Positions 1 to 61,386 of a stretch of 61,386 nt of DNA are shown here, one piece after another. The translations under genes and the position numbers were made by a program. The stretch spans positions 1-61,386 of the forward strand of contig JAJPRD010000006.1 in NCBI GenBank assembly GCA_023700255.1, written 5' to 3'. The DNA is from Candidatus Thalassarchaeaceae archaeon. Its GTDB lineage: Archaea; Thermoplasmatota; Poseidoniia; Poseidoniales; Thalassarchaeaceae. Under the pieces are notes generated by a model. The model had not been told where the DNA came from and ran no database searches. It saw only the letters and a list, made by a program, of their open reading frames with translations. Position 1 is the stretch's first letter; each line of letters begins with the position of its first letter.

Positions 1-59
1 TATTCTAACTAAAGCAAAGAGATTACAAGTAATAGGTCTTGGCAAAGAATAGTGATAAC

Positions 60-1352
60 ATGGCAGTAGACAATAGCCGATTGAAAGGATTTTACAAACT
101 ATCCGTCCCTGAAAGAAGAGATAAATTAGCAGAGATAGCAGGTTTAACTGACGAACAAGTTCAAGCATGGGCTAATGCAGAATTATCAGAAGAAGCTGCG
201 GACCGTATGATAGAGAACGTAGTAGGGAGATATTCACTACCAATAGGGGTCGCTACTAACTTCATCATTGATGATGAACATTACTTAGTACCATTCGTTG
301 TTGAAGAAGCAAGCGTAGTTGCTGCTGCATCCAACATGGCAAAAAGATGCCACGCTAAAGGGGGCTTTAGGTCAAACAATACTGACCCCATAATGATAGG
401 TCAAATTCAAATTGTAGATTGCGAAGATCCTGAGGCATCGAGAGATTCAATACTAGCAGCCAAAGATCAATTGATTCAGTCATGTAATGAGGTTGACCCG
501 ATATTAGTTAAATTCGGAGGAGGATGCAAAGACGTAGAAGTCCGAATAATAGAAACCATGTCTGGACCTATGGTTATTGTCCACATACTTGTAGATTGTA
601 GAGATGCTATGGGAGCTAATGCAGTCAACACAATGGCTGAAACCATTGCCCCTAAAGTGGAATCATTGTCAGGAGGGACTGTCATCCTGAGGATCATCAG
701 CAATTTAGCCATACATAGACTGGCAAGAGTTAGCGCTATATTCACTGCTGAAGAAATGTCTGATAAAGGAGACCCGGCACAAGGCTCTGAAGTCATCGAT
801 GGAGTAATACAAGCATACCATTTTGCTGCAGCAGACCCATTTAGAGCAACCACTCACAACAAAGGAATCATGAATGCTATTTCACCGATAGCAATCGCAT
901 GTGGACAAGATTGGAGAGCAATTGAATCAGGTGCTCACTCGTATTGTGCCCATGAAAAACAGTATAGTTCAATGACACACTGGGAAAAAGACTCAGAAGG
1001 TAATTTAGTTGGTTCAATTGAATGTCCTATGGCCGTCGGACTAGTCGGAGGTGCAGTAAGAATACATCCTGGGGCTCAAGCAAATGTCGCACTCTTGGGA
1101 ATAAAAAGTGCTAATGATTTAGCTAAAGTAATGGCTGCTGCTGGTATGGCACAAAACTTAGGAGCACTCAGAGCATTAGCCACTGTAGGAATACAGGCAG
1201 GACATATGAAACTACATCTAAAAAATATGATTAGTGCAGCAGGAGCAATGGATCATGAGATCGACATAGTCGCAAACATGGTAAAACAAAGTGGTGAAAG
1301 AATCACTATGGCAATAGTAGAAACTGCAATACTAGAAATTAGGGAAAAGTAA
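60..1352 (+). CDS. hmgA: Hydroxymethylglutaryl-CoA reductase, class II (bacterial-type)
   Basis: Motifs ENVVG, EEASVVAA, DAMGAN, RATTHNKGIMN, GIQAGHMKLH; ATG at 60 preferred over TTG at 39. Confidence 0.95.
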   Translation: MAVDNSRLKGFYKLSVPERRDKLAEIAGLTDEQVQAWANAELSEEAADRMIENVVGRYSLPIGVATNFIIDDEHYLVPFVVEEASVVAAASNMAKRCHAKGGFRSNNTDPIMIGQIQIVDCEDPEASRDSILAAKDQLIQSCNEVDPILVKFGGGCKDVEVRIIETMSGPMVIVHILVDCRDAMGANAVNTMAETIAPKVESLSGGTVILRIISNLAIHRLARVSAIFTAEEMSDKGDPAQGSEVIDGVIQAYHFAAADPFRATTHNKGIMNAISPIAIACGQDWRAIESGAHSYCAHEKQYSSMTHWEKDSEGNLVGSIECPMAVGLVGGAVRIHPGAQANVALLGIKSANDLAKVMAAAGMAQNLGALRALATVGIQAGHMKLHLKNMISAAGAMDHEIDIVANMVKQSGERITMAIVETAILEIREK

Positions 1353-1368
1353 AATTCTAATTTTTGTT

Positions 1369-1974
1369 TTAAGTTTCAGAGACATTCCCCTCTTCTGTAA
1401 ATTCAGTTATCGTCATTTGCTCATCCGGAGCGAGAGATGCTGCAAGTTGAGCACTGGTAAGTCCTGCTTTAGCAGCTTCAGAACGGAACCAGGAGCGCAC
1501 TGCACGATAGTCAACCTCTGGGCATCCGAAATATTCAGCGAATCTGCGAGTAGTAGTTAGACGACGAGTCAAACCATCACGGCGTCTATCGATTAGACCT
1601 AAGTTTGCTAAATCCCTCACGTGATCGTATGCCCTTTGTCCAAGCATTTCCACTAACTGAGATTGAGCCATCGGCTGGTGGTAAGCAATTAATGCAGCAG
1701 CCGGAAGAAGCCTCTGAGGAGTATCTGGACGGAAAGATTCTGGTAAATGAGGGGAAAGACTAGGGCGAACTTCAAATATCCATCTTCCAGATACTTCTGT
1801 CAATTGCAATGCAGAATCTTGCCTCCTTTTGATTCGTGCCTGTAACTCAGATAGGGCTAACTTAACATCCTCTGAAGATTTATCAACCGTTTTAGAAAGT
1901 TCATCTGTAGACATGGAGCGACCAGAGGTAAACATTATTGCTTCGAGAATAATTGAAAGACTAGCATCACTCAT
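1369..1974 (-). CDS. scpB: Segregation and condensation protein B
   Basis: LEAIMF, AALIAYHQP, TTRRFAEYFG motifs; directly downstream of scpA and smc. Confidence 0.93.
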   Translation of the reverse strand: MSDASLSIILEAIMFTSGRSMSTDELSKTVDKSSEDVKLALSELQARIKRRQDSALQLTEVSGRWIFEVRPSLSPHLPESFRPDTPQRLLPAAALIAYHQPMAQSQLVEMLGQRAYDHVRDLANLGLIDRRRDGLTRRLTTTRRFAEYFGCPEVDYRAVRSWFRSEAAKAGLTSAQLAASLAPDEQMTITEFTEEGNVSET

Positions 1975-2974
1975 TCATTATCGCTCCTTCATAAATTGAT
2001 GCTTTCGGATTAATACGGTTAGTTAGAGTAGAAAAATCATCATCTTCAAAATGTAGATTCTTCAATTTAATTTGACCATCAAGATCTTGAGATACTTCAG
2101 CATATCCCCTATGAGTCAAGAAAAGAGAAGAAACTAAAGCAGTCACTTGAGCTTCTGATTCTGCTTCCTCTAAACTTAATCCTGACTGGATTGAATTTTG
2201 CTTTAAGACTTCGACTATATCACTAAGATTAGTTGTAGTTTTTTCTTCTACGGTACGGCTACGCAATGCATCCCAAGTTCTTTTTAAATCATCTTCAAGA
2301 TTTTCAACATGTAAGCTACCTCCGAATCGAGCACGAGCTTTTTCATTTGCCTCACGACGTTCTTTGGCGATTTGCTCCCTCATTTTTTGTTCTTCTGAAA
2401 GCCTACCTGCTGCTTGAAGCCCCATTAATAATTCACCTAAAGTCACAGGTCGACCTTCTTCACGGTGTATTCTCCCTTCAAACATACTTGGAAGAACATC
2501 ACTGGCAGCACCAGTAAGTACTCCTATTGAAAAATTATAATCTTCATCTGAAAATTCAGTTTCCCAAGAATCTTCAAAATCCCACGATTCTTCAACTTCT
2601 TCATCAATAAGAGAACGTTCTTGTCTTTCAAGAAGAGTACTTGCTTGGCCCCGAAGTATTGTCCATGCCATTCGAACTAACCTTCCACAAGTGGGTAGGT
2701 CTATATTTTCAGAGTGACTTATTCTTTGGTTAAATAATTCCAAAAATACTGAAAGATCTACATCCCAGGGGTCAAGGTCACTATTTTGAAACATTTGAAA
2801 AACTAGAGCTACAGACCTATCGAATGGGTCTATCAAAAATTGATGCTCGGCTTCTTCAACCAACGACAACTCCACTAAACGATCTAAATATTGACTAGTT
2901 TCAAGATCTGCCTCGCCACCAAGTAATCGAGAGACTATATCATCCCTCATAGTAGAACCATCAAAAACAGACAC
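1967..2974 (-). CDS. scpA: Kleisin ScpA
   Basis: LDPWDVDL and RPVTLGEL motifs; lies between smc and scpB; GAGGT SD before GTG. Confidence 0.88.
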   Translation of the reverse strand: MSVFDGSTMRDDIVSRLLGGEADLETSQYLDRLVELSLVEEAEHQFLIDPFDRSVALVFQMFQNSDLDPWDVDLSVFLELFNQRISHSENIDLPTCGRLVRMAWTILRGQASTLLERQERSLIDEEVEESWDFEDSWETEFSDEDYNFSIGVLTGAASDVLPSMFEGRIHREEGRPVTLGELLMGLQAAGRLSEEQKMREQIAKERREANEKARARFGGSLHVENLEDDLKRTWDALRSRTVEEKTTTNLSDIVEVLKQNSIQSGLSLEEAESEAQVTALVSSLFLTHRGYAEVSQDLDGQIKLKNLHFEDDDFSTLTNRINPKASIYEGAIMNE

Positions 2975-2983
2975 AAAATTACC

Positions 2984-5900
2984 TCATTCAATTTCTATCT
3001 CAGACGATTTAACCTCGTCACTATTACTCTCTGCATTATCCTCATCTACTAACGTATTATGGAGAAGATTAGCTTCTTCAATATCTTCGGTCCAATCCTC
3101 AGTCCGCTCCCTTAATGCTTCTAAATCTCCATTGTTCGGGAGATTTGAAATTTCATCAGGCACCTCCATATCATCTACATCTAGTCCTGCTCTTTCGGCA
3201 AGGCCGCCTAGAGACTTAGGTGCACCCAAAGGTTCAGGAACCCTAGGCATTTTTTCTGGATCTGGTAATACTAATTCGGAGCGCTCATCATCAGATTGCT
3301 TTCTGGCTGCTTCTTCTTTTTCTATCTCTTCACTCATTTGTAATGCAGCAGCACGGTCGAAATCAGTAATTCTTCGACTACAACCATCACCAGCATGAGT
3401 AATTCCAATGTGATGATTTGCAAGATTCAAACTAACTTTTCTTAATGTCACCATGATAAATTGGGCTCTCTGAGAACGCATCAAACATAGAGTAGCTATT
3501 AATTCAGAATTAAATGGATCTAAGTTTTGATCGACCTCATCGAAATAATAGAATGGACTTGGTTCATAATCTTGTATAGCGAATATTAATGCCAGGGCTG
3601 CCATTGATTTTTCACCACCTGAGAGTAAGTTTCTACGAGTTTTGCTACTCTTACCTGGAGGAACACAATCCATCTCTAAACCCCCATCAAATGGATTCTT
3701 CATATTCTCTAATCTAAGACTACCAATCCCACCAGGTTGGAGAAGCTGATAAACACGGCTAAAGTTTCTGTTGACATGCTCGAAGACTAATAGGAGTCTC
3801 TTTTTCCTTTCAGACTCTAATCTATCTGCAATACTAACAAGGTCATCACGCCTTTGTCGGAGTGTTTTACCATCCTCTACAAGGCCTGCAATACGCTCTA
3901 CAGCAACATCATATTGTTCAATTGCTAACATATTGACATCACCTAGATGACCGAGGCGACGTTCGAGTCCCTGCACTACTCTCTCCGCCTCGGCCACTGT
4001 AGGTAATTGGATATCTGCAGATGGAACCTCAATATGTTCTGCTGCTAATTCAGAAATAATTTCATTGACTGTTTCTCTTTTCTGATTAATCTGAATGTTT
4101 AGGTCCTCGACTCGAGAACCGAATGTCTCGCGTTTCTGAGAACTCGACTCTAAGTTAGCCCTCAAAATTGCTCTTTCTTCTACTATAACCTCTCTACGCT
4201 GTGTAAGGATCTGTTGTTCTTCATTAAATTGTGAGGCTTGACCTTTCAAATCAACTAATAATTCTCTTGATTTAGTTATAGACGATTTTAAGGTATTAAT
4301 GAAACTCTTAGTGTCTGACACTAATGATTCTTTCTTTTGGATTTGCCTCGCAAGTTCAGATAATCTATCTGAGAGAATATTCATTCGTTCATTCCCACTA
4401 AGTATTGCGGCATCAGAAATAAGTCTTGTACGCTCAGCATCTGTCCTGGTTTTCTCAGCATTCCGTAATATTTCTGATAAATGGTCGGGAGTGTGATTTT
4501 GTAATGCAGTAGCTGCATTTACCCTTTCCTCGAGTGAATCAAGATGTTTTTGATTTGAAACTTCTGCTGCCTCCTTTGCGCTGACAAAAGACCGCTCAGC
4601 AAGAGTGAATTCTTCTCTCGCAGATAATATTTTTTTACCTATATCTTCAACATGTTTCTGAGCGCGCGACAAATCAGATTTCCATTCACGTATTTTCACT
4701 GATTGATCACTATCGTCAAGACCATGGATTTGGTCACGAAGTATCTGCTGATTAGTTCTTAATTCCCTTAATGCAGCTTCCACTGTTGAATAAAGTAGAT
4801 TTGCTTCTTCAACCGCCCTCTCAAGTCTTTCATTACCTAATTGCCCTGGATTACCTCCTCCGAAACTAGGTCTTGATGAACCAACTGGTGAGCCTCCAGT
4901 CATAGCGCCAGAACCTTCGATAATATCTCCCTTTAGGGTGACCATTCGAACACCGCCCATATTCTTACGCGCTATTTCCATAGATTGCACAATAAGCGTG
5001 TTCCTAGATGCATACCTTACAGCAATATCAATCTCTAAATCATAATCTAACAAATCATGAGCGAAACCAAGAATCCCTGGGTTTCGAGCAACAATTAGAG
5101 TCCTTCCTTGAGGCCTTGAAATGTTTAGCTTGTTGAGAGGGAGGAAAGTTGCCCTTCCGCCGCCATTGAGTCTCAACCACTTTATACAAGACGCTGCAAC
5201 CTCATCATTCATCACAACAATACTTCTAAGACCATTTCCAAGAGCTAGTGCCAACGCTTCTTCGTTAACTGGGTCTTTAGGGGAACACAGTTCCCCCAGT
5301 GTCCCAAGAATTCCTTTGATATCCCCGCTTTGACGTAATTTTGTGAGAGCCGCGATAGTACTTGCAGAACCTGGCCTATTCGCCTTCGTTTCTTGACGGG
5401 CTCGTGCTTTAGCCAGCTCAACTTCTGAATCTCGTGCTCTGACTTCTGCTCGGTCACGATCTTCTCTTAATGCAATTTCTTGTTTAGTCAATCTTTGAAG
5501 TTCATTTGCAAGACCAGTTCTATCTAATTTTTTACCACCATCTTGTAATTCTTCACCAACTAACTCCAGATCGTCACGATTTAGTGTTGCCTGCTCATAT
5601 TCATCTTCGAAATCAGCTAACTTTTCGGAGGCTATCTGAGCAGTTTGTTCAGCCCTATCAGATTCTAGTTTGGCTACTGAATAATTCTGATGCTTTTCTG
5701 AAACTAAATCGGTCGCTTGGCCAAGTGCGCGATTTAAGTCGCGACCATGCCTATCTCCTGACTGAATTGCCTCCCTAGCTTGTTTCTCATCTAACGCGGC
5801 TCTATCCAAATCATCTTCAGCAGCAGACAATGATGCTGTAGCCAAATTCAACTCTTCTCTGCCCTTGAGTATAGCCGATTCTGCTCCCTGGTAATCGTCA

Positions 5901-6916
5901 CGAATAATCTCAATATCTTCATCAGCATCTTCAATGATTTTTAATTGGTCGCCCACCCTATCGGAATTGGTTTCAATATCAATCTCATGTTTTCGAATTG
6001 TATCTAATAATTCTTTAGCGTCGCCACTCATTATATCGTCTAAATCGTTCCCTATTTGGACAAGTTCTTCATCAAACTTACCAAGATTGAGGTTACCTGA
6101 TCGGATATTTTCGGTAAGACCTTTGATTTGTACCGAATAGCTTGAACGCTCTTCACCAAGAAGCCTGACCTCATCTAATCTATTCCTGTATCTAGATTGA
6201 TGGAGTACAATTTTATTCACATCTAACTCATCTTTCAACTCTTTAAATTTTAATGCCTGTTGGCGCTCTTTGCCTAAACCTTTGAGACGATGCTTTTGTT
6301 CCTCTTCAAACAAATCTATTGTTTCAACATTATTCTCTACTACTTTTCGTTGGTTATTCGCTCGACGTATTTCATCATCATAAGCAGTGACTCCAGCTAC
6401 CTCTTCCAAGACCCCTCTTCTCTTATGAGGAGTCATTGATGCAAGATTAGTGACATCTCCTTGTAATACAATATTGTAGCCATCACCATGTAAGCCTGCT
6501 TCGGCCAAAACCCTTCTCATTTCTGTAGCAGTAGATGGATTATCATTAATGTAATAAGATGACACAGTATCATTTTTACGATTTAATCTTACTGAACGAG
6601 TAAATTTGACTTCCTCGGTATCAATTCTTAATCTACGCCTTCCATCAATCTCGGGGGAATTCTTGAAAACAAGTGTTGCAGACATATTTCTAGCAGCTTT
6701 CCCCCCACCGCCTCCATTGAAAATTAACTCAGAAACGTTAGATGCTCTTAGTGAACGAGTTGATTTAGGACCAAGGACAAATTGTATAGCATCTCCACAA
6801 TTAGACTTCCCTGACCCATTAGGGCCTGTTATTGCAGTGAATCCTTCTTCAAAAGGGATAGTGATTTCTCCACCAAATGATTTAAAATTTTCAAGTTCAA
6901 TCCTTACTAGATGCAT
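2984..6916 (-). CDS. smc: Chromosome segregation protein SMC
   Basis: ENFKSF, Walker A GPNGSGKS, hinge GRATFLPL, signature LSGGE, Walker B FDEVD; start MHLVRIEL at 6916 with GGTGA SD. Confidence 0.97.
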   Translation of the reverse strand: MHLVRIELENFKSFGGEITIPFEEGFTAITGPNGSGKSNCGDAIQFVLGPKSTRSLRASNVSELIFNGGGGGKAARNMSATLVFKNSPEIDGRRRLRIDTEEVKFTRSVRLNRKNDTVSSYYINDNPSTATEMRRVLAEAGLHGDGYNIVLQGDVTNLASMTPHKRRGVLEEVAGVTAYDDEIRRANNQRKVVENNVETIDLFEEEQKHRLKGLGKERQQALKFKELKDELDVNKIVLHQSRYRNRLDEVRLLGEERSSYSVQIKGLTENIRSGNLNLGKFDEELVQIGNDLDDIMSGDAKELLDTIRKHEIDIETNSDRVGDQLKIIEDADEDIEIIRDDYQGAESAILKGREELNLATASLSAAEDDLDRAALDEKQAREAIQSGDRHGRDLNRALGQATDLVSEKHQNYSVAKLESDRAEQTAQIASEKLADFEDEYEQATLNRDDLELVGEELQDGGKKLDRTGLANELQRLTKQEIALREDRDRAEVRARDSEVELAKARARQETKANRPGSASTIAALTKLRQSGDIKGILGTLGELCSPKDPVNEEALALALGNGLRSIVVMNDEVAASCIKWLRLNGGGRATFLPLNKLNISRPQGRTLIVARNPGILGFAHDLLDYDLEIDIAVRYASRNTLIVQSMEIARKNMGGVRMVTLKGDIIEGSGAMTGGSPVGSSRPSFGGGNPGQLGNERLERAVEEANLLYSTVEAALRELRTNQQILRDQIHGLDDSDQSVKIREWKSDLSRAQKHVEDIGKKILSAREEFTLAERSFVSAKEAAEVSNQKHLDSLEERVNAATALQNHTPDHLSEILRNAEKTRTDAERTRLISDAAILSGNERMNILSDRLSELARQIQKKESLVSDTKSFINTLKSSITKSRELLVDLKGQASQFNEEQQILTQRREVIVEERAILRANLESSSQKRETFGSRVEDLNIQINQKRETVNEIISELAAEHIEVPSADIQLPTVAEAERVVQGLERRLGHLGDVNMLAIEQYDVAVERIAGLVEDGKTLRQRRDDLVSIADRLESERKKRLLLVFEHVNRNFSRVYQLLQPGGIGSLRLENMKNPFDGGLEMDCVPPGKSSKTRRNLLSGGEKSMAALALIFAIQDYEPSPFYYFDEVDQNLDPFNSELIATLCLMRSQRAQFIMVTLRKVSLNLANHHIGITHAGDGCSRRITDFDRAAALQMSEEIEKEEAARKQSDDERSELVLPDPEKMPRVPEPLGAPKSLGGLAERAGLDVDDMEVPDEISNLPNNGDLEALRERTEDWTEDIEEANLLHNTLVDEDNAESNSDEVKSSEIEIE

Positions 6917-7096
6917 CCCATCACCATATAATATCAGCAATTTCTCGCTGACATCATTAATTGGCTGCCGCATTTCCGTCTATGAACCTTGAGGATAAAT
7001 AGAGCGCAGCAATGCGAAAAATGAACCTATTTATTTATGCCGTTATTTACTTACATTAAGCGAAGATTAATTCACAAACGTCCTATGGACATTAAT

Positions 7097-8734
7097 ATGA
7101 GCACCACAGTCAGGGATGAATTAATGCCCGCTGTAGATATTGCAGTAGTCGGATCAGGCATTGCAGGTTTATTCTTAGCGCATCGTTGTGCTCAGAAAGG
7201 TTTGAGTGTAGCATTAATCACAAAAAAAAGCATATCCACATCAAATACGAATTGGGCGCAAGGAGGTATTGCCGGAGTATTGGATCATGAAAATGAAGAG
7301 GCGATAGAAGCGCATGTTGCCGATACATTATCTGCTGGTGCAGGATTATGTGATGAAAAAGTAGTTAGATCAGTTGTACTAGAAGCAGCAGATCGGATAA
7401 GAGACCTAGTAAAACATGGAGTTCGTTTCGATAAAAATGAAAGGGGAGATTATGATACTGTTAGAGAGGGTGGTCACTCTGACCAAAGAATATTGCATTC
7501 AAAAGATGCGACCGGAGCTGAAATTGAAAGGGCTTTGACGAAATCAACATCTGGTGAAATTGATGAAAGATTTACAATATTAGAAAACTGGATGGCGATT
7601 GACCTCATTCAAAGAAAACATGGTGATCCGAGGGAGGGAGTAGTTGGTTTATGGTGCCTATCACCATCTGGAGTAGTCCATACTTTACCTGCAAAAACAA
7701 TAGTTCTAGCAACCGGAGGAGTTGGATATCTTCATCGATCCACAACTAATCCATCTATTGCGACAGGAGATGGAGTAGGGATGGCACTACGTTCAGGAGC
7801 AGATATCAAAGACATAGAATTCATACAATTTCACCCTACATCCTTAGCGGTGAATGACTCGAGACCTTTCTTAATCACAGAAGCTATGAGAGGCCATGGC
7901 GCAGTATTAATGACGAATGAAAATTATAATCATTGGAAAAAATCAGAGAGTACGAAACCTCAAGATTACTCTTTTATGAAGAATTACTCTGAAATGGGGT
8001 CACTAGGGACAAGAGATATTGTTGCTAGAGCTATCGATGCTGAACTTAAGAAAAATGGAGACGAACATGTCCTCTTAATCACTGAGCATTTGAAAAGAAA
8101 TAAACTAATAGAAAAATTCCCTAATATAAATAAAAAACTATTTTCTTATGGGATTAATCTAGGTCCAGACCCTATCCCTGTCATACCTGCGGCACATTAC
8201 ATGGTAGGAGGAGTCACTGTAAATGAACATGGGCATGCGTTAGTTGATGGTGAAAAAATGCCAGGACTTTATGCAATAGGGGAAGTTGCCAGAACTGGCT
8301 TACATGGGGCTAATCGGCTAGCATCAAATAGCCTACTTGAAGCAGTAGTATATTCAGAAAGAGCAGCTGCTGACTTGATTCAAAATGCCAAGAAAAATGA
8401 ATTACAGCAATTGCCAGAAGTAATCCCTCTATGGCGTGCAGATAATCTCGTTACGTTAATAGAACATGCACCTCTACGTGCAGATTTAGATGCTTTAAGG
8501 ACAACTATGACCATGGATGTAGGGATAGTGAAAAGTAATGCTAGACTAAAGAGAGCTCAGAGAAGAATTATTCATTTAGAAAATGAAGTTGAAATAATCT
8601 GGGAAAGTTGTAAACCCACCCAAGATTTAGTGGAATTAAGGAACCTCATCCATGTGGCAAAAATTGTAGTAAGCGCATCTTTAGAGAGGAAAGAAAACGT
8701 CGGTTTACACTATAATAAAGATTATAATAATTAA
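7097..8734 (+). CDS. nadB: L-aspartate oxidase
   Basis: GSGIAG, WAQGGIA, EGGHS, QFHPT, AHYMVGG, GLHGANRLASNSLLE; start approximate. Confidence 0.93.
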   Translation: MSTTVRDELMPAVDIAVVGSGIAGLFLAHRCAQKGLSVALITKKSISTSNTNWAQGGIAGVLDHENEEAIEAHVADTLSAGAGLCDEKVVRSVVLEAADRIRDLVKHGVRFDKNERGDYDTVREGGHSDQRILHSKDATGAEIERALTKSTSGEIDERFTILENWMAIDLIQRKHGDPREGVVGLWCLSPSGVVHTLPAKTIVLATGGVGYLHRSTTNPSIATGDGVGMALRSGADIKDIEFIQFHPTSLAVNDSRPFLITEAMRGHGAVLMTNENYNHWKKSESTKPQDYSFMKNYSEMGSLGTRDIVARAIDAELKKNGDEHVLLITEHLKRNKLIEKFPNINKKLFSYGINLGPDPIPVIPAAHYMVGGVTVNEHGHALVDGEKMPGLYAIGEVARTGLHGANRLASNSLLEAVVYSERAAADLIQNAKKNELQQLPEVIPLWRADNLVTLIEHAPLRADLDALRTTMTMDVGIVKSNARLKRAQRRIIHLENEVEIIWESCKPTQDLVELRNLIHVAKIVVSASLERKENVGLHYNKDYNN

Positions 8735-9681
8735 TCAAATTTAGATGAATTCTCAATTCCTTTAATTAAACCATGTAATATTGCATTACAGGGAGTAGGT
8801 ATCCCTTCAGCTTCGCCTCGAAGAACAACTGCCCCACATAAAGCATCAATTTCTGTTGGTCGACCTGCCATTATATCTTGAAGCATCGAACACCTATTTT
8901 CAGGAGATATCACCACGACATCTCGAAGGTATGTCTCTAATTCAATATCTCCAAGATCAACCCCACTAGCACGTGCAACTATTGCGGCTTCACGCATCGC
9001 CTGCATAGATTGCTGCCAAAGAGAATTAATCTCTAAAAGGGCCCCGTTTCGAACCCCTGCAATAGCACAAACTGGATTAATAGCGACATTTATTAGTAAT
9101 TTTTTCCAAATAATCTGTTGGATATCGTCACTTAATACTGCGTTCAAATCAGCATCGTTGAGCATGTTAAGCAGATACTCTGCTTTGTTATTTTCAGAAC
9201 CATCCAATGCTCCGAAAGTTATACAACCTCTGCCTACCCAGTGAACTACACCCTCACTATTTCGCCAAGCAGCATGAGTTATAGAACCAACAAATACACG
9301 ATCTCTCCCTATTCGATGAGCTAATATCTCTGCATTCCCTAATCCATTTTGAATCGTCAAAGCATAACCCTCGGGAGTAAGAACCTCAGATGCTATCTGA
9401 GTTAATGCAGGAGTATCGAGTGTTTTACCACAAATTATTGCAACATCACAAGTTCCCCTTATTTGCTCTGAAAGAGAACCAGATTCGCTGTCAACTACTA
9501 AATATCTTTCAGATGGAACGACTTCTATACTACCTTCAGGAGTATGAAGAACTAAACCCATATCTGAAAGATTGGAGGCAGTACGACCTCGAGATACGCA
9601 TATGATATCTGCATTTGTATCAGCTAAGGCGCCTAGAAGGATCCCTCCAATTGAACCCACTCCAATAATCGCAACTCTCAA
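8731..9681 (-). CDS. panE: 2-dehydropantoate 2-reductase
   Basis: GVGSIG, QNGLG, WKKLLINVAINP, SMLQD, TEIDALCG; TTG start overlaps the upstream gene's TGA. Confidence 0.92.
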   Translation of the reverse strand: MRVAIIGVGSIGGILLGALADTNADIICVSRGRTASNLSDMGLVLHTPEGSIEVVPSERYLVVDSESGSLSEQIRGTCDVAIICGKTLDTPALTQIASEVLTPEGYALTIQNGLGNAEILAHRIGRDRVFVGSITHAAWRNSEGVVHWVGRGCITFGALDGSENNKAEYLLNMLNDADLNAVLSDDIQQIIWKKLLINVAINPVCAIAGVRNGALLEINSLWQQSMQAMREAAIVARASGVDLGDIELETYLRDVVVISPENRCSMLQDIMAGRPTEIDALCGAVVLRGEAEGIPTPCNAILHGLIKGIENSSKFD

Positions 9682-12095
9682 TTTAAGCAACCACCTATAG
9701 GACACTTTGAAACAAAATGAAGAGTCAAACTATCAGATTCTTGTGAGATCCAGAACACTCTCCAGGCATCAGTATTATCGTTCAAATCAATATTAATATC
9801 TGCTGAACCATTTGCAAGAATTAAATTCGGGACAGATATGTTTAGAGAATCATCATCCCTTAAATTACTGGATACATCAAGAATCAAAGTTATGTCATTT
9901 TCAACTCTTGAATTAATGGTTAAATCAGAGAATGATAAACCAGAGTCAGTTAAAACTGAACCACCAATATCTAAATCTAGACCCGATATAATAACTCTGG
10001 AGAATGAATTGACAGTATTGCAATTCACTAACCAACCATTCTCTGGGAGTAATATACTCCGGCCATTATAATCCCCATCAACAATAAGTGGATAACCGCT
10101 TGCTAAAGTGAAATTTTCATCGGAATTAGAATCAAGTGTTGGAATCATGTTATTTGATGGACATACTGGAGAACCATATGTGTCTGAAAAAAATATTTCG
10201 CCCGCTTGAATCCCTAGGGGTATACCATCATCAGGTGAGACATAAATTCCAACATAAGAGTCATTAATTGGTAAGTTCCAAAATTTTTTGGTTCCATCAT
10301 CTTGATTGAATTCAACCACAGGAGCCATTCGATAACCACTAATTCCTGAATTACCGATTTCTAATGACTCCCAGCCACCTTTCTCTGAGATTAAGCATAA
10401 TTCATTTACCCCCTGTGAAATAAAATTTGATTCTTCAAACGACCAAAAAGGATTCTCACTAACTGATAAGTTTCCCGATTGATTGCCAATTACTTCAACT
10501 GTATTACAGATTCTAGAATTAGGCATATCTGCATCCCTATACCAAACTGGTCCCGGAGATGTCACTCCATCATATTTAACAGCCAATATGTGCTCTAAAC
10601 GAATACCTTGAGATTCTACAATAAATCTCATTTGGACCGGTGTCATATCACCTGGTTCATTGTCATAAATTGAGAAATTAAATACCCCCGTATTACTCTG
10701 ACTAATATCTTCGAAGTTACAAATTAGTCCCGTAATAAAACATTCAGAATCAACACTCCATCTTTCATTATTACCATCAATTAAAACCTGTATTGAACCA
10801 GATATTGGAATTACTCCCAACGGTTCTAAATTAAAGAGATTAGAACTACCATTCCATTCATCACTCGATAACTCAACATCCCAACTTGTAACATCTAATC
10901 CTCCATCCCATTCTGAAATTTCCTTGACAGGATGTAATCCAGGAAACCCGAATAGCAGGGATGCAACAACAATAGTAGCAAATATATTACGAAATTTAGT
11001 ATCAATACCAGATGCTTCATCAACTACTAAAGCCATAGGTATATGCTCGCCACTGAACCTCCTCCAGGAGGCTAAGGATGCAAGAATTAACCAAGGCCAA
11101 AATGTAGTTTTCAAGAATACTATGCACATCATACCAAGAGTCACTAAGAATATTGAAGTTTCATTTTCACTAGAATCTAAATCCTTGGGGCCTATTAGTG
11201 AATGTAATATGCGATCACCTGGAAAACCGGGTATTGGTAAAAATAGAATCCAACCAATCGTAGATAATCCCATACCTGCAAGGGCTAATGGATGAACCCA
11301 TTGGAGCTTTACTGAAATATCTGAACCAATAAACAGGTTAGCTATTAAATCCGCTATAATATTCAGAGTTAGTGACAGCGGTTCGGAAACTGATTCAGGA
11401 GGAGAGGAAGAAGTTAAGTTAAGTCCAATTAGTGATAATATTGCCCCCGATATCAAGAACACAAATGGCGATGATGATTCGATTATACCTAATGAACGAC
11501 GATTAGGGTAGGGAATTGCATCAACTCTCTTTTGGCCAAAAATTCCAACAATTCCAAATGGCCAAAAAGGAGAAATTAATGGGAATGCGATCGGCACGAG
11601 ATTACCTACATCAACTTCAAAAAATGAGGCAGAGTATTTACGAAGAATATTGGCAAATAAAGCAACTAAGAAAATTGGTATACTAAAATAGATTAATGAC
11701 TCTTGAATTAAATCATATGTGATCAATGAGTCACTTATCTGGAATTGAGATATCCAATAACTACCGGCTAATGTTGTGAATGAAAACATAGTTAGCCAAA
11801 TTAACGACTGTTGCCAAAGAGGGACATTTACAGGATCTACAGGATAACTGATCACGGTTAAAATAGGAGGATTTCCTTCATCTAATAGCCCTAACATACT
11901 TAGTGGCTTTAGATGTTTATTTAATCGGATAAGACATGAACTAATATTTTCATTATCACGGCTATTTATTTCCCAAGACATATCACTAATACTAGACTGA
12001 TTACCTATAACGAAATACCGACCACATATGGTTTCAAGTAACTCTCGCTGATTCCAAGTTTCCTTATCAATTACAATTGATTTTATCTCAGACAT
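9678..12095 (-). CDS. Membrane protein, site-2 protease (M50)-like, lacking catalytic motifs, with large C-terminal extracellular domain
   Basis: PNRRSL and HPLALAG...LPIPGFPGDRIL follow the M50 pattern but HExxH and NxxPxxxxDG are absent; ATG 12095 with GGAGG SD. Confidence 0.65.
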   Translation of the reverse strand: MSEIKSIVIDKETWNQRELLETICGRYFVIGNQSSISDMSWEINSRDNENISSCLIRLNKHLKPLSMLGLLDEGNPPILTVISYPVDPVNVPLWQQSLIWLTMFSFTTLAGSYWISQFQISDSLITYDLIQESLIYFSIPIFLVALFANILRKYSASFFEVDVGNLVPIAFPLISPFWPFGIVGIFGQKRVDAIPYPNRRSLGIIESSSPFVFLISGAILSLIGLNLTSSSPPESVSEPLSLTLNIIADLIANLFIGSDISVKLQWVHPLALAGMGLSTIGWILFLPIPGFPGDRILHSLIGPKDLDSSENETSIFLVTLGMMCIVFLKTTFWPWLILASLASWRRFSGEHIPMALVVDEASGIDTKFRNIFATIVVASLLFGFPGLHPVKEISEWDGGLDVTSWDVELSSDEWNGSSNLFNLEPLGVIPISGSIQVLIDGNNERWSVDSECFITGLICNFEDISQSNTGVFNFSIYDNEPGDMTPVQMRFIVESQGIRLEHILAVKYDGVTSPGPVWYRDADMPNSRICNTVEVIGNQSGNLSVSENPFWSFEESNFISQGVNELCLISEKGGWESLEIGNSGISGYRMAPVVEFNQDDGTKKFWNLPINDSYVGIYVSPDDGIPLGIQAGEIFFSDTYGSPVCPSNNMIPTLDSNSDENFTLASGYPLIVDGDYNGRSILLPENGWLVNCNTVNSFSRVIISGLDLDIGGSVLTDSGLSFSDLTINSRVENDITLILDVSSNLRDDDSLNISVPNLILANGSADINIDLNDNTDAWRVFWISQESDSLTLHFVSKCPIGGCLN

Positions 12096-12183
12096 CGCCA
12101 CCCCTCCTTCGTATTTGATTACTGAACATAGATTACCCCCTATCAAACCGTGTGTGTCGCTATGCGACTAAGGTTTGCATAAG

Positions 12184-12801
12184 TTACTTGTTTTTGAATC
12201 TCTTGAGACGGAAGGTTTCTTCTCTTTCCATCTCTTCCAATCTTAGTTGAATAAATGATTGGGCTTCCTTCATTTCTGGGATAACAACAAATTCGAGAGC
12301 ATTTACACGCCTTTTAGTCGCTTCAATCTCTTCAAGAAGTCGCTTCAAAGTAGCTTCCATTTCTGCGGCTTTCACGATTTTAGAAATTAATACAGAATAT
12401 GAATCAGCTGATTCATCAATATAAGGTGAACCGCCGATTATTCCAGTCGGCCTCGTTTCAACAGTTGTTGTAAGATTTGTACCATCTACTTTCGGAACCA
12501 CTACACCCATGATATTCCTTCTAGATACCATTACTTCTGGACCAGAGGTTGCTGCAATTGCTGCACTTTTAACCGCTAACCCACCTTCTATAGATGATGC
12601 TAAAGCAATTGACTTAACTGCATCACGATATGTCCCTACAAGCTCCTCTCTAGCTTTAATCATCTCTGCTAATAATGTACGGAATTCGAAAAATAAACCA
12701 TCTCTTTTCATTTTTAGAAGATTATAACCACTTGATGTTTGTTTAATCCTACGTTTCAGATTAATTAGTTCTGAGCGGGTAGGCTTGATATCTAGTGCCA
12801 T
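12184..12801 (-). CDS. atpD: A/V-type ATP synthase subunit D
   Basis: KPTRSEL, LLKMKRD, KRRVNALE; SD GGAGGTGA before ATG 12801. Confidence 0.96.
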   Translation of the reverse strand: MALDIKPTRSELINLKRRIKQTSSGYNLLKMKRDGLFFEFRTLLAEMIKAREELVGTYRDAVKSIALASSIEGGLAVKSAAIAATSGPEVMVSRRNIMGVVVPKVDGTNLTTTVETRPTGIIGGSPYIDESADSYSVLISKIVKAAEMEATLKRLLEEIEATKRRVNALEFVVIPEMKEAQSFIQLRLEEMEREETFRLKRFKNK

Positions 12802-12805
12802 ATTT

Positions 12806-12815
12806 CTCACCTCCT
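12806..12815 (-). promoter_or_regulatory. Shine-Dalgarno site (AGGAGGTGAG) of atpD
   Basis: Full anti-16S match just upstream of the ATG; similar GAGGTG/AGGTGA sites precede other atp genes. Confidence 0.75.
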
Positions 12816-12837
12816 AACTATAATTCCCTAAATTGAC

Positions 12838-14223
12838 TCATTCTTTTTTATCAGTTGGATGATATTTATCAATCCACTTCTGATCTAAACGTACAAGATA
12901 TTTTGTATCGATATTTGAGAGTAGTTCCCATGCTAAATCAAGAGTTCCTTCTTGAACTGGACGATCTTCATCACGACTTTGTCTCAGGAACTTATCCTCA
13001 AATATATCAGAGAATTTAAGCAGCTGTAAATCACGTTCATTTAGAGCATCTTCACCCACAATCGCCACTAAACCACGTAATTCTCTTCCCTGAGCATATG
13101 CTGCGTAAAGTTGATCCGATACTGATTTATGGTCTTCACGGGTTTTACCATCACCAATACCTGCATTCATAAGCCTAGATAGAGATGGTAGTACATTAAT
13201 CGGAGGATAAATTCCTTTCTGATGAAGCTCACGAGAAATTACTATCTGTCCTTCAGTGATGTATCCTGAAAGATCAGGAATAGGATGAGTAATATCATCA
13301 CCAGGCATTGTCAATATCGGGAATTGAGTGATAGAACCTTTCTTTCCTTTTATTATCCCTGCGCGCTCATATAACATTGCTAAATCCGTATACATGTATC
13401 CTGGATAACCTCTACGACCTGGTACTTCTTCACGAGCAGCACCAATTTGACGTAATGATTCACAATAGTTAGTCATGTCCGTATAGATAACCAATACGTG
13501 ATAATCTTTCTCAAATGCAAGATATTCAGCAGCAGTAAGAGCTAATCGTGGAGTAATTAATCTCTCAACCGCTGGGTCATCTGCAAGGTTAACGAAAAGA
13601 CAAGCGTTCTCTAGAGCGCCAGTTCTCTCTAAATCATGCACGAAGAAATTATATTCTTCAGCTGTAATACCCATTGCACAGAAAACTACTACGAAGTCAT
13701 CATCGCTGTCAACTAGTTTAGCTTGCCTAGCGATTTGTAATGCAATGTCATTGTGAGGAAGTCCTGAAGCACTAAAGATAGGTAATTTCTGTCCTCTAAC
13801 TAATGATGTACAAGCATCAATTGCAGATATCCCGGTTTGAATAAATGTATCAGGGCTCTGGCGCGAATAAGGGTTAATAGCTGCACCAATGATGTCAGCC
13901 ATTTCATCTGCCACAATAGCAGGTCCACCGTCTCTTGGACGGCCTGCGCCATCAAGAATTCGTCCAATCATATCTGTGCTAACAGGTAATTTGAATACAT
14001 CCCCAAGGAATTTTATCCCTGTTTGCCTATCTATTGAAGCAGTACCTTCGAAAACCTGGACAATAACCTGATCATCAGATGTATCTAGGACTTGTCCATT
14101 CTTCAAAGTACCATCAGTAAGTCGTAATTCTACGATTTCTCCAAAAGCAACAGGTTCGGTTTTATTAAGGAACACAAGAGGTCCCTTTACGTCAGTGATT
14201 GTTCTATATTCTTTTCCAGTCAT
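12838..14223 (-). CDS. atpB: A/V-type ATP synthase subunit B
   Basis: [29 protein letters not shown]. Confidence 0.98.
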
Positions 14224-14235
14224 TTATACCACCTC

Positions 14236-15978
14236 TCAGTTATCCTCCATAGTCTCGGCAATTTGTTTTTTCATAGTTTCTACCATTTTATCGATTTTAC
14301 CATCATAACCCGATTCGAACCTTCCTCTCATGAGATCAGTACGTGCTGGCACGTTAACTACATCCTCAAGAGAAGCGCCTCCTGCAAGGGCTTTCTTTGA
14401 TTCTTCCTGGAATGTAAGAATAGCATTAGCCATAGTGTACTGGAGTTTTAAGTCAGTATACGTATCTACATCATGGAATGCATTTTGTTGGAGGAAAAAT
14501 TCTCTAATCATACGAGCTACTTCTAGAGTCAGCTGTTGGTCAACTGGCAAAGCATCTGAACCAACTAATTGAACAATCTCTTGTAACTCTGCTTCGACTT
14601 GAAGTAAAGCACTAATCTCAGTTCTGATTTCAGGGAAATTACTATTGATGTTATCCCTATACCATTGATCAAGCGAAGGAGGATAAAGTGAATAAGAGTT
14701 TAGCCAATTAATTGCTGGGAAATGCCTTTGTCTTGCAAGACCTGCATCTAGACCCCAGAATACTTTAACGATACGTAAAGTTCCTTGACTAACTGGTTCT
14801 GAAATATCCCCACCGGGTGGTGATACTGCACCAATTACTGATACTGAACCATCGCCTCCTGCAAGAGTTTCAACACGACCTGCTCTTTCATAGAATTCTG
14901 CAAGACGGCTGGAAAGATATGCTGGATAACCTTCCTCACCTGGCATCTCTTCTAGACGAGAGGATATTTCTCTCATTGCTTCAGCCCAGCGACTAGTTGA
15001 ATCTGCCATTAGAGCCACATCATAGCCCATATCTCTGAAATATTCAGCAATTGTAATCCCAGTATATACTGAAGCTTCTCTTGCTGCAACAGGCATATTT
15101 GAGGTGTTAGCAATCATAGTAGTTCGATTCATCAAAGCCTCTCCTGTTTTAGGATCCATAAGATGAGGGAATTCATCGAGAACTTCAGTCATTTCATTAC
15201 CACGCTCACCGCATCCAATGTAAACAACAATATCTGCATCTGACCATTTAGCCAGTTGCTGCTGAGTTACTGTTTTCCCTGAGCCGAATGGACCAGGAAT
15301 TCCAGCAGTTCCACCCTTAGCAAGTGGGAAAAGGAAATCTAAAATCCGTTGACCTGTTTGCAAAGGAACCTCTGGAGCATGCTTCTTCGTGAATGGACGA
15401 GGTGTTCGGACGGGCCATTTTTGCATCATCTGAACTTCAGTACCATCTTCGAATGTACAAACAGTTTGAGTTACATTAAATTCCCCAGAATTAATACTCT
15501 TAATCACGCCGGAAGTCCCAGGAGGAACCATAACTCTATGTTCAATAGTTTTGGTTTCTTGGACTGTCCCAAGAATATTACCAGAAGATACTGAATCCCC
15601 TACCTTAGCTGTTGCATTAAAGGCCCAAATTTTTTCTAAATCAAGTCCGTCAGCATCAACTCCTCTTTTGATGAAAACTCCCATAGTCTTCTCAAGTTCA
15701 GGTAAAGGTCTCTGAATACCATCATAGATTTTTGTCAAAAGACCAGGGCCTAGTTGAACAGACAAAGTCTGCCCAGTTCTAATAACTGGTTCACCAGGTC
15801 TAACTCCTGAAGTTTCTTCATATACCTGTATAACAGATTGGTCGCCGTGTAATTCAATGACTTCTCCCATCAAACCTTCGTCACCAACTCGTACAACTTC
15901 ATACATTCGTGGCGATATGCCTACTGCGGTTACAACTGGTCCAGAGATGCGATAAATCACTCCATTTTCTTCACTCAT
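14236..15978 (-). CDS. atpA: A/V-type ATP synthase subunit A (no intein)
   Basis: [23 protein letters not shown]. Confidence 0.98.
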
Positions 15979-16012
15979 ATTTAATTCACTTCCTTTTATT
16001 TTTTTCTAGGAT

Positions 16013-16321
16013 TTACTTCCACAAATCGACTCCTAGTGCCGACTTGATGGACTCTCGGAGGGTATTATCCTCTTCGGTCCCAATACCCAATACTGTGGGC
16101 GTGATACTTTCAGAAAGTTGTGTTCGCAATCTTTCTGGTAGACTTAATAGATCAGAATTATCAATTACAATAACTCCAACTTCTTTTTCATTTAATAGAG
16201 ACTTCATTGTTGAAGTTAATTCTTCTAGGTTTTCTGGATTATGTAATCTCAAAATTCCTGCAAGTTGGAAACCGAGGGTGAAATCAAGAGAACCTACTAC
16301 AGCTATTTCCATATTATTCAC
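16013..16321 (-). CDS. atpF: A/V-type ATP synthase subunit F
   Basis: IAVVG, GFQLAG, ALGVDL; operon position. Confidence 0.93.
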   Translation of the reverse strand: MNNMEIAVVGSLDFTLGFQLAGILRLHNPENLEELTSTMKSLLNEKEVGVIVIDNSDLLSLPERLRTQLSESITPTVLGIGTEEDNTLRESIKSALGVDLWK

Positions 16322-16322
16322 C

Positions 16323-17378
16323 TCAAAAATCCATATGCGCTTCTAAAACCTCTGAAGTGAGGCCAATCGTCTTCCCGCGCACAAGAAGACGTAGATTTTG
16401 AATTTCAAGCACTTTTCGCTCGATATAGTAAATTACGGGGAATGATGAAACTGGGTTGAGATACGCGAAACGCCTTAACATTGCGTGCCTTTTATGAGTC
16501 AGTAAAGATGCTATAGGATCTAGTGAGCCAGTTATATTCGACTGTTCTAGTGCTTCATCAAATCCTTCATCATCAAATGAATTACTACGTCGAAGAGAAT
16601 CGATTATTGCTTCTTGAGATGTTGCTTGAGATACCTGTGCCATCACTGAATCTTGAATTCTTCCACCCTGAATAACCGTCTGTAAACGTTTGTCTGGAGA
16701 AATATTCTGACGTAGTTCACGGAATTGATTAATTATATTACGATGATCGATTTCAGTTCTGATATACTTCATCAGATGGATACTAGAATCTCTTCCTTTA
16801 GATACTTTCAACGCATGACCGTAATATTGTCTGTCTAATGCATCTTCCATCTCTTCAAGTGTAGCTTCAGAACCTTCTAATTTTGCTAATTCCTTACCCC
16901 AAGGAGTACCTGACATAGCATTAGCAGCCTCAGCTACTGTCTCAGTAGTTCTAACAATTTCAAGCCATATTGAATTCATAGGATTCTCTGAAGGAAGTAT
17001 CTGAGATTCGATTAATTCATCAGAACAACCTCCATTCACTGCTCGAAGAACTGTCTTAGCCTTCTCATAAGCGAAACGATCAACATAAACCGAAACTATC
17101 GATTTAAGTGGCCCTTGGCAGAACCTCATTACTTCAGATAAGTCATTATCAAGATTGTGGAAAAGAGCTGCTTCTACAGCATCAGCTCCACTCATACGAG
17201 CTGAATAAATATCCATCTCATTTCGATATCCTAACTCACTGATACTTGCACCTATAGATTCCGGACCTAATTGCAATAATTGCCGCATACGAGTTGAATC
17301 GATCAGGGAGGCCTTACGAGCTTTAGCGCGAGCTGAAGCATTGTAAATATTCGAACGACCACTTACTACCCCTGACAT
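16323..17378 (-). CDS. atpC: A/V-type ATP synthase subunit C
   Basis: Y..ARAKA, EIDHRN, EIQNLRLL; operon position. Confidence 0.9.
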   Translation of the reverse strand: MSGVVSGRSNIYNASARAKARKASLIDSTRMRQLLQLGPESIGASISELGYRNEMDIYSARMSGADAVEAALFHNLDNDLSEVMRFCQGPLKSIVSVYVDRFAYEKAKTVLRAVNGGCSDELIESQILPSENPMNSIWLEIVRTTETVAEAANAMSGTPWGKELAKLEGSEATLEEMEDALDRQYYGHALKVSKGRDSSIHLMKYIRTEIDHRNIINQFRELRQNISPDKRLQTVIQGGRIQDSVMAQVSQATSQEAIIDSLRRSNSFDDEGFDEALEQSNITGSLDPIASLLTHKRHAMLRRFAYLNPVSSFPVIYYIERKVLEIQNLRLLVRGKTIGLTSEVLEAHMDF

Positions 17379-17389
17379 ATATTCACCTT

Positions 17390-17947
17390 TTAATTACCAA
17401 ATAATGTTTTATTTACAGTGCCAAGATTAGATTTCCAAGCTTCTTCTAAACGACTATCAAAACGATAGTCAAGTACTATTGAACCGTCTTTAGATTCGAG
17501 GACAAATCCCCCCAACCCATCAACGTCATCACCGAGAGTAAAACTCCCGTTGTCAAGCGCTTTGCGGTCAGTCGAAACTGGGCGGAGAATCATGTCCTTC
17601 CCAGATTTACTTGCTTCAGCTAAAAGTGTATTCAAAATATCTGAACGACCATCAAGGTCGGACGCTGATACTGATGCACGTATTGACTCCCAAGTTTCAT
17701 CTAATTCCTCGCGTTTAGCAATTAAAAGATGTTTCTGGTTAGCCTGTTTAGCTGATGCAACTACTTCTACTGACAACTGGGCGCTCTCTCGCTTAGCACG
17801 AGCTTTAGCTTTAGAGGATAAAGAGGAAGCTTCTGCTGTCGCCTCATCCTCAATTTGCTTTGCTTGTTGCTTAGCGGTAGCGATAATCGCTTCGGCTTCA
17901 GCTTTCGCTTGGGCCGCGATTTCGTTTGCTAATGCATCCAATGTCAT
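17390..17947 (-). CDS. atpE: A/V-type ATP synthase subunit E
   Basis: N-terminal coiled coil, GGFVLES...DYRFD; operon position. Confidence 0.9.
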   Translation of the reverse strand: MTLDALANEIAAQAKAEAEAIIATAKQQAKQIEDEATAEASSLSSKAKARAKRESAQLSVEVVASAKQANQKHLLIAKREELDETWESIRASVSASDLDGRSDILNTLLAEASKSGKDMILRPVSTDRKALDNGSFTLGDDVDGLGGFVLESKDGSIVLDYRFDSRLEEAWKSNLGTVNKTLFGN

Positions 17948-18002
17948 TTCATTACACCTCGTATTTCAATTAATAATTTATAGAAAACCTACAAAATTCT
18001 GC

Positions 18003-18305
18003 TCAGAGCAAGAATAGTGCAAGGAATCCGAAAAGTACGATGGTCTCAGGTAAAGCTGTGAAGATTAGTCCGTTAACGAACTTACTACTATCTTCTGCGA
18101 TCATTCCTACAGCTGCTGCACCAATCGGTCCTTGGCTCAGGCCAGTTCCGATTCCTGCTAAACCTAGGGCGATACCTGCACCTATTTTTGCGTATGCTTC
18201 TACTGTTTGTTCGTTTGCTTCTGCCTGCACGCTACTAGCGATCATTACAACTGATGATAATGCTAGCAACATACTTAGTCCACTCATTTTATTTCTGTTA
18301 TTCAT
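18003..18305 (-). CDS. atpK: A/V-type ATP synthase proteolipid subunit K/c with N-terminal presequence
   Basis: Gly-rich hairpin, PETIVLFG carrying the essential Glu; signal-like N-terminus; GGAGG SD. Confidence 0.95.
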   Translation of the reverse strand: MNNRNKMSGLSMLLALSSVVMIASSVQAEANEQTVEAYAKIGAGIALGLAGIGTGLSQGPIGAAAVGMIAEDSSKFVNGLIFTALPETIVLFGFLALFLL

Positions 18306-18355
18306 ATTTTTTTCCTCCAATTTTTTTTCTAAGCATTATAGCTTGGAATGTGATA

Positions 18356-20440
18356 TCACTCAACCTCCACGTGGCGAGTGCGGAAACCAAAAGGTAAGAA
18401 TACCTCTCCGCTAGAATCGTAATATTGCCTCATCCATTCTACGAAATGAAGCCTTGCTGCATGAATATTGGGGCTAAATACTCCAAGACCCCATGCAAAT
18501 AATTGAACTAGTAACCAACCAACAAAGAAAACTGGGAATAATAAAATATCCACACTACCAGTATCTGCAAGAGTATCTTTCATAGGATCCCACAACATAT
18601 TTCCTGTTTCAGCTATCTTAACTCCCACAATACCAACTGCGAAAAGACGCACGTAAGAAATTACTGAAGGCATCATTCCAATAGCCTCGATTGGGGCCAA
18701 AATTAAACTTATAGCGAGAGGTATGCCATGATAGTTATACAGAGTCCATATTAGAAGGACTACTGCTGATAAAGCGATTATTGCACCCGGTAGCATCATT
18801 GATTCAGCCTCATCTGGACCAAGATAACCGTATGAGAACATGAATCCGCCGATGAGTAATACAATCCATACACCATGCTCAAAAAATGCTGCTAATAAAC
18901 CAACGTGGCCATGATCAGTACCATAGAACAAAACATCCCTAAATCCAATTAATCTACCGAATATAATATGGATAAATCCTAGATAGATTGTCAGTATTAT
19001 TAAATCTTCGAGATTAGTTGTAACGCGATGGAAAGGATAAGCCAATTCAATACCGAATGGTAGTGATTTATGCCAAGCATGATAATTATTAGATGAGGAT
19101 AAAGCGGCATCAGGATACAAGAAAGAAAGAGCTTCAGCAGGATTATGGTGATGAGGATGAATTATCTCCCACCCTGCGAATTCAGCGTAAAGATAACCAA
19201 ATCCAAAGGTCCCTATTCCTATGTAGATGAGGAATTTCCCACCTAAGTTCATCATTTCATTCGAACCTGCACGGCTCATAATAAGCGCGCCAAGAGATAT
19301 AGTAATCAGACCATACGCCATATCTCCAAGCATCATTCCAAAGAATATTGGATATGTCACAAACATGAATAAAGTAGGATCAATTCTACCGTATGCTGGT
19401 CTTCCTACTGCATCAGTCAGCAATTCCATTGGTTTGCTGATTTTTCTATTTTGATATGAAATAGGAGGCATTTCTTGATGGTGAGAATGGTCAGAATGTC
19501 CATGACCTCCACCACCTGCCTTCATTACGAACGGGGATACCTCGGTATACAGGCAAGATTCTGAAAGCGCAGATTGTATCTCCTCTGAACGAGACATTTC
19601 AATCCAACCATCGATAAAGAATGCATGTTCAGAAACTGCAACTTTAACTGGCGCAGTTAAGACATCATGCTCCCTTTCTAATAATTCTAAACCACATACT
19701 AGAGATGACCCGAATTCACTAGTCCACGAATCTATTTCCATAGATAATGATGATTTTTCAGCCGATAAAGAACTTATTTGCTCACGGACTTCAGATAATA
19801 ACTGAATAGCATTTCCTTGGAGGTTAGTTGGGACATTAATCGCTTGGAAACCAGATTCATTCAGTAGAGATTGAGTGTCATTAGAATCACTATTTCTTAC
19901 AAAGACTGCGATTACTTTTGTTTTATTGGATAACCCATCAAAGAAAAGACTGTCAGAGGTTATCTTTTCGGCTATATCTAAATCAGTAACGGTTCCAACG
20001 AATGAAGAAAGTTCGGAGTAACCGAACAATAACTCTACATCCAAAGTAAGAGATGAAAGTAATTCAAGAACATCTGCTTCCTCTGACAAAGATGACAAAC
20101 GATTTTCTACAGTATCAAGTTGCGTACTTTTCTCAAGTAAAGATTCTACTGCACCTGGTAATGAACCATCGAGCTCTGAGCGAACCTTACTAGCAGACAC
20201 AGGTTTTTGAGGACCAGAAACATCAACAAGAGATGCAGCAGAACGTAGTTTCGACAAACTCTTACCTACAGTTTCTGCCTCTTCTTTGGGAGTACCTAAA
20301 CTAAATCCATCATCTGAGCCATCGTATTCAATAAAATGCAAGGCATTCAGTGCAGCTAAAGTGTCGATTACTCCATCGATCATGTCTTTACTGCCAGCAG
20401 CGAGTAAACGACCCATCTGCTGTGTATTAATTTGAGACAT
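18356..20440 (-). CDS. atpI: A/V-type ATP synthase subunit I/a
   Basis: IDPT, FFGMMLGD.AYG, SYVRLFA, RLHFVEW. Confidence 0.95.
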   Translation of the reverse strand: MSQINTQQMGRLLAAGSKDMIDGVIDTLAALNALHFIEYDGSDDGFSLGTPKEEAETVGKSLSKLRSAASLVDVSGPQKPVSASKVRSELDGSLPGAVESLLEKSTQLDTVENRLSSLSEEADVLELLSSLTLDVELLFGYSELSSFVGTVTDLDIAEKITSDSLFFDGLSNKTKVIAVFVRNSDSNDTQSLLNESGFQAINVPTNLQGNAIQLLSEVREQISSLSAEKSSLSMEIDSWTSEFGSSLVCGLELLEREHDVLTAPVKVAVSEHAFFIDGWIEMSRSEEIQSALSESCLYTEVSPFVMKAGGGGHGHSDHSHHQEMPPISYQNRKISKPMELLTDAVGRPAYGRIDPTLFMFVTYPIFFGMMLGDMAYGLITISLGALIMSRAGSNEMMNLGGKFLIYIGIGTFGFGYLYAEFAGWEIIHPHHHNPAEALSFLYPDAALSSSNNYHAWHKSLPFGIELAYPFHRVTTNLEDLIILTIYLGFIHIIFGRLIGFRDVLFYGTDHGHVGLLAAFFEHGVWIVLLIGGFMFSYGYLGPDEAESMMLPGAIIALSAVVLLIWTLYNYHGIPLAISLILAPIEAIGMMPSVISYVRLFAVGIVGVKIAETGNMLWDPMKDTLADTGSVDILLFPVFFVGWLLVQLFAWGLGVFSPNIHAARLHFVEWMRQYYDSSGEVFLPFGFRTRHVEVE

Positions 20441-20461
20441 GATTTTAACCCCCAATTAAAA

Positions 20462-20776
20462 TTAATTTCTAAATGCATCTAATACGGCTTTGACAGCCTT
20501 GTCACGGTTTTTATTACCGGATTTGTGAATGTTTTTTTGGGCTAGATGACCATCGCTTGAAACCGTATCTGCTTCGGAGCCAGCAATTGTACGAGCATCT
20601 GAGATCAATCCTTGAGACTCTGAATCAGAATTTGAACGGCCGGATACTAAAATTTCAGATGCATTTTGTCTAGATTGTGAAATTATTGACGATGCTTCTT
20701 TTTTGGCATCCGATAGAGTCTCAGTTGCCGCAATCTCTGCATTTTTTATTGCACGTAGAACATCTTCCCTAGCCAT
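20462..20776 (-). CDS. atpH: A/V-type ATP synthase subunit H/G
   Basis: Small helical protein, first gene of the atp operon. Confidence 0.8.
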   Translation of the reverse strand: MAREDVLRAIKNAEIAATETLSDAKKEASSIISQSRQNASEILVSGRSNSDSESQGLISDARTIAGSEADTVSSDGHLAQKNIHKSGNKNRDKAVKAVLDAFRN

Positions 20777-20913
20777 AATCAGCACCTGAATATTATTGTC
20801 GACCTAAAATAAGTATATGATAATAACCGATGGGCGGCCTAAACTGCATCAAGACAATACTTCTGACATTAACATCAGTACTTACCAAATACCTGTATCT
20901 TTCGCGACATAAT

Positions 20914-21630
20914 ATGGATACCGAGACCATCGGTGAAAAGGATTGGGAAGAACTACAAAAAAACCTAGAGGCAACGATACCAGTTTATGATAAAATAAAT
21001 CGTTTTGCAACTCTTGGTCAAGTCTCAAAATGGAGAAGAATGGTTAGAGAACGGTTGCCAAAAGAAGGAAAATTATTGGAAGTAGGTTGCGGGCCAGGGA
21101 GCTTCGCTGAAGAAGTTGAAGGGACTGAACTTACATGCCTTGACCCTATCCCTGAAATGCTTCGAGTTGCTGAACCAAGAGTCAATATAATTAGGGAAGA
21201 AAGAGGATTTTCTAAGGCCGAGTTTGTGGAAGGTAAAGCTGAATCATTACCATTCGATGAAAATATATTTGATGCAGTATGCACTCTTTTCTCATTCAGA
21301 GATTGGTTTGATAAAAGGAAAGGATTGAGTGAAGTATATCGTGTTTTAAAACCAGGCTCATCGATAGTTATCGTTGATCCTGCAAAGATAAACAAGTTAC
21401 ACGGATTACTTGGATGGTTATGGATGAGAACTTGGGTAGGTAGTTATGCCAAAATAGTCTGTAAACAAGATGACCACCCATGGAAATGGCTAACTAAGAC
21501 ATATGTCCATTTTGGAACTACCAAAGATTACCTAAGGATGTTAGAAGAAGTTGGATTTGAAAATCCCCGTGCTAAAGTGATATTTCCTGGAATGGCAACT
21601 ATATGGCAAGCAGAGAAACCGCAAGAATAA
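20914..21630 (+). CDS. UbiE/MenG-family SAM-dependent methyltransferase
   Basis: YDKINR, LEVGCGPG, AESLPF, EVYRVLKPG. Confidence 0.8.
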   Translation: MDTETIGEKDWEELQKNLEATIPVYDKINRFATLGQVSKWRRMVRERLPKEGKLLEVGCGPGSFAEEVEGTELTCLDPIPEMLRVAEPRVNIIREERGFSKAEFVEGKAESLPFDENIFDAVCTLFSFRDWFDKRKGLSEVYRVLKPGSSIVIVDPAKINKLHGLLGWLWMRTWVGSYAKIVCKQDDHPWKWLTKTYVHFGTTKDYLRMLEEVGFENPRAKVIFPGMATIWQAEKPQE

Positions 21631-21637
21631 ATATAAT

Positions 21638-22738
21638 TCAAAATAAAAAGAATAAATTCCTACAAGTTATTGCTCTCCAAACAAAAGGTTTAGTGAATCT
21701 ATTGAACACTAAATTAATTATCCAATCGGGTAACCTTAGAATATAACTACCTAAGATAAAAGATCTTTTTGAATTACGCATCACTTTACCCATTTGTTTA
21801 TTCCATCGCGTTTCATATTCCGATAAGGCGACTCCATTCTTCAAATGTTCTGAAATCACTTGCCCCGCTATCCTTCCACCAATCATAGCAATTGTAATAC
21901 CTGCTCCATTTGAGGGTAAAACCATCCCCGCTGAATCACCAACAAGTACGTAATTCCCTTTAACGAAAGTCTTAATCGTTCCAGACATTGGTAATGAACC
22001 CGCCCCGGTGAATGCTATTTCCCCCTCATAACGACTAACAAAATCAGTAGTCAAATCATTCAAATTTTTACCCTTAGAAAATTTATTCTGAATGCCGACC
22101 CCAATATTTGCCCCCTCATTTTTCGGGAACATCCATGCATAACCGCCTGGTGCCATTGAACCAAAATGCAATTCTACAGCATCACCAAAATCACCATCCA
22201 TTAAGACAAACTTAACTGGGATTTTCAAGCCTGATTCATCCCAAAATGATTTCCTGAGAGGATCATTATGTCCTCCAGCACCAACTATTACCTTAGCATT
22301 AAATATTCTACCATCTCTTAACTTAACAGAATTACCTTCAATCGAGTCCACTCTTGAATCAACTAAATATTCTGCACCTTTTAATTTAGCTAACTCGACA
22401 AGTGCCTCATCATGAACTACGCGATTAAGCATAAATCCCTCAAATGGATATCGAAGAGGTTTACCAGAAGGAGGCACTAGATACATTTCAGAAGTTCTAC
22501 GAGATATTGCTGAAGGAGGTGTTTGTAATAAATCATCAATATCAGGGACATCTGGACACAAACGATTCATTTCTTCATTAGTAGGGACTAGCTCTCCACA
22601 TTGCAGGGGAGTTCCGATAGGATCTCGCCCATCAATGACCAATACCTCACACCCTCCTTCAGCGATATATCGTGCAACTGTTGAACCAGCAGGACCTCCA
22701 CCGATCACAATGACTTCCCAACTCTCCTTTTCACCCAT
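21638..22738 (-). CDS. Geranylgeranyl reductase-family flavoprotein
   Basis: GGGPAG, CGE, PGGYAWMFPK, GDSAG. Confidence 0.9.
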   Translation of the reverse strand: MGEKESWEVIVIGGGPAGSTVARYIAEGGCEVLVIDGRDPIGTPLQCGELVPTNEEMNRLCPDVPDIDDLLQTPPSAISRRTSEMYLVPPSGKPLRYPFEGFMLNRVVHDEALVELAKLKGAEYLVDSRVDSIEGNSVKLRDGRIFNAKVIVGAGGHNDPLRKSFWDESGLKIPVKFVLMDGDFGDAVELHFGSMAPGGYAWMFPKNEGANIGVGIQNKFSKGKNLNDLTTDFVSRYEGEIAFTGAGSLPMSGTIKTFVKGNYVLVGDSAGMVLPSNGAGITIAMIGGRIAGQVISEHLKNGVALSEYETRWNKQMGKVMRNSKRSFILGSYILRLPDWIINLVFNRFTKPFVWRAITCRNLFFLF

Positions 22739-22767
22739 TCATTCACCTTAGAGTGTCTAATTAAATA

Positions 22768-23748
22768 TTATTTTTTTCTTGAACGAGATCTCTTAGCAAC
22801 TTCTGACATTAAATCTCTAGCAATACTTCGAGGTAATTTATTTAATTGAATTAAAGCTCTGTTTATATGATTTTCAATTAATTGTTCAGAATAGTCAAAA
22901 GAACCTGCTGATGAAAGTAAAGAAACTAATTCGCCCCACCTATCGTCAGAAAAATTTTGTAAAATATCCGCTAATTGCTCTCTTTCTACCCCATGCAACA
23001 TAGTTAATGCATGAATAATTGGAAGCGTCATCTTACCTTCATGTACGTCTCCTCCGCGAGGTTTACCCATATTTTCATCCCCTGTCAAATCAAGTAAATC
23101 ATCAACAAGTTGGAAAGCGCGACCGATTTCCCATCCAAATTCTTCAAGAGAATTAATGACCTCTTCGGGTGCATTCGCTACAATTGCAGCACAAGCACAT
23201 GCCGTTGCGAAAGGACCTGCAGTTTTGCCATCAATAATAGAATAGTAATCTTCAGGAGTTGTTGCAAGATCGCCAATATGTTCGTGTTGAAGTAACTCCC
23301 CAGAAGCTATATTAGCACAAGTATCAGCCATTTTTTCAACAATTTTAGCCTCATACTTACCCCCTAAGCCAAAGCCCAATACAAAGAGATAATCTCCACC
23401 AATTATACCATGAGCTAAACCATGCGAGGCGTGCAAAGTTGGTTTCCCTCTACGAGTTTTAGAGAAATCATAGATATCATCATGAACTAAAGTAGCTGTA
23501 TGTATGAGTTCCGCAGCTAGAGCAAGATCCATTACTTTCGATATATCTTTTCCGCCAGCGGATTCGAAAGCTAACAATGTAAGAACTGGGCGATATCTTT
23601 TCCCACCAGCGAGTAATACTTCACGCGCCAGAGTCATAGCAGGAGCCTGAATACTGGCCATTTTTTCTTGTACAAAATCTTCTAAAGCTTCTTCAACAAT
23701 ATCTCTCCTTTTACCTAGTTGTTGCTGAGTAGATCTGAGAGAGACCAT
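22768..23748 (-). CDS. Trans-polyprenyl diphosphate synthase, likely long-chain
   Basis: GGKRYRP, first Asp-rich motif HDDIYD, KTA, FQLVDDLLD; Ala at position -5 of the first motif. Confidence 0.92.
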   Translation of the reverse strand: MVSLRSTQQQLGKRRDIVEEALEDFVQEKMASIQAPAMTLAREVLLAGGKRYRPVLTLLAFESAGGKDISKVMDLALAAELIHTATLVHDDIYDFSKTRRGKPTLHASHGLAHGIIGGDYLFVLGFGLGGKYEAKIVEKMADTCANIASGELLQHEHIGDLATTPEDYYSIIDGKTAGPFATACACAAIVANAPEEVINSLEEFGWEIGRAFQLVDDLLDLTGDENMGKPRGGDVHEGKMTLPIIHALTMLHGVEREQLADILQNFSDDRWGELVSLLSSAGSFDYSEQLIENHINRALIQLNKLPRSIARDLMSEVAKRSRSRKK

Positions 23749-23849
23749 GTGACTTCAGCACACGTTAGAAGGGGTCGCCTATATCAATAAGTGTCTAGCC
23801 GGTTGGCTTGAGTACGATACGTGCTCCCTCCCCCGAGGTGGACGCGATT

Positions 23850-24881
23850 ATGGAAACAATAAATTTTGGAACCCTATCTATACCATCATGCCCTGTCGAT
23901 TCTTACATGGAAAAATTCTTTGAATCGAGTGAAGCACCAGAAATACCTATACTTTCTAAGGAATATGACTCTTTAAAAACAGCGCTAGAAAATCTACAAA
24001 AAGGAAATTTAGACTTGCTGGCAATGCCTGCAAAACTTCTGCATGGAAAACAATTAGAGATGAGTGAAGCAAACTGTGAAGTTCTAGGTGCGAGAACACC
24101 AAGAACACCAAATATGGTTCTAGTTTCAGAAAATAAAATACAATATCAACCAAAATCAGGCATCATATTGTCACAATCAAAACTGGTAAGAAGACAACTA
24201 AGAAGGTCACGTAGAGGACTTCGAGTTTTATCCCCAAATGCATTCATAGAGATTGAAAAAAGAGAAAAAACGTATGAGAATGAATTAGAGATGTATTCAT
24301 GGATGGAAACTCTAAGGGAAAATAAAGAAATTGACGGCTATATCATTCCGAGAGTTATTTATTCAACATTAAACATTAGTGAAAGAAGACATACATTACT
24401 TCCTGATCCTCAAAATTTAGGAGATGACCACTTCTTACCAAGCCCATATTCGGACTTATTAGTGATTTTAGGTAGGAAAAAATACCCTAAGAAAATCAGC
24501 AGTCTATTCTCAGAAATTGAAGGAGAAACTATGTGGAAAATACAAAATTATTTCCTAGGAGAAATAGATGAGGCAAGTTTAGAGAACATAGGGATGCTAA
24601 CTAGGCATCGACAAATGAGCACACTTATGACGTTAGCTGAAAAGCATAAAGATCTAACTATGGAACAAGCATTCCATAATTCAGAGGGTGAATCAACTAC
24701 AAATGAAGTTCTAGTAGAATTCAGAATCGAAACCATATCCAATGATGGCAGAAGAACGATTGCAGTAGATCGAGTAGTCCCCTACTCAAAATATGAAATC
24801 GCGATGGTTGCAACTGAGAAGGACTGGCGAATGGTAATTGAAAGGTCGCAAACTGATGGCATCGATTTTTTCAATAATTAG
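23850..24881 (+). CDS. Divergent porphobilinogen deaminase (HemC)-like protein lacking catalytic residues
   Basis: Colinear weak matches: GNLDLLAM, RRQLRR, IDGYII, FLPSP; no GGC cofactor Cys; GAGGTG SD before ATG 23850. Confidence 0.5.
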   Translation: METINFGTLSIPSCPVDSYMEKFFESSEAPEIPILSKEYDSLKTALENLQKGNLDLLAMPAKLLHGKQLEMSEANCEVLGARTPRTPNMVLVSENKIQYQPKSGIILSQSKLVRRQLRRSRRGLRVLSPNAFIEIEKREKTYENELEMYSWMETLRENKEIDGYIIPRVIYSTLNISERRHTLLPDPQNLGDDHFLPSPYSDLLVILGRKKYPKKISSLFSEIEGETMWKIQNYFLGEIDEASLENIGMLTRHRQMSTLMTLAEKHKDLTMEQAFHNSEGESTTNEVLVEFRIETISNDGRRTIAVDRVVPYSKYEIAMVATEKDWRMVIERSQTDGIDFFNN

Positions 24882-24984
24882 TTCCGGCTTTCTTAATTGA
24901 GGGTCAAAATACATCCCGAATCGCTGATTTATACGCAACCGATATCATACAGTATAACTCTCGACCATATGAGGGAGAGGTAAT

Positions 24985-25965
24985 TTGCGGGTTGACCAAG
25001 TACTGTTAGATGAACTCTACAGATCACGTTTGATGCCACTTCGCCAAAAAGCAGAAGAAGCTAAATTAGGTAAGTCTGGCTCAGTAGAGGTCCTAAGAGC
25101 GAGATTAATCCAGCATAAAATCCTCAATGATTTAGATTTATCATGGGATGGTATACAAGGTATGCCTCATAAAGAAATTGGAGGGATTTTGAAAACTTTT
25201 GGGATTAAATCTTCAGGTTCTCACAAAGAAAGAAGACAGAGATTATGGCTACATTTAAATTTCGATTCAAGAAGAATGACCATTGAAAGACTAGCTGAAT
25301 TAGATCGTGAAAAACTTCATCAAATGTGTCTTTATTTAGAGCTACCACTAACGGGCAATAGGACTGTATTAATGGGACGAGTTGCAGGAGTTTTGACGAG
25401 TCAGGGAAATGGCTGGGGTAGAATAAAAAGAAGCCTGAGAAGAAGAGGGATTCCAAATATAATAAAGGAAACAAAACATCAAGAACATTTGGAGAAAAAA
25501 AACATAACAATTGATACGGTAGGTTTGAAAGAAAATAATTTAGAAAACGAAATTATGTTTGATGAAGTTTCTAATGCGGCTTTGGAAGATGCTCATGACT
25601 CTCTATTGATTGGTTTTGAAGAAGAAGATTTCAACACCCAAGGGGACATCCTAACTATCCAAGCGAGAGTAGAAGATTTAGATAGAATGATTGGAACTAT
25701 CATAAAGAGTCATAGAGGATTATGGGGGGATAAAGAAGTAGATTTACTCCTTAGAATAGCGATAAGAAGAGGTTGGCCATTATCTAATGAGAGAGTCAGG
25801 GAAAAGCTTGCATCGGTAGCAACTAACATTGCGGAAATAAAAGGTGCTGAAATGAGAGACTCTAATGGTCAGGTAATTCATGATTTAGATACTCTGAAAA
25901 GAGTCAGGGAGAAATTATCAATAGTAGATACTGTGATCTCAAAAAATGAAAAAAAATCAGTCTAG
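24985..25965 (+). CDS. Hypothetical protein with three SAP-like DNA-binding repeats
   Basis: Three L..L....GL..SG.K..L..RL-like units; TTG start with GAGGT SD. Confidence 0.6.
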   Translation: MRVDQVLLDELYRSRLMPLRQKAEEAKLGKSGSVEVLRARLIQHKILNDLDLSWDGIQGMPHKEIGGILKTFGIKSSGSHKERRQRLWLHLNFDSRRMTIERLAELDREKLHQMCLYLELPLTGNRTVLMGRVAGVLTSQGNGWGRIKRSLRRRGIPNIIKETKHQEHLEKKNITIDTVGLKENNLENEIMFDEVSNAALEDAHDSLLIGFEEEDFNTQGDILTIQARVEDLDRMIGTIIKSHRGLWGDKEVDLLLRIAIRRGWPLSNERVREKLASVATNIAEIKGAEMRDSNGQVIHDLDTLKRVREKLSIVDTVISKNEKKSV

Positions 25966-26928
25966 TACTTGGAAGAATCCAAATCTAGGTTCGATTATTT
26001 GACACTTAACATCCCTCAAATCTTCAATGGCATCTTCAGATAATTCCCTTGAGAATCCCGCCTCTACGCATGCAAGAACGATGGAATCATATGGCATTCC
26101 ATCGACACTAGATGAATTCCTTACGGCATTAAGAATAACATCTTCTACATCACCTTGAGGCTCTGATGTTGACACATCAGATTTAGCCACAGAATCAGTC
26201 GGAGGGGATGTATCCAATGAATCATTCTTTTGAGATTCTTGCTCAGAAGATGAAATCATTTCCTCAATATCACTATTGGAACTTAGTGCCATTGAAAGTC
26301 CTTGTAAAACCCCTACCTTGTAACTTTCAGGATCAAAGTCGCTATAGTGATCTTTAGCAAGGATCATCCCTTCGATTAAATCAGAAGGAACGCCTGCTGA
26401 TTCTAATGCTTGGGGGTTATTGTCAGAACCCTGAGATGCAGAATATGCTGCTAATCTTCTCAAAGTTGCTTCTGATGTTTCAACTAGCCAGTTAACATAA
26501 ACTGGCCTTTCAACTATACAAAATTCTTCAGCACGGAATGAGGTAAAAATTCCACCATCGTCACTTTCAAACCACCTTGCTCGACCGACCATCATCATCA
26601 GATACCGATCACCTGATTCAAATCTTGCAAGTAGCTCTTCAGCATCCGCGTGCAACTCAGGCTGGAATTGAGCTATTTGAAATCGATGAACTCCTCCAGT
26701 AGCATCCCTTAGATGTCCGTTATAGTTAGGACCATTGTCACCCTCTCTTCTTTCAAATCTATCAATCACACCACCAAATATTGCACGATTAACTTTAGCG
26801 CCTAATTTTGTTATAATAAATGAAGGATCGTATTCACCTACACCTTCCAGAGGTAAATTCGCATCAGAATACTCTTGTGCAAATATACGAATTGCGCTTT
26901 GTCTCTTTGCTCTTGTCTGATTCATCAT
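25957..26928 (-). CDS. RPA-associated OB-fold protein (Rpa2/RPAP-like) with C-terminal winged helix
   Basis: RIFAQE, TKLGAKVNR, QFQPE, EPRFG; coupled to the upstream rpa gene. Confidence 0.78.
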   Translation of the reverse strand: MMNQTRAKRQSAIRIFAQEYSDANLPLEGVGEYDPSFIITKLGAKVNRAIFGGVIDRFERREGDNGPNYNGHLRDATGGVHRFQIAQFQPELHADAEELLARFESGDRYLMMMVGRARWFESDDGGIFTSFRAEEFCIVERPVYVNWLVETSEATLRRLAAYSASQGSDNNPQALESAGVPSDLIEGMILAKDHYSDFDPESYKVGVLQGLSMALSSNSDIEEMISSSEQESQKNDSLDTSPPTDSVAKSDVSTSEPQGDVEDVILNAVRNSSSVDGMPYDSIVLACVEAGFSRELSEDAIEDLRDVKCQIIEPRFGFFQVLD

Positions 26929-28625
26929 AGAAGCACCCCCCATTCTTTTATCACTAGATTCGCAGTATCTTCGTTAGATATTGAGTCAAAAATGACTTCT
27001 TCTGCAAGAATCATAGCTCCTTGTTCATCAACCATCGCGCGTCCATTAATCATGACTTTCCTGGCTAAAAACTTGCCACGTATTTCAGAGATAAAATCTT
27101 CTTTCCCTCTTTTTGAAATTTGCTCTTTAACCATATCTTGAGATATCCCTAATAATTTTTCAGATGGATCTTTAGCCATTATTAAAGATGCGTTATGAAT
27201 CCCGTTATCGATAACAAATTTCAACCTGAGGTCTTCCACTCCGTGTTGTGCACCATGATCTAAACAATTACTATCTCTAAGAATTCTTCGACATTCAGGG
27301 CACCGTTCTATAATTCCAGAATCTGGCCTTACTGCTACTATTGTACCTCTTGTTTTGATACCTCTTCTAGAACCCCCGTTTAATAAATCTGATAGTTCAA
27401 TTTGCACCCAGTGTTGCTCAGGATCAATTGCCTCCCATGGTGCATCTGTTAAATTATTCACTTGATCGATATCATCAACAACAAGATCTGGTGAACCTTG
27501 CCAGAACTGAACACGAGCGCCAGTCAAATGAAGGAAATCACCAGGTTTTGGATTTATATCACACCAAGCTGTAAGACGGCAACGCCCAGTTGGGTCCATT
27601 ACATCTCCACTTCGAACTATTTTCTCTTCACCATTAGAATTCGTAAATGTACGTGATTGCCAAGACTCTACTTGGACTGTTGTGATTATATCTTTCATTC
27701 CATTCCTTAACTCGCCAATCTTTGAGGTTGTAGCTTGAGATAATTCTTCAGTGCTAGCAAAATTAGCATCATGATATTTCTCAATTTTAGTTCTATCATT
27801 GATGTTTACTTCAGGTGTTTCTCTAAATTTCCGAATCATAGCCCCTTCAATCCTTACTAAATCACCAACTTCATGACCGATTGGGACCCATGAAAGAAAA
27901 CTTATTTTCCCTGATGAATCCGCAAAAGTCCCTCTGAATATATCTAGAGAACCACTTCCATCTTTCTTTATGATGACATCTGGTTTTAGAGATATAATTC
28001 TAGCAAGAAGATTGACATAGCCCTCATTCTCTGAAGCTTTTTCTATAGATATTGGTTCATCACTCAGAGTTGGAACCGCTGGGCCTCCTTCTCGAAGAAC
28101 TGTTACTCTGCTGGCCCTATTGATATTAATCGAACGTTTATCATTCCATTCATTTACAGATACACCTTCCAACCTAACTACAGAGTTAGGTGCAAGATTT
28201 TCCGAGTGAGCCCCCCAATCTTTGAAATCCCACCTTTCTCTTTTGTCGTTAGATTCCCATGGATTATCTTCAATCCAACCAAATGCAATTTGTTTTTCTT
28301 CTCCACGTACCATCTGAACTCGAGGGACATAAGTTACAACTGCGACTTCGATAGTCACATTTTTATCGTCAGAACCTAGATCTGCAAATCGGTCTACTTT
28401 CTTCTCTACACGAGATTGCGTGGGAGATATAGTCGTCACATCTTGGCCTGAAGCAGCCTGGAATTTACGAATAACAGATCTTAAAGCATCATTAGGCGGA
28501 ATCAAGAACTCATTTTCATAACGCCTAAACTCTTCTGCTATTTCTCCTTCATTAGCATCTTTACACTCTTCTTTAACTAAAGCAACTTGCGTTGCATATT
28601 TCTCATTTTCATTCATGATATTCAC
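26925..28625 (-). CDS. rpa: Replication protein A, multi-OB-fold with zinc finger
   Basis: Repeated OB motifs (DSSGKI, DPTGRC), CPEC...C..H, DLRLKFVIDNG. Confidence 0.88.
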   Translation of the reverse strand: MNIMNENEKYATQVALVKEECKDANEGEIAEEFRRYENEFLIPPNDALRSVIRKFQAASGQDVTTISPTQSRVEKKVDRFADLGSDDKNVTIEVAVVTYVPRVQMVRGEEKQIAFGWIEDNPWESNDKRERWDFKDWGAHSENLAPNSVVRLEGVSVNEWNDKRSININRASRVTVLREGGPAVPTLSDEPISIEKASENEGYVNLLARIISLKPDVIIKKDGSGSLDIFRGTFADSSGKISFLSWVPIGHEVGDLVRIEGAMIRKFRETPEVNINDRTKIEKYHDANFASTEELSQATTSKIGELRNGMKDIITTVQVESWQSRTFTNSNGEEKIVRSGDVMDPTGRCRLTAWCDINPKPGDFLHLTGARVQFWQGSPDLVVDDIDQVNNLTDAPWEAIDPEQHWVQIELSDLLNGGSRRGIKTRGTIVAVRPDSGIIERCPECRRILRDSNCLDHGAQHGVEDLRLKFVIDNGIHNASLIMAKDPSEKLLGISQDMVKEQISKRGKEDFISEIRGKFLARKVMINGRAMVDEQGAMILAEEVIFDSISNEDTANLVIKEWGVLL

Positions 28626-28856
28626 CTACATTTAAGATTGAAATGCCAAGACTACTTTTACAACCGATGCAGGTTCCAACAAGTACGAATCTTGATGGAA
28701 AAATGGGGTATAACAACGGCGTGTATATTTGGGTAGACTCAACACTTGCAGACCTCCGGAAGGTTTTGCTAGCGTGGAGGTCTTTGAACATGCCCCTTGA
28801 TTATTCAAAGATTCAGACCGATGGCGTTTTCATTCGATGCCTTTTATCGAAGGTCA

Positions 28857-29408
28857 ATGGTAGGCGGGGAGTTCTGCAGGTTTGGTGTCTTAACTGCATC
28901 AGATAGAGCAAGTTCAGGAGATTATGAAGACTTAAGCGGCCCTGCTATTGAAAATTTCATCAATGAAGCCTTAGCATCACAATGGGAAGTAATTAGAGTA
29001 ATTGTACCTGATGAAAAATCAGAAATAGAGAAGGCATTATGCGACTTAGCTGACAAACAAGAATGCTCCGTCATTGTTACAACTGGGGGAACTGGACCTG
29101 CTCCTAGAGATGTCACTCCTGAAGCGACTGAAACAGTATGCGATAGGATGCTACCAGGATTTGGTGAACAAATGCGTAACATATCTCTAAAATATGTGCC
29201 TACAGCGACACTATCGAGGCAAACTGCAGGAATAAGAGGAAAGTCTTTGATAATTAATTTACCAGGCTCACCTAGATCCATTAGGGAAATTTTGGATGAA
29301 GTTTTTGCAGCAGTTCCATATTGTGTAGACTTGATAGGAGGGCCTTATATCACCACACATTCAGAGGTAGTAGAATCATTCAGACCAGTTCATGCTCGAA
29401 GAGAATGA
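28857..29408 (+). CDS. mogA: Molybdopterin adenylyltransferase
   Basis: SDRAS, D.SGP, TTGGTGPAPRDVTPEA, PGFGE, NLPG; start approximate. Confidence 0.93.
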   Translation: MVGGEFCRFGVLTASDRASSGDYEDLSGPAIENFINEALASQWEVIRVIVPDEKSEIEKALCDLADKQECSVIVTTGGTGPAPRDVTPEATETVCDRMLPGFGEQMRNISLKYVPTATLSRQTAGIRGKSLIINLPGSPRSIREILDEVFAAVPYCVDLIGGPYITTHSEVVESFRPVHARRE

Positions 29409-29437
29409 TTCATGAGAGGGAGGTTCGCCGGCCAATC

Positions 29438-30265
29438 ATGGCTAAGATGAAGAGTGGCGATTTCGAAACCGACCGAGAACAGGATGAATTGAGAGAAATT
29501 GAGGTAACTCTAGATTTCACACCCAATGCTCTAGCATCAATATTATATCGTCAAGGAAACACAGTTATCATGGCATGTGTGACAAAAGCGGATGGTTTAC
29601 CTAGATGGTTCCCTAGAGATTCGGATAGAGGTTGGGTACATGCAGAATATTCACTACTTCCTGCTTCAACAGATAGTAGATTCCGTCGAGAGAGAGGAGG
29701 CGCAAAGGGAAGAACCCAAGAGATTGAGAGACTAGTCGCTCGTTCTCTAAGAGGAGCAATCGATTTAGAACAACTCGGACCTATTGCTCTGACTGTTGAT
29801 TGTGATGTTCTTAATGCCGATGGAGGCACAAGATGTGCATCAATTACTGCTGCATGTATAGCGCTTAGATTAGCGGTTAGAAGATTAATCACCAGTGGTG
29901 AATGTCTACCTAAGGGAATGAGACCGAGTAGGGAGGATCTGAAAAATGGTTGGAAAGCACCTACGTTAAGCGAAGAACAAAAAATGTCACATGAAAATTC
30001 AGTTATTAGCAACAATGTAGCAGCAATTAGTGTTGGATTAATGGGGGATGAAATATATCTCGACCTCGATTATATCCTAGATAGTAATGCAGATGTAGAT
30101 ATGAATGTTGTAATGACTAGTAATGGAGAGTTCGTAGAAGTTCAAGGTACTGGTGAGGAATCAACATATACTCGTAAACAACTCGATGCTTTGCTCAATA
30201 TGGCCGAAAAAGGCAATTCAGAGCTACATGAAATGCAAATTGAAGTACTCAAAGATGCTAATTGA
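29438..30265 (+). CDS. rph: Ribonuclease PH, bacterial-type
   Basis: GWVHAEYSLLP, GRTQEIERL, DCDVLNADGGTRCA, DMNVV, EVQGTGE. Confidence 0.92.
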   Translation: MAKMKSGDFETDREQDELREIEVTLDFTPNALASILYRQGNTVIMACVTKADGLPRWFPRDSDRGWVHAEYSLLPASTDSRFRRERGGAKGRTQEIERLVARSLRGAIDLEQLGPIALTVDCDVLNADGGTRCASITAACIALRLAVRRLITSGECLPKGMRPSREDLKNGWKAPTLSEEQKMSHENSVISNNVAAISVGLMGDEIYLDLDYILDSNADVDMNVVMTSNGEFVEVQGTGEESTYTRKQLDALLNMAEKGNSELHEMQIEVLKDAN

Positions 30266-30312
30266 GTTCTCGGAACAATTGAAGAGGAAAGAGCAGTGGC
30301 GTGGACGCTAAC

Positions 30313-30388
30313 GGGACTGTAGCTCAGCTGGGAGAGCGCCGCACTGAAGATGCGGAGGCCGCCGGTTCAAGTCCGGCCAGTCCCACCA
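30313..30388 (+). tRNA. tRNA-Phe (GAA), CCA encoded
   Basis: Cloverleaf: acceptor GGGACTG/CAGTCCC, anticodon arm CCGCA-CTGAAGA-TGCGG, TTCAA T-loop. Confidence 0.97.
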
Positions 30389-30447
30389 GCAACTACTGAA
30401 TTCACGTGTAGTGTTATACAGTATTTGATTAACTAAAGATTACTCGA

Positions 30448-31020
30448 ATGAGCATGGATATCTTTGAGGGACGCATTACATCATGTGGTTTCATATCAGG
30501 AGATAGATTAGTTCTTGGTTATTGGAAAGACTCACCATTTGGTAGTTTTTCTGATATAATGTGGGCAACACCTGATGGTAAAAAAATACTCATAGCCCCT
30601 AATCAAGAAATAGGTGATTATATTTCCTCAATGTATGAATTTGATATTGTCAAAATCGAGGAGATTAAAGTTGAAGAAGATATTAATCAAATAAAAATAG
30701 AAACTAAAGATATCAGTTGCCATTTTGAATGGGGGAATGGAATTTCATTCTTAACTAAAAAAAGACCATTATGGTTTGTTTCTAGCGTAGAATATTTATT
30801 CGGATGGTTAATATTTGGAACGAAAACACATGGGAAAACGAAAAATGGAAAAAAAGAATGGTATGCAGTAGATCGATTATCTAAATTAATTTCGGCTAAA
30901 GCGTATATCAATGGAGAAGATATTGGAGAATTTACTTCATTTTATCCAAAGGCCAACTTCGGTTTTAGTGACCCACCGAAGATGCCATCATCAGTATTGG
31001 TAAGAAGCCATATCGAATAA
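30448..31020 (+). CDS. Hypothetical protein
   Basis: 190-aa ORF filling the gap downstream of tRNA-Phe. Confidence 0.7.
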   Translation: MSMDIFEGRITSCGFISGDRLVLGYWKDSPFGSFSDIMWATPDGKKILIAPNQEIGDYISSMYEFDIVKIEEIKVEEDINQIKIETKDISCHFEWGNGISFLTKKRPLWFVSSVEYLFGWLIFGTKTHGKTKNGKKEWYAVDRLSKLISAKAYINGEDIGEFTSFYPKANFGFSDPPKMPSSVLVRSHIE

Positions 31021-31030
31021 TTGACAAGAA

Positions 31031-32152
31031 TCAGAATATGTCGTCATCATCATCGGTATCATCGAAAGAAATCATAGAACTCGAGGCTGCTGCTTTCTTT
31101 GGAGTCACTTTTCCAGCAGATTCTTTTGACTCGACTTCTAATTTCTCAGACTCAGCCTTCTTTTCTGCTGCTTGGTTTTCAAATTCTGCTAACTCTTCAG
31201 CAGACATACCTGAGACTCTAGCTAACTTCACAATTCTTTCATCACGAGCACGAATTTCTAATAATCTCTGCCGTGCTTTATCATAATGTTGTAGCATGTA
31301 CATAGCATCGTGTTCAAGAAGAGGAGAGTCTGAAATAATCGTTATATCCAACCAATCTCCTTCTTCTGCTAAATATTCTGCAAATGGTTCAAACTTAAGA
31401 TCAGATTTCTTAATTTGAGTATAGTGGAGAGCATTGCCCATTCTATGTTCGACACCTGCAAAGTGACAATAAAATTTCTTACCACCGTAACTCTCTCTAA
31501 CTAAGTCGAATAATTCAGCATAGTCTTCACTAGTTTTCATTTTCCCATGCCCTCTTGCATGTATGTGAGCCATGTTAATCACAGGAACTGTACCTTCTAC
31601 ATGATTACAAACCTCAAGAACCTCTTCAATTGTACCCCATAGTTCTTGACGGCCAGATGTTTCAATACCAACTAAGGATGGTTCAGATTCATGTATCCAT
31701 GGGAAAGCAGCGTAATCTAACTCTTCTTTCGCGACACCCCAAATAGATTGTACTCTTTCTACAACTCCTGAGAAAACATTTGCTACTTGCTCATTTGCTT
31801 TTGTACCGGGTTCATATTCACCATAGGGTCCTACGTGATATGTCAAATGACGAGCATTGAGGATTTTGCCTGCTTGCATGCTTGATTCCATTTTTAATAA
31901 ACTACGATTACGTTCTCTCCTATTTCCAAGAAGTTCTGCATAGTAAGGACCGTGCATGTTCATTTCAATATCTGAATCCCATGAAAGAATTCCTGCTTGC
32001 CAATATTGATCGAAATGTTTTGGTTGTACTGTACGAACAGTTTGTATCTCCATAGCATCTAAACCAAGGACAGTAATATCATCCATCCCTTCAACAATAG
32101 TTCGGCCTTTGCATGATAATGGCACACCGGCTGGACCTAATCGTAGTGGCAT
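31031..32152 (-). CDS. Endonuclease IV-like AP endonuclease (TIM barrel) with acidic C-terminal tail
   Basis: GPAGVP, HGPYY, IETSG, HIHARG, HFAG, SPLLEHDA; GGAGG SD before ATG 32152. Confidence 0.85.
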   Translation of the reverse strand: MPLRLGPAGVPLSCKGRTIVEGMDDITVLGLDAMEIQTVRTVQPKHFDQYWQAGILSWDSDIEMNMHGPYYAELLGNRRERNRSLLKMESSMQAGKILNARHLTYHVGPYGEYEPGTKANEQVANVFSGVVERVQSIWGVAKEELDYAAFPWIHESEPSLVGIETSGRQELWGTIEEVLEVCNHVEGTVPVINMAHIHARGHGKMKTSEDYAELFDLVRESYGGKKFYCHFAGVEHRMGNALHYTQIKKSDLKFEPFAEYLAEEGDWLDITIISDSPLLEHDAMYMLQHYDKARQRLLEIRARDERIVKLARVSGMSAEELAEFENQAAEKKAESEKLEVESKESAGKVTPKKAAASSSMISFDDTDDDDDIF

Positions 32153-32265
32153 ACTTTCATCCTCCGAGGGTTGGCCGAAAGGGTCACCCTTCAAAAGGCA
32201 TTGTTGCTAATCGTCCCTTTAAAAATCTAAAGCAACTGTGGAATTTAAATTATGAAACATCAATA

Positions 32266-32916
32266 TTAACTCAAACAAGCCTTTTTCACACCTGAATTAC
32301 CCGATTCTGAAAAAGGAAGATTACAAATATACCTGGCTAACCATTCTAATGGTTCGAGAGTTTTTTCAGTCACTAGATCGATTGAACCCAATGAATGCTC
32401 AACTAGGACTCTATTTTGAGAATCAATATAACTACAAACATGCGGCACTAACCCTTTGTTTCTGATTTCTTTCAACACATTTTCAATAGTAACTCCTTCC
32501 AATTTAGATATTGCATGTAAAGCATTAGGAGTTAGAAATAGAACATGAATTTGACGTATTCTATTTATCACAAAACCCCATGATTCACTAATATCACTCG
32601 ACACATCAGGCACATCAACTATCATGACCATTCGAGAGCCTTCTAGTTCTCCAAATGTCATTCCTGCACCTAAAGCAGACTTAGGAGAGTCTCCAATAAG
32701 CATTGTCTCAGCAGAATTTATCAGCCAATGTATACCGTTTGTTAATTCACGCCAATTTATAGCCCCATGATCGAAATTTGCAAATGATTCATTATCCTTA
32801 CAGGTTGAAAAATGCACCTTAGCACCTAAAGATTCTGAATGAGATAATACTGCATATGCGTTGTCATTTTTCAGAGGATGACCGAAAGCAACAATACGAA
32901 TATCAGATATAGACAT
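32266..32916 (-). CDS. Hypothetical protein, possible remote PfkB-like fold
   Basis: ORF immediately downstream of pelota; weak similarity only. Confidence 0.55.
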   Translation of the reverse strand: MSISDIRIVAFGHPLKNDNAYAVLSHSESLGAKVHFSTCKDNESFANFDHGAINWRELTNGIHWLINSAETMLIGDSPKSALGAGMTFGELEGSRMVMIVDVPDVSSDISESWGFVINRIRQIHVLFLTPNALHAISKLEGVTIENVLKEIRNKGLVPHVCSYIDSQNRVLVEHSLGSIDLVTEKTLEPLEWLARYICNLPFSESGNSGVKKACLS

Positions 32917-32921
32917 GAAAA

Positions 32922-33980
32922 TCAATCCATTTTCCATCTAAGTAGAGCTATAGCCCCGCCTAATCCCAGAAGTTGTTGCGCTGAATCATGATCTTGAGAT
33001 ACTTGAATAATATTTCCTTTTGAGGATTCAATTTTTTCAGAAATAGATTCCCATAATTTCCTGATTTTTGGATCTAAACTACGTAAAAGAGCAGCATCAA
33101 TTGCCAGAACATCAACCGCACCAGCATCTGCTGCTTCAGAAATAATCTTTGCACCATAAGCCACGGCTCCATTTACAGAAATTCTCTTTAATCCCTCTTC
33201 TATAGCTTTAATTTGGGAAACAAGAGCATGTTCACCTAAAACAGCATCAGCCAAACCTTCAGCAAGTACTTCGTTTGCAGCAGGTCTTCCACCTATTGAA
33301 GTTGCAGCATTAAGAATCTGATTTTTAGCACCAACTTCCCTTAACATTGATTCGAATTGCTCTCGAGCGAGACCTGGTCCACATACCACTAAGGGGATAT
33401 TATTATGAAATACTAATACTGTTTCTTTTGCTACTCGTTCGAAAAAACCTCTACGAACACTTGTGGAGTCAGACACCCTTTTCCCACCACCTCGCATACT
33501 AAATTGGGATACATCCCTAATTCCATGAGATGCAACTTCAAAAAGCATAATTTCATCATTTTCAACTACGATTAAAGCAGATTTCGCTCTAGAACCTGCC
33601 TTAATTGTCTCTTTAAGAAGGGCAGAATCTGAATTGACCAATCCCCCAGGAAATGTCAATTCAATTTCATCACCAGGTGATATAATATGAGTGTGATGAG
33701 AACCTATGTCTATCTTAGCTTCCATTATTATCCCGTGTGCTCTAAGATTATCAGTAAATCCTTGGAATTCAGTTTTCTCAATATCAAGAACTATCCACAT
33801 AGGTTTTCTTTCAGCATTTTTGGCACGGCCATCTTGTTGCGTCCCAGTTGTTGAGTCTCTACGGTGAGATAGCATACCAAGGATTGAACGTGGACGACAT
33901 AATTGAGAAAGAACCCAGAGATCATCTTCAGATTCAATCCTTAGACGAACACCTTCTTCAAGCTTCTTAATCTGTCGCAC
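32922..33980 (-). CDS. pelA: Pelota (Dom34) ribosome rescue factor
   Basis: EDDLWVL, GSHHT, GPG..RE, LGGAIALLR. Confidence 0.92.
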   Translation of the reverse strand: MRQIKKLEEGVRLRIESEDDLWVLSQLCRPRSILGMLSHRRDSTTGTQQDGRAKNAERKPMWIVLDIEKTEFQGFTDNLRAHGIIMEAKIDIGSHHTHIISPGDEIELTFPGGLVNSDSALLKETIKAGSRAKSALIVVENDEIMLFEVASHGIRDVSQFSMRGGGKRVSDSTSVRRGFFERVAKETVLVFHNNIPLVVCGPGLAREQFESMLREVGAKNQILNAATSIGGRPAANEVLAEGLADAVLGEHALVSQIKAIEEGLKRISVNGAVAYGAKIISEAADAGAVDVLAIDAALLRSLDPKIRKLWESISEKIESSKGNIIQVSQDHDSAQQLLGLGGAIALLRWKMD

Positions 33981-33992
33981 AAAACCACAACC

Positions 33993-35708
33993 TCAACCAA
34001 AAACTCCGAGTAGGTTGCCGTCTTCATCCATATCCATGTCCATTGCTGCTGGTCTCTTAGGTAAACCAGGCATGGTCATCATTGAACCACAAATCACAAC
34101 TAAGAATCCCGCACCTGCATTAATTCTTATTTCTCTTATTGGTAATGTAAATCCAGTTGGTGCACCTAGTTCTGAGGACTCATGACTGAATGAATATTGA
34201 GTTTTTGCCATACATATCGGAAGAGTATCCATCCCCCATTTTTTTAGAACTTCGAATGCATGATGTGCCTCTGGACTAAAATCAACAGTATGAGCTCCAT
34301 AGACATTGGTTGCAATTTTTAGAATTGTTTCGCTAGCAGGCATCCCTGGTTCGATAATAGGTGTGTATGGCCTTCCTGCAGCATCATGATCAGCACACGC
34401 ATTAACAACCGCTTTCGCAAGTTCACTAGCACCTATTCCACCATGAGCATGTCCTTCAAAAATAACGACATCTTTAGCACCCGCTAACTTAGCCTCATCA
34501 CTAATCGCCTGAATCTCTGCATCAGTATCAGTTGCAAATTTATTAATTGAAACGATTACAGGGAGACCGGTTGTAGAGATATTTCTCACATGTCGACGGA
34601 GATTACTACTCGCACCTTGACGTGTTGCAGCGACATTTTCGGATTCAAGTTCTTCCTTAGGTGGTCTTTTGCCCCCACCCGTTGAAAACCCTCCACCATG
34701 TAATTTCATACTCCTTACTGTAACATTAATCACCACACAATCAGGAGTTTTACCAGACGCTAATGCCTTGATATGCAAGGCTTTTTCGGCACCCATTTCA
34801 GCTCCAAAGCCGGCTTCAGTGACTACATATTCTGAACATGAAAGTGCTAAAGAATCAGCAATGATCGAAGAATTACCATGAGCAATGTTTGCAAACGGGC
34901 CACAATGAACGAAGGCAGGATCTCCTTCAAGAGTTTGTACTAAGTTTGGTAACAATGCATCCCTTAGAAGGAGAGCCATAGAACCTGCTGCTCCAAGGTC
35001 TTCAGCAGTTACCGGATTTCCAGTTTTAGACTCTGCAATTACAATTCGGCCTAAACGAGCACGTAAATCTGCGTAATTACTCGATAGTGAAAGTATTGCC
35101 ATAACTTCGCTAGCAGCTGTAATGTCGAATCTATCGCTTCTAACTAAACCATTCATTTTACCACCTAAACCAATAGTTACTTCTCTTAATGATCGATCAT
35201 TCATATCGATAACTCGTGGCCAGAAAATACGATTAGTATCGATATTTAATTCATTGTCCCTATGGAGATGATTATCCAGAATTGCAGAACAAAGGTTGTG
35301 AGCTGAAGTAACAGCATGCAAATCTCCTGTGAAATGTAAATTAATTTGCTCCATAGGAATTACTTGTGAAAAACCACCCCCTGCAGCACCTCCTTTAATT
35401 CCAAAAACAGGACCCATTGATGGCTCGCGAACTACACAGGTTGCATTGTGCCCTAGACGATTAAGACCTTGGTTAAGTCCGATTGTTGTAACAGTCTTTC
35501 CTTCTCCGAAAGGAGTCGGATTAACCGAAGTTACAAGAATTAAGAATCCCTGCTTACCAGATGACTTAGATTTCATAGTTTCCCACTTAATTTTAGCAAT
35601 AGTTGGGCCTTGCATAATCAAGTCACTACTAGAAAGTCCAAGCTTTGCAGCAATCTCTTCTATAGGCCTAGGTTCTGCCCTTCGGGCGATATCCAAATCA
35701 CTGTCCAT
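33993..35708 (-). CDS. fhs: Formate--tetrahydrofolate ligase
   Basis: TPFGEGKT, GIKGGAAGGG, GPFANIAHG, AKTQYS, MPGLP. Confidence 0.97.
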   Translation of the reverse strand: MDSDLDIARRAEPRPIEEIAAKLGLSSSDLIMQGPTIAKIKWETMKSKSSGKQGFLILVTSVNPTPFGEGKTVTTIGLNQGLNRLGHNATCVVREPSMGPVFGIKGGAAGGGFSQVIPMEQINLHFTGDLHAVTSAHNLCSAILDNHLHRDNELNIDTNRIFWPRVIDMNDRSLREVTIGLGGKMNGLVRSDRFDITAASEVMAILSLSSNYADLRARLGRIVIAESKTGNPVTAEDLGAAGSMALLLRDALLPNLVQTLEGDPAFVHCGPFANIAHGNSSIIADSLALSCSEYVVTEAGFGAEMGAEKALHIKALASGKTPDCVVINVTVRSMKLHGGGFSTGGGKRPPKEELESENVAATRQGASSNLRRHVRNISTTGLPVIVSINKFATDTDAEIQAISDEAKLAGAKDVVIFEGHAHGGIGASELAKAVVNACADHDAAGRPYTPIIEPGMPASETILKIATNVYGAHTVDFSPEAHHAFEVLKKWGMDTLPICMAKTQYSFSHESSELGAPTGFTLPIREIRINAGAGFLVVICGSMMTMPGLPKRPAAMDMDMDEDGNLLGVFG

Positions 35709-35770
35709 CGTTCTTTCCGGTCGAACTACTCACTTGAAACCTTCATTGCTAACAATTCGTAGGAGGGCAT

Positions 35771-36502
35771 GTGAAGACACCCGACTACTGGGGCATAGCT
35801 GGTTACCCTATATCTCATTCATTGACTCCTAGACTATTTGCGATAGTTGGAGAAAAATTAAATCTTGGAGAGATTAAACAATTATTTCTGGAAGCAAAAA
35901 GTACCGAAGAGTTTGAACAAAACATATCTGACTTAGAAGGAGATTTGTGGATATCAATAACTTCACCATTGAAACATGCGATTAGAGATATACTAAAACT
36001 ACCAGAAACAACAATTGCCAATTCAATTAATCAATTAATGAGGATTGAAGGCGAATGGTTTGGAGCTGATACTGACGGCTATGGATTTGTCGCTGCTGCA
36101 AAATATATTGGGATAGATGCAAATAATTCGGTTTTAAAAATTAGAGGTGGGGGGTCTACTGCTCGATCGATCGCCGCAGCTTGGTCTGATTCGGGTGGAC
36201 AAATAATTCCAATTCAAGGTAGAAGAAAATTAGTTAATGGACCATGGGGTCAATCAATCGTTAAAGATTGTAAAGCAGATATTGCAGTAGATTTAGATGC
36301 TGAACCAGGTGGAGATATCGGCCAGAAAATTAATGCTAAAAAGTTAGTTTCAATATCTTATAATGAGGAGTCTAGTATCGATGATTTCGCAATAATAATG
36401 CTCGTATCACAGCACTTAGAGGCTTGGAGAATATTGTTTGCTGAGGATAAATCAAAATCTCTTCCGAGCCTTGAATATGTTCTAGAACAACTATTTGATT
36501 AG
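35771..36502 (+). CDS. aroE: Shikimate dehydrogenase-family protein, divergent
   Basis: GYPISHSLTP, TSPLK, DTDGYG, GGGSTAR. Confidence 0.78.
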   Translation: MKTPDYWGIAGYPISHSLTPRLFAIVGEKLNLGEIKQLFLEAKSTEEFEQNISDLEGDLWISITSPLKHAIRDILKLPETTIANSINQLMRIEGEWFGADTDGYGFVAAAKYIGIDANNSVLKIRGGGSTARSIAAAWSDSGGQIIPIQGRRKLVNGPWGQSIVKDCKADIAVDLDAEPGGDIGQKINAKKLVSISYNEESSIDDFAIIMLVSQHLEAWRILFAEDKSKSLPSLEYVLEQLFD

Positions 36503-38049
36503 AGAGGAATATTTCCATGTTTCTTAGGGGGAACCCATTCTCTCTTAGTTCTGAGAGGACGTAATGCTTGGACTAACTTTTTTCGTGTCTCCGCTGGTTC
36601 AATAACATCATCCAACCAACCATTCTTTGCAGCAACATATGGATCTCCAAACTTTTGGCGATACTTTTCGACTAAATCTGAGTGTGTTTCAACACGATTA
36701 TCGGATTGTTCAAGTTCACGGCGATGAATGATATTTACAGCACCATCTGCACCCATTACTGCTAATTCTCCAGTGGGCCAAGATATATTGTAATCAGAAC
36801 CAAGATGTTTACATGACATAGCCAAATAAGCACCGCCATACGCCTTCCTAGTTACAACCGTAAGTTTGGGAACTGTTGCCTCAGCATACGCATAGAGCAT
36901 CTTGGCACCATGTCGAATAATACCTCCCCATTCTTGTACTGTTCCAGGTAAAAACCCCGGAACATCAACAAAAGTAATCACAGGTATATTGAATATATCA
37001 CAGGTACGAATAAATCTCGCTGCTTTTACTGAAGCATCAATATCCAAACATCCTGCTAAAACTTTAGGTTGATTAGCTACAATCCCAACAGATTGACCAT
37101 CTAGACGTGCAAAACCAACTAGAATATTATCTGCATATGTTGGAAATAATTCTAAAAATCTACTCTCGTCGACAACTTCTCTGATTACTTTCACCATATC
37201 ATATGGTTTGTTTGAGTCAGATGGTACAATTTTTTCCAACTCTTTACAAGAACGATTCCACGGATCACCTGAATTAACATTAAATGACTCTGCAAGTGTA
37301 TGGTCTGGTAAATATCCTAAAATTTCTGCTGCAATATTAATTGCATCGTGCTCATCATGAGCAACTAGGCATGCAACTCCACTACGACTTGCATGAGACT
37401 CTGCCCCTCCAAGTGTTTTTTCATCTATTTCACCAGAAATAACCTCAGGAATAAAATATGGACTTCTCATAAACATTTGACCATGTTCGGAGCCGAGTAT
37501 TACAAAGTCTGACAAACCTGCCGCTAAAGCACTCACTCCTGAAACAGTTCCAAGAACAAGAGAAATTATTGGTATGCGCCCTGAGCATGCTACAAGGATG
37601 TCAAGTAATTCACCAGTAGCTCCCAAAGCAGGAACGCCTTCGTAAGCACGTTGACCGTCACCATCCCATATCCCTATGATTGGTAATTGAGACTTCTCTG
37701 CGAATTCTGCGACCTTAGCAATTTTTTTAGCATGCATTTCACCCATTGTACCTTCAAAAATTGAGTAATCTTGAGCAAAACAAACGATTCTCCTACCATC
37801 AAGCATCCCGTGGCCTGCAACAACACCATCTCCTAGTGGGCGATGAAGATGCAAATTATGATCACCTGAACGGTGCTGGACAAAGGCATCAACCTCAACG
37901 AATGAATCTGAATCAAGCAAAGCATTGATTCGTTCTCTAGCTGTCATTCGCCCAGATTTTCTCAAATTTTGAACAGAAATTCGGTCACCAGGATTATTCG
38001 CTATTTGACGTAAATTATCAAGAGTCTCACTCGGCGAGGCCCTTACCAT
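36499..38049 (-). CDS. Acyl-CoA carboxylase carboxyltransferase (PccB-like) subunit
   Basis: TARERI, DVPGFLPG, RKAYGGAY, KKHGNIPL. Confidence 0.92.
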   Translation of the reverse strand: MVRASPSETLDNLRQIANNPGDRISVQNLRKSGRMTARERINALLDSDSFVEVDAFVQHRSGDHNLHLHRPLGDGVVAGHGMLDGRRIVCFAQDYSIFEGTMGEMHAKKIAKVAEFAEKSQLPIIGIWDGDGQRAYEGVPALGATGELLDILVACSGRIPIISLVLGTVSGVSALAAGLSDFVILGSEHGQMFMRSPYFIPEVISGEIDEKTLGGAESHASRSGVACLVAHDEHDAINIAAEILGYLPDHTLAESFNVNSGDPWNRSCKELEKIVPSDSNKPYDMVKVIREVVDESRFLELFPTYADNILVGFARLDGQSVGIVANQPKVLAGCLDIDASVKAARFIRTCDIFNIPVITFVDVPGFLPGTVQEWGGIIRHGAKMLYAYAEATVPKLTVVTRKAYGGAYLAMSCKHLGSDYNISWPTGELAVMGADGAVNIIHRRELEQSDNRVETHSDLVEKYRQKFGDPYVAAKNGWLDDVIEPAETRKKLVQALRPLRTKREWVPPKKHGNIPL

Positions 38050-38099
38050 AACGTTTCGAACTAACAGACGGTTATTGACAGAGTCGGCTCAAACATCAA

Positions 38100-39473
38100 T
38101 TAAGATTGAGAATCATATGGATTTTCTCCACACAAATCATCTAGCCAACCATTGGCAATAGCATCTCTTCCACCACCTACTGAAAGAAGATGATGTAACT
38201 TAACTAAACCAGAGCTTGGTGGGCAAAGAGAACCGTGTCCAATCATCCCCATATCTTGTTGGGCACGACCTTTAGAATAAACATCAAGATGAATAGGACC
38301 ATGTATTGTCTGAGTTGTTAGGACGGCAACCCCTCCTGATTTACAGTAATCCTCTATTGTGAATTTTAATTTAATATTCTCTGGACTGTCATTCTCAGAG
38401 TCTTGTATAGGTAAATGTCCAAGTCCTGTACCATGGAAATATAAAGCATCATAACCAGAATCAATTGCTGCCTGAACTAAATCAGAATGTAGATGAGGGC
38501 CTGCAGAAAATTCAGCAATACGAATAGATTCATCAAAGTAAGTTGGAGTCTCTGTTTCAACTCTAGCATCATGCCCTCTTGGCTCAACAAATTCTATTGT
38601 TGCTACATCCTTGTTTACAAGAATATGGGCAATTGGATTTTGGTTGATTGATTTGAAAGCACCACGTCTTGACGAATGATATTTCCTAGATGCACAGCCA
38701 GGAAGTACTGCACAACGACCATCAGAAGAGTCTGCATGTAATACTACTACTGCGGCATCTCCATCTCCGCTAGGTTCTGGACCATGCGCTGCCCAATGTA
38801 CTGCTGCTATGAGATTCTCAGCAGCATCAGAAGAACCTCTATCTGGAGAACGCTGAGAACCTGTTAATGCAATTCTTCCTGAAGGTCTACCACCTTGACC
38901 AGCCCAACCATAAGACATTGCTGCAGCAGTGTAGTGGAGAGTATCTGTACCATGAGTTATTACTACACCAACTGCACCCTCTGCAAATGCCTCTTCTGTT
39001 GCCTTCAACATACGATTCCAATGCCTTGGTCTTATATCATCAGACCACATATTACCCAACTTCACTGCATTAATTCGAGCTATTGATCGTAATTCGGGAA
39101 CAGCATCTAGTAATTCGTCTGGTTCAAACCGTGCAGAAACTGCTCCAGTCTTGTAATCTACTTTAGATGCAATTGTACCACCTGTGTGAATTAAATGAAC
39201 AAGAGGTAAAGATTCATCTTGAGGTTTAGGAGGGATTATCTCAACTTCATCTATATCTACAGAATCAAGTATCTCAATATTTTGAACCATGGATTCAGGA
39301 TATGAAATATTGTATCCATTAACTAGTTTCATAGTCACCAATTTAGGTCCAGCAGAAGGTAGAGAAAGACCCTCGTGAGATGCTTCACCAGCCCATGTCT
39401 TGACTACTAAACGAACAGCGGTTCCCGCCTCAGGCCAATCTACCACGATGGGGGTGGAATACTGCCCCCACAT
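38100..39473 (-). CDS. gatD: Glu-tRNA(Gln) amidotransferase subunit D
   Basis: KL.NGYN, TGGTIASKVDY, HGTDT, GSQRS.DR; start uncertain (39473 or GTG 39446). Confidence 0.92.
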   Translation of the reverse strand: MWGQYSTPIVVDWPEAGTAVRLVVKTWAGEASHEGLSLPSAGPKLVTMKLVNGYNISYPESMVQNIEILDSVDIDEVEIIPPKPQDESLPLVHLIHTGGTIASKVDYKTGAVSARFEPDELLDAVPELRSIARINAVKLGNMWSDDIRPRHWNRMLKATEEAFAEGAVGVVITHGTDTLHYTAAAMSYGWAGQGGRPSGRIALTGSQRSPDRGSSDAAENLIAAVHWAAHGPEPSGDGDAAVVVLHADSSDGRCAVLPGCASRKYHSSRRGAFKSINQNPIAHILVNKDVATIEFVEPRGHDARVETETPTYFDESIRIAEFSAGPHLHSDLVQAAIDSGYDALYFHGTGLGHLPIQDSENDSPENIKLKFTIEDYCKSGGVAVLTTQTIHGPIHLDVYSKGRAQQDMGMIGHGSLCPPSSGLVKLHHLLSVGGGRDAIANGWLDDLCGENPYDSQS

Positions 39474-39535
39474 CAAACACACGCCTCGGAAGACTCTGCT
39501 GATGCCTTCATGGGTGGTTAGCCGTACGAGCCAAC

Positions 39536-40387
39536 ATGGAGGGGCAGACCGCGTTACTTGCAGCACTAATGGCGGGCATTGTTGCAACCACTGTAACCGT
39601 ACTTATTGAAAAATACGGAGGAGTTCTAGGAGGGATTTTAGGAACTATACCCACTACAATTATTCCAGCAGCAATTGGAATGGCATCGGAAGGAGGAGAT
39701 GAAGCATTGCAGCTTAGTTTAGCAATAGTTCCAACTGGGATGTTAATTAATGCAATATTTCTTTCAACATGGGCAATTTTACCAAATAAACTACCAATGA
39801 CATGGAGTAGTAATAAGAAATTGATTGTTACCTGTATTAGTTCTTTGATAATTTGGACTAGCGCTGGTATAGTCGCAATTCAGGCTGTTGATTTAGCAAT
39901 TAAAAATAATTATTCTGCCTATCAAATATCTATAATTGGATTTTTATTAGTAGGAACTCTTGGAACAATCATGTGTTGGAATCTGAAACCAGCACCTAAA
40001 GGAAAAAATCAGGTGAATAAAATCATCCTTTTTTCTAGAGGATTTGTGGCAGCTATCGCCATAGGAATTGCAGTTTTAATATCAGGATTAGGAATGCCTC
40101 TATTAGCGGGATTAGCATCTGTATTCCCTGCAATATTCCTTACAAGTATGGTGGCTTTATGGATGGCACAAGGACCTTCGGTACCATTAGGAGCAGCAGG
40201 CCCAATGATGATGGGTGGTGCATCAGTTGCTGCATACTCAATTATTGCAATGTGGTCAATGATTGAATATGGTTTAGCAATTGGTTCATTAATTGCCTGG
40301 TTCGGTTCAATAATACTATGGTCAATACCCTCATTTGCTTATGTAAATTGGAGATCGAAAATTAAGATGTTCGACGAAGCTATATGA
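39536..40387 (+). CDS. Multi-pass membrane protein with internal duplication (DUF3147-like)
   Basis: About 8-9 hydrophobic helices; GGILGTIP and AGLASVFP repeat. Confidence 0.65.
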   Translation: MEGQTALLAALMAGIVATTVTVLIEKYGGVLGGILGTIPTTIIPAAIGMASEGGDEALQLSLAIVPTGMLINAIFLSTWAILPNKLPMTWSSNKKLIVTCISSLIIWTSAGIVAIQAVDLAIKNNYSAYQISIIGFLLVGTLGTIMCWNLKPAPKGKNQVNKIILFSRGFVAAIAIGIAVLISGLGMPLLAGLASVFPAIFLTSMVALWMAQGPSVPLGAAGPMMMGGASVAAYSIIAMWSMIEYGLAIGSLIAWFGSIILWSIPSFAYVNWRSKIKMFDEAI

Positions 40388-40494
40388 AAGAGACATATGT
40401 CAACAACCAAGAAAAAAGGAGCACTTTATTCCCACCAAATATTCATCAACTCGATAAACAATGATTTTTATCAGTTATTAGTCTCGGACAACTG

Positions 40495-42510
40495 ATGAAT
40501 CGCTCTAAAAAAACTATCTTTACAGTATTAATTGTGATCTCAATGTTACTCTCAGGCTGTACTGAAGCATCAAATGAGGCTACTGATGAAATCGATGATA
40601 ACATGCCTTTACCTGATTGTGAATTAGATAATAGTTGTATTGATGATACGGTCGGCAATGATGGGGGAAACGAAATATTAGAAATCCCTCACTCAGATGG
40701 ATGTGATAATATCAATCCAATCCATTGCATGTTACCATTTCCATCCAATGCTTTTTTGGTAGATGATTCTACTACTGTTACTGGAAAAAGGATCAATTAT
40801 GCAGCTGACAGTTTACCCGGTTCAGGATCAAAGTCAGTTATAGAAATACCACTAATCAATCAAATGGATGGATTTAGTACATCTACTCAGATAATAACCG
40901 CCTTTTCATCAATACCAATAATAGACATACTTGCAAGTCAGAATAATATCGCACTAAGTATGAATTCGGGGCATCAAACAATGCTAGTGAATATGGATAC
41001 AGGAGATCTTGTTGAACACTGGGTTGAATTAGATGCTAGGGCTGAAGAAGGAGAGGCAGTAATTCTCCATATAAGAACAATTAAACATTTAGAATTCAAT
41101 ACTGAATATGGTGTTTTAGTACATGGTTTAAGTGATGGATTAGGTGAATTAATTGAGCCCTCACAAGCTCTTAGCGCAATAATGGATGGAAATGCCACTG
41201 ACTCATCAGATATTGAAGATAGAAGAGGAGAAATCTCGCTTCTAATTGACTATTTCACAGAAGAGAAGAATGTTGAAAAATCTGGAATACAAGCAATTTG
41301 GAGTTTCACTACTAACTCAGCAGAATCTGCATTGGGTCCAATAATACACATGAGAAATGATGCATTAGAGAGAATTGGAGGAGGTATTGGCTGTACTATA
41401 GATTCCGTCGATGAAAATTATGGAGATGACAACCTCACTTTAAGAAGAATAACTGGTACATTTACAACACCTCAATATACCGTTTCAGAATATACTCCTA
41501 CATTGATTGAGAGAGATGAAAATCGTATTCCTGTCTTCGTAGAAAATAGAGAAGTACCATTCACGATGATTATTCCAAATATTGAAGATGGTACGGAAAA
41601 TATGCCAATTACAATCTGGGGACATGGCTTCTTGGGACAAAGTGATGGAGGACCTAGAGGATGGGCTCATACATACCAGACTGTGATGCTTACAACTGAT
41701 ATCACTGGATTTTCAAGTGTTGACTATGATCAAATATCCTTTGCATTATTAGATCCAAATTATTTCACACATCACTCTGCAAGTTTAGAACAAGGAATGA
41801 TTAATCATGTAGTATTAGCTAGAACATTTTCAGATGCTTGCTCTAACTTAACTGAATTCTATGATTCAGGCGTGAAGATAGTAGATACAGATGAAATAGC
41901 CTGGAGCGGATATTCCTTAGGAGGAATAGTAGGAATTCCGGTGATGTCACTATCCCCAGATATTCATCGTGGAGCATTATTCGCAGGCGGTGGGCCATAT
42001 ACTCTGATTGCAGAAAGATCAGGAGCAGTGGAAGGGCTATACTATGCATTCTCTCTGAGTATATCATACGAGAATCAAATGGATAGAGCGGTGATTATGT
42101 CTGCAGTAATTCAGCAACTCTGGGACATTGTAGATCCGGACGTATATTCTGCATACCTAAATAGTGAAAACTCAGGATTATATGAACATCAATTTATTTC
42201 TTTGAGTTCAATGGGTGATCAAGTAGTTCCAGTTTTATCTGCAGATAGAATGGCTAGAAGCTCAGGTGCATTAGTTATGAATAGTTCAGTTCATCACCCA
42301 CATGGGATCTCCATATGGGTTGAAAGCGATAATTCATCATCAGTAGCAGTATATTTCGATGGTAATTATACAGCACCTGAAGAGAATATCTTCGGACCTG
42401 GAAACAGTGCACATGGATATTTATGGACACCAACCGAACCTGCTGAAATTGCATTTAGATTCATCCTAAATGGAGAAATATATGACGCCTGTGATGGCGA
42501 CTGTAACTAA
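40495..42510 (+). CDS. Secreted lipoprotein, alpha/beta-hydrolase (lipase-like)
   Basis: Lipobox LLSGC; DGFS, GHGFLG, nucleophile elbow GYSLGG, GDQVV, C-terminal His. Confidence 0.75.
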   Translation: MNRSKKTIFTVLIVISMLLSGCTEASNEATDEIDDNMPLPDCELDNSCIDDTVGNDGGNEILEIPHSDGCDNINPIHCMLPFPSNAFLVDDSTTVTGKRINYAADSLPGSGSKSVIEIPLINQMDGFSTSTQIITAFSSIPIIDILASQNNIALSMNSGHQTMLVNMDTGDLVEHWVELDARAEEGEAVILHIRTIKHLEFNTEYGVLVHGLSDGLGELIEPSQALSAIMDGNATDSSDIEDRRGEISLLIDYFTEEKNVEKSGIQAIWSFTTNSAESALGPIIHMRNDALERIGGGIGCTIDSVDENYGDDNLTLRRITGTFTTPQYTVSEYTPTLIERDENRIPVFVENREVPFTMIIPNIEDGTENMPITIWGHGFLGQSDGGPRGWAHTYQTVMLTTDITGFSSVDYDQISFALLDPNYFTHHSASLEQGMINHVVLARTFSDACSNLTEFYDSGVKIVDTDEIAWSGYSLGGIVGIPVMSLSPDIHRGALFAGGGPYTLIAERSGAVEGLYYAFSLSISYENQMDRAVIMSAVIQQLWDIVDPDVYSAYLNSENSGLYEHQFISLSSMGDQVVPVLSADRMARSSGALVMNSSVHHPHGISIWVESDNSSSVAVYFDGNYTAPEENIFGPGNSAHGYLWTPTEPAEIAFRFILNGEIYDACDGDCN

Positions 42511-42539
42511 AATTAATGACCATTCTGCTTAATTGACAC

Positions 42540-42842
42540 TTATCTTCTAAGAAGTAACTGTGGAGGTATACGGTACTTATACTCCATATTTGGTCCAATT
42601 AATTCAATTATTTCCATCTTATCATCTATTCGAATAAGATTAACAAATGTGTCTACATTATGTAATGGCATATTAGCTATTAATTGACCACTTCGATGAA
42701 TTATCAATTCGGTCTTAACATCGGGAGGATTTGAGGTGAATTTTAAAGAATTATCATCTAATTTAATACTACCAAGACCGTTGAATACTTTAGAAAAATA
42801 AATACTAAGTTCTGACCAGTTAGAAAGTGGAATATCATACAT
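42540..42842 (-). CDS. Hypothetical protein
   Basis: Short ORF directly downstream of the M28 peptidase. Confidence 0.55.
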   Translation of the reverse strand: MYDIPLSNWSELSIYFSKVFNGLGSIKLDDNSLKFTSNPPDVKTELIIHRSGQLIANMPLHNVDTFVNLIRIDDKMEIIELIGPNMEYKYRIPPQLLLRR

Positions 42843-42853
42843 GGTTTTACCAT

Positions 42854-44176
42854 TCAAGAACTGTACCAACGACCTTGCCATTCATTACCTGTATTATCAA
42901 TATGGACAAATAAGTTCAGAGATATCCATACTAAGGTATTGAAACCTTTACCCAATTCATCTTCCCCACCAGCTTTAGTCACCATAAAATCAAGATTGTC
43001 TGTACCTGAATGCCATTCCTGCCAGAACGAGATATCTCCACCAGCAGAAAAGAAATTGAAAGTAGCATAATCATTACTAAAGAATGAACAATGATCTGAT
43101 GCACAAGATTCAGCAGATTGCCAGTATATCCGATTATCATCTATATAATTCATAGATAGTTCATCATCTACCGAAAGTCTAAGCCATTCATTCATGATTG
43201 TCAGATTTTCTTCATATGCACCTGCTGTAGCTATGGAAAGATCATACGGTCCATATCCAGCAGGAGGCATGACTGGATAATTAAGAGACACCATGTCAAA
43301 ATTCATGTATGCCTTAACTGAGTGACCTTCAGGCATATGATTTACGAAAGCAGCACTTCCAAGAAGTCCTTCTTCTTCACAAGCCCACAGGCCAGCAACA
43401 ACAGTATGATCCCATTCTCGACTAGCTAATGCTTGTGCCATTTCCATACTTACTGTTGAACCACTAGTATCATCGTTAGCACCTTCACTAGTACCGCCAC
43501 CTGGAGGAGTGAAGGCATAAGCAACATCAAAATGGCCACCAATTACAATATATTGTTCAGGATAAAGACGACCATATTTGTAACCTACAACGTTAAGTTG
43601 ATCAGGATCATCATCATATCGGGTTACTTCAACAAGATCAAAACCATAATCATCCCATTTAGTTTTCATAGCCTCAGCAGCTGATTCATAGCTTGAACCA
43701 CCATCATGAATTGAAGCAGATGCACACCATCGATTGTTGTAACTTGTTGTTAACATATCAATTGTATCAAAAGCTCGACGGCCATCAACTAACATCATTT
43801 CTTGACTGTCTTGAAGTATTAGAGTAGTATTCCATACTTCATCGCCTGCCTTTACAGTTAGTCCAACACTTTCTGATTCAGTATCTAAAATTAATAATTC
43901 AACAGAGGTTTGTTCAGGTGGCAAGGTCATATTTATAGCATCACGAAATACGCCAAATTCATCAATGAAGAATACTCCATCAGTCCTATGAACTGTCCAT
44001 TCAACATTGGAATTAACAGTTAAAGTGTAAATTTGACCTCTAGTAGCAATAGATGGATTATCATCTTCAGATATGTCAAGCATTGGAGATACTGATGACT
44101 CATCATTACCAAAACATCCCGACAAAGGCATACTCATGAAAAGAATGACGACAAGCAACGCCCTACCCTTATGCAT
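42854..44176 (-). CDS. M28-family aminopeptidase lipoprotein
   Basis: Lipobox PLSGC; GGHFD, GANDDTSG, EEEGLLGS, NFDM, SDH. Confidence 0.9.
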   Translation of the reverse strand: MHKGRALLVVILFMSMPLSGCFGNDESSVSPMLDISEDDNPSIATRGQIYTLTVNSNVEWTVHRTDGVFFIDEFGVFRDAINMTLPPEQTSVELLILDTESESVGLTVKAGDEVWNTTLILQDSQEMMLVDGRRAFDTIDMLTTSYNNRWCASASIHDGGSSYESAAEAMKTKWDDYGFDLVEVTRYDDDPDQLNVVGYKYGRLYPEQYIVIGGHFDVAYAFTPPGGGTSEGANDDTSGSTVSMEMAQALASREWDHTVVAGLWACEEEGLLGSAAFVNHMPEGHSVKAYMNFDMVSLNYPVMPPAGYGPYDLSIATAGAYEENLTIMNEWLRLSVDDELSMNYIDDNRIYWQSAESCASDHCSFFSNDYATFNFFSAGGDISFWQEWHSGTDNLDFMVTKAGGEDELGKGFNTLVWISLNLFVHIDNTGNEWQGRWYSS

Positions 44177-44211
44177 GACCTAGGTGTAACGGGTGAAGTA
44201 TTTGGAAATGG

Positions 44212-44363
44212 TGGTGCCGGGAGCGGGACTTGAACCCGCGACCTTCGGATGTCTCAGACACTCAAAGCAGGCTGTTGCGCTCACGACTAGTTTCAGTAGA
44301 AATTAAATTTCCACAAAAAAATACCCTATGAGTCCGACGCGCTACCAACTACGCCACCCCGGC
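44212..44363 (-). tRNA. Elongator tRNA-Met (CAT) with 76-nt intron (44251-44326) at position 37/38
   Basis: 5' exon GCCGGGG...TCGGACTCATA, 3' exon ATCCGA...TCCCGGCACCA; spliced length 76 nt; G1-C72. Confidence 0.92.
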
Positions 44364-44475
44364 AGTAAGCCGCTCGACTAACAACAACCATTTGAGTATA
44401 ACCATCCTGCAAACGAGGGTTTTGGGCAAACTTATTGTTCCGCACCCTTGATGTGCAGTTCGTCATCGGCAATAC

Positions 44476-45342
44476 GTGGTTGACGTAGATACTGCCCTGC
44501 GTGCTAGTGCTTACAATGATCGTAAGCGTAAGTCAAGTAGTGAAAAAGAGAGTGGGAAATCCACACCCAAAAAGATTGAAGCATTCGATCCAGTTGCTCA
44601 TGCAATAAAGGAGTTGGCAGATGCTTACTCAATGTGGCTAGTTATTCTCTATGGGACATTAGTAGCGGCAGCAATACGTTATGTGTTAATGCCTGAAATG
44701 GAAGAACCAGGCGCAATATTATACCTTTTACCATTATTATTGGGTGCAACTGTAGTCCCACTACACAAAATATTAATTCCTAAAAAATATAATGATCTTT
44801 ATACCAATGGAAATTGGTTTAGAGGAATTTTCTTATTCATATTTACTTGGCTAGCATTATCATTCATATTATCGAATCCCCCCCTTGCTGATATCGCACC
44901 CCCTACACTTGCAGGAGGAATAGATATAGAACAAACAGAAGGAATTGAGGATACTACTTGGAAGAATGGAGTATATACAATAAATCTTAATCAAGATACT
45001 GTAGATGTAGTCTTGGGAATGGCTGTAAGAGATAATGTAGATGCAGATTCTGTTCAAATAAATGCTGCTATTTATTATCGAGGAGATATGATAAAAGAGT
45101 TAGCGAATGGGACTGCAATTTCACATACCGAAGATATAGAAATGTTTGAATCTGTTACTAATTGGACGAGAGGGAATTCAATAGGGCCACATGGAAGCGA
45201 TGTTGGGATGGCTTGGGACTTAGGAACTCTCGAGCCAGGGGAGTATACTCTTCAGATTACAATGACTGAACAAGGAGATCCTTGGGAAAATACTTCAGAA
45301 TTGGAGTATAAGATTTTAATTATGCAAACTACTGTTCTTTGA
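44476..45342 (+). CDS. Hypothetical membrane protein (about 3 TM plus extracellular beta domain)
   Basis: Hydrophobic helices, SNPPLAD motif, Ig-like C-terminus. Confidence 0.7.
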   Translation: MVDVDTALRASAYNDRKRKSSSEKESGKSTPKKIEAFDPVAHAIKELADAYSMWLVILYGTLVAAAIRYVLMPEMEEPGAILYLLPLLLGATVVPLHKILIPKKYNDLYTNGNWFRGIFLFIFTWLALSFILSNPPLADIAPPTLAGGIDIEQTEGIEDTTWKNGVYTINLNQDTVDVVLGMAVRDNVDADSVQINAAIYYRGDMIKELANGTAISHTEDIEMFESVTNWTRGNSIGPHGSDVGMAWDLGTLEPGEYTLQITMTEQGDPWENTSELEYKILIMQTTVL

Positions 45343-46288
45343 TTTGGAAACAAATTTTTGCAGTCATAGCATCTAACTGAAGTGACTCGCCTCCTCCTTC
45401 AACCATTCTAAAATCAGTTTCAGCCATTACTTCAGTGACCTTGAGTTTTTGATTCTCATCAAAAAATGTCACGCTACCTAATTCCCTATGTAATTGATTC
45501 ACTAAATCTGTCCCGGCTAGACCGAATCTATCCAAGAGTTCTCTTAATCTTCTTCGGGCTGGTTGAAAACCATCTTGTTGACAAGCAAGAAAATAGCCAT
45601 GCAATTCTTCAGGAGGAGCAGTCGCAGTAGTTTCGTAGATTAACTCGCGAGTAACATTGGTGTCTAATGATGCCGCAACCTGTAAAGAAGTAATGGCTTT
45701 TCTCAAATCTCCAAGTGATACGTGAACAATAGCATCAGCGGCTTCTGGATGAAGTTGAATATTTTCGCCATTAGCGACATTAACTATCATTTCTCTAACT
45801 TGATCTTCAGCCAATGGGCGGAATCGGAATACAGCACAACGTGATTGAATAGGTTCAATGATTTTAGAGGAATAATTACAAGAAAGTATGAACCTACAAG
45901 TTTCAGAATATTGTTCCATGATCCTCCTAAGCGCACCTTGAGCATCTGGAGTTAAGGCATCCGCTTCGTCTAAGAAAATAACTTTGAATTTAGTTCCAGG
46001 AACTGGTGCAGTCCGCGCAAAAGACTTGACTTTAGTTCGAATTGATTCTAATTTTCTTTCATCACTAGCATTCATCTCAAGCATATTAGTCCGATAACCC
46101 TCTCCAAATACATCTCTGGCTAGAGCTATCGCAGCAGTAGTTTTTCCCGTCCCCGGAGGGCCAGCAAACAATAGATGAGGGAAGGTTTTTTTCTGTGCAT
46201 ATGCTTTGAGTCTCTCAACAACTGCGCGCTGGCCTTTGATGTCACCAACTGTGCGCGGGCGATGGCGCTCGACCCAAAGTTCACTCAT
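45329..46288 (-). CDS. rfcS: Replication factor C small subunit (no intein)
   Basis: WVERHRP, GPPGTGKT, NASDER, DEAD, SRC. Confidence 0.97.
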   Translation of the reverse strand: MSELWVERHRPRTVGDIKGQRAVVERLKAYAQKKTFPHLLFAGPPGTGKTTAAIALARDVFGEGYRTNMLEMNASDERKLESIRTKVKSFARTAPVPGTKFKVIFLDEADALTPDAQGALRRIMEQYSETCRFILSCNYSSKIIEPIQSRCAVFRFRPLAEDQVREMIVNVANGENIQLHPEAADAIVHVSLGDLRKAITSLQVAASLDTNVTRELIYETTATAPPEELHGYFLACQQDGFQPARRRLRELLDRFGLAGTDLVNQLHRELGSVTFFDENQKLKVTEVMAETDFRMVEGGGESLQLDAMTAKICFQIKEQ

Positions 46289-46348
46289 AGTAATCTCACC
46301 TATGCAGAGGGCTGTCCTTGAAGTTTTGGAGTGATGAATTCTAAATAA

Positions 46349-47164
46349 TTAGTACGCTTCATCATCATTTGGAAATTCTTTACTACGCACATCTTCGATG
46401 TACTGCTTGACTGCTCCATCAATAATTTCACCTAAATCTGCATATCGTCTTAAGAATCTAGGGCTGAAATCTTTTGTTATTCCGAGCATGTCGTGTAGAA
46501 CTAAAACTTGACCATCGCAATCCGCTCCTGCGCCGATGCCAATCGTAGGAATTGTCAAAGATTCACTTACTTTCTTAGCTAACTCAGCGGGTATTTTTTC
46601 GAATACAATAGAGAAGCAACCAGCCTCTTCTAATATCTTCGCATCTTCAAGTAATTTAGCGGCTTCATCTTGCCCCTTAGCCCTAACACTGTAAGTACCA
46701 AATTTGTATATTGATTGTGGGGTTAATCCAAGATGACCCATCACTGGAATACCTGCTTGTTGAATACGTTTTACTGATTCAACAATTTCCGAACCTCCTT
46801 CAAGTTTAACTGCATGACCTCCGGACTCTTTCATAATACGAATTGCAGAATCAAGTGCCGTTTTAGAATCACCTTGATAAGTTCCAAATGGCATGTCTAC
46901 TACTACTAGTGCCCTATCTACACCGTTAACCACACATTGAGCATGGTAGATCATATGCTCAAGAGTAATTGGAACTGTCGTCTCATTACCAGCCATTACA
47001 TTAGATGCAGAATCTCCTACTAAAATTACATCGATACCTGCAGCATCAACAAGCCTTGCTAATGAATAATCATATGAGGTTAACATAGTTATTTTTTCAC
47101 CAGAGCTTTTCATCTCTTGGAGTGTATGAGTTGTTACTTTTTTGACTCGACTGGATATGGCCAT
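46349..47164 (-). CDS. panB: 3-methyl-2-oxobutanoate hydroxymethyltransferase
   Basis: [24 protein letters not shown]. Confidence 0.97.
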
Positions 47165-47226
47165 TTACTCACTCCCGGTAATCTCCGAGTAACATACATG
47201 CCTTCAATTAAACGCCTATTCAGTCA

Positions 47227-48906
47227 CTAATCGAATTCTAATTCTTCGATACCTAATAAAAATTCATCAATTTCTAAAATCCCATCTTCATTTTCATCAG
47301 CAGCATGGAAATATTCTCTCAAAGCACCATACGGTAAATCTGATTCATGATCATCGCCTGAAAAGCCAAGTGACTCCATTGCTGAAATAAATTCTTGTAA
47401 ATTCAGATGATTATTACGTTCAGTATCGGCTGCATGGAATGCAGCCCAACGACGACGATGTTCGACCTCAGATGGATTTGTAAACATTAAACGGAATGTA
47501 TTCCAAGGAGTAATTTTTTTATTAACATGTTTTTTACCATAGGAGAGATAAATTATAGTACCCAATATTATTGCAGATGAACCTCCAATAACCGCTTTCA
47601 TACCCATTACATAGATTAAAAGTAGCCCACCAACTATCCCAAATATTTGGAAGAAGGGGAATAAAGGAGACCTCCATTTAGGATCATACCAATGAGAATT
47701 AGAGGACCTTCGTAGAACTAATACACAAGCATTTATTACAATAAATACCATTATTTTGAACCCTGAGGCCAACTCAGCAACATCATGTACTGGTAAGAAA
47801 AGAATGGCTGCTGCCATCGATAAACCTGTACCAATTATTGCCCAATGAGGTGTCTCAAATCTACCATGAACGTCTTCTAAAAAGCTTGGTAATAAATTAT
47901 CACGAGACATAGCGAAAGGAAAACGAGATGATGCCATGATTCCTGCAAGAGACATAGAAATCATAGTGAATACTGCTAAAATTGCAGCTATGGCAGCAAC
48001 GGTTTCACCTCCGACTGCTAGTGCGAAAATGTAAACTGGATCTTCTCTGCCATGAGTTCCATCTACATAGTTAGACGGATCAACTGAGACTGCCATAATC
48101 AATGTTACAAATACATATAACACTGTACTAAATAATAATGAAATCAAAATACCATAGGGCATATTTTTACCAGGATTTTTAACTTCTCCACCAACTGCTG
48201 CAATTTTTGTAACCCCTGCATAGGAAACGAAGACCAGTGCTGCTGTTGAGGAGAAAGATTGCCAATCAGGACCGAATGCCTCTCTGGATAAAGCCGCATC
48301 CCAATTTAGATCCATTGTAATCAAAGCCCAAACACAAATCAATAATAAATATGAAATAGATATTAAGACTATAGGGGTTTGAACTTTCTTAATACTTTTA
48401 ACTCCCAGAATATTAATCATCACAATGACTACTAACATAGCCATTGCTGCATAATCTAGATTAATTGTAACACCTACAATACCTTCAATAACCCATAAAT
48501 AAGCCTTAAAACCTATTAATGCAAATGCAGATTTTAACATGAAGTTAGCCCATAGACCTAATCCAGAAATGGTACCAATAAGTGGACCGAATGTATTTTC
48601 GATATAGACATAAGAACCACCAGAGGATGGCATTGCTGACGAAAGTTCTGATTTAGATATTGCACCTGGAAGAACAATTAATGCTGCAAATAAATAGGCT
48701 AACCAAATCCCACCTAATGCATCCCCTCCACCTCCAAGCTCCATCATGGCGAGAGATGGGAGGACGAATAATCCACTACCTAACATTGCAGATAATGAAA
48801 GTATAATTACTGAAAACAATCCTAATTTACGCTCTAATGCATTAGATACCTTCTCAAGTGGCTGAAGAACTATACCAATTACTTGACTCGGTGAAAGTCG
48901 ATTCAT
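47227..48906 (-). CDS. APC-family amino acid permease with C-terminal EF-hand pair
   Basis: GSGLF, GGSY, EVKNP, SRFPFAMSRD; loops DTERNNHLNLQE and DENEDGILEIDE. Confidence 0.88.
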   Translation of the reverse strand: MNRLSPSQVIGIVLQPLEKVSNALERKLGLFSVIILSLSAMLGSGLFVLPSLAMMELGGGGDALGGIWLAYLFAALIVLPGAISKSELSSAMPSSGGSYVYIENTFGPLIGTISGLGLWANFMLKSAFALIGFKAYLWVIEGIVGVTINLDYAAMAMLVVIVMINILGVKSIKKVQTPIVLISISYLLLICVWALITMDLNWDAALSREAFGPDWQSFSSTAALVFVSYAGVTKIAAVGGEVKNPGKNMPYGILISLLFSTVLYVFVTLIMAVSVDPSNYVDGTHGREDPVYIFALAVGGETVAAIAAILAVFTMISMSLAGIMASSRFPFAMSRDNLLPSFLEDVHGRFETPHWAIIGTGLSMAAAILFLPVHDVAELASGFKIMVFIVINACVLVLRRSSNSHWYDPKWRSPLFPFFQIFGIVGGLLLIYVMGMKAVIGGSSAIILGTIIYLSYGKKHVNKKITPWNTFRLMFTNPSEVEHRRRWAAFHAADTERNNHLNLQEFISAMESLGFSGDDHESDLPYGALREYFHAADENEDGILEIDEFLLGIEELEFD

Positions 48907-48984
48907 AAATCTGGGATAGAATACGACTTGTTGAAGGTTTGGCAACCCCAATTGTTAATTTTCATAGATGGCCTCAGGAGCAAT

Positions 48985-50010
48985 ATGAGAACCATGTTGG
49001 CCATCACTGTTCTCATATTACTAACCAGCACTGTAAGTGGATGTATTGGGAAAAATGACATAGATCTGAATCTTGATGATGAAGAACCTACCCCTCTAAG
49101 GATTAATCATATTCAGATGAAAGGAACTCATAATTCGTATCATTTAGCTCCTTTAATACCTACAATTAGGGCATATGATTACTCTCATCAGCCATTAGAC
49201 GTACAGGCTGAAGAGCAAGGAGTAAGGCAATTTGAAATTGACGTTTGGTGGGATGCAAGAGGACAACTCTACGTATATCATAACCAATATGATTTACGTA
49301 CTACTTGTACCACCTTTGAAGAATGTCTCAACACACTGCTTAATTGGTCTAATGAAAATACAGAACATGTACCTCTAATGATTTGGATTGAACCAAAAGA
49401 ATGGGTTGAGCAGAGTACAGACAGTACCATCGTGGTTGAATTACAAAATATGTTAGATCAAATTGAGGAAGAGATCACTCAATTTTGGCCACGTAATAAA
49501 ACAATAACTCCTGATGATGTCAGAGGTGAATCGGAAACACTTTCTCAAGCAATAATGGAAGAAGGTTGGCCATTGCTAGATGAGTCAAGAGGGAAAGCAA
49601 TATTTATTCTTCTATCAAGTGGCGATTTGAGAGAAAATTATCATGAAAAATACCCTGGACTTATTAATTCAAGGATGTTTACTATGTCAAATGATCCAGG
49701 TAGTTCGGAAGCAGCAATATTTTCAAACACCGATCCAATAGGAAATGGTGATGAAATAATTGGACTAATCAAAGATGGCTATATTGTCCGTTCAAGAGCA
49801 GATAACGCAGAGGATGGTGAAGCAGATAACAATGATACAAGTCGTTTGAATGCAGCAATATCAGTAGGTGCACATTCGATTTCCACAGATTATCCATCTA
49901 AAGTGGAAGGAATTGATTATTGGGTAGATATACCCAATGGAAACCCAGTAGCATGTAATCCAATTTCAGCACCAATTGATTGTACCTCTGAAAGAATAGA
50001 ATCACTATAA
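48985..50010 (+). CDS. Lipoprotein, Ca2+-dependent phosphoinositide phospholipase C family
   Basis: Lipobox TVSGC; GTHNSYH, GVRQFEID, IEPK, RSRAD, ISTDYP. Confidence 0.8.
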   Translation: MRTMLAITVLILLTSTVSGCIGKNDIDLNLDDEEPTPLRINHIQMKGTHNSYHLAPLIPTIRAYDYSHQPLDVQAEEQGVRQFEIDVWWDARGQLYVYHNQYDLRTTCTTFEECLNTLLNWSNENTEHVPLMIWIEPKEWVEQSTDSTIVVELQNMLDQIEEEITQFWPRNKTITPDDVRGESETLSQAIMEEGWPLLDESRGKAIFILLSSGDLRENYHEKYPGLINSRMFTMSNDPGSSEAAIFSNTDPIGNGDEIIGLIKDGYIVRSRADNAEDGEADNNDTSRLNAAISVGAHSISTDYPSKVEGIDYWVDIPNGNPVACNPISAPIDCTSERIESL

Positions 50011-50021
50011 AAAGAAAATAA

Positions 50022-50672
50022 CTAAACTTTGGCAATTACTTTCAATTCGACTGCAATGGGAGTAGGTAAAGCACTAACTGAACATGTAGTACGAGATGGC
50101 ATTATTTCTGAAAAATACTCAGCATATACTTCATTATATCCCGCAAAGTCTCTATCCATATCTACAAGCATTGAATAAACATCTACTACTTTTTCTAGAC
50201 TAGAACCATATTCTTCAAGGATTATCCTAATATTATCAATGACTGAACGAGTTTGGGCTCTGATATCATAATCTAGAGGATTACCAGATTCATCTTTGAT
50301 AGGTCCTCCCGGGATTTCATTTGTAACAGGTTTCCTTGGACCTATTCCACTAACAAAAATAAGATTACCTACTCGATGTAAATGAGGATAAGCCCCTACT
50401 GCTGACGGTCCCTCTGTAGAAATAAAGGGTCCATTCTCTAGAACTAATTTCCCAGCAGTTTTCTTACCTACAACGCCGCCAACAATTCCGCCTACAGGTC
50501 CACCAACTGCTATTCCTGCTGCTGCTCCTAATGCGCCTCCAGCAGAACTAAGTATGGATTTACCATAATCATCATATATTTTCTCAATAAATTCATCTGG
50601 AGCGAAAACAATGCCTTCGATGAGTTTACGGCGTCTTTCAAAATCCGTTAACTCATCATTGTCAGTCATCAT
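50022..50672 (-). CDS. Rid-family protein, probable 2-aminomuconate deaminase, with N-terminal glycine zipper
   Basis: GAYPH, SGIGPR, YNEVY..YF, SRTT, AVELK; operon with the dioxygenase. Confidence 0.8.
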   Translation of the reverse strand: MMTDNDELTDFERRRKLIEGIVFAPDEFIEKIYDDYGKSILSSAGGALGAAAGIAVGGPVGGIVGGVVGKKTAGKLVLENGPFISTEGPSAVGAYPHLHRVGNLIFVSGIGPRKPVTNEIPGGPIKDESGNPLDYDIRAQTRSVIDNIRIILEEYGSSLEKVVDVYSMLVDMDRDFAGYNEVYAEYFSEIMPSRTTCSVSALPTPIAVELKVIAKV

Positions 50673-51595
50673 AAGTTCCCCTTATTGAGTACATTACGAT
50701 CACCTTGATAGTATTCTACATCATCTTCATCAAACTCTTTGTCGCCGAAAGATCCGGTAGAAGGAGTAAGTTGAATCACAGCGCCACCTGAACCGTGTAA
50801 TGCTTCGTAAGCCAATACTTCACCATCGTAATTATTATGCTGTCCCATTGCCGCTGCTAACCACCAAGCGGGCTTGTAAGCAACTACTTTCTGAACTCTA
50901 ATCTGTCCATGTATCTCGCGACTTAGTTGGCTCAAATCTTCTAATCGACCATCTGCAAAAAATTCTAAAATTTTCTCATTCCATTCGTTATCCTTAGAAC
51001 TGTGAATTCTATCATCAACAGGATCAATATGTTCAGTAAACATTCTATTCGATAGACTTGAAACAACTACTATGACTGCCTTTTTACCTTGAGTAATTAA
51101 AGCATCACGAGCGGATTTACCTAGAACGATAGTTTCAGAACGGTTCGCATACATATTGCTAGAAACAATACATGCAGGTATACGATTATCCGGATTTAAC
51201 AAACTAAGTGCGACTACTGAACCAGTATCTATAGGAAATCCTTCATAATCCACTGTACGAGCATGTAGTCCTCTTTTTTTTGCTGCAGCACAGTGCTCAT
51301 GAGCAAACTCATCATCAATTTGGAAGTTATATGGCATACTTCCAAGATAATGGAAATCATCATCGACATGAGTCCAGATTGATTCTTTTAGAGCTTGGAT
51401 TTGGTGACCTACAACGCTTGGCCAGGTTGTAGAATAGACTAATATTAAATCTGCATCACTTTCTTCAATTCTTTTCCTACATGTTTCAAAAGCAGCACGT
51501 AAATTAGCATAACCTTGATTAGCATCTGGGCTAAGAAGAGGCTGTGGGTGTGGTGGGACATAAAGTCCGAATAAAATAGGAGATTCATCAGTCAT
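50669..51595 (-). CDS. 2-aminophenol 1,6-dioxygenase alpha-like subunit (LigB superfamily)
   Basis: LVYST.W, HVD, YEGFPIDTG, DRI...D..WN match AmnA/CnbCa as I recall them. Confidence 0.85.
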   Translation of the reverse strand: MTDESPILFGLYVPPHPQPLLSPDANQGYANLRAAFETCRKRIEESDADLILVYSTTWPSVVGHQIQALKESIWTHVDDDFHYLGSMPYNFQIDDEFAHEHCAAAKKRGLHARTVDYEGFPIDTGSVVALSLLNPDNRIPACIVSSNMYANRSETIVLGKSARDALITQGKKAVIVVVSSLSNRMFTEHIDPVDDRIHSSKDNEWNEKILEFFADGRLEDLSQLSREIHGQIRVQKVVAYKPAWWLAAAMGQHNNYDGEVLAYEALHGSGGAVIQLTPSTGSFGDKEFDEDDVEYYQGDRNVLNKGNL

Positions 51596-51604
51596 TTAAA
51601 CACC

Positions 51605-52510
51605 TCAAAGAACTAACTCCCTAGTATTTGTATTGGGATCCCAACATGCGATACAGTTACCAGTACCAATCACTGATTGGTAACCATAAATCTCAGCAGG
51701 ATAACTTGGAATACCCATTGCAGCCATCATCCAGATTAATCCACCAGCTTCAGTTTCAGCTATTGTTTGTTCAGTATATTCGGGCATAATATCAACTACT
51801 TCTTGCATCTGACCTTTTCTGAACATATCGATTATTTTCATATCCCAGACATATTGACTGTGATTATAGATATGTTCCCTGCTCATATCTTCGGGAAGAG
51901 GAGCCTCAGTAACGAAATGACGATGGCTTAGACTATTACTACTAATTAGAACAACTTTCTTGCCACTCTTTTCAATTGCTTTCATACAAGCTTCACCCAA
52001 CGCTTTAGCTTGTTCAATCATAACTTCGTTAGAATAGTAATGTGCATTACGGTTACTTGAAATCGTAACTATTGGTTTGTCCCATGAAGGATTTAGAAGA
52101 TGGCAAGAAGTAATTGTACCATAATCAACTCTAAAATCAGGGTTCCTCATCATTTTAGTAATAATCCCTGCCTTAGCAGTCTCTTCATGCATTGCTTCAG
52201 CTAATTCGACATCGACCTTAAGATCGTAATTATATCTAAACAAATTAGGGAATACTGGGTCCACTGATTTAGATTTGAATTCTGGAAGCCCAAGGAAATG
52301 TGTACCGATATAAGTCTGCCAATGAGGAGTGAAAATTACTATTGCATCATAATCAATTGTTTTCAACTTCCTAGCAAGCTTAGCATAGCCCCAACGCAGT
52401 GTTTCCCAGCCACCTTCACTAAAGGCTTCATTTTGAGGAGGATTATCAGCATAAACAAGATGTGGTGGGTGTGGAGCTAGACAACCAAGTACAATTTCGC
52501 CTTTCTTCAT
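51605..52510 (-). CDS. 2-aminophenol 1,6-dioxygenase beta (catalytic) subunit
   Basis: LAPHPPHLVYA.NPPQNE, GGWE.LRW, SVDP.FPN.FRY, FRVDYGTIT, LSH.HF, VIGTGN match AmnB/CnbCb. Confidence 0.92.
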   Translation of the reverse strand: MKKGEIVLGCLAPHPPHLVYADNPPQNEAFSEGGWETLRWGYAKLARKLKTIDYDAIVIFTPHWQTYIGTHFLGLPEFKSKSVDPVFPNLFRYNYDLKVDVELAEAMHEETAKAGIITKMMRNPDFRVDYGTITSCHLLNPSWDKPIVTISSNRNAHYYSNEVMIEQAKALGEACMKAIEKSGKKVVLISSNSLSHRHFVTEAPLPEDMSREHIYNHSQYVWDMKIIDMFRKGQMQEVVDIMPEYTEQTIAETEAGGLIWMMAAMGIPSYPAEIYGYQSVIGTGNCIACWDPNTNTRELVL

Positions 52511-52595
52511 AGTATACCGGAGACTCTCCTTATTGATGAATGAGACGCATGGAGCAATTCAGAGTATTATATGCTAGATACCGCACGGATAGTGC

Positions 52596-53003
52596 ATGAA
52601 GTGGGAGTCTGCTCCACTATGGCCGGTTGCTTTACCATCGATAACTGGTTTCTTACTATCACTTATTCCTTATTTTTTCGAATTCGAATACTTTAGTAAA
52701 AGGAATCTTTTAGCACCTGTATTAATTTTAATAACATTAGGGCTTTTTTTAACGTTATTACCTAATAAATTTGGAAATAAATTTGAGCTGTATCTTGGAT
52801 ATGTCGTCGGGCTTTCAGCATCCTATATTTTCAGAATCTTCTTTGGATTTTATGGAATTGTCGTTGTAGTCCTTGTTTGGATGGGGCAATCAACATATAT
52901 GTGGCAGTATAATTTCCCACCATTTAGAATTGGTATATGGATATCATTAGGTTCTATTTCAGGGTTGTACATAGGCGGGATAATGGCCTATAATTTGTTT
53001 TGA
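52596..53003 (+). CDS. Small hypothetical membrane protein
   Basis: 135-aa hydrophobic ORF. Confidence 0.65.
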   Translation: MKWESAPLWPVALPSITGFLLSLIPYFFEFEYFSKRNLLAPVLILITLGLFLTLLPNKFGNKFELYLGYVVGLSASYIFRIFFGFYGIVVVVLVWMGQSTYMWQYNFPPFRIGIWISLGSISGLYIGGIMAYNLF

Positions 53004-54406
53004 TAACGACGATAATTAATAATTCCTTCAATAACTATGCCTGTAATAATGAAAGCAGGTAAACTGACTAGGAAACCTGTCCACAACAATTCATCATCTA
53101 CATAATGAGGAGTTATGCGGATTTCTCCCAAAACCCCCGATTCAAGATTGGATGTATCTGATAACCTGACTAAAATTATGTAAACATCAAACAAGTTATC
53201 TGGTGTGACTTCAAACTGTGTTGAATTATTGCTCCCTAGTAAGAATAAATCGCCTTCAGAAACAAAAGAATCCCACTCAAAAATTCCTTTTTCGACATAT
53301 TGCTCGACATTATCTCTCTGTATTAGCAGCACATCAAGATCATATTCACCAACATTTGAAACATCTACATAAACAGGATCCCATAGAGTATGAACTTCAA
53401 TTGTATCTAAATTAATATCGCCAATACCTACCCGCATATTTGCTTCTTCTTCATCAGTACCGGGTCCATCAACAACACCATTAATTAACCATGTTGAACA
53501 AATTAAGACGGTCAATATAGATGCAATTAACTGATTCCTATTAGGTAATAATGAACTCAACCCATTTTCATTCCTCGCACGAACTATTGGTTGTACTGAA
53601 TGAACGAAAGAAGAGGTGATTATTGCTAGTAAAATACCTGGAACTATATCAATCAACCAATGTATCCCCAAATATTGTATTGAGAATAAATAAATCATTA
53701 CGTTGACTGATACAAAAATATCAAATTCTCTATGCCGCCAATCTTTCAAATTTATCCCTAATTTCCTACAATGTAACCGATTAATTATTAGTAAACTAAT
53801 TGGTAAGCCCACATGCAAACTGGGAATTGCATTATCCATTGGATCATTATTTGTAAAAAATGCTAGAGTGAATGTGTCATGATAAAGAAGTGCATCCATA
53901 TCTGCGAGATATGTAGAGGTCACTTCAACATTGAAAAATAAGTATAATGGCACACTGAGTAGATAAATTACAAAATAATTGATAGCCGCTTTATCGGCCA
54001 TTACTTCATCACGGCACAGAATATAATACATCGGAGAAAACCAAATCATAAATAAATACATGAATAAATAATGCCCAGATAGAAGATTTGTCAAAGTATC
54101 GTTTAAAAAGAACTCTTGCAGATTGTTTGTCCAGTCACCCTCTATAGCATAAATCCAATGAGTAAAACCACCCACTCTATCCTTCATAGGTTCATTATGG
54201 TGGTCAATAATCCCCTTGAAAATGAACATAAGGATATACAATAGAATGTGCCACCAGTAGCCCTTTTGCCTAATTTCACTAGGGAGGTCTCTCAATGAGA
54301 CTCTTCTATCTTTTTCATCTCTAGTCAAAAAGAAATGAATCGGTAATGTCATCAGCAACAAAGCACCCATAGATGTCCCATAGGGACCAATCGGCCAATC
54401 CATCAT
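52988..54406 (-). CDS. PAP2-superfamily membrane phosphotransferase (Aur1/inositolphosphotransferase-like) with C-terminal soluble domain
   Basis: NAIPSLH and LGIHWLID motifs in TM context. Confidence 0.78.
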   Translation of the reverse strand: MMDWPIGPYGTSMGALLLMTLPIHFFLTRDEKDRRVSLRDLPSEIRQKGYWWHILLYILMFIFKGIIDHHNEPMKDRVGGFTHWIYAIEGDWTNNLQEFFLNDTLTNLLSGHYLFMYLFMIWFSPMYYILCRDEVMADKAAINYFVIYLLSVPLYLFFNVEVTSTYLADMDALLYHDTFTLAFFTNNDPMDNAIPSLHVGLPISLLIINRLHCRKLGINLKDWRHREFDIFVSVNVMIYLFSIQYLGIHWLIDIVPGILLAIITSSFVHSVQPIVRARNENGLSSLLPNRNQLIASILTVLICSTWLINGVVDGPGTDEEEANMRVGIGDINLDTIEVHTLWDPVYVDVSNVGEYDLDVLLIQRDNVEQYVEKGIFEWDSFVSEGDLFLLGSNNSTQFEVTPDNLFDVYIILVRLSDTSNLESGVLGEIRITPHYVDDELLWTGFLVSLPAFIITGIVIEGIINYRRYQNKL

Positions 54407-54506
54407 GTCTTTCGCGCTCGACTATGGGTCATCAATCATGCGGAAGGAGAAACAACTTTTATTCAGAAACCTCACACCAACAAATATGGGCGGTCATGAA
54501 ATATGG

Positions 54507-54950
54507 ATGGCCGAATGTAAAAAAATGTATTATGCAGCAGAACCAAGGCGTTATGAAGAAGGCACAAGAACTTCAGAGGATGCAGCTAACCAATTAGGGT
54601 GCGATATTTCACATATTGCTAAATCGATTGTTTTTATGGGAGAAAAGTGCGCCATCATTGTGATTACTTCGGGATCTAATAGAGTAGATAGAAAAAAGAA
54701 ATTGAAGAAAATACTAGGGTATAAACCAAGTCAAGCATCACCTGAATATGTATTAGAAAGCACTGGATATGCAATAGGAGGAGTACCACCTTTTGGTCAT
54801 CTAAAAGAAACTGAGATAATAATGGATGAAGATTTGTTTAATTATGAATTAATTTGGGGAGCAAGTGGCACTGCAGATACGGTGTTTCCGATTACTCCAG
54901 AAGAATTACTAAAAATTAGCGGTGCTTCAGTTAAAGATGTAAAACAATAG
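54507..54950 (+). CDS. YbaK/aminoacyl-tRNA editing domain protein
   Basis: IAKSIVF, TGYAIGGVPPFGH; start uncertain. Confidence 0.88.
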   Translation: MAECKKMYYAAEPRRYEEGTRTSEDAANQLGCDISHIAKSIVFMGEKCAIIVITSGSNRVDRKKKLKKILGYKPSQASPEYVLESTGYAIGGVPPFGHLKETEIIMDEDLFNYELIWGASGTADTVFPITPEELLKISGASVKDVKQ

Positions 54951-55690
54951 TGATTATTATGGAAATAAATGCACTTATAGAGGCTGCATCAAGACTTAGA
55001 GATGATGTTGATCCGATAGGAGATAAATTAGTCATTGAAGGTTCAGTAGATTGTGTATACAATCCTCTGATGTACGCCTGGGATATACACAAGGCTTTCA
55101 TAAAATTAGGAGGAGATAAAGGGGCAGACACTCTACTTCTTGGAATGAATCCTGGACCTCATGGTATGGGTCAAATGGGAATTCCATTCTCTGCAACAAA
55201 AGTTGTCAGAGAGTTATTAGGAATAAGAAATTTAGAGGTGAAAAAGCCACGTAACCCGCACCCTAAGAGAGAAGTTACAGGATTAGATTGGCATAAAGAA
55301 GAAATATCTGGCACACGACTTTGGAATTTATTAGAAGAACATTATGGAACTGTTGAGAATATATTTTCTAATGTATTCATCTTAAATCATTGTCCACTAA
55401 TGCTGTTTAAAGGAGAGAGGGCTACAAATATCACACCGGATAAAATCTCTGGAAAAAATGCAAAGGAATTAATTGAAAGATGTGACCAACATTTAAGAGA
55501 ATTAGTCGATATAATGGGTATAAAGAAAATAATAGGTGTAGGAAAATATGCTGAGAAAAGAGCCAATATAGCACTTAAAGGCACTAATGTCGAAATTACA
55601 AGTTGTTGGCATCCATCTCCTGCATCACCATTAGCTAATCGTAATAAAGGTAAGGATTGGAGAGATAATATTAGGTCAGTTTTACCATAA
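54950..55690 (+). CDS. SMUG1-type (family 3) uracil-DNA glycosylase
   Basis: YNPL.YA, GMNPGP.GM.Q.G.PF, E.SG.RLW, N.CPL, HPSPASP. Confidence 0.9.
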   Translation: MIIMEINALIEAASRLRDDVDPIGDKLVIEGSVDCVYNPLMYAWDIHKAFIKLGGDKGADTLLLGMNPGPHGMGQMGIPFSATKVVRELLGIRNLEVKKPRNPHPKREVTGLDWHKEEISGTRLWNLLEEHYGTVENIFSNVFILNHCPLMLFKGERATNITPDKISGKNAKELIERCDQHLRELVDIMGIKKIIGVGKYAEKRANIALKGTNVEITSCWHPSPASPLANRNKGKDWRDNIRSVLP

Positions 55691-55765
55691 ATCTAGAAAT
55701 AAAGTAAGTTCTATCACACTAAGTTTCAATTCTTACACTAGTAAACAATTAAGGCGAAACATCGA

Positions 55766-57559
55766 GTGTCAAGTCTCATGTCTGCAATGACTACCCCCGA
55801 ATACCTGATGGCGAACGCAAAGAATTATGGGAATGAAAAAGCAATTTCTACAAAGAATTCTAATGGAGCATGGAATCATGTCAGTTGGAGCAATTTTCAC
55901 GATCAAACCGCATCAGTAGCTAAATCATTAATTGCTATGGGTTTTGAAGAGGGAGATAAATTAAGTATTTATTCTTACAATCGAATCGAATGGTATACAT
56001 CCTACCACGCTGCAAATATGTGTAATGGAGCAGCAGTTGGAGTTTACCATACTTGCTCTCCAGAAGAAGTTGAATGGGTTGTAGGTAATTCTGACTCGAA
56101 ATTCATATTTGTTGGAGACAATCCAATGGATGGAGGAAACCCTGCAAAAATGTGTGCACATCGATTGCATGATATAATGGATAAATTAGAAAAAGTGGAG
56201 ACTGTAGTTGTAATGGATGGTGTCGATATGCCAGAACATGAAAAATGTATGTCTTGGTCAGACTTCATAGAGAAAGGAGCAGATGTAGATTACTCAGAGA
56301 TTGAAAAAAGAGTAGCTAACATAACACCCGAAGACACATTTTCTTTGATTTATACTTCAGGTACAACAGGCAATCCAAAAGGAGTGGAATTGAGTCATGA
56401 CAACATTGATTTTGAACTTGCAGAGGTCTGGAAATTACAAGAATTTGAAAGAGGTTGGGGCTATGTTTCTTGGTTACCTTGTGCACATGTGTTCGGACAA
56501 TTAGTAGATTGCCATGCACATATTAGATGGGGTCTTCATATGACTGTTGTCGATGCGCCATTAAACGTTATAGATTATGCCAAAGAAGTACAACCCCACT
56601 TATTCATAGGAGTACCTAGAATCTATGAGAAAGTTTACAGTAATCTAGTTGCAAAGCTAGGAAGTAAGATGAAACTAGTAGGTATTCCAATACTTGGTGG
56701 AATCATTAAGAAAAAGGCTAAGGAGGCTATTGGAATGTCTAATTGTGTTTATGCAATAACTGGAGCAGCACCGATTAATCCAGATATTCTCAAACTATTC
56801 CACAACCTTGACATCCCATTGTATGAGGGATATGGGATGACAGAAACTACTGCTGGAGCAAGTCTTGGTTACAAAAATAACAATAAAATTGGAACTGTAG
56901 GGAAACCATTTAGTGGAACTGAACTAATGATTTCGGACTCAGGTGAAATCCTCTTCAGAGGAAGGCATGTCATGAAAGGGTACTATAAAAATCCTGAAGC
57001 AACTGCTGACACAATAGATTCGGAAGGATGGCTACATTCAGGTGATAAAGGAGAACTGGATTCAGATGGGTATGTGAAAATTACCGGCAGGATCAAAGAA
57101 TTATACGTAAGTTCTGGCGGTAAAAATATCGCACCATTAGTTATTGAAGAAACAATGAAGTCAATACCTATGGTGTCGCAATGCATGTTGATTGGCGATG
57201 GAAGAAAATATTGTAGTGCGTTATTCACATTAGATGTTGGTGCAATATTAAGAGATAAACATGGAATGGACCCAGCAAAAATTCCGAAAGACCCAACTGT
57301 ACAAATTACAACTTTGGAAGATTTTGGGAAAAAATTATCAGACTATACAGATAGTGAAGAAATACACAATGAAATGTTGAAATCGGTAACTGAATTGAAT
57401 GGTCGATTTAGTAACCCTGAACAAATTAAGAAATTTAAGATCCTACCTAGAGACTTAAATGTAGATTTTGGAGAGTTAACTCCTACTCTGAAAATTAGAA
57501 GAATACAGATTAGAGAAAATTGGGCTGCTGAAATTGAAGCAATGTATGAAGACGCTTGA
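55766..57559 (+). CDS. fadD: Long-chain fatty acid--CoA ligase
   Basis: YTSGTTGNPKG, EGYGMTE, GWLHSGD, GGKNIAP, ELTPTLK. Confidence 0.93.
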   Translation: MSSLMSAMTTPEYLMANAKNYGNEKAISTKNSNGAWNHVSWSNFHDQTASVAKSLIAMGFEEGDKLSIYSYNRIEWYTSYHAANMCNGAAVGVYHTCSPEEVEWVVGNSDSKFIFVGDNPMDGGNPAKMCAHRLHDIMDKLEKVETVVVMDGVDMPEHEKCMSWSDFIEKGADVDYSEIEKRVANITPEDTFSLIYTSGTTGNPKGVELSHDNIDFELAEVWKLQEFERGWGYVSWLPCAHVFGQLVDCHAHIRWGLHMTVVDAPLNVIDYAKEVQPHLFIGVPRIYEKVYSNLVAKLGSKMKLVGIPILGGIIKKKAKEAIGMSNCVYAITGAAPINPDILKLFHNLDIPLYEGYGMTETTAGASLGYKNNNKIGTVGKPFSGTELMISDSGEILFRGRHVMKGYYKNPEATADTIDSEGWLHSGDKGELDSDGYVKITGRIKELYVSSGGKNIAPLVIEETMKSIPMVSQCMLIGDGRKYCSALFTLDVGAILRDKHGMDPAKIPKDPTVQITTLEDFGKKLSDYTDSEEIHNEMLKSVTELNGRFSNPEQIKKFKILPRDLNVDFGELTPTLKIRRIQIRENWAAEIEAMYEDA

Positions 57560-58197
57560 AAAGCGGTGAATCTATGACACCTGAGGCATGGATTGCTCTG
57601 GCGACAGTGTTCTGTCTAGGAGCAATGAGTCCTGGACCCTCTTTAGCAGTAGTTCTACGTAATACCTTATCAGGAGGAAGAAAACAAGGAGTAATGACTG
57701 GCATTGGTCATGGAATCGGTTTTGGAGTCTATGCATTCCTCGCAGCAGGAGCATTTGCAACTGCTATTTCAATACATGAAACCGCTGAAACAGGATTAAA
57801 GTGGGCAGGAGTTAGTATTCTTGTTTGGTTAGGATACGTTTTCCTTAATCATGCAAGAAAAGGACCTTCGGAATCTTCAGATGAAAATAATCATGGCCCA
57901 CTGAATAGACAAGGTTTCGTACAAGGTTTTTCAATTGCACTTTTGAATCCAAAAATTCTGGCCTGGATGTTAGCACTTTACACACCATTTATCGAAGAAA
58001 ATGTAAGTCTCGAAACTCTTCTTGGCATGGGGGCTCTGGGGATGACAATAGATGGAACTTGGTATGTGACTGTGGCATTGGTACTAACTACTGGAGGTAG
58101 AGTTGAGAAATTGAAATCTATCTCACATCTCATAGATGGAGCAATGGGTGTATTGATGTTTGTATTCGCAGGACTTATGATTGGTGGAGTTATTTGA
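57556..58197 (+). CDS. LysE/RhtB-family exporter
   Basis: SPGPS, LLNPK. Confidence 0.9.
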   Translation: MKSGESMTPEAWIALATVFCLGAMSPGPSLAVVLRNTLSGGRKQGVMTGIGHGIGFGVYAFLAAGAFATAISIHETAETGLKWAGVSILVWLGYVFLNHARKGPSESSDENNHGPLNRQGFVQGFSIALLNPKILAWMLALYTPFIEENVSLETLLGMGALGMTIDGTWYVTVALVLTTGGRVEKLKSISHLIDGAMGVLMFVFAGLMIGGVI

Positions 58198-59004
58198 CTA
58201 CAAATCCGATAATATGAAAAGAATAATCATCGAAAAGCAAAAAGATACCGGAGCTACAAAAATCCCTCCTAAAAGACCAAAACCTAGAGAACGCTTCTTA
58301 GTTATGAAACTCCAAAATATCATCCCAATATAGAGTAAAATCAGTAGATAAGGGGCGAATGCTAAGAATAATCCTGAAGGATTAACACCATTATCGCCTT
58401 CAACGTCAGCATGAAGTGTCGTAGAATCTAGTTCTATTTCTTGATCTATAGCATAAGTAAATGTTTGACCGTTCACCTGTAATAACATATTATAATCATT
58501 CATACTACCTTCACAATCCATAGGATACCATATCCCATGATTATCAGACTGAACTACAAGGTAACTAGGATTATCCATATAGTCCGTATCTAGGCGACAG
58601 TACCCCCAGTCATCATACCAGCCATTGTCAACAACAGTATGAAACCAAAAATCGTTTTCTTGTATCTCAAAAAAGTCTACTGGAGGGATATCAAAAAAAA
58701 CATCTATAGTCTGATATTCTTCTCCAGAGATATTGATAATGTCTTGATCAAATGAATCGAGGGCACTATCGTCATGATAATAGTCGTCTATCATATTTTC
58801 AGCAGAAAAAGCAGAAAAAGACATGAGAAATCCTGTGAAAATAGGAATAAGGAGTAATCCTATTAAAAATTGCGACCATATGAAATTATTCGGGTCTACA
58901 GGTGCAATAGGTATAGAGGATGGACTCGAGACACTACTTACATCGCCAGTGAATAAATTCCCTTGAGCATTATCCTTCCACCAATCCGAAGATTTGTCAT
59001 TCAT
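58198..59004 (-). CDS. Hypothetical membrane protein with acidic extracellular loop
   Basis: One N-terminal and two C-terminal TM helices. Confidence 0.65.
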   Translation of the reverse strand: MNDKSSDWWKDNAQGNLFTGDVSSVSSPSSIPIAPVDPNNFIWSQFLIGLLLIPIFTGFLMSFSAFSAENMIDDYYHDDSALDSFDQDIINISGEEYQTIDVFFDIPPVDFFEIQENDFWFHTVVDNGWYDDWGYCRLDTDYMDNPSYLVVQSDNHGIWYPMDCEGSMNDYNMLLQVNGQTFTYAIDQEIELDSTTLHADVEGDNGVNPSGLFLAFAPYLLILLYIGMIFWSFITKKRSLGFGLLGGIFVAPVSFCFSMIILFILSDL

Positions 59005-59046
59005 AATTATCTAACCTTTAGATTGAATACTAATTCGAGGGTCATT

Positions 59047-59511
59047 TTATATCAAAACAAATGGTAAATGGAATAATAGATCGAATACTATTGCAAGAGT
59101 TCCTGCTTCGGAAGATGGGCTCGTATCGGCATCACCACTTGGAGGAGATAAACGTTGAAGTTCACCAGCATCCAGCCAGAATGATGAACAATTAGGACAA
59201 CCATCAATCTCAATTAATTCAGTTAGACTTCCATCCATCTTCCTAAAGGCAAAGTCTCTAACTTTCATATCAGACTGACAAAATGGACAGCAAAGAGATA
59301 CGGGAGTACCCTCATCTTTGAAACCATCATGCATAACCTCTAACTTATCACTACAAAATTCAGAGGTTGCAGAATGAGAATTTATTGCAAGACCAGCGCA
59401 ACTAGGACAATGCGAGATTCCATTTCGAGAAAATACTGATTTATCACTTTCATTAGGCATTACAAGAATTGAATTATCGCGAGGACATAGCATCTTTGAG
59501 TCCACCATCAT
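59047..59511 (-). CDS. Double zinc-ribbon protein (zf-TFIIB-like)
   Basis: CPRD..CPSC and CPFC..CPNC, WLDAGEL. Confidence 0.72.
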   Translation of the reverse strand: MMVDSKMLCPRDNSILVMPNESDKSVFSRNGISHCPSCAGLAINSHSATSEFCSDKLEVMHDGFKDEGTPVSLCCPFCQSDMKVRDFAFRKMDGSLTELIEIDGCPNCSSFWLDAGELQRLSPPSGDADTSPSSEAGTLAIVFDLLFHLPFVLI

Positions 59512-59618
59512 GCATCCTGAGGATTCATATGTATTCAATACTTACCCGGCATGTGACATTATTTTATAGGATTCTTCTTGTGTAGCGATGCTTTCGGAAC
59601 TTCATGGAGAAGAAGGGC

Positions 59619-61386
59619 GTGAACCGTAAATCTCCACTAAGAATCATTACTGCAGCAGCAATTTTTGATGGCCATGATGCCGCTATCGGGATATTTAGAC
59701 GTATTTTTCAGTCAATGGGATGCGAGGTAATTCATCTAGGACACGATAGAGGAGCGGATGAAGTTGCTAAAGCTGCAATTCAGGAAGATGCGCACTGTGT
59801 TGCTATTACTTCATATCAAGGTGGAGCCGTTGAAATGTTCACTCATACTAAACAAATCCTAGATTCTGCGGGTTTTGGTCATGTCAAACTAGTTGGAGGT
59901 GGTGGCGGAACTATTCTTCCAAGTGAAATAAAACACTTACTTGATTCAAATATTGCTAAAATATATTCTCCAGAAGATGGAAGAGAATTAGGCCTTACAG
60001 GAATGGTTTCAGACGCAATTGAGAGAGCCTCACAAAATAATCTACTCGACCCATCAAGGTTTGATTCGTTAAATGAACCAATAACTGCAGACAATCATGG
60101 ATCTGTCTCAAAATTACTCACATTAGCAGAAAACGCAGATGAGAAAATGTTTAATCAAATCCTAGATAAAGTTCGTTCAACAGATGGTTCATCTTGTCCA
60201 GTAGTTGGTTTGACAGGCACAGGTGGTGCTGGGAAATCAAGTCTTACTGACGAATTGATGTTAAGGATACAAAGAGATAACCCTGGAACCAAGATTGCAT
60301 TACTTGCTACTGACCCTACTCGTAAAAGAACTGGTGGAGCATTACTAGGTGATAGAATTAGAATGAATTCATTATCTGATGAAAACTTATTCATGCGTTC
60401 ATTTGCTAGTAGAGATAGTGGCAGAGAAATTGCAGATTGTATTGGTCGCTCCATTAAAGCTTGCAAGGCAGTTGGATTTGATCTTGTAGTTGTTGAAACT
60501 AGCGGAATAGGTCAAGGTAATGATGCAATAACTGAAGTTGCGGATATTTCATTATATGTTACAACAAGAGAATATGGGGCTCCGAGTCAGTTAGAAAAAC
60601 TGGAGATGTTAGATTCAGCAGATATTGTAGTTTTGAATAAATTCGATAGGCCCGGTGCTGAAGATGCATTGGCAGAAATTCGTAAACAATTCAAAAGAAA
60701 TAGAGAGATGTGGGAGGCAACCAATGAAGAATTACCTGTAGTACCTACTATTGCTAGTCAATTCGCTGATGCAGGTGTGGACCAACTTTGGCAAAAATTA
60801 TGTTCGCAGCTAAATGATAAATTTACTCAATCATTCATTGCAGCAGAAGCAAGAATGGGGCCTGATGGGCTCCCACATAGATCATCACCAATACCACCAG
60901 AGAGGCAAGGATATCTCGCTGAAGTATCAAGTTCAATCAGAAATTATCATTCAAGAACTGAAGAAATCACTTCCAAAATACGACTAGTACAACAACTGGA
61001 AGCTGCTGCTGAACAAATGAAATCAAAGAATAAAAAAATGGTAGCAGAAGGGCTCAAGCAAGAAGCTGATGCTGTTCGCTCTGAAATACCTAAGAGTGCT
61101 TGGGAAAATTTAGAACTTTTCAGAACCAAAGCTGAAGAATATCGCTCAGGATCAACAAGTTACACGGTTCGAAACAAAGAGATTCCCGTGAAAACTACCA
61201 GAACAACACTTTCAGGCTTAGATATGCCAAGAGTCGCTCTACCCGATTATAGTGACTGGGGCGATACTCTAGAGTGGATTAGAAAAGAGAATATGCCAGG
61301 CTCATTCCCCTATACGGGAGGAGTTTTCCCATTCAAGAGACAGGATGAATTACCTGTCAGAATGTTTGCAGGAGAAGGTAGTGCAG
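59619..61386 (+). CDS. icmF: Fused isobutyryl-CoA mutase/MeaB-like GTPase IcmF (runs off the window end)
   Basis: My translation from GTG 59619: RIITAAAIFDGHDAAI, GTGGAGKSS, LLGDRIRMN, NKFD, RMFAGEG; absent from the ORF track because there is no stop. Confidence 0.93.
   Translation, partial: MNRKSPLRIITAAAIFDGHDAAIGIFRRIFQSMGCEVIHLGHDRGADEVAKAAIQEDAHCVAITSYQGGAVEMFTHTKQILDSAGFGHVKLVGGGGGTILPSEIKHLLDSNIAKIYSPEDGRELGLTGMVSDAIERASQNNLLDPSRFDSLNEPITADNHGSVSKLLTLAENADEKMFNQILDKVRSTDGSSCPVVGLTGTGGAGKSSLTDELMLRIQRDNPGTKIALLATDPTRKRTGGALLGDRIRMNSLSDENLFMRSFASRDSGREIADCIGRSIKACKAVGFDLVVVETSGIGQGNDAITEVADISLYVTTREYGAPSQLEKLEMLDSADIVVLNKFDRPGAEDALAEIRKQFKRNREMWEATNEELPVVPTIASQFADAGVDQLWQKLCSQLNDKFTQSFIAAEARMGPDGLPHRSSPIPPERQGYLAEVSSSIRNYHSRTEEITSKIRLVQQLEAAAEQMKSKNKKMVAEGLKQEADAVRSEIPKSAWENLELFRTKAEEYRSGSTSYTVRNKEIPVKTTRTTLSGLDMPRVALPDYSDWGDTLEWIRKENMPGSFPYTGGVFPFKRQDELPVRMFAGEGSA

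What the first reader, a model, noticed from the sequence alone, without database searches (positions are those of the whole stretch)
50022..52510. Archaeal o-aminophenol meta-cleavage operon: possible non-canonical tryptophan/3-hydroxyanthranilate pathway
Seen: three tightly coupled genes encoding beta and alpha LigB-type dioxygenase subunits and a Rid deaminase. The beta subunit keeps the residues equivalent to the Fe ligands (H in APHPP, H in TPHW, E in AETE) and to the catalytic Tyr and His. Known: 2-aminophenol 1,6-dioxygenases were characterised in nitroaromatic-degrading Proteobacteria, and 3,4-cleavage of 3-hydroxyanthranilate has the same regiochemistry as 1,6-cleavage of 2-aminophenol. 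Inference: in this probably peptide-degrading marine archaeon the heterodimer may replace the cupin 3-HAO in kynurenine-pathway Trp catabolism, or attack a natural marine aminophenol. No semialdehyde dehydrogenase gene is adjacent.
Basis: partly seen in the sequence, partly recalled or inferred. Interest (0 to 1): 0.8.

Follow-up and report, generated by a model that had tools for sequence, protein, structure and literature searches.

The report
Archaeal aminophenol ring-opening genes, tryptophan-linked
Three coupled genes of an abundant marine archaeon encode a 2-aminophenol ring-opening enzyme and a deaminase that look like the last steps of an undescribed way of breaking down tryptophan without the usual kynureninase route.

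Summary
Window 50022-52510 (- strand) carries three coupled genes. They encode an AmnB/CnbCb-like catalytic LigB subunit (PDB 3vsg_B, E 7.6e-107, all five active-site residues kept), a ligand-less AmnA-like subunit, and a Rid protein closest to 2-aminomuconate deaminase AmnE.

The organism is a Poseidoniales (Marine Group II) archaeon. The dioxygenase is a core gene of the order, found in 282 of 301 genomes, not a pollutant island.

Kynureninase and ACMSD-type genes were each found in 1 of 70 good genomes. No KMO was seen, and NadA is present.

The tryptophan link is supported in another form. In 7 of 7 loci of the sister order, AmnB-AmnA-Rid sits in one overlapping operon with tryptophan 2,3-dioxygenase, an SDR, a luciferase-like monooxygenase, an asparaginase-II-like hydrolase, an aminomuconate-semialdehyde-type dehydrogenase and a formyltransferase-fold protein. 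The window's genome holds all nine, split over three contigs. Metagenomic contigs of 43-71% GC, the GC-rich ones presumably bacterial, keep the core of the cluster.

The most likely route is kynurenine to 2-aminophenol plus aspartate, then ring cleavage; this is inferred, not shown. AmnA and Rid are fused in many relatives. I found no description of this route in the literature searched.

The parts
51605..52510 (-). amnB/cnbCb-like catalytic beta subunit of a 2-aminophenol-type extradiol (LigB) dioxygenase, 301 aa
   Evidence: PDB 3vsg_B 7.6e-107, 8ihg_A 2.2e-104, 7txy_B 3e-101. Pfam LigB 2.5e-28. H14, H63, E252, H196 and Y130 are kept. tblastn gives 51% identity to cnbCb of pCNB1.
50669..51595 (-). 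amnA/cnbCa-like non-catalytic alpha subunit, 308 aa, with a conserved acidic C-terminal tail (about 35 aa) that CnbCa lacks
   Evidence: PDB 8ihg_B 6.5e-40, 3vsg_A 1e-39. It lacks all five ligand/catalytic residues, and its tail aligns with MGII/MGIII AmnA and with the fused forms.
50022..50414 (-). Rid/YjgF domain (residues 87-216) of 2-aminomuconate-deaminase type
   Evidence: Pfam PF01042 6.9e-24. The best PDB match is 6izh (AmnE of Pseudomonas sp. AP-3) at 4.7e-26, against 3.7e-20 for the best generic Rid. Model pLDDT is 83-97. A second, small Rid gene lies elsewhere in the genome.
50415..50672 (-). 86-residue N-terminal extension of the Rid protein; it includes a glycine-zipper stretch (residues 43-69, 50466-50546); function unknown
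   Evidence: It is conserved in six MGIIb genera with split AmnA/Rid. It is absent from the MGIII and short split Rids, and a low-complexity linker takes its place in fused AmnA-Rid. Pfam hits are below threshold only (C19orf12-like, Gly-zipper). The model is of low confidence there (pLDDT 37-49).
47227..48951 (-). amino-acid permease (APC family) with a C-terminal EF-hand pair; a recurrent neighbour of the trio and a possible substrate importer (uncertain)
   Evidence: Pfam AA_permease_2 5.9e-45 plus EF-hand. Its homologue lies next to, or one gene from, the Rid gene or the fused amnA-rid gene in G027, G014 and G208.

Best explanation
The three genes encode a two-subunit, Fe(II)-dependent 2-aminophenol 1,6-dioxygenase and a Rid-family deaminase. 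The dioxygenase has a catalytic AmnB-like beta subunit and an inactive AmnA-like alpha subunit. The deaminase is of the 2-aminomuconate-deaminase kind.

They are the ring-opening end of a nine-gene module. The module forms one operon in the sister order (MGIII-like) and is dispersed over three contigs in this genome. Its members are:
- TDO (C30).
- A formyltransferase-fold protein, an SDR, a luciferase-like flavin monooxygenase (LLM), an asparaginase-II-like hydrolase and an aminomuconate-semialdehyde-type ALDH (all on C17).
- AmnB-AmnA-Rid (this window).

Proposed flow (inferred):
1. Tryptophan is oxidised to N-formylkynurenine by TDO.
2. The formyl group is removed by the formyltransferase-fold protein, giving kynurenine.
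3. The LLM inserts oxygen next to the aryl ketone, Baeyer-Villiger fashion.
4. The resulting beta-aspartyl 2-aminophenyl ester or amide is split by the asparaginase-II-like enzyme into L-aspartate and 2-aminophenol.
5. AmnBA opens the ring to 2-aminomuconic semialdehyde.
6. The ALDH and the Rid turn this into 4-oxalocrotonate plus ammonia.

Shown: enzyme families, active-site residues, gene linkage, co-occurrence and co-loss. Inferred: the substrate, the kynurenine-to-aminophenol chemistry, the order of the ALDH and Rid steps, and everything downstream.
For: Enzyme identity.

Core status:
- AmnB-like gene in 282 of 301 genomes of the order, 65 of 66 high-quality ones, 26 of 26 genera.
- TDO in 68 of 70.
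- LLM in 66 of 70.

Linkage:
- 7 of 7 fetched loci of the sister family hold TDO-SDR-LLM-AsnII-ALDH-AmnB-AmnA-Rid-FTN, co-directional and mostly overlapping.
- In 35 of 55 genomes of the order with both places listed, LLM lies within 10 kb of AmnB (from the rows).
- In closed genome G003 the order is LLM-AsnII-ALDH-LonN-PanB-AmnB-AmnA~Rid.
- All nine genes are single-copy in the window's genome.

Beyond this class (metagenome scan): of 56 loci whose LLM is under 66% identical to the window's, 14 have at least 7 kb on both sides. Of those 14, within 9 kb:
- 10 carry AsnII, ALDH, AmnB and AmnA.
- 9 carry Rid.
- 5 carry TDO.
The 15 loci printed with the full LLM-to-Rid set have GC 0.43 to 0.71.

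Co-loss: five genomes without AmnB (four at least 91% complete) have LLM in 0 of 5. TDO is full-length in one and a 97-aa remnant in another.

ALDH: best PDB matches are 2-aminomuconate 6-semialdehyde dehydrogenases, at 5e-140 for the G003 orthologue. The window genome's copy scores 546 bits on TIGR03216.

LLM:
- The model has pLDDT 88.
- Foldseek finds luciferase-like monooxygenases at probability 1.0, including the type II Baeyer-Villiger 3,6-diketocamphane monooxygenase 4uwm.
- Bacterial members are named LLM class flavin-dependent oxidoreductase.

AsnII-like: Pfam Asparaginase_II 2.4e-45; Rhizobium etli asparaginase 7os3 at 3.5e-15, with the S-x-x-K stretch aligned.

The canonical route is missing. 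KynB-type formamidase is in 0 of 70.

AmnA and Rid are fused in MGIIa and in several MGIIb genera.

Contigs of four metatranscriptome libraries from four studies cover the trio at 95-100% identity and bridge both gene junctions.
Against: - No enzyme of the module has been assayed. The substrate assignment rests on gene neighbourhood and on the logic of the chemistry.
- In this genome the three loci are unlinked.
- G025 keeps TDO without AmnB or LLM, so TDO can serve without the module.
- TDO was found next to the module in only 5 of the 14 roomy loci with LLM under 66% identical. The archaeal TDO query may also miss distant bacterial TDOs.
- The SDR has no assigned step, and no flavin reductase partner of the LLM was identified.
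- Luciferase-like enzymes carry out many reactions other than Baeyer-Villiger oxidation. Foldseek TM-scores are only 0.5-0.6.
- No 4-oxalocrotonate decarboxylase, hydratase or aldolase genes accompany the module, unlike the classical clusters. Only one generic FAH-family gene per genome was found.
- RNA-library contigs cannot prove transcription.
- The 3-HAO search had no working positive control.
Confidence: 0.6

Rival explanations
1. First reader's reading. The heterodimer replaces cupin 3-hydroxyanthranilate 3,4-dioxygenase in an otherwise canonical kynurenine pathway (Trp, kynurenine, 3-hydroxykynurenine, 3-HAA, ACMS, 2-AMS).
For: - TDO is present and core.
- An AMSDH-like ALDH and a 2-aminomuconate-deaminase-like Rid are present.
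- No cupin 3-HAO was found in the genome.
- 3,4-cleavage of 3-HAA has the same regiochemistry as 1,6-cleavage of 2-aminophenol (established chemistry).
Against: - Kynureninase in 1 of 70.
- No KMO: the best FAD_binding_3 hits are geranylgeranyl reductases.
- ACMSD family in 1 of 70.
- The one genome with both (G035) carries them on contigs other than its amnB contig.
- The conserved partners are instead LLM, AsnII-like, SDR and a formyltransferase-fold protein.
Confidence: 0.07
2. The trio degrades a natural o-aminophenol or related aromatic taken up from seawater. Its link with TDO and the other genes is regulatory or coincidental, not one pathway.
For: - In this genome the trio stands apart from TDO and from the LLM cluster.
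- An amino-acid-type permease is a recurrent neighbour.
- G025 keeps TDO alone.
Against: - Nine-gene overlapping operons in 7 of 7 sister-order loci.
- The module recurs in metagenomic contigs of 43-71% GC.
- AmnB and LLM are lost together.
Confidence: 0.15
3. Variant of the best explanation, in which the steps run in a different order. The Rid domain, fused or coupled to AmnA, hydrolyses the enamine/imine of 2-aminomuconic semialdehyde as it leaves the dioxygenase. That gives 2-hydroxymuconic semialdehyde, which the ALDH then oxidises. Loss to picolinate by spontaneous cyclisation is thereby prevented.
For: - AmnA-Rid fusion or translational coupling occurs across MGIIa, MGIIb and MGIII.
- The ALDH's best NCBIfam model is 2-hydroxymuconic semialdehyde dehydrogenase (546 bits, below its cut-off).
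- 2-AMS is unstable and cyclises to picolinate (abstract of PMC3790839 in the listing, and recalled knowledge).
Against: - The best structural relative of the Rid, AmnE, is described as acting on 2-aminomuconate, after the dehydrogenase (passages; passages for the Burkholderia enzyme).
- The best PDB matches of the ALDH are AMSDHs.
- Classical clusters also place a RidA gene directly before cnbCb without any such claim.
Confidence: 0.15
4. A pollutant-degradation island (nitrobenzene, aniline or chloronitrobenzene type) acquired from bacteria, as for the characterised amn/cnb/nbz clusters.
For: - The closest characterised enzymes come from such clusters.
Against: - The gene is core in a whole order of small-genome planktonic archaea (282 of 301).
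- No lower meta-cleavage genes are nearby, unlike the plasmid clusters.
- In the tree the five plasmid sequences form one clade (100/99) nested among module-type sequences, rather than the reverse.
Confidence: 0.03

Closest known systems
2-Aminophenol / 2-amino-5-chlorophenol 1,6-dioxygenase AmnAB, CnbCaCb (Pseudomonas sp. AP-3, Comamonas sp. CNB-1; PDB 3vsg, 8ihg, 7txy)
   Same: - Two adjacent LigB paralogs, with beta before alpha.
- The beta subunit keeps all metal-ligand and catalytic residues; the alpha subunit lacks them.
- E about 1e-107 (beta) and 1e-40 (alpha) to the solved chains.
- About 51% identity to cnbCb.
   Different: - Archaeal host, and a core gene of the order.
- The alpha subunit has an extra acidic C-terminal tail. 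In many relatives it is fused to the Rid deaminase.
- No decarboxylase, hydratase or aldolase genes lie beside it.
- Its partners are TDO, LLM and AsnII-like genes instead.
2-Aminomuconate deaminase AmnE/AmnD (Rid/YjgF family; PDB 6izh, PMC6742747 passages read)
   Same: - Rid fold.
- Best PDB match, at 4.7e-26.
- The long loop after the first strands (PGGPI..YDI) aligns with that of AmnE.
   Different: - An 86-residue N-terminal extension with a glycine zipper in this lineage, or fusion to AmnA in others.
- The gene lies after amnA. In pCNB1, the Ensifer plasmid and P. veronii a RidA gene precedes the beta-subunit gene, and P. veronii has a second one further downstream.
- Activity is untested.
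Canonical kynurenine / 2-nitrobenzoate lower pathway (HAO, ACMSD, AMSDH, 2-aminomuconate deaminase)
   Same: - It starts with TDO.
- It ends with an AMSDH-type ALDH and a Rid deaminase.
   Different: - No KMO, kynureninase, ACMSD or KynB-type formamidase was found.
- The ring-cleaving enzyme is LigB-type, not a cupin.
Actinobacterial ARO microcompartment locus with 2-aminophenol meta-cleavage genes (PMC10470539)
   Same: A non-pollutant setting for AmnAB-type genes with an unknown natural substrate. This rests on the abstract in the listing. The 7txy chains are among the best PDB matches; that 7txy comes from this study is recalled, not taken from a call.
   Different: - No shell proteins occur here.
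- That paper's main text holds none of the words kynurenine, tryptophan, asparaginase, RidA, 'natural substrate' or luciferase.
Type II Baeyer-Villiger monooxygenases of the luciferase-like family (3,6-diketocamphane monooxygenase, PDB 4uwm); partner enzyme, not in the window
   Same: The predicted TIM-barrel fold of the 426-aa partner matches this family at probability 1.0.
   Different: - Only 12-16% identity.
- The family is small and separate: 319 representatives at E up to 0.001 among 1.84 billion.
- The substrate and reaction are unknown.

Membership tests
AmnAB/CnbC 2-aminophenol 1,6-dioxygenase (LigB superfamily) | Two adjacent paralogous LigB-fold subunits, beta and alpha | tested here: met
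   these are the only two LigB genes in the genome. They are adjacent, 9 nt apart.
AmnAB/CnbC 2-aminophenol 1,6-dioxygenase (LigB superfamily) | Beta subunit with the 2-His-1-carboxylate iron ligands and the catalytic His and Tyr (CnbCb H13, H62, E251, H195, Y129; this numbering and these roles are recalled from the CnbC structure paper, which I did not read here) | tested here: met
   H14, H63, E252, H196 and Y130 are identical to 3vsg_B in a gap-free alignment.
AmnAB/CnbC 2-aminophenol 1,6-dioxygenase (LigB superfamily) | Alpha subunit lacks the ligands and catalytic residues | tested here: met
   P, T, T, N and Q/K stand at the five columns, and cnbCa also lacks them.
AmnAB/CnbC 2-aminophenol 1,6-dioxygenase (LigB superfamily) | Closer to AmnB/CnbCb than to catechol-cleaving LigB enzymes | tested here: met
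   E 1e-107 against 2.8e-17 for HpaD. NCBIfam HpaD_Fe scores 101.8 bits, against a cut-off of 316.
AmnAB/CnbC 2-aminophenol 1,6-dioxygenase (LigB superfamily) | Cleaves 2-aminophenol to 2-aminomuconic semialdehyde | not testable with these tools
   Needs an enzyme assay.
Classical amn/cnb/nbz meta-cleavage operon | Dioxygenase clustered with the semialdehyde dehydrogenase, 4-oxalocrotonate decarboxylase, hydratase, aldolase and acetaldehyde dehydrogenase | tested here: not met
   These genes are present in the pCNB1, Ensifer and P. veronii plasmid loci. They are absent from the window and from the archaeal and metagenomic module loci, apart from the ALDH.
2-Aminomuconate deaminase (Rid/YjgF) | Rid domain with its best similarity to validated deaminases rather than to housekeeping RidA | tested here: inconclusive
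   6izh scores 4.7e-26 against 3.7e-20 for the next Rid, a modest margin. A separate small Rid exists in the genome. No diagnostic residues were checked.
Canonical kynurenine pathway to 3-hydroxyanthranilate | Tryptophan 2,3-dioxygenase | tested here: met
Canonical kynurenine pathway to 3-hydroxyanthranilate | Kynurenine 3-monooxygenase | tested here: not met
   PF01494 hits are geranylgeranyl reductases or match only the dinucleotide-binding part of the profile. No KMO-specific model was run.
Canonical kynurenine pathway to 3-hydroxyanthranilate | Kynureninase | tested here: not met
   None in the window's genome (80.7% complete). 1 of 70 genomes of the order over the cut-off.
Canonical kynurenine pathway to 3-hydroxyanthranilate | ACMS decarboxylase (Amidohydro_2) | tested here: not met
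   (1 of 70).
Canonical kynurenine pathway to 3-hydroxyanthranilate | Cupin 3-HAO absent or present | tested here: inconclusive
   No hit in the window's genome, but the control genomes were silent too.

The most novel reading that the evidence does not exclude
Marine Group II and III archaea and a scatter of bacteria burn tryptophan by a third aerobic route that needs neither kynureninase nor KMO.

- A luciferase-like flavoenzyme carries out a Baeyer-Villiger insertion on kynurenine.
- An asparaginase-II-like hydrolase releases aspartate and 2-aminophenol.
- An AmnBA-Rid assembly, often one fused polypeptide, opens and deaminates the ring.

On this reading, the pollutant-degrading amn/cnb/nbz dioxygenases were recruited from this natural pathway.
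Probability: 0.4. Interest if true: 0.85.

Novelty: new variant of a known kind. Interest (0 to 1): 0.7.

Why it matters
Poseidoniales are among the most abundant heterotrophic archaea of the surface ocean, and none is in culture. A core, expressed-looking pathway for an amino acid would bear on what they eat and on marine nitrogen and carbon turnover.

If the inferred route is right, it is a new answer to how tryptophan is degraded. It gives aspartate directly. It also gives a natural origin for the 2-aminophenol dioxygenases so far known from nitroarene and aniline degraders.

The AmnA-Rid fusion, its repeated splitting, and the glycine-zipper extension offer a handle on how cells deal with the unstable ring-cleavage products.

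Public annotation is also misleading here. NCBI records name several of these subunits 'tRNA U-34 5-methylaminomethyl-2-thiouridine biosynthesis protein'.

Tried and rejected
- NAD biosynthesis reading (AmnBA making ACMS for quinolinate): dropped, since NadA is in 69 of 70 genomes.
- KMO hunt through PF01494: only geranylgeranyl reductases and partial Rossmann-type matches.
- 3-HAO search: no hit, but no control rang either, so it says nothing.
- Genome-contig scan with the LLM alignment: all 80 loci kept were Marine Group II, so it gave no view of bacteria. One was labelled Acidimicrobiaceae at 78% identity, probably a mis-binned contig; I did not check this.
- Downstream fate of 4-oxalocrotonate: only one generic FAH-family gene per genome. 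The HMGL-like gene near TDO looks like an isopropylmalate/homocitrate synthase. This stays unresolved.
- Rid N-terminal extension: Pfam hits below threshold only, and the AlphaFold model has pLDDT 37-49 there. No conclusion.
- No complex prediction was run for AmnA with Rid, and the report does not claim binding of the split forms.
- Literature: no paper with this route or with AmnAB in Marine Group II was found with the terms. The one paper holding 'aminophenol' and 'Marine Group II' (PMC12113859) was seen only in the listing. Supplementary gene tables of Marine Group II genome papers could list these genes, and I could not see them.
- Earlier-scan look-ups by place and by words gave nothing.
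- Metatranscriptome contigs show presence in RNA libraries, not proven transcription.


Full report
**What is there.** Window 50022-52510 holds three ORFs on the - strand:
- 51605-52510, 301 aa.
- 50669-51595, 308 aa.
- 50022-50672, 216 aa.

The first two are 9 nt apart. The last two overlap by ATGA.

Pfam finds LigB in the first two and Ribonuc_L-PSP in the third.

Against solved structures:
- The first protein matches the beta chains of 2-amino-5-chlorophenol / 2-aminophenol 1,6-dioxygenases at 7.6e-107 to 3e-101. The next LigB enzyme, HpaD, reaches only 2.8e-17.
- The second matches the alpha chains at about 1e-39.
- The Rid domain has its best match in 6izh at 4.7e-26. According to passages of PMC6742747, 6izh is the 2-aminomuconate deaminase AmnE of Pseudomonas sp. 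AP-3.

The five residues that I recall as iron ligands and catalytic His/Tyr of CnbCb are identical in the beta-like protein: H14, H63, E252, H196 and Y130. They are replaced in the alpha-like one, as in CnbCa. These are the only LigB genes of the genome.

**Whose genes, and how widespread.** The window is contig C63 of a 1.43-Mb assembly in 63 contigs, 80.7% complete. The closest proteins and loci bear the names Poseidoniales and Thalassarchaeaceae.

- The beta gene was found in 282 of 301 sampled genomes of the order. That is 65 of 66 of those at least 90% complete, and all 26 genera.
- It was found in 32 of 43 genomes of a sister family of the same class, which I call MGIII-like.

A core gene of small-genome planktonic archaea is not a pollutant island.

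TDO is in the genome and in 68 of 70 genomes of a set chosen for at least 90% completeness. The steps needed to reach 3-hydroxyanthranilate are missing:
- Kynureninase is absent from the window's genome. It passes its cut-off in 1 of 70.
- The best FAD_binding_3 matches are geranylgeranyl reductases.
- ACMSD-type amidohydrolase is in 1 of 70, the same odd genome G035.

NadA is in 69 of 70, so no quinolinate supply from tryptophan is needed. The 3-HAO search found nothing but had no working control. The 3-HAA reading is therefore unlikely.

**What the trio travels with.** After my own searches had shown TDO without kynureninase, the earlier-scan index listed eight notes on look-alike loci that propose a kynureninase-free tryptophan route. 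I treated these as leads and tested them.

I fetched seven loci of the sister family. All seven hold a co-directional, mostly overlapping cluster:

TDO - SDR - a 413-460-aa luciferase-like protein (LLM) - asparaginase-II-like - ALDH - (an alpha/beta hydrolase in two loci) - AmnB - AmnA - a 123-138-aa Rid - a formyltransferase-fold protein (FTN).

The window's genome has all nine as single copies at three places:
- AmnB-AmnA-Rid here.
- FTN-SDR-LLM-AsnII-ALDH as an overlapping - strand operon on C17.
- TDO on C30.

In the order:
- The LLM gene is in 66 of 70 genomes.
- It lies within 10 kb of AmnB in 35 of the 55 genomes for which both places were listed.
- In closed genome G003 the order is LLM-AsnII-ALDH-LonN-PanB-AmnB-AmnA~Rid.

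Co-loss: five genomes without AmnB, four of them at least 91% complete, have no LLM. Only one has a full TDO, and one has a 97-aa remnant.

**Beyond this class.**
- The LLM family is small: 319 cluster representatives at E up to 0.001 among 1.84 billion.
- It has bacterial members named LLM class flavin-dependent oxidoreductase, from Deltaproteobacteria, Micromonosporaceae and Pseudomonadota.

A metagenome scan with an alignment led by a bacterial member returned 80 loci.
- 24 resemble the window genome's C17 operon and carry no AmnB nearby.
- Of the other 56, 14 have at least 7 kb on both sides. Of these, 10 carry AsnII, ALDH, AmnB and AmnA within 9 kb, 9 carry Rid, and 5 carry TDO.
- The 15 loci printed with the full LLM-to-Rid set have GC from 0.43 to 0.71. 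One is a 774-kb contig of 71% GC with the full colinear set.

I presume the GC-rich contigs are bacterial; no call classified them.

A maximum-likelihood tree of AmnB sequences, rooted only by very long AmnA branches, shows two things:
- The five plasmid-borne classical sequences form one clade (100/99) nested among module-type sequences.
- The archaeal ones fall in a 24-row group (87/95) with GC-rich metagenomic ones.

**How it most likely works.**

Shown:
- The ALDH is of the aminomuconate/hydroxymuconate semialdehyde kind.
- The LLM model (pLDDT 88) matches luciferase-like monooxygenases, among them a type II Baeyer-Villiger enzyme.
- The AsnII-like protein belongs to Pfam Asparaginase_II. 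It aligns with Rhizobium etli asparaginase, including the S-x-x-K stretch.
- FTN has the formyltransferase/hydrolase fold.
- KynB-type formamidase is absent, 0 of 70.

Inferred:
1. TDO makes N-formylkynurenine.
2. FTN removes or transfers the formyl group.
3. The LLM inserts oxygen between the ring and the ketone of kynurenine.
4. The aspartyl ester, or the amide formed by acyl shift, is hydrolysed by the AsnII-like enzyme to aspartate and 2-aminophenol.
5. AmnBA opens the ring.
6. ALDH and Rid give 4-oxalocrotonate and ammonia.

The role of the SDR, the flavin reductant and the fate of 4-oxalocrotonate are open. Classical plasmid clusters carry decarboxylase, hydratase and aldolase genes. The module does not.

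**Anatomy of the AmnA-Rid link.** Three states were seen:
- Fused into one protein of 457-530 aa. This holds in MGIIa, in family f2 and in MGIIb genera g2, g8, g10 and g12.
- Split with a minimal Rid. This holds in the MGIII-like loci and in g11 and g12.
- Split with a Rid bearing an 86-residue extension with a glycine zipper. This holds in the window's genus and in five other genera.

The extension has only sub-threshold Pfam matches, and its model is of low confidence. Module-type AmnA also has an acidic C-terminal tail that CnbCa lacks.

The recurrent fusion argues that the deaminase works next to the dioxygenase. It may even act on the semialdehyde before oxidation.

**Expression.** Contigs from four metatranscriptome libraries of four studies cover most of the trio at 95-100% identity and bridge both gene junctions. 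This is compatible with a co-transcribed operon but is not proof, since DNA can be present in RNA libraries.

**Novelty.** The enzymes are new members of known families. The context is not described in the library searched. That context is core archaeal status, the AmnA-Rid fusion, the glycine-zipper extension, and membership of a TDO-LLM-AsnII module lacking kynureninase. Supplements were closed. The same idea was reached by earlier agents of this scan on other genomes, which is not independent evidence.

Noticed in passing
window 47227-48951 (-): APC-family amino-acid permease with a C-terminal EF-hand pair. Its homologue lies next to, or one gene from, the Rid gene or the fused amnA-rid gene in G027, G014 and G208. 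An EF-hand on a permease is unusual; it could import the pathway's substrate.
   Followed up: partly
window 48928-50010 (+): Secreted-looking Ca2+-dependent PI-PLC-like protein (PF16670, 6.5e-71) wedged between the permease and the Rid gene. It is also there in G027.
   Followed up: no
window 46349-47164 (-) and G003, G014, G208, G027 loci: panB (ketopantoate hydroxymethyltransferase) is a conserved neighbour of the amnBA-rid genes in both families of the order. No functional link is evident.
   Followed up: no
G000:C30 (L008 8546-13482) and G003 (L132): TDO, a haem enzyme, sits beside the haem A/O synthesis genes COX15-CtaA and UbiA-type in both MGIIb and MGIIa. In the window's genome an acetyl-CoA acetyltransferase lies between them.
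   Followed up: partly
G035:C29 (L133 6088-7329) and G035:C44 (L134 7123-8166): One genome of 70 has a true kynureninase (425.6 bits) and an Amidohydro_2/ACMSD-like gene, on two contigs that differ from its amnB contig. This may be horizontal gain or a binning error.
   Followed up: partly
G306:C22:109019-109264: A sister-family genome without AmnB and LLM keeps only a 97-aa fragment of TDO, which looks like operon decay.
   Followed up: no
protein records: NCBI records name AmnB/AmnA homologues 'tRNA U-34 5-methylaminomethyl-2-thiouridine biosynthesis protein', both in the archaeal MAGs and on the Ensifer and Pseudomonas veronii plasmids. This looks like a systematic misannotation.
   Followed up: no
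L066: A contig labelled Acidimicrobiaceae bacterium carries an LLM 78% identical to the window genome's. It is probably a Marine Group II contig binned into a bacterial MAG.
   Followed up: no
G000:C29:35096-35413 (-): A second, small Rid gene (ORF of about 135 aa) in the same genome, presumably the housekeeping RidA.
   Followed up: no
L041 10805-11773 (-), L045 8844-9854 (+): Two of the seven sister-family operons have an extra ORF (322 and 336 aa) between the ALDH and amnB. The L041 one is an alpha/beta hydrolase (PRK10985-like, 180 bits); the L045 one was not scanned.
   Followed up: no
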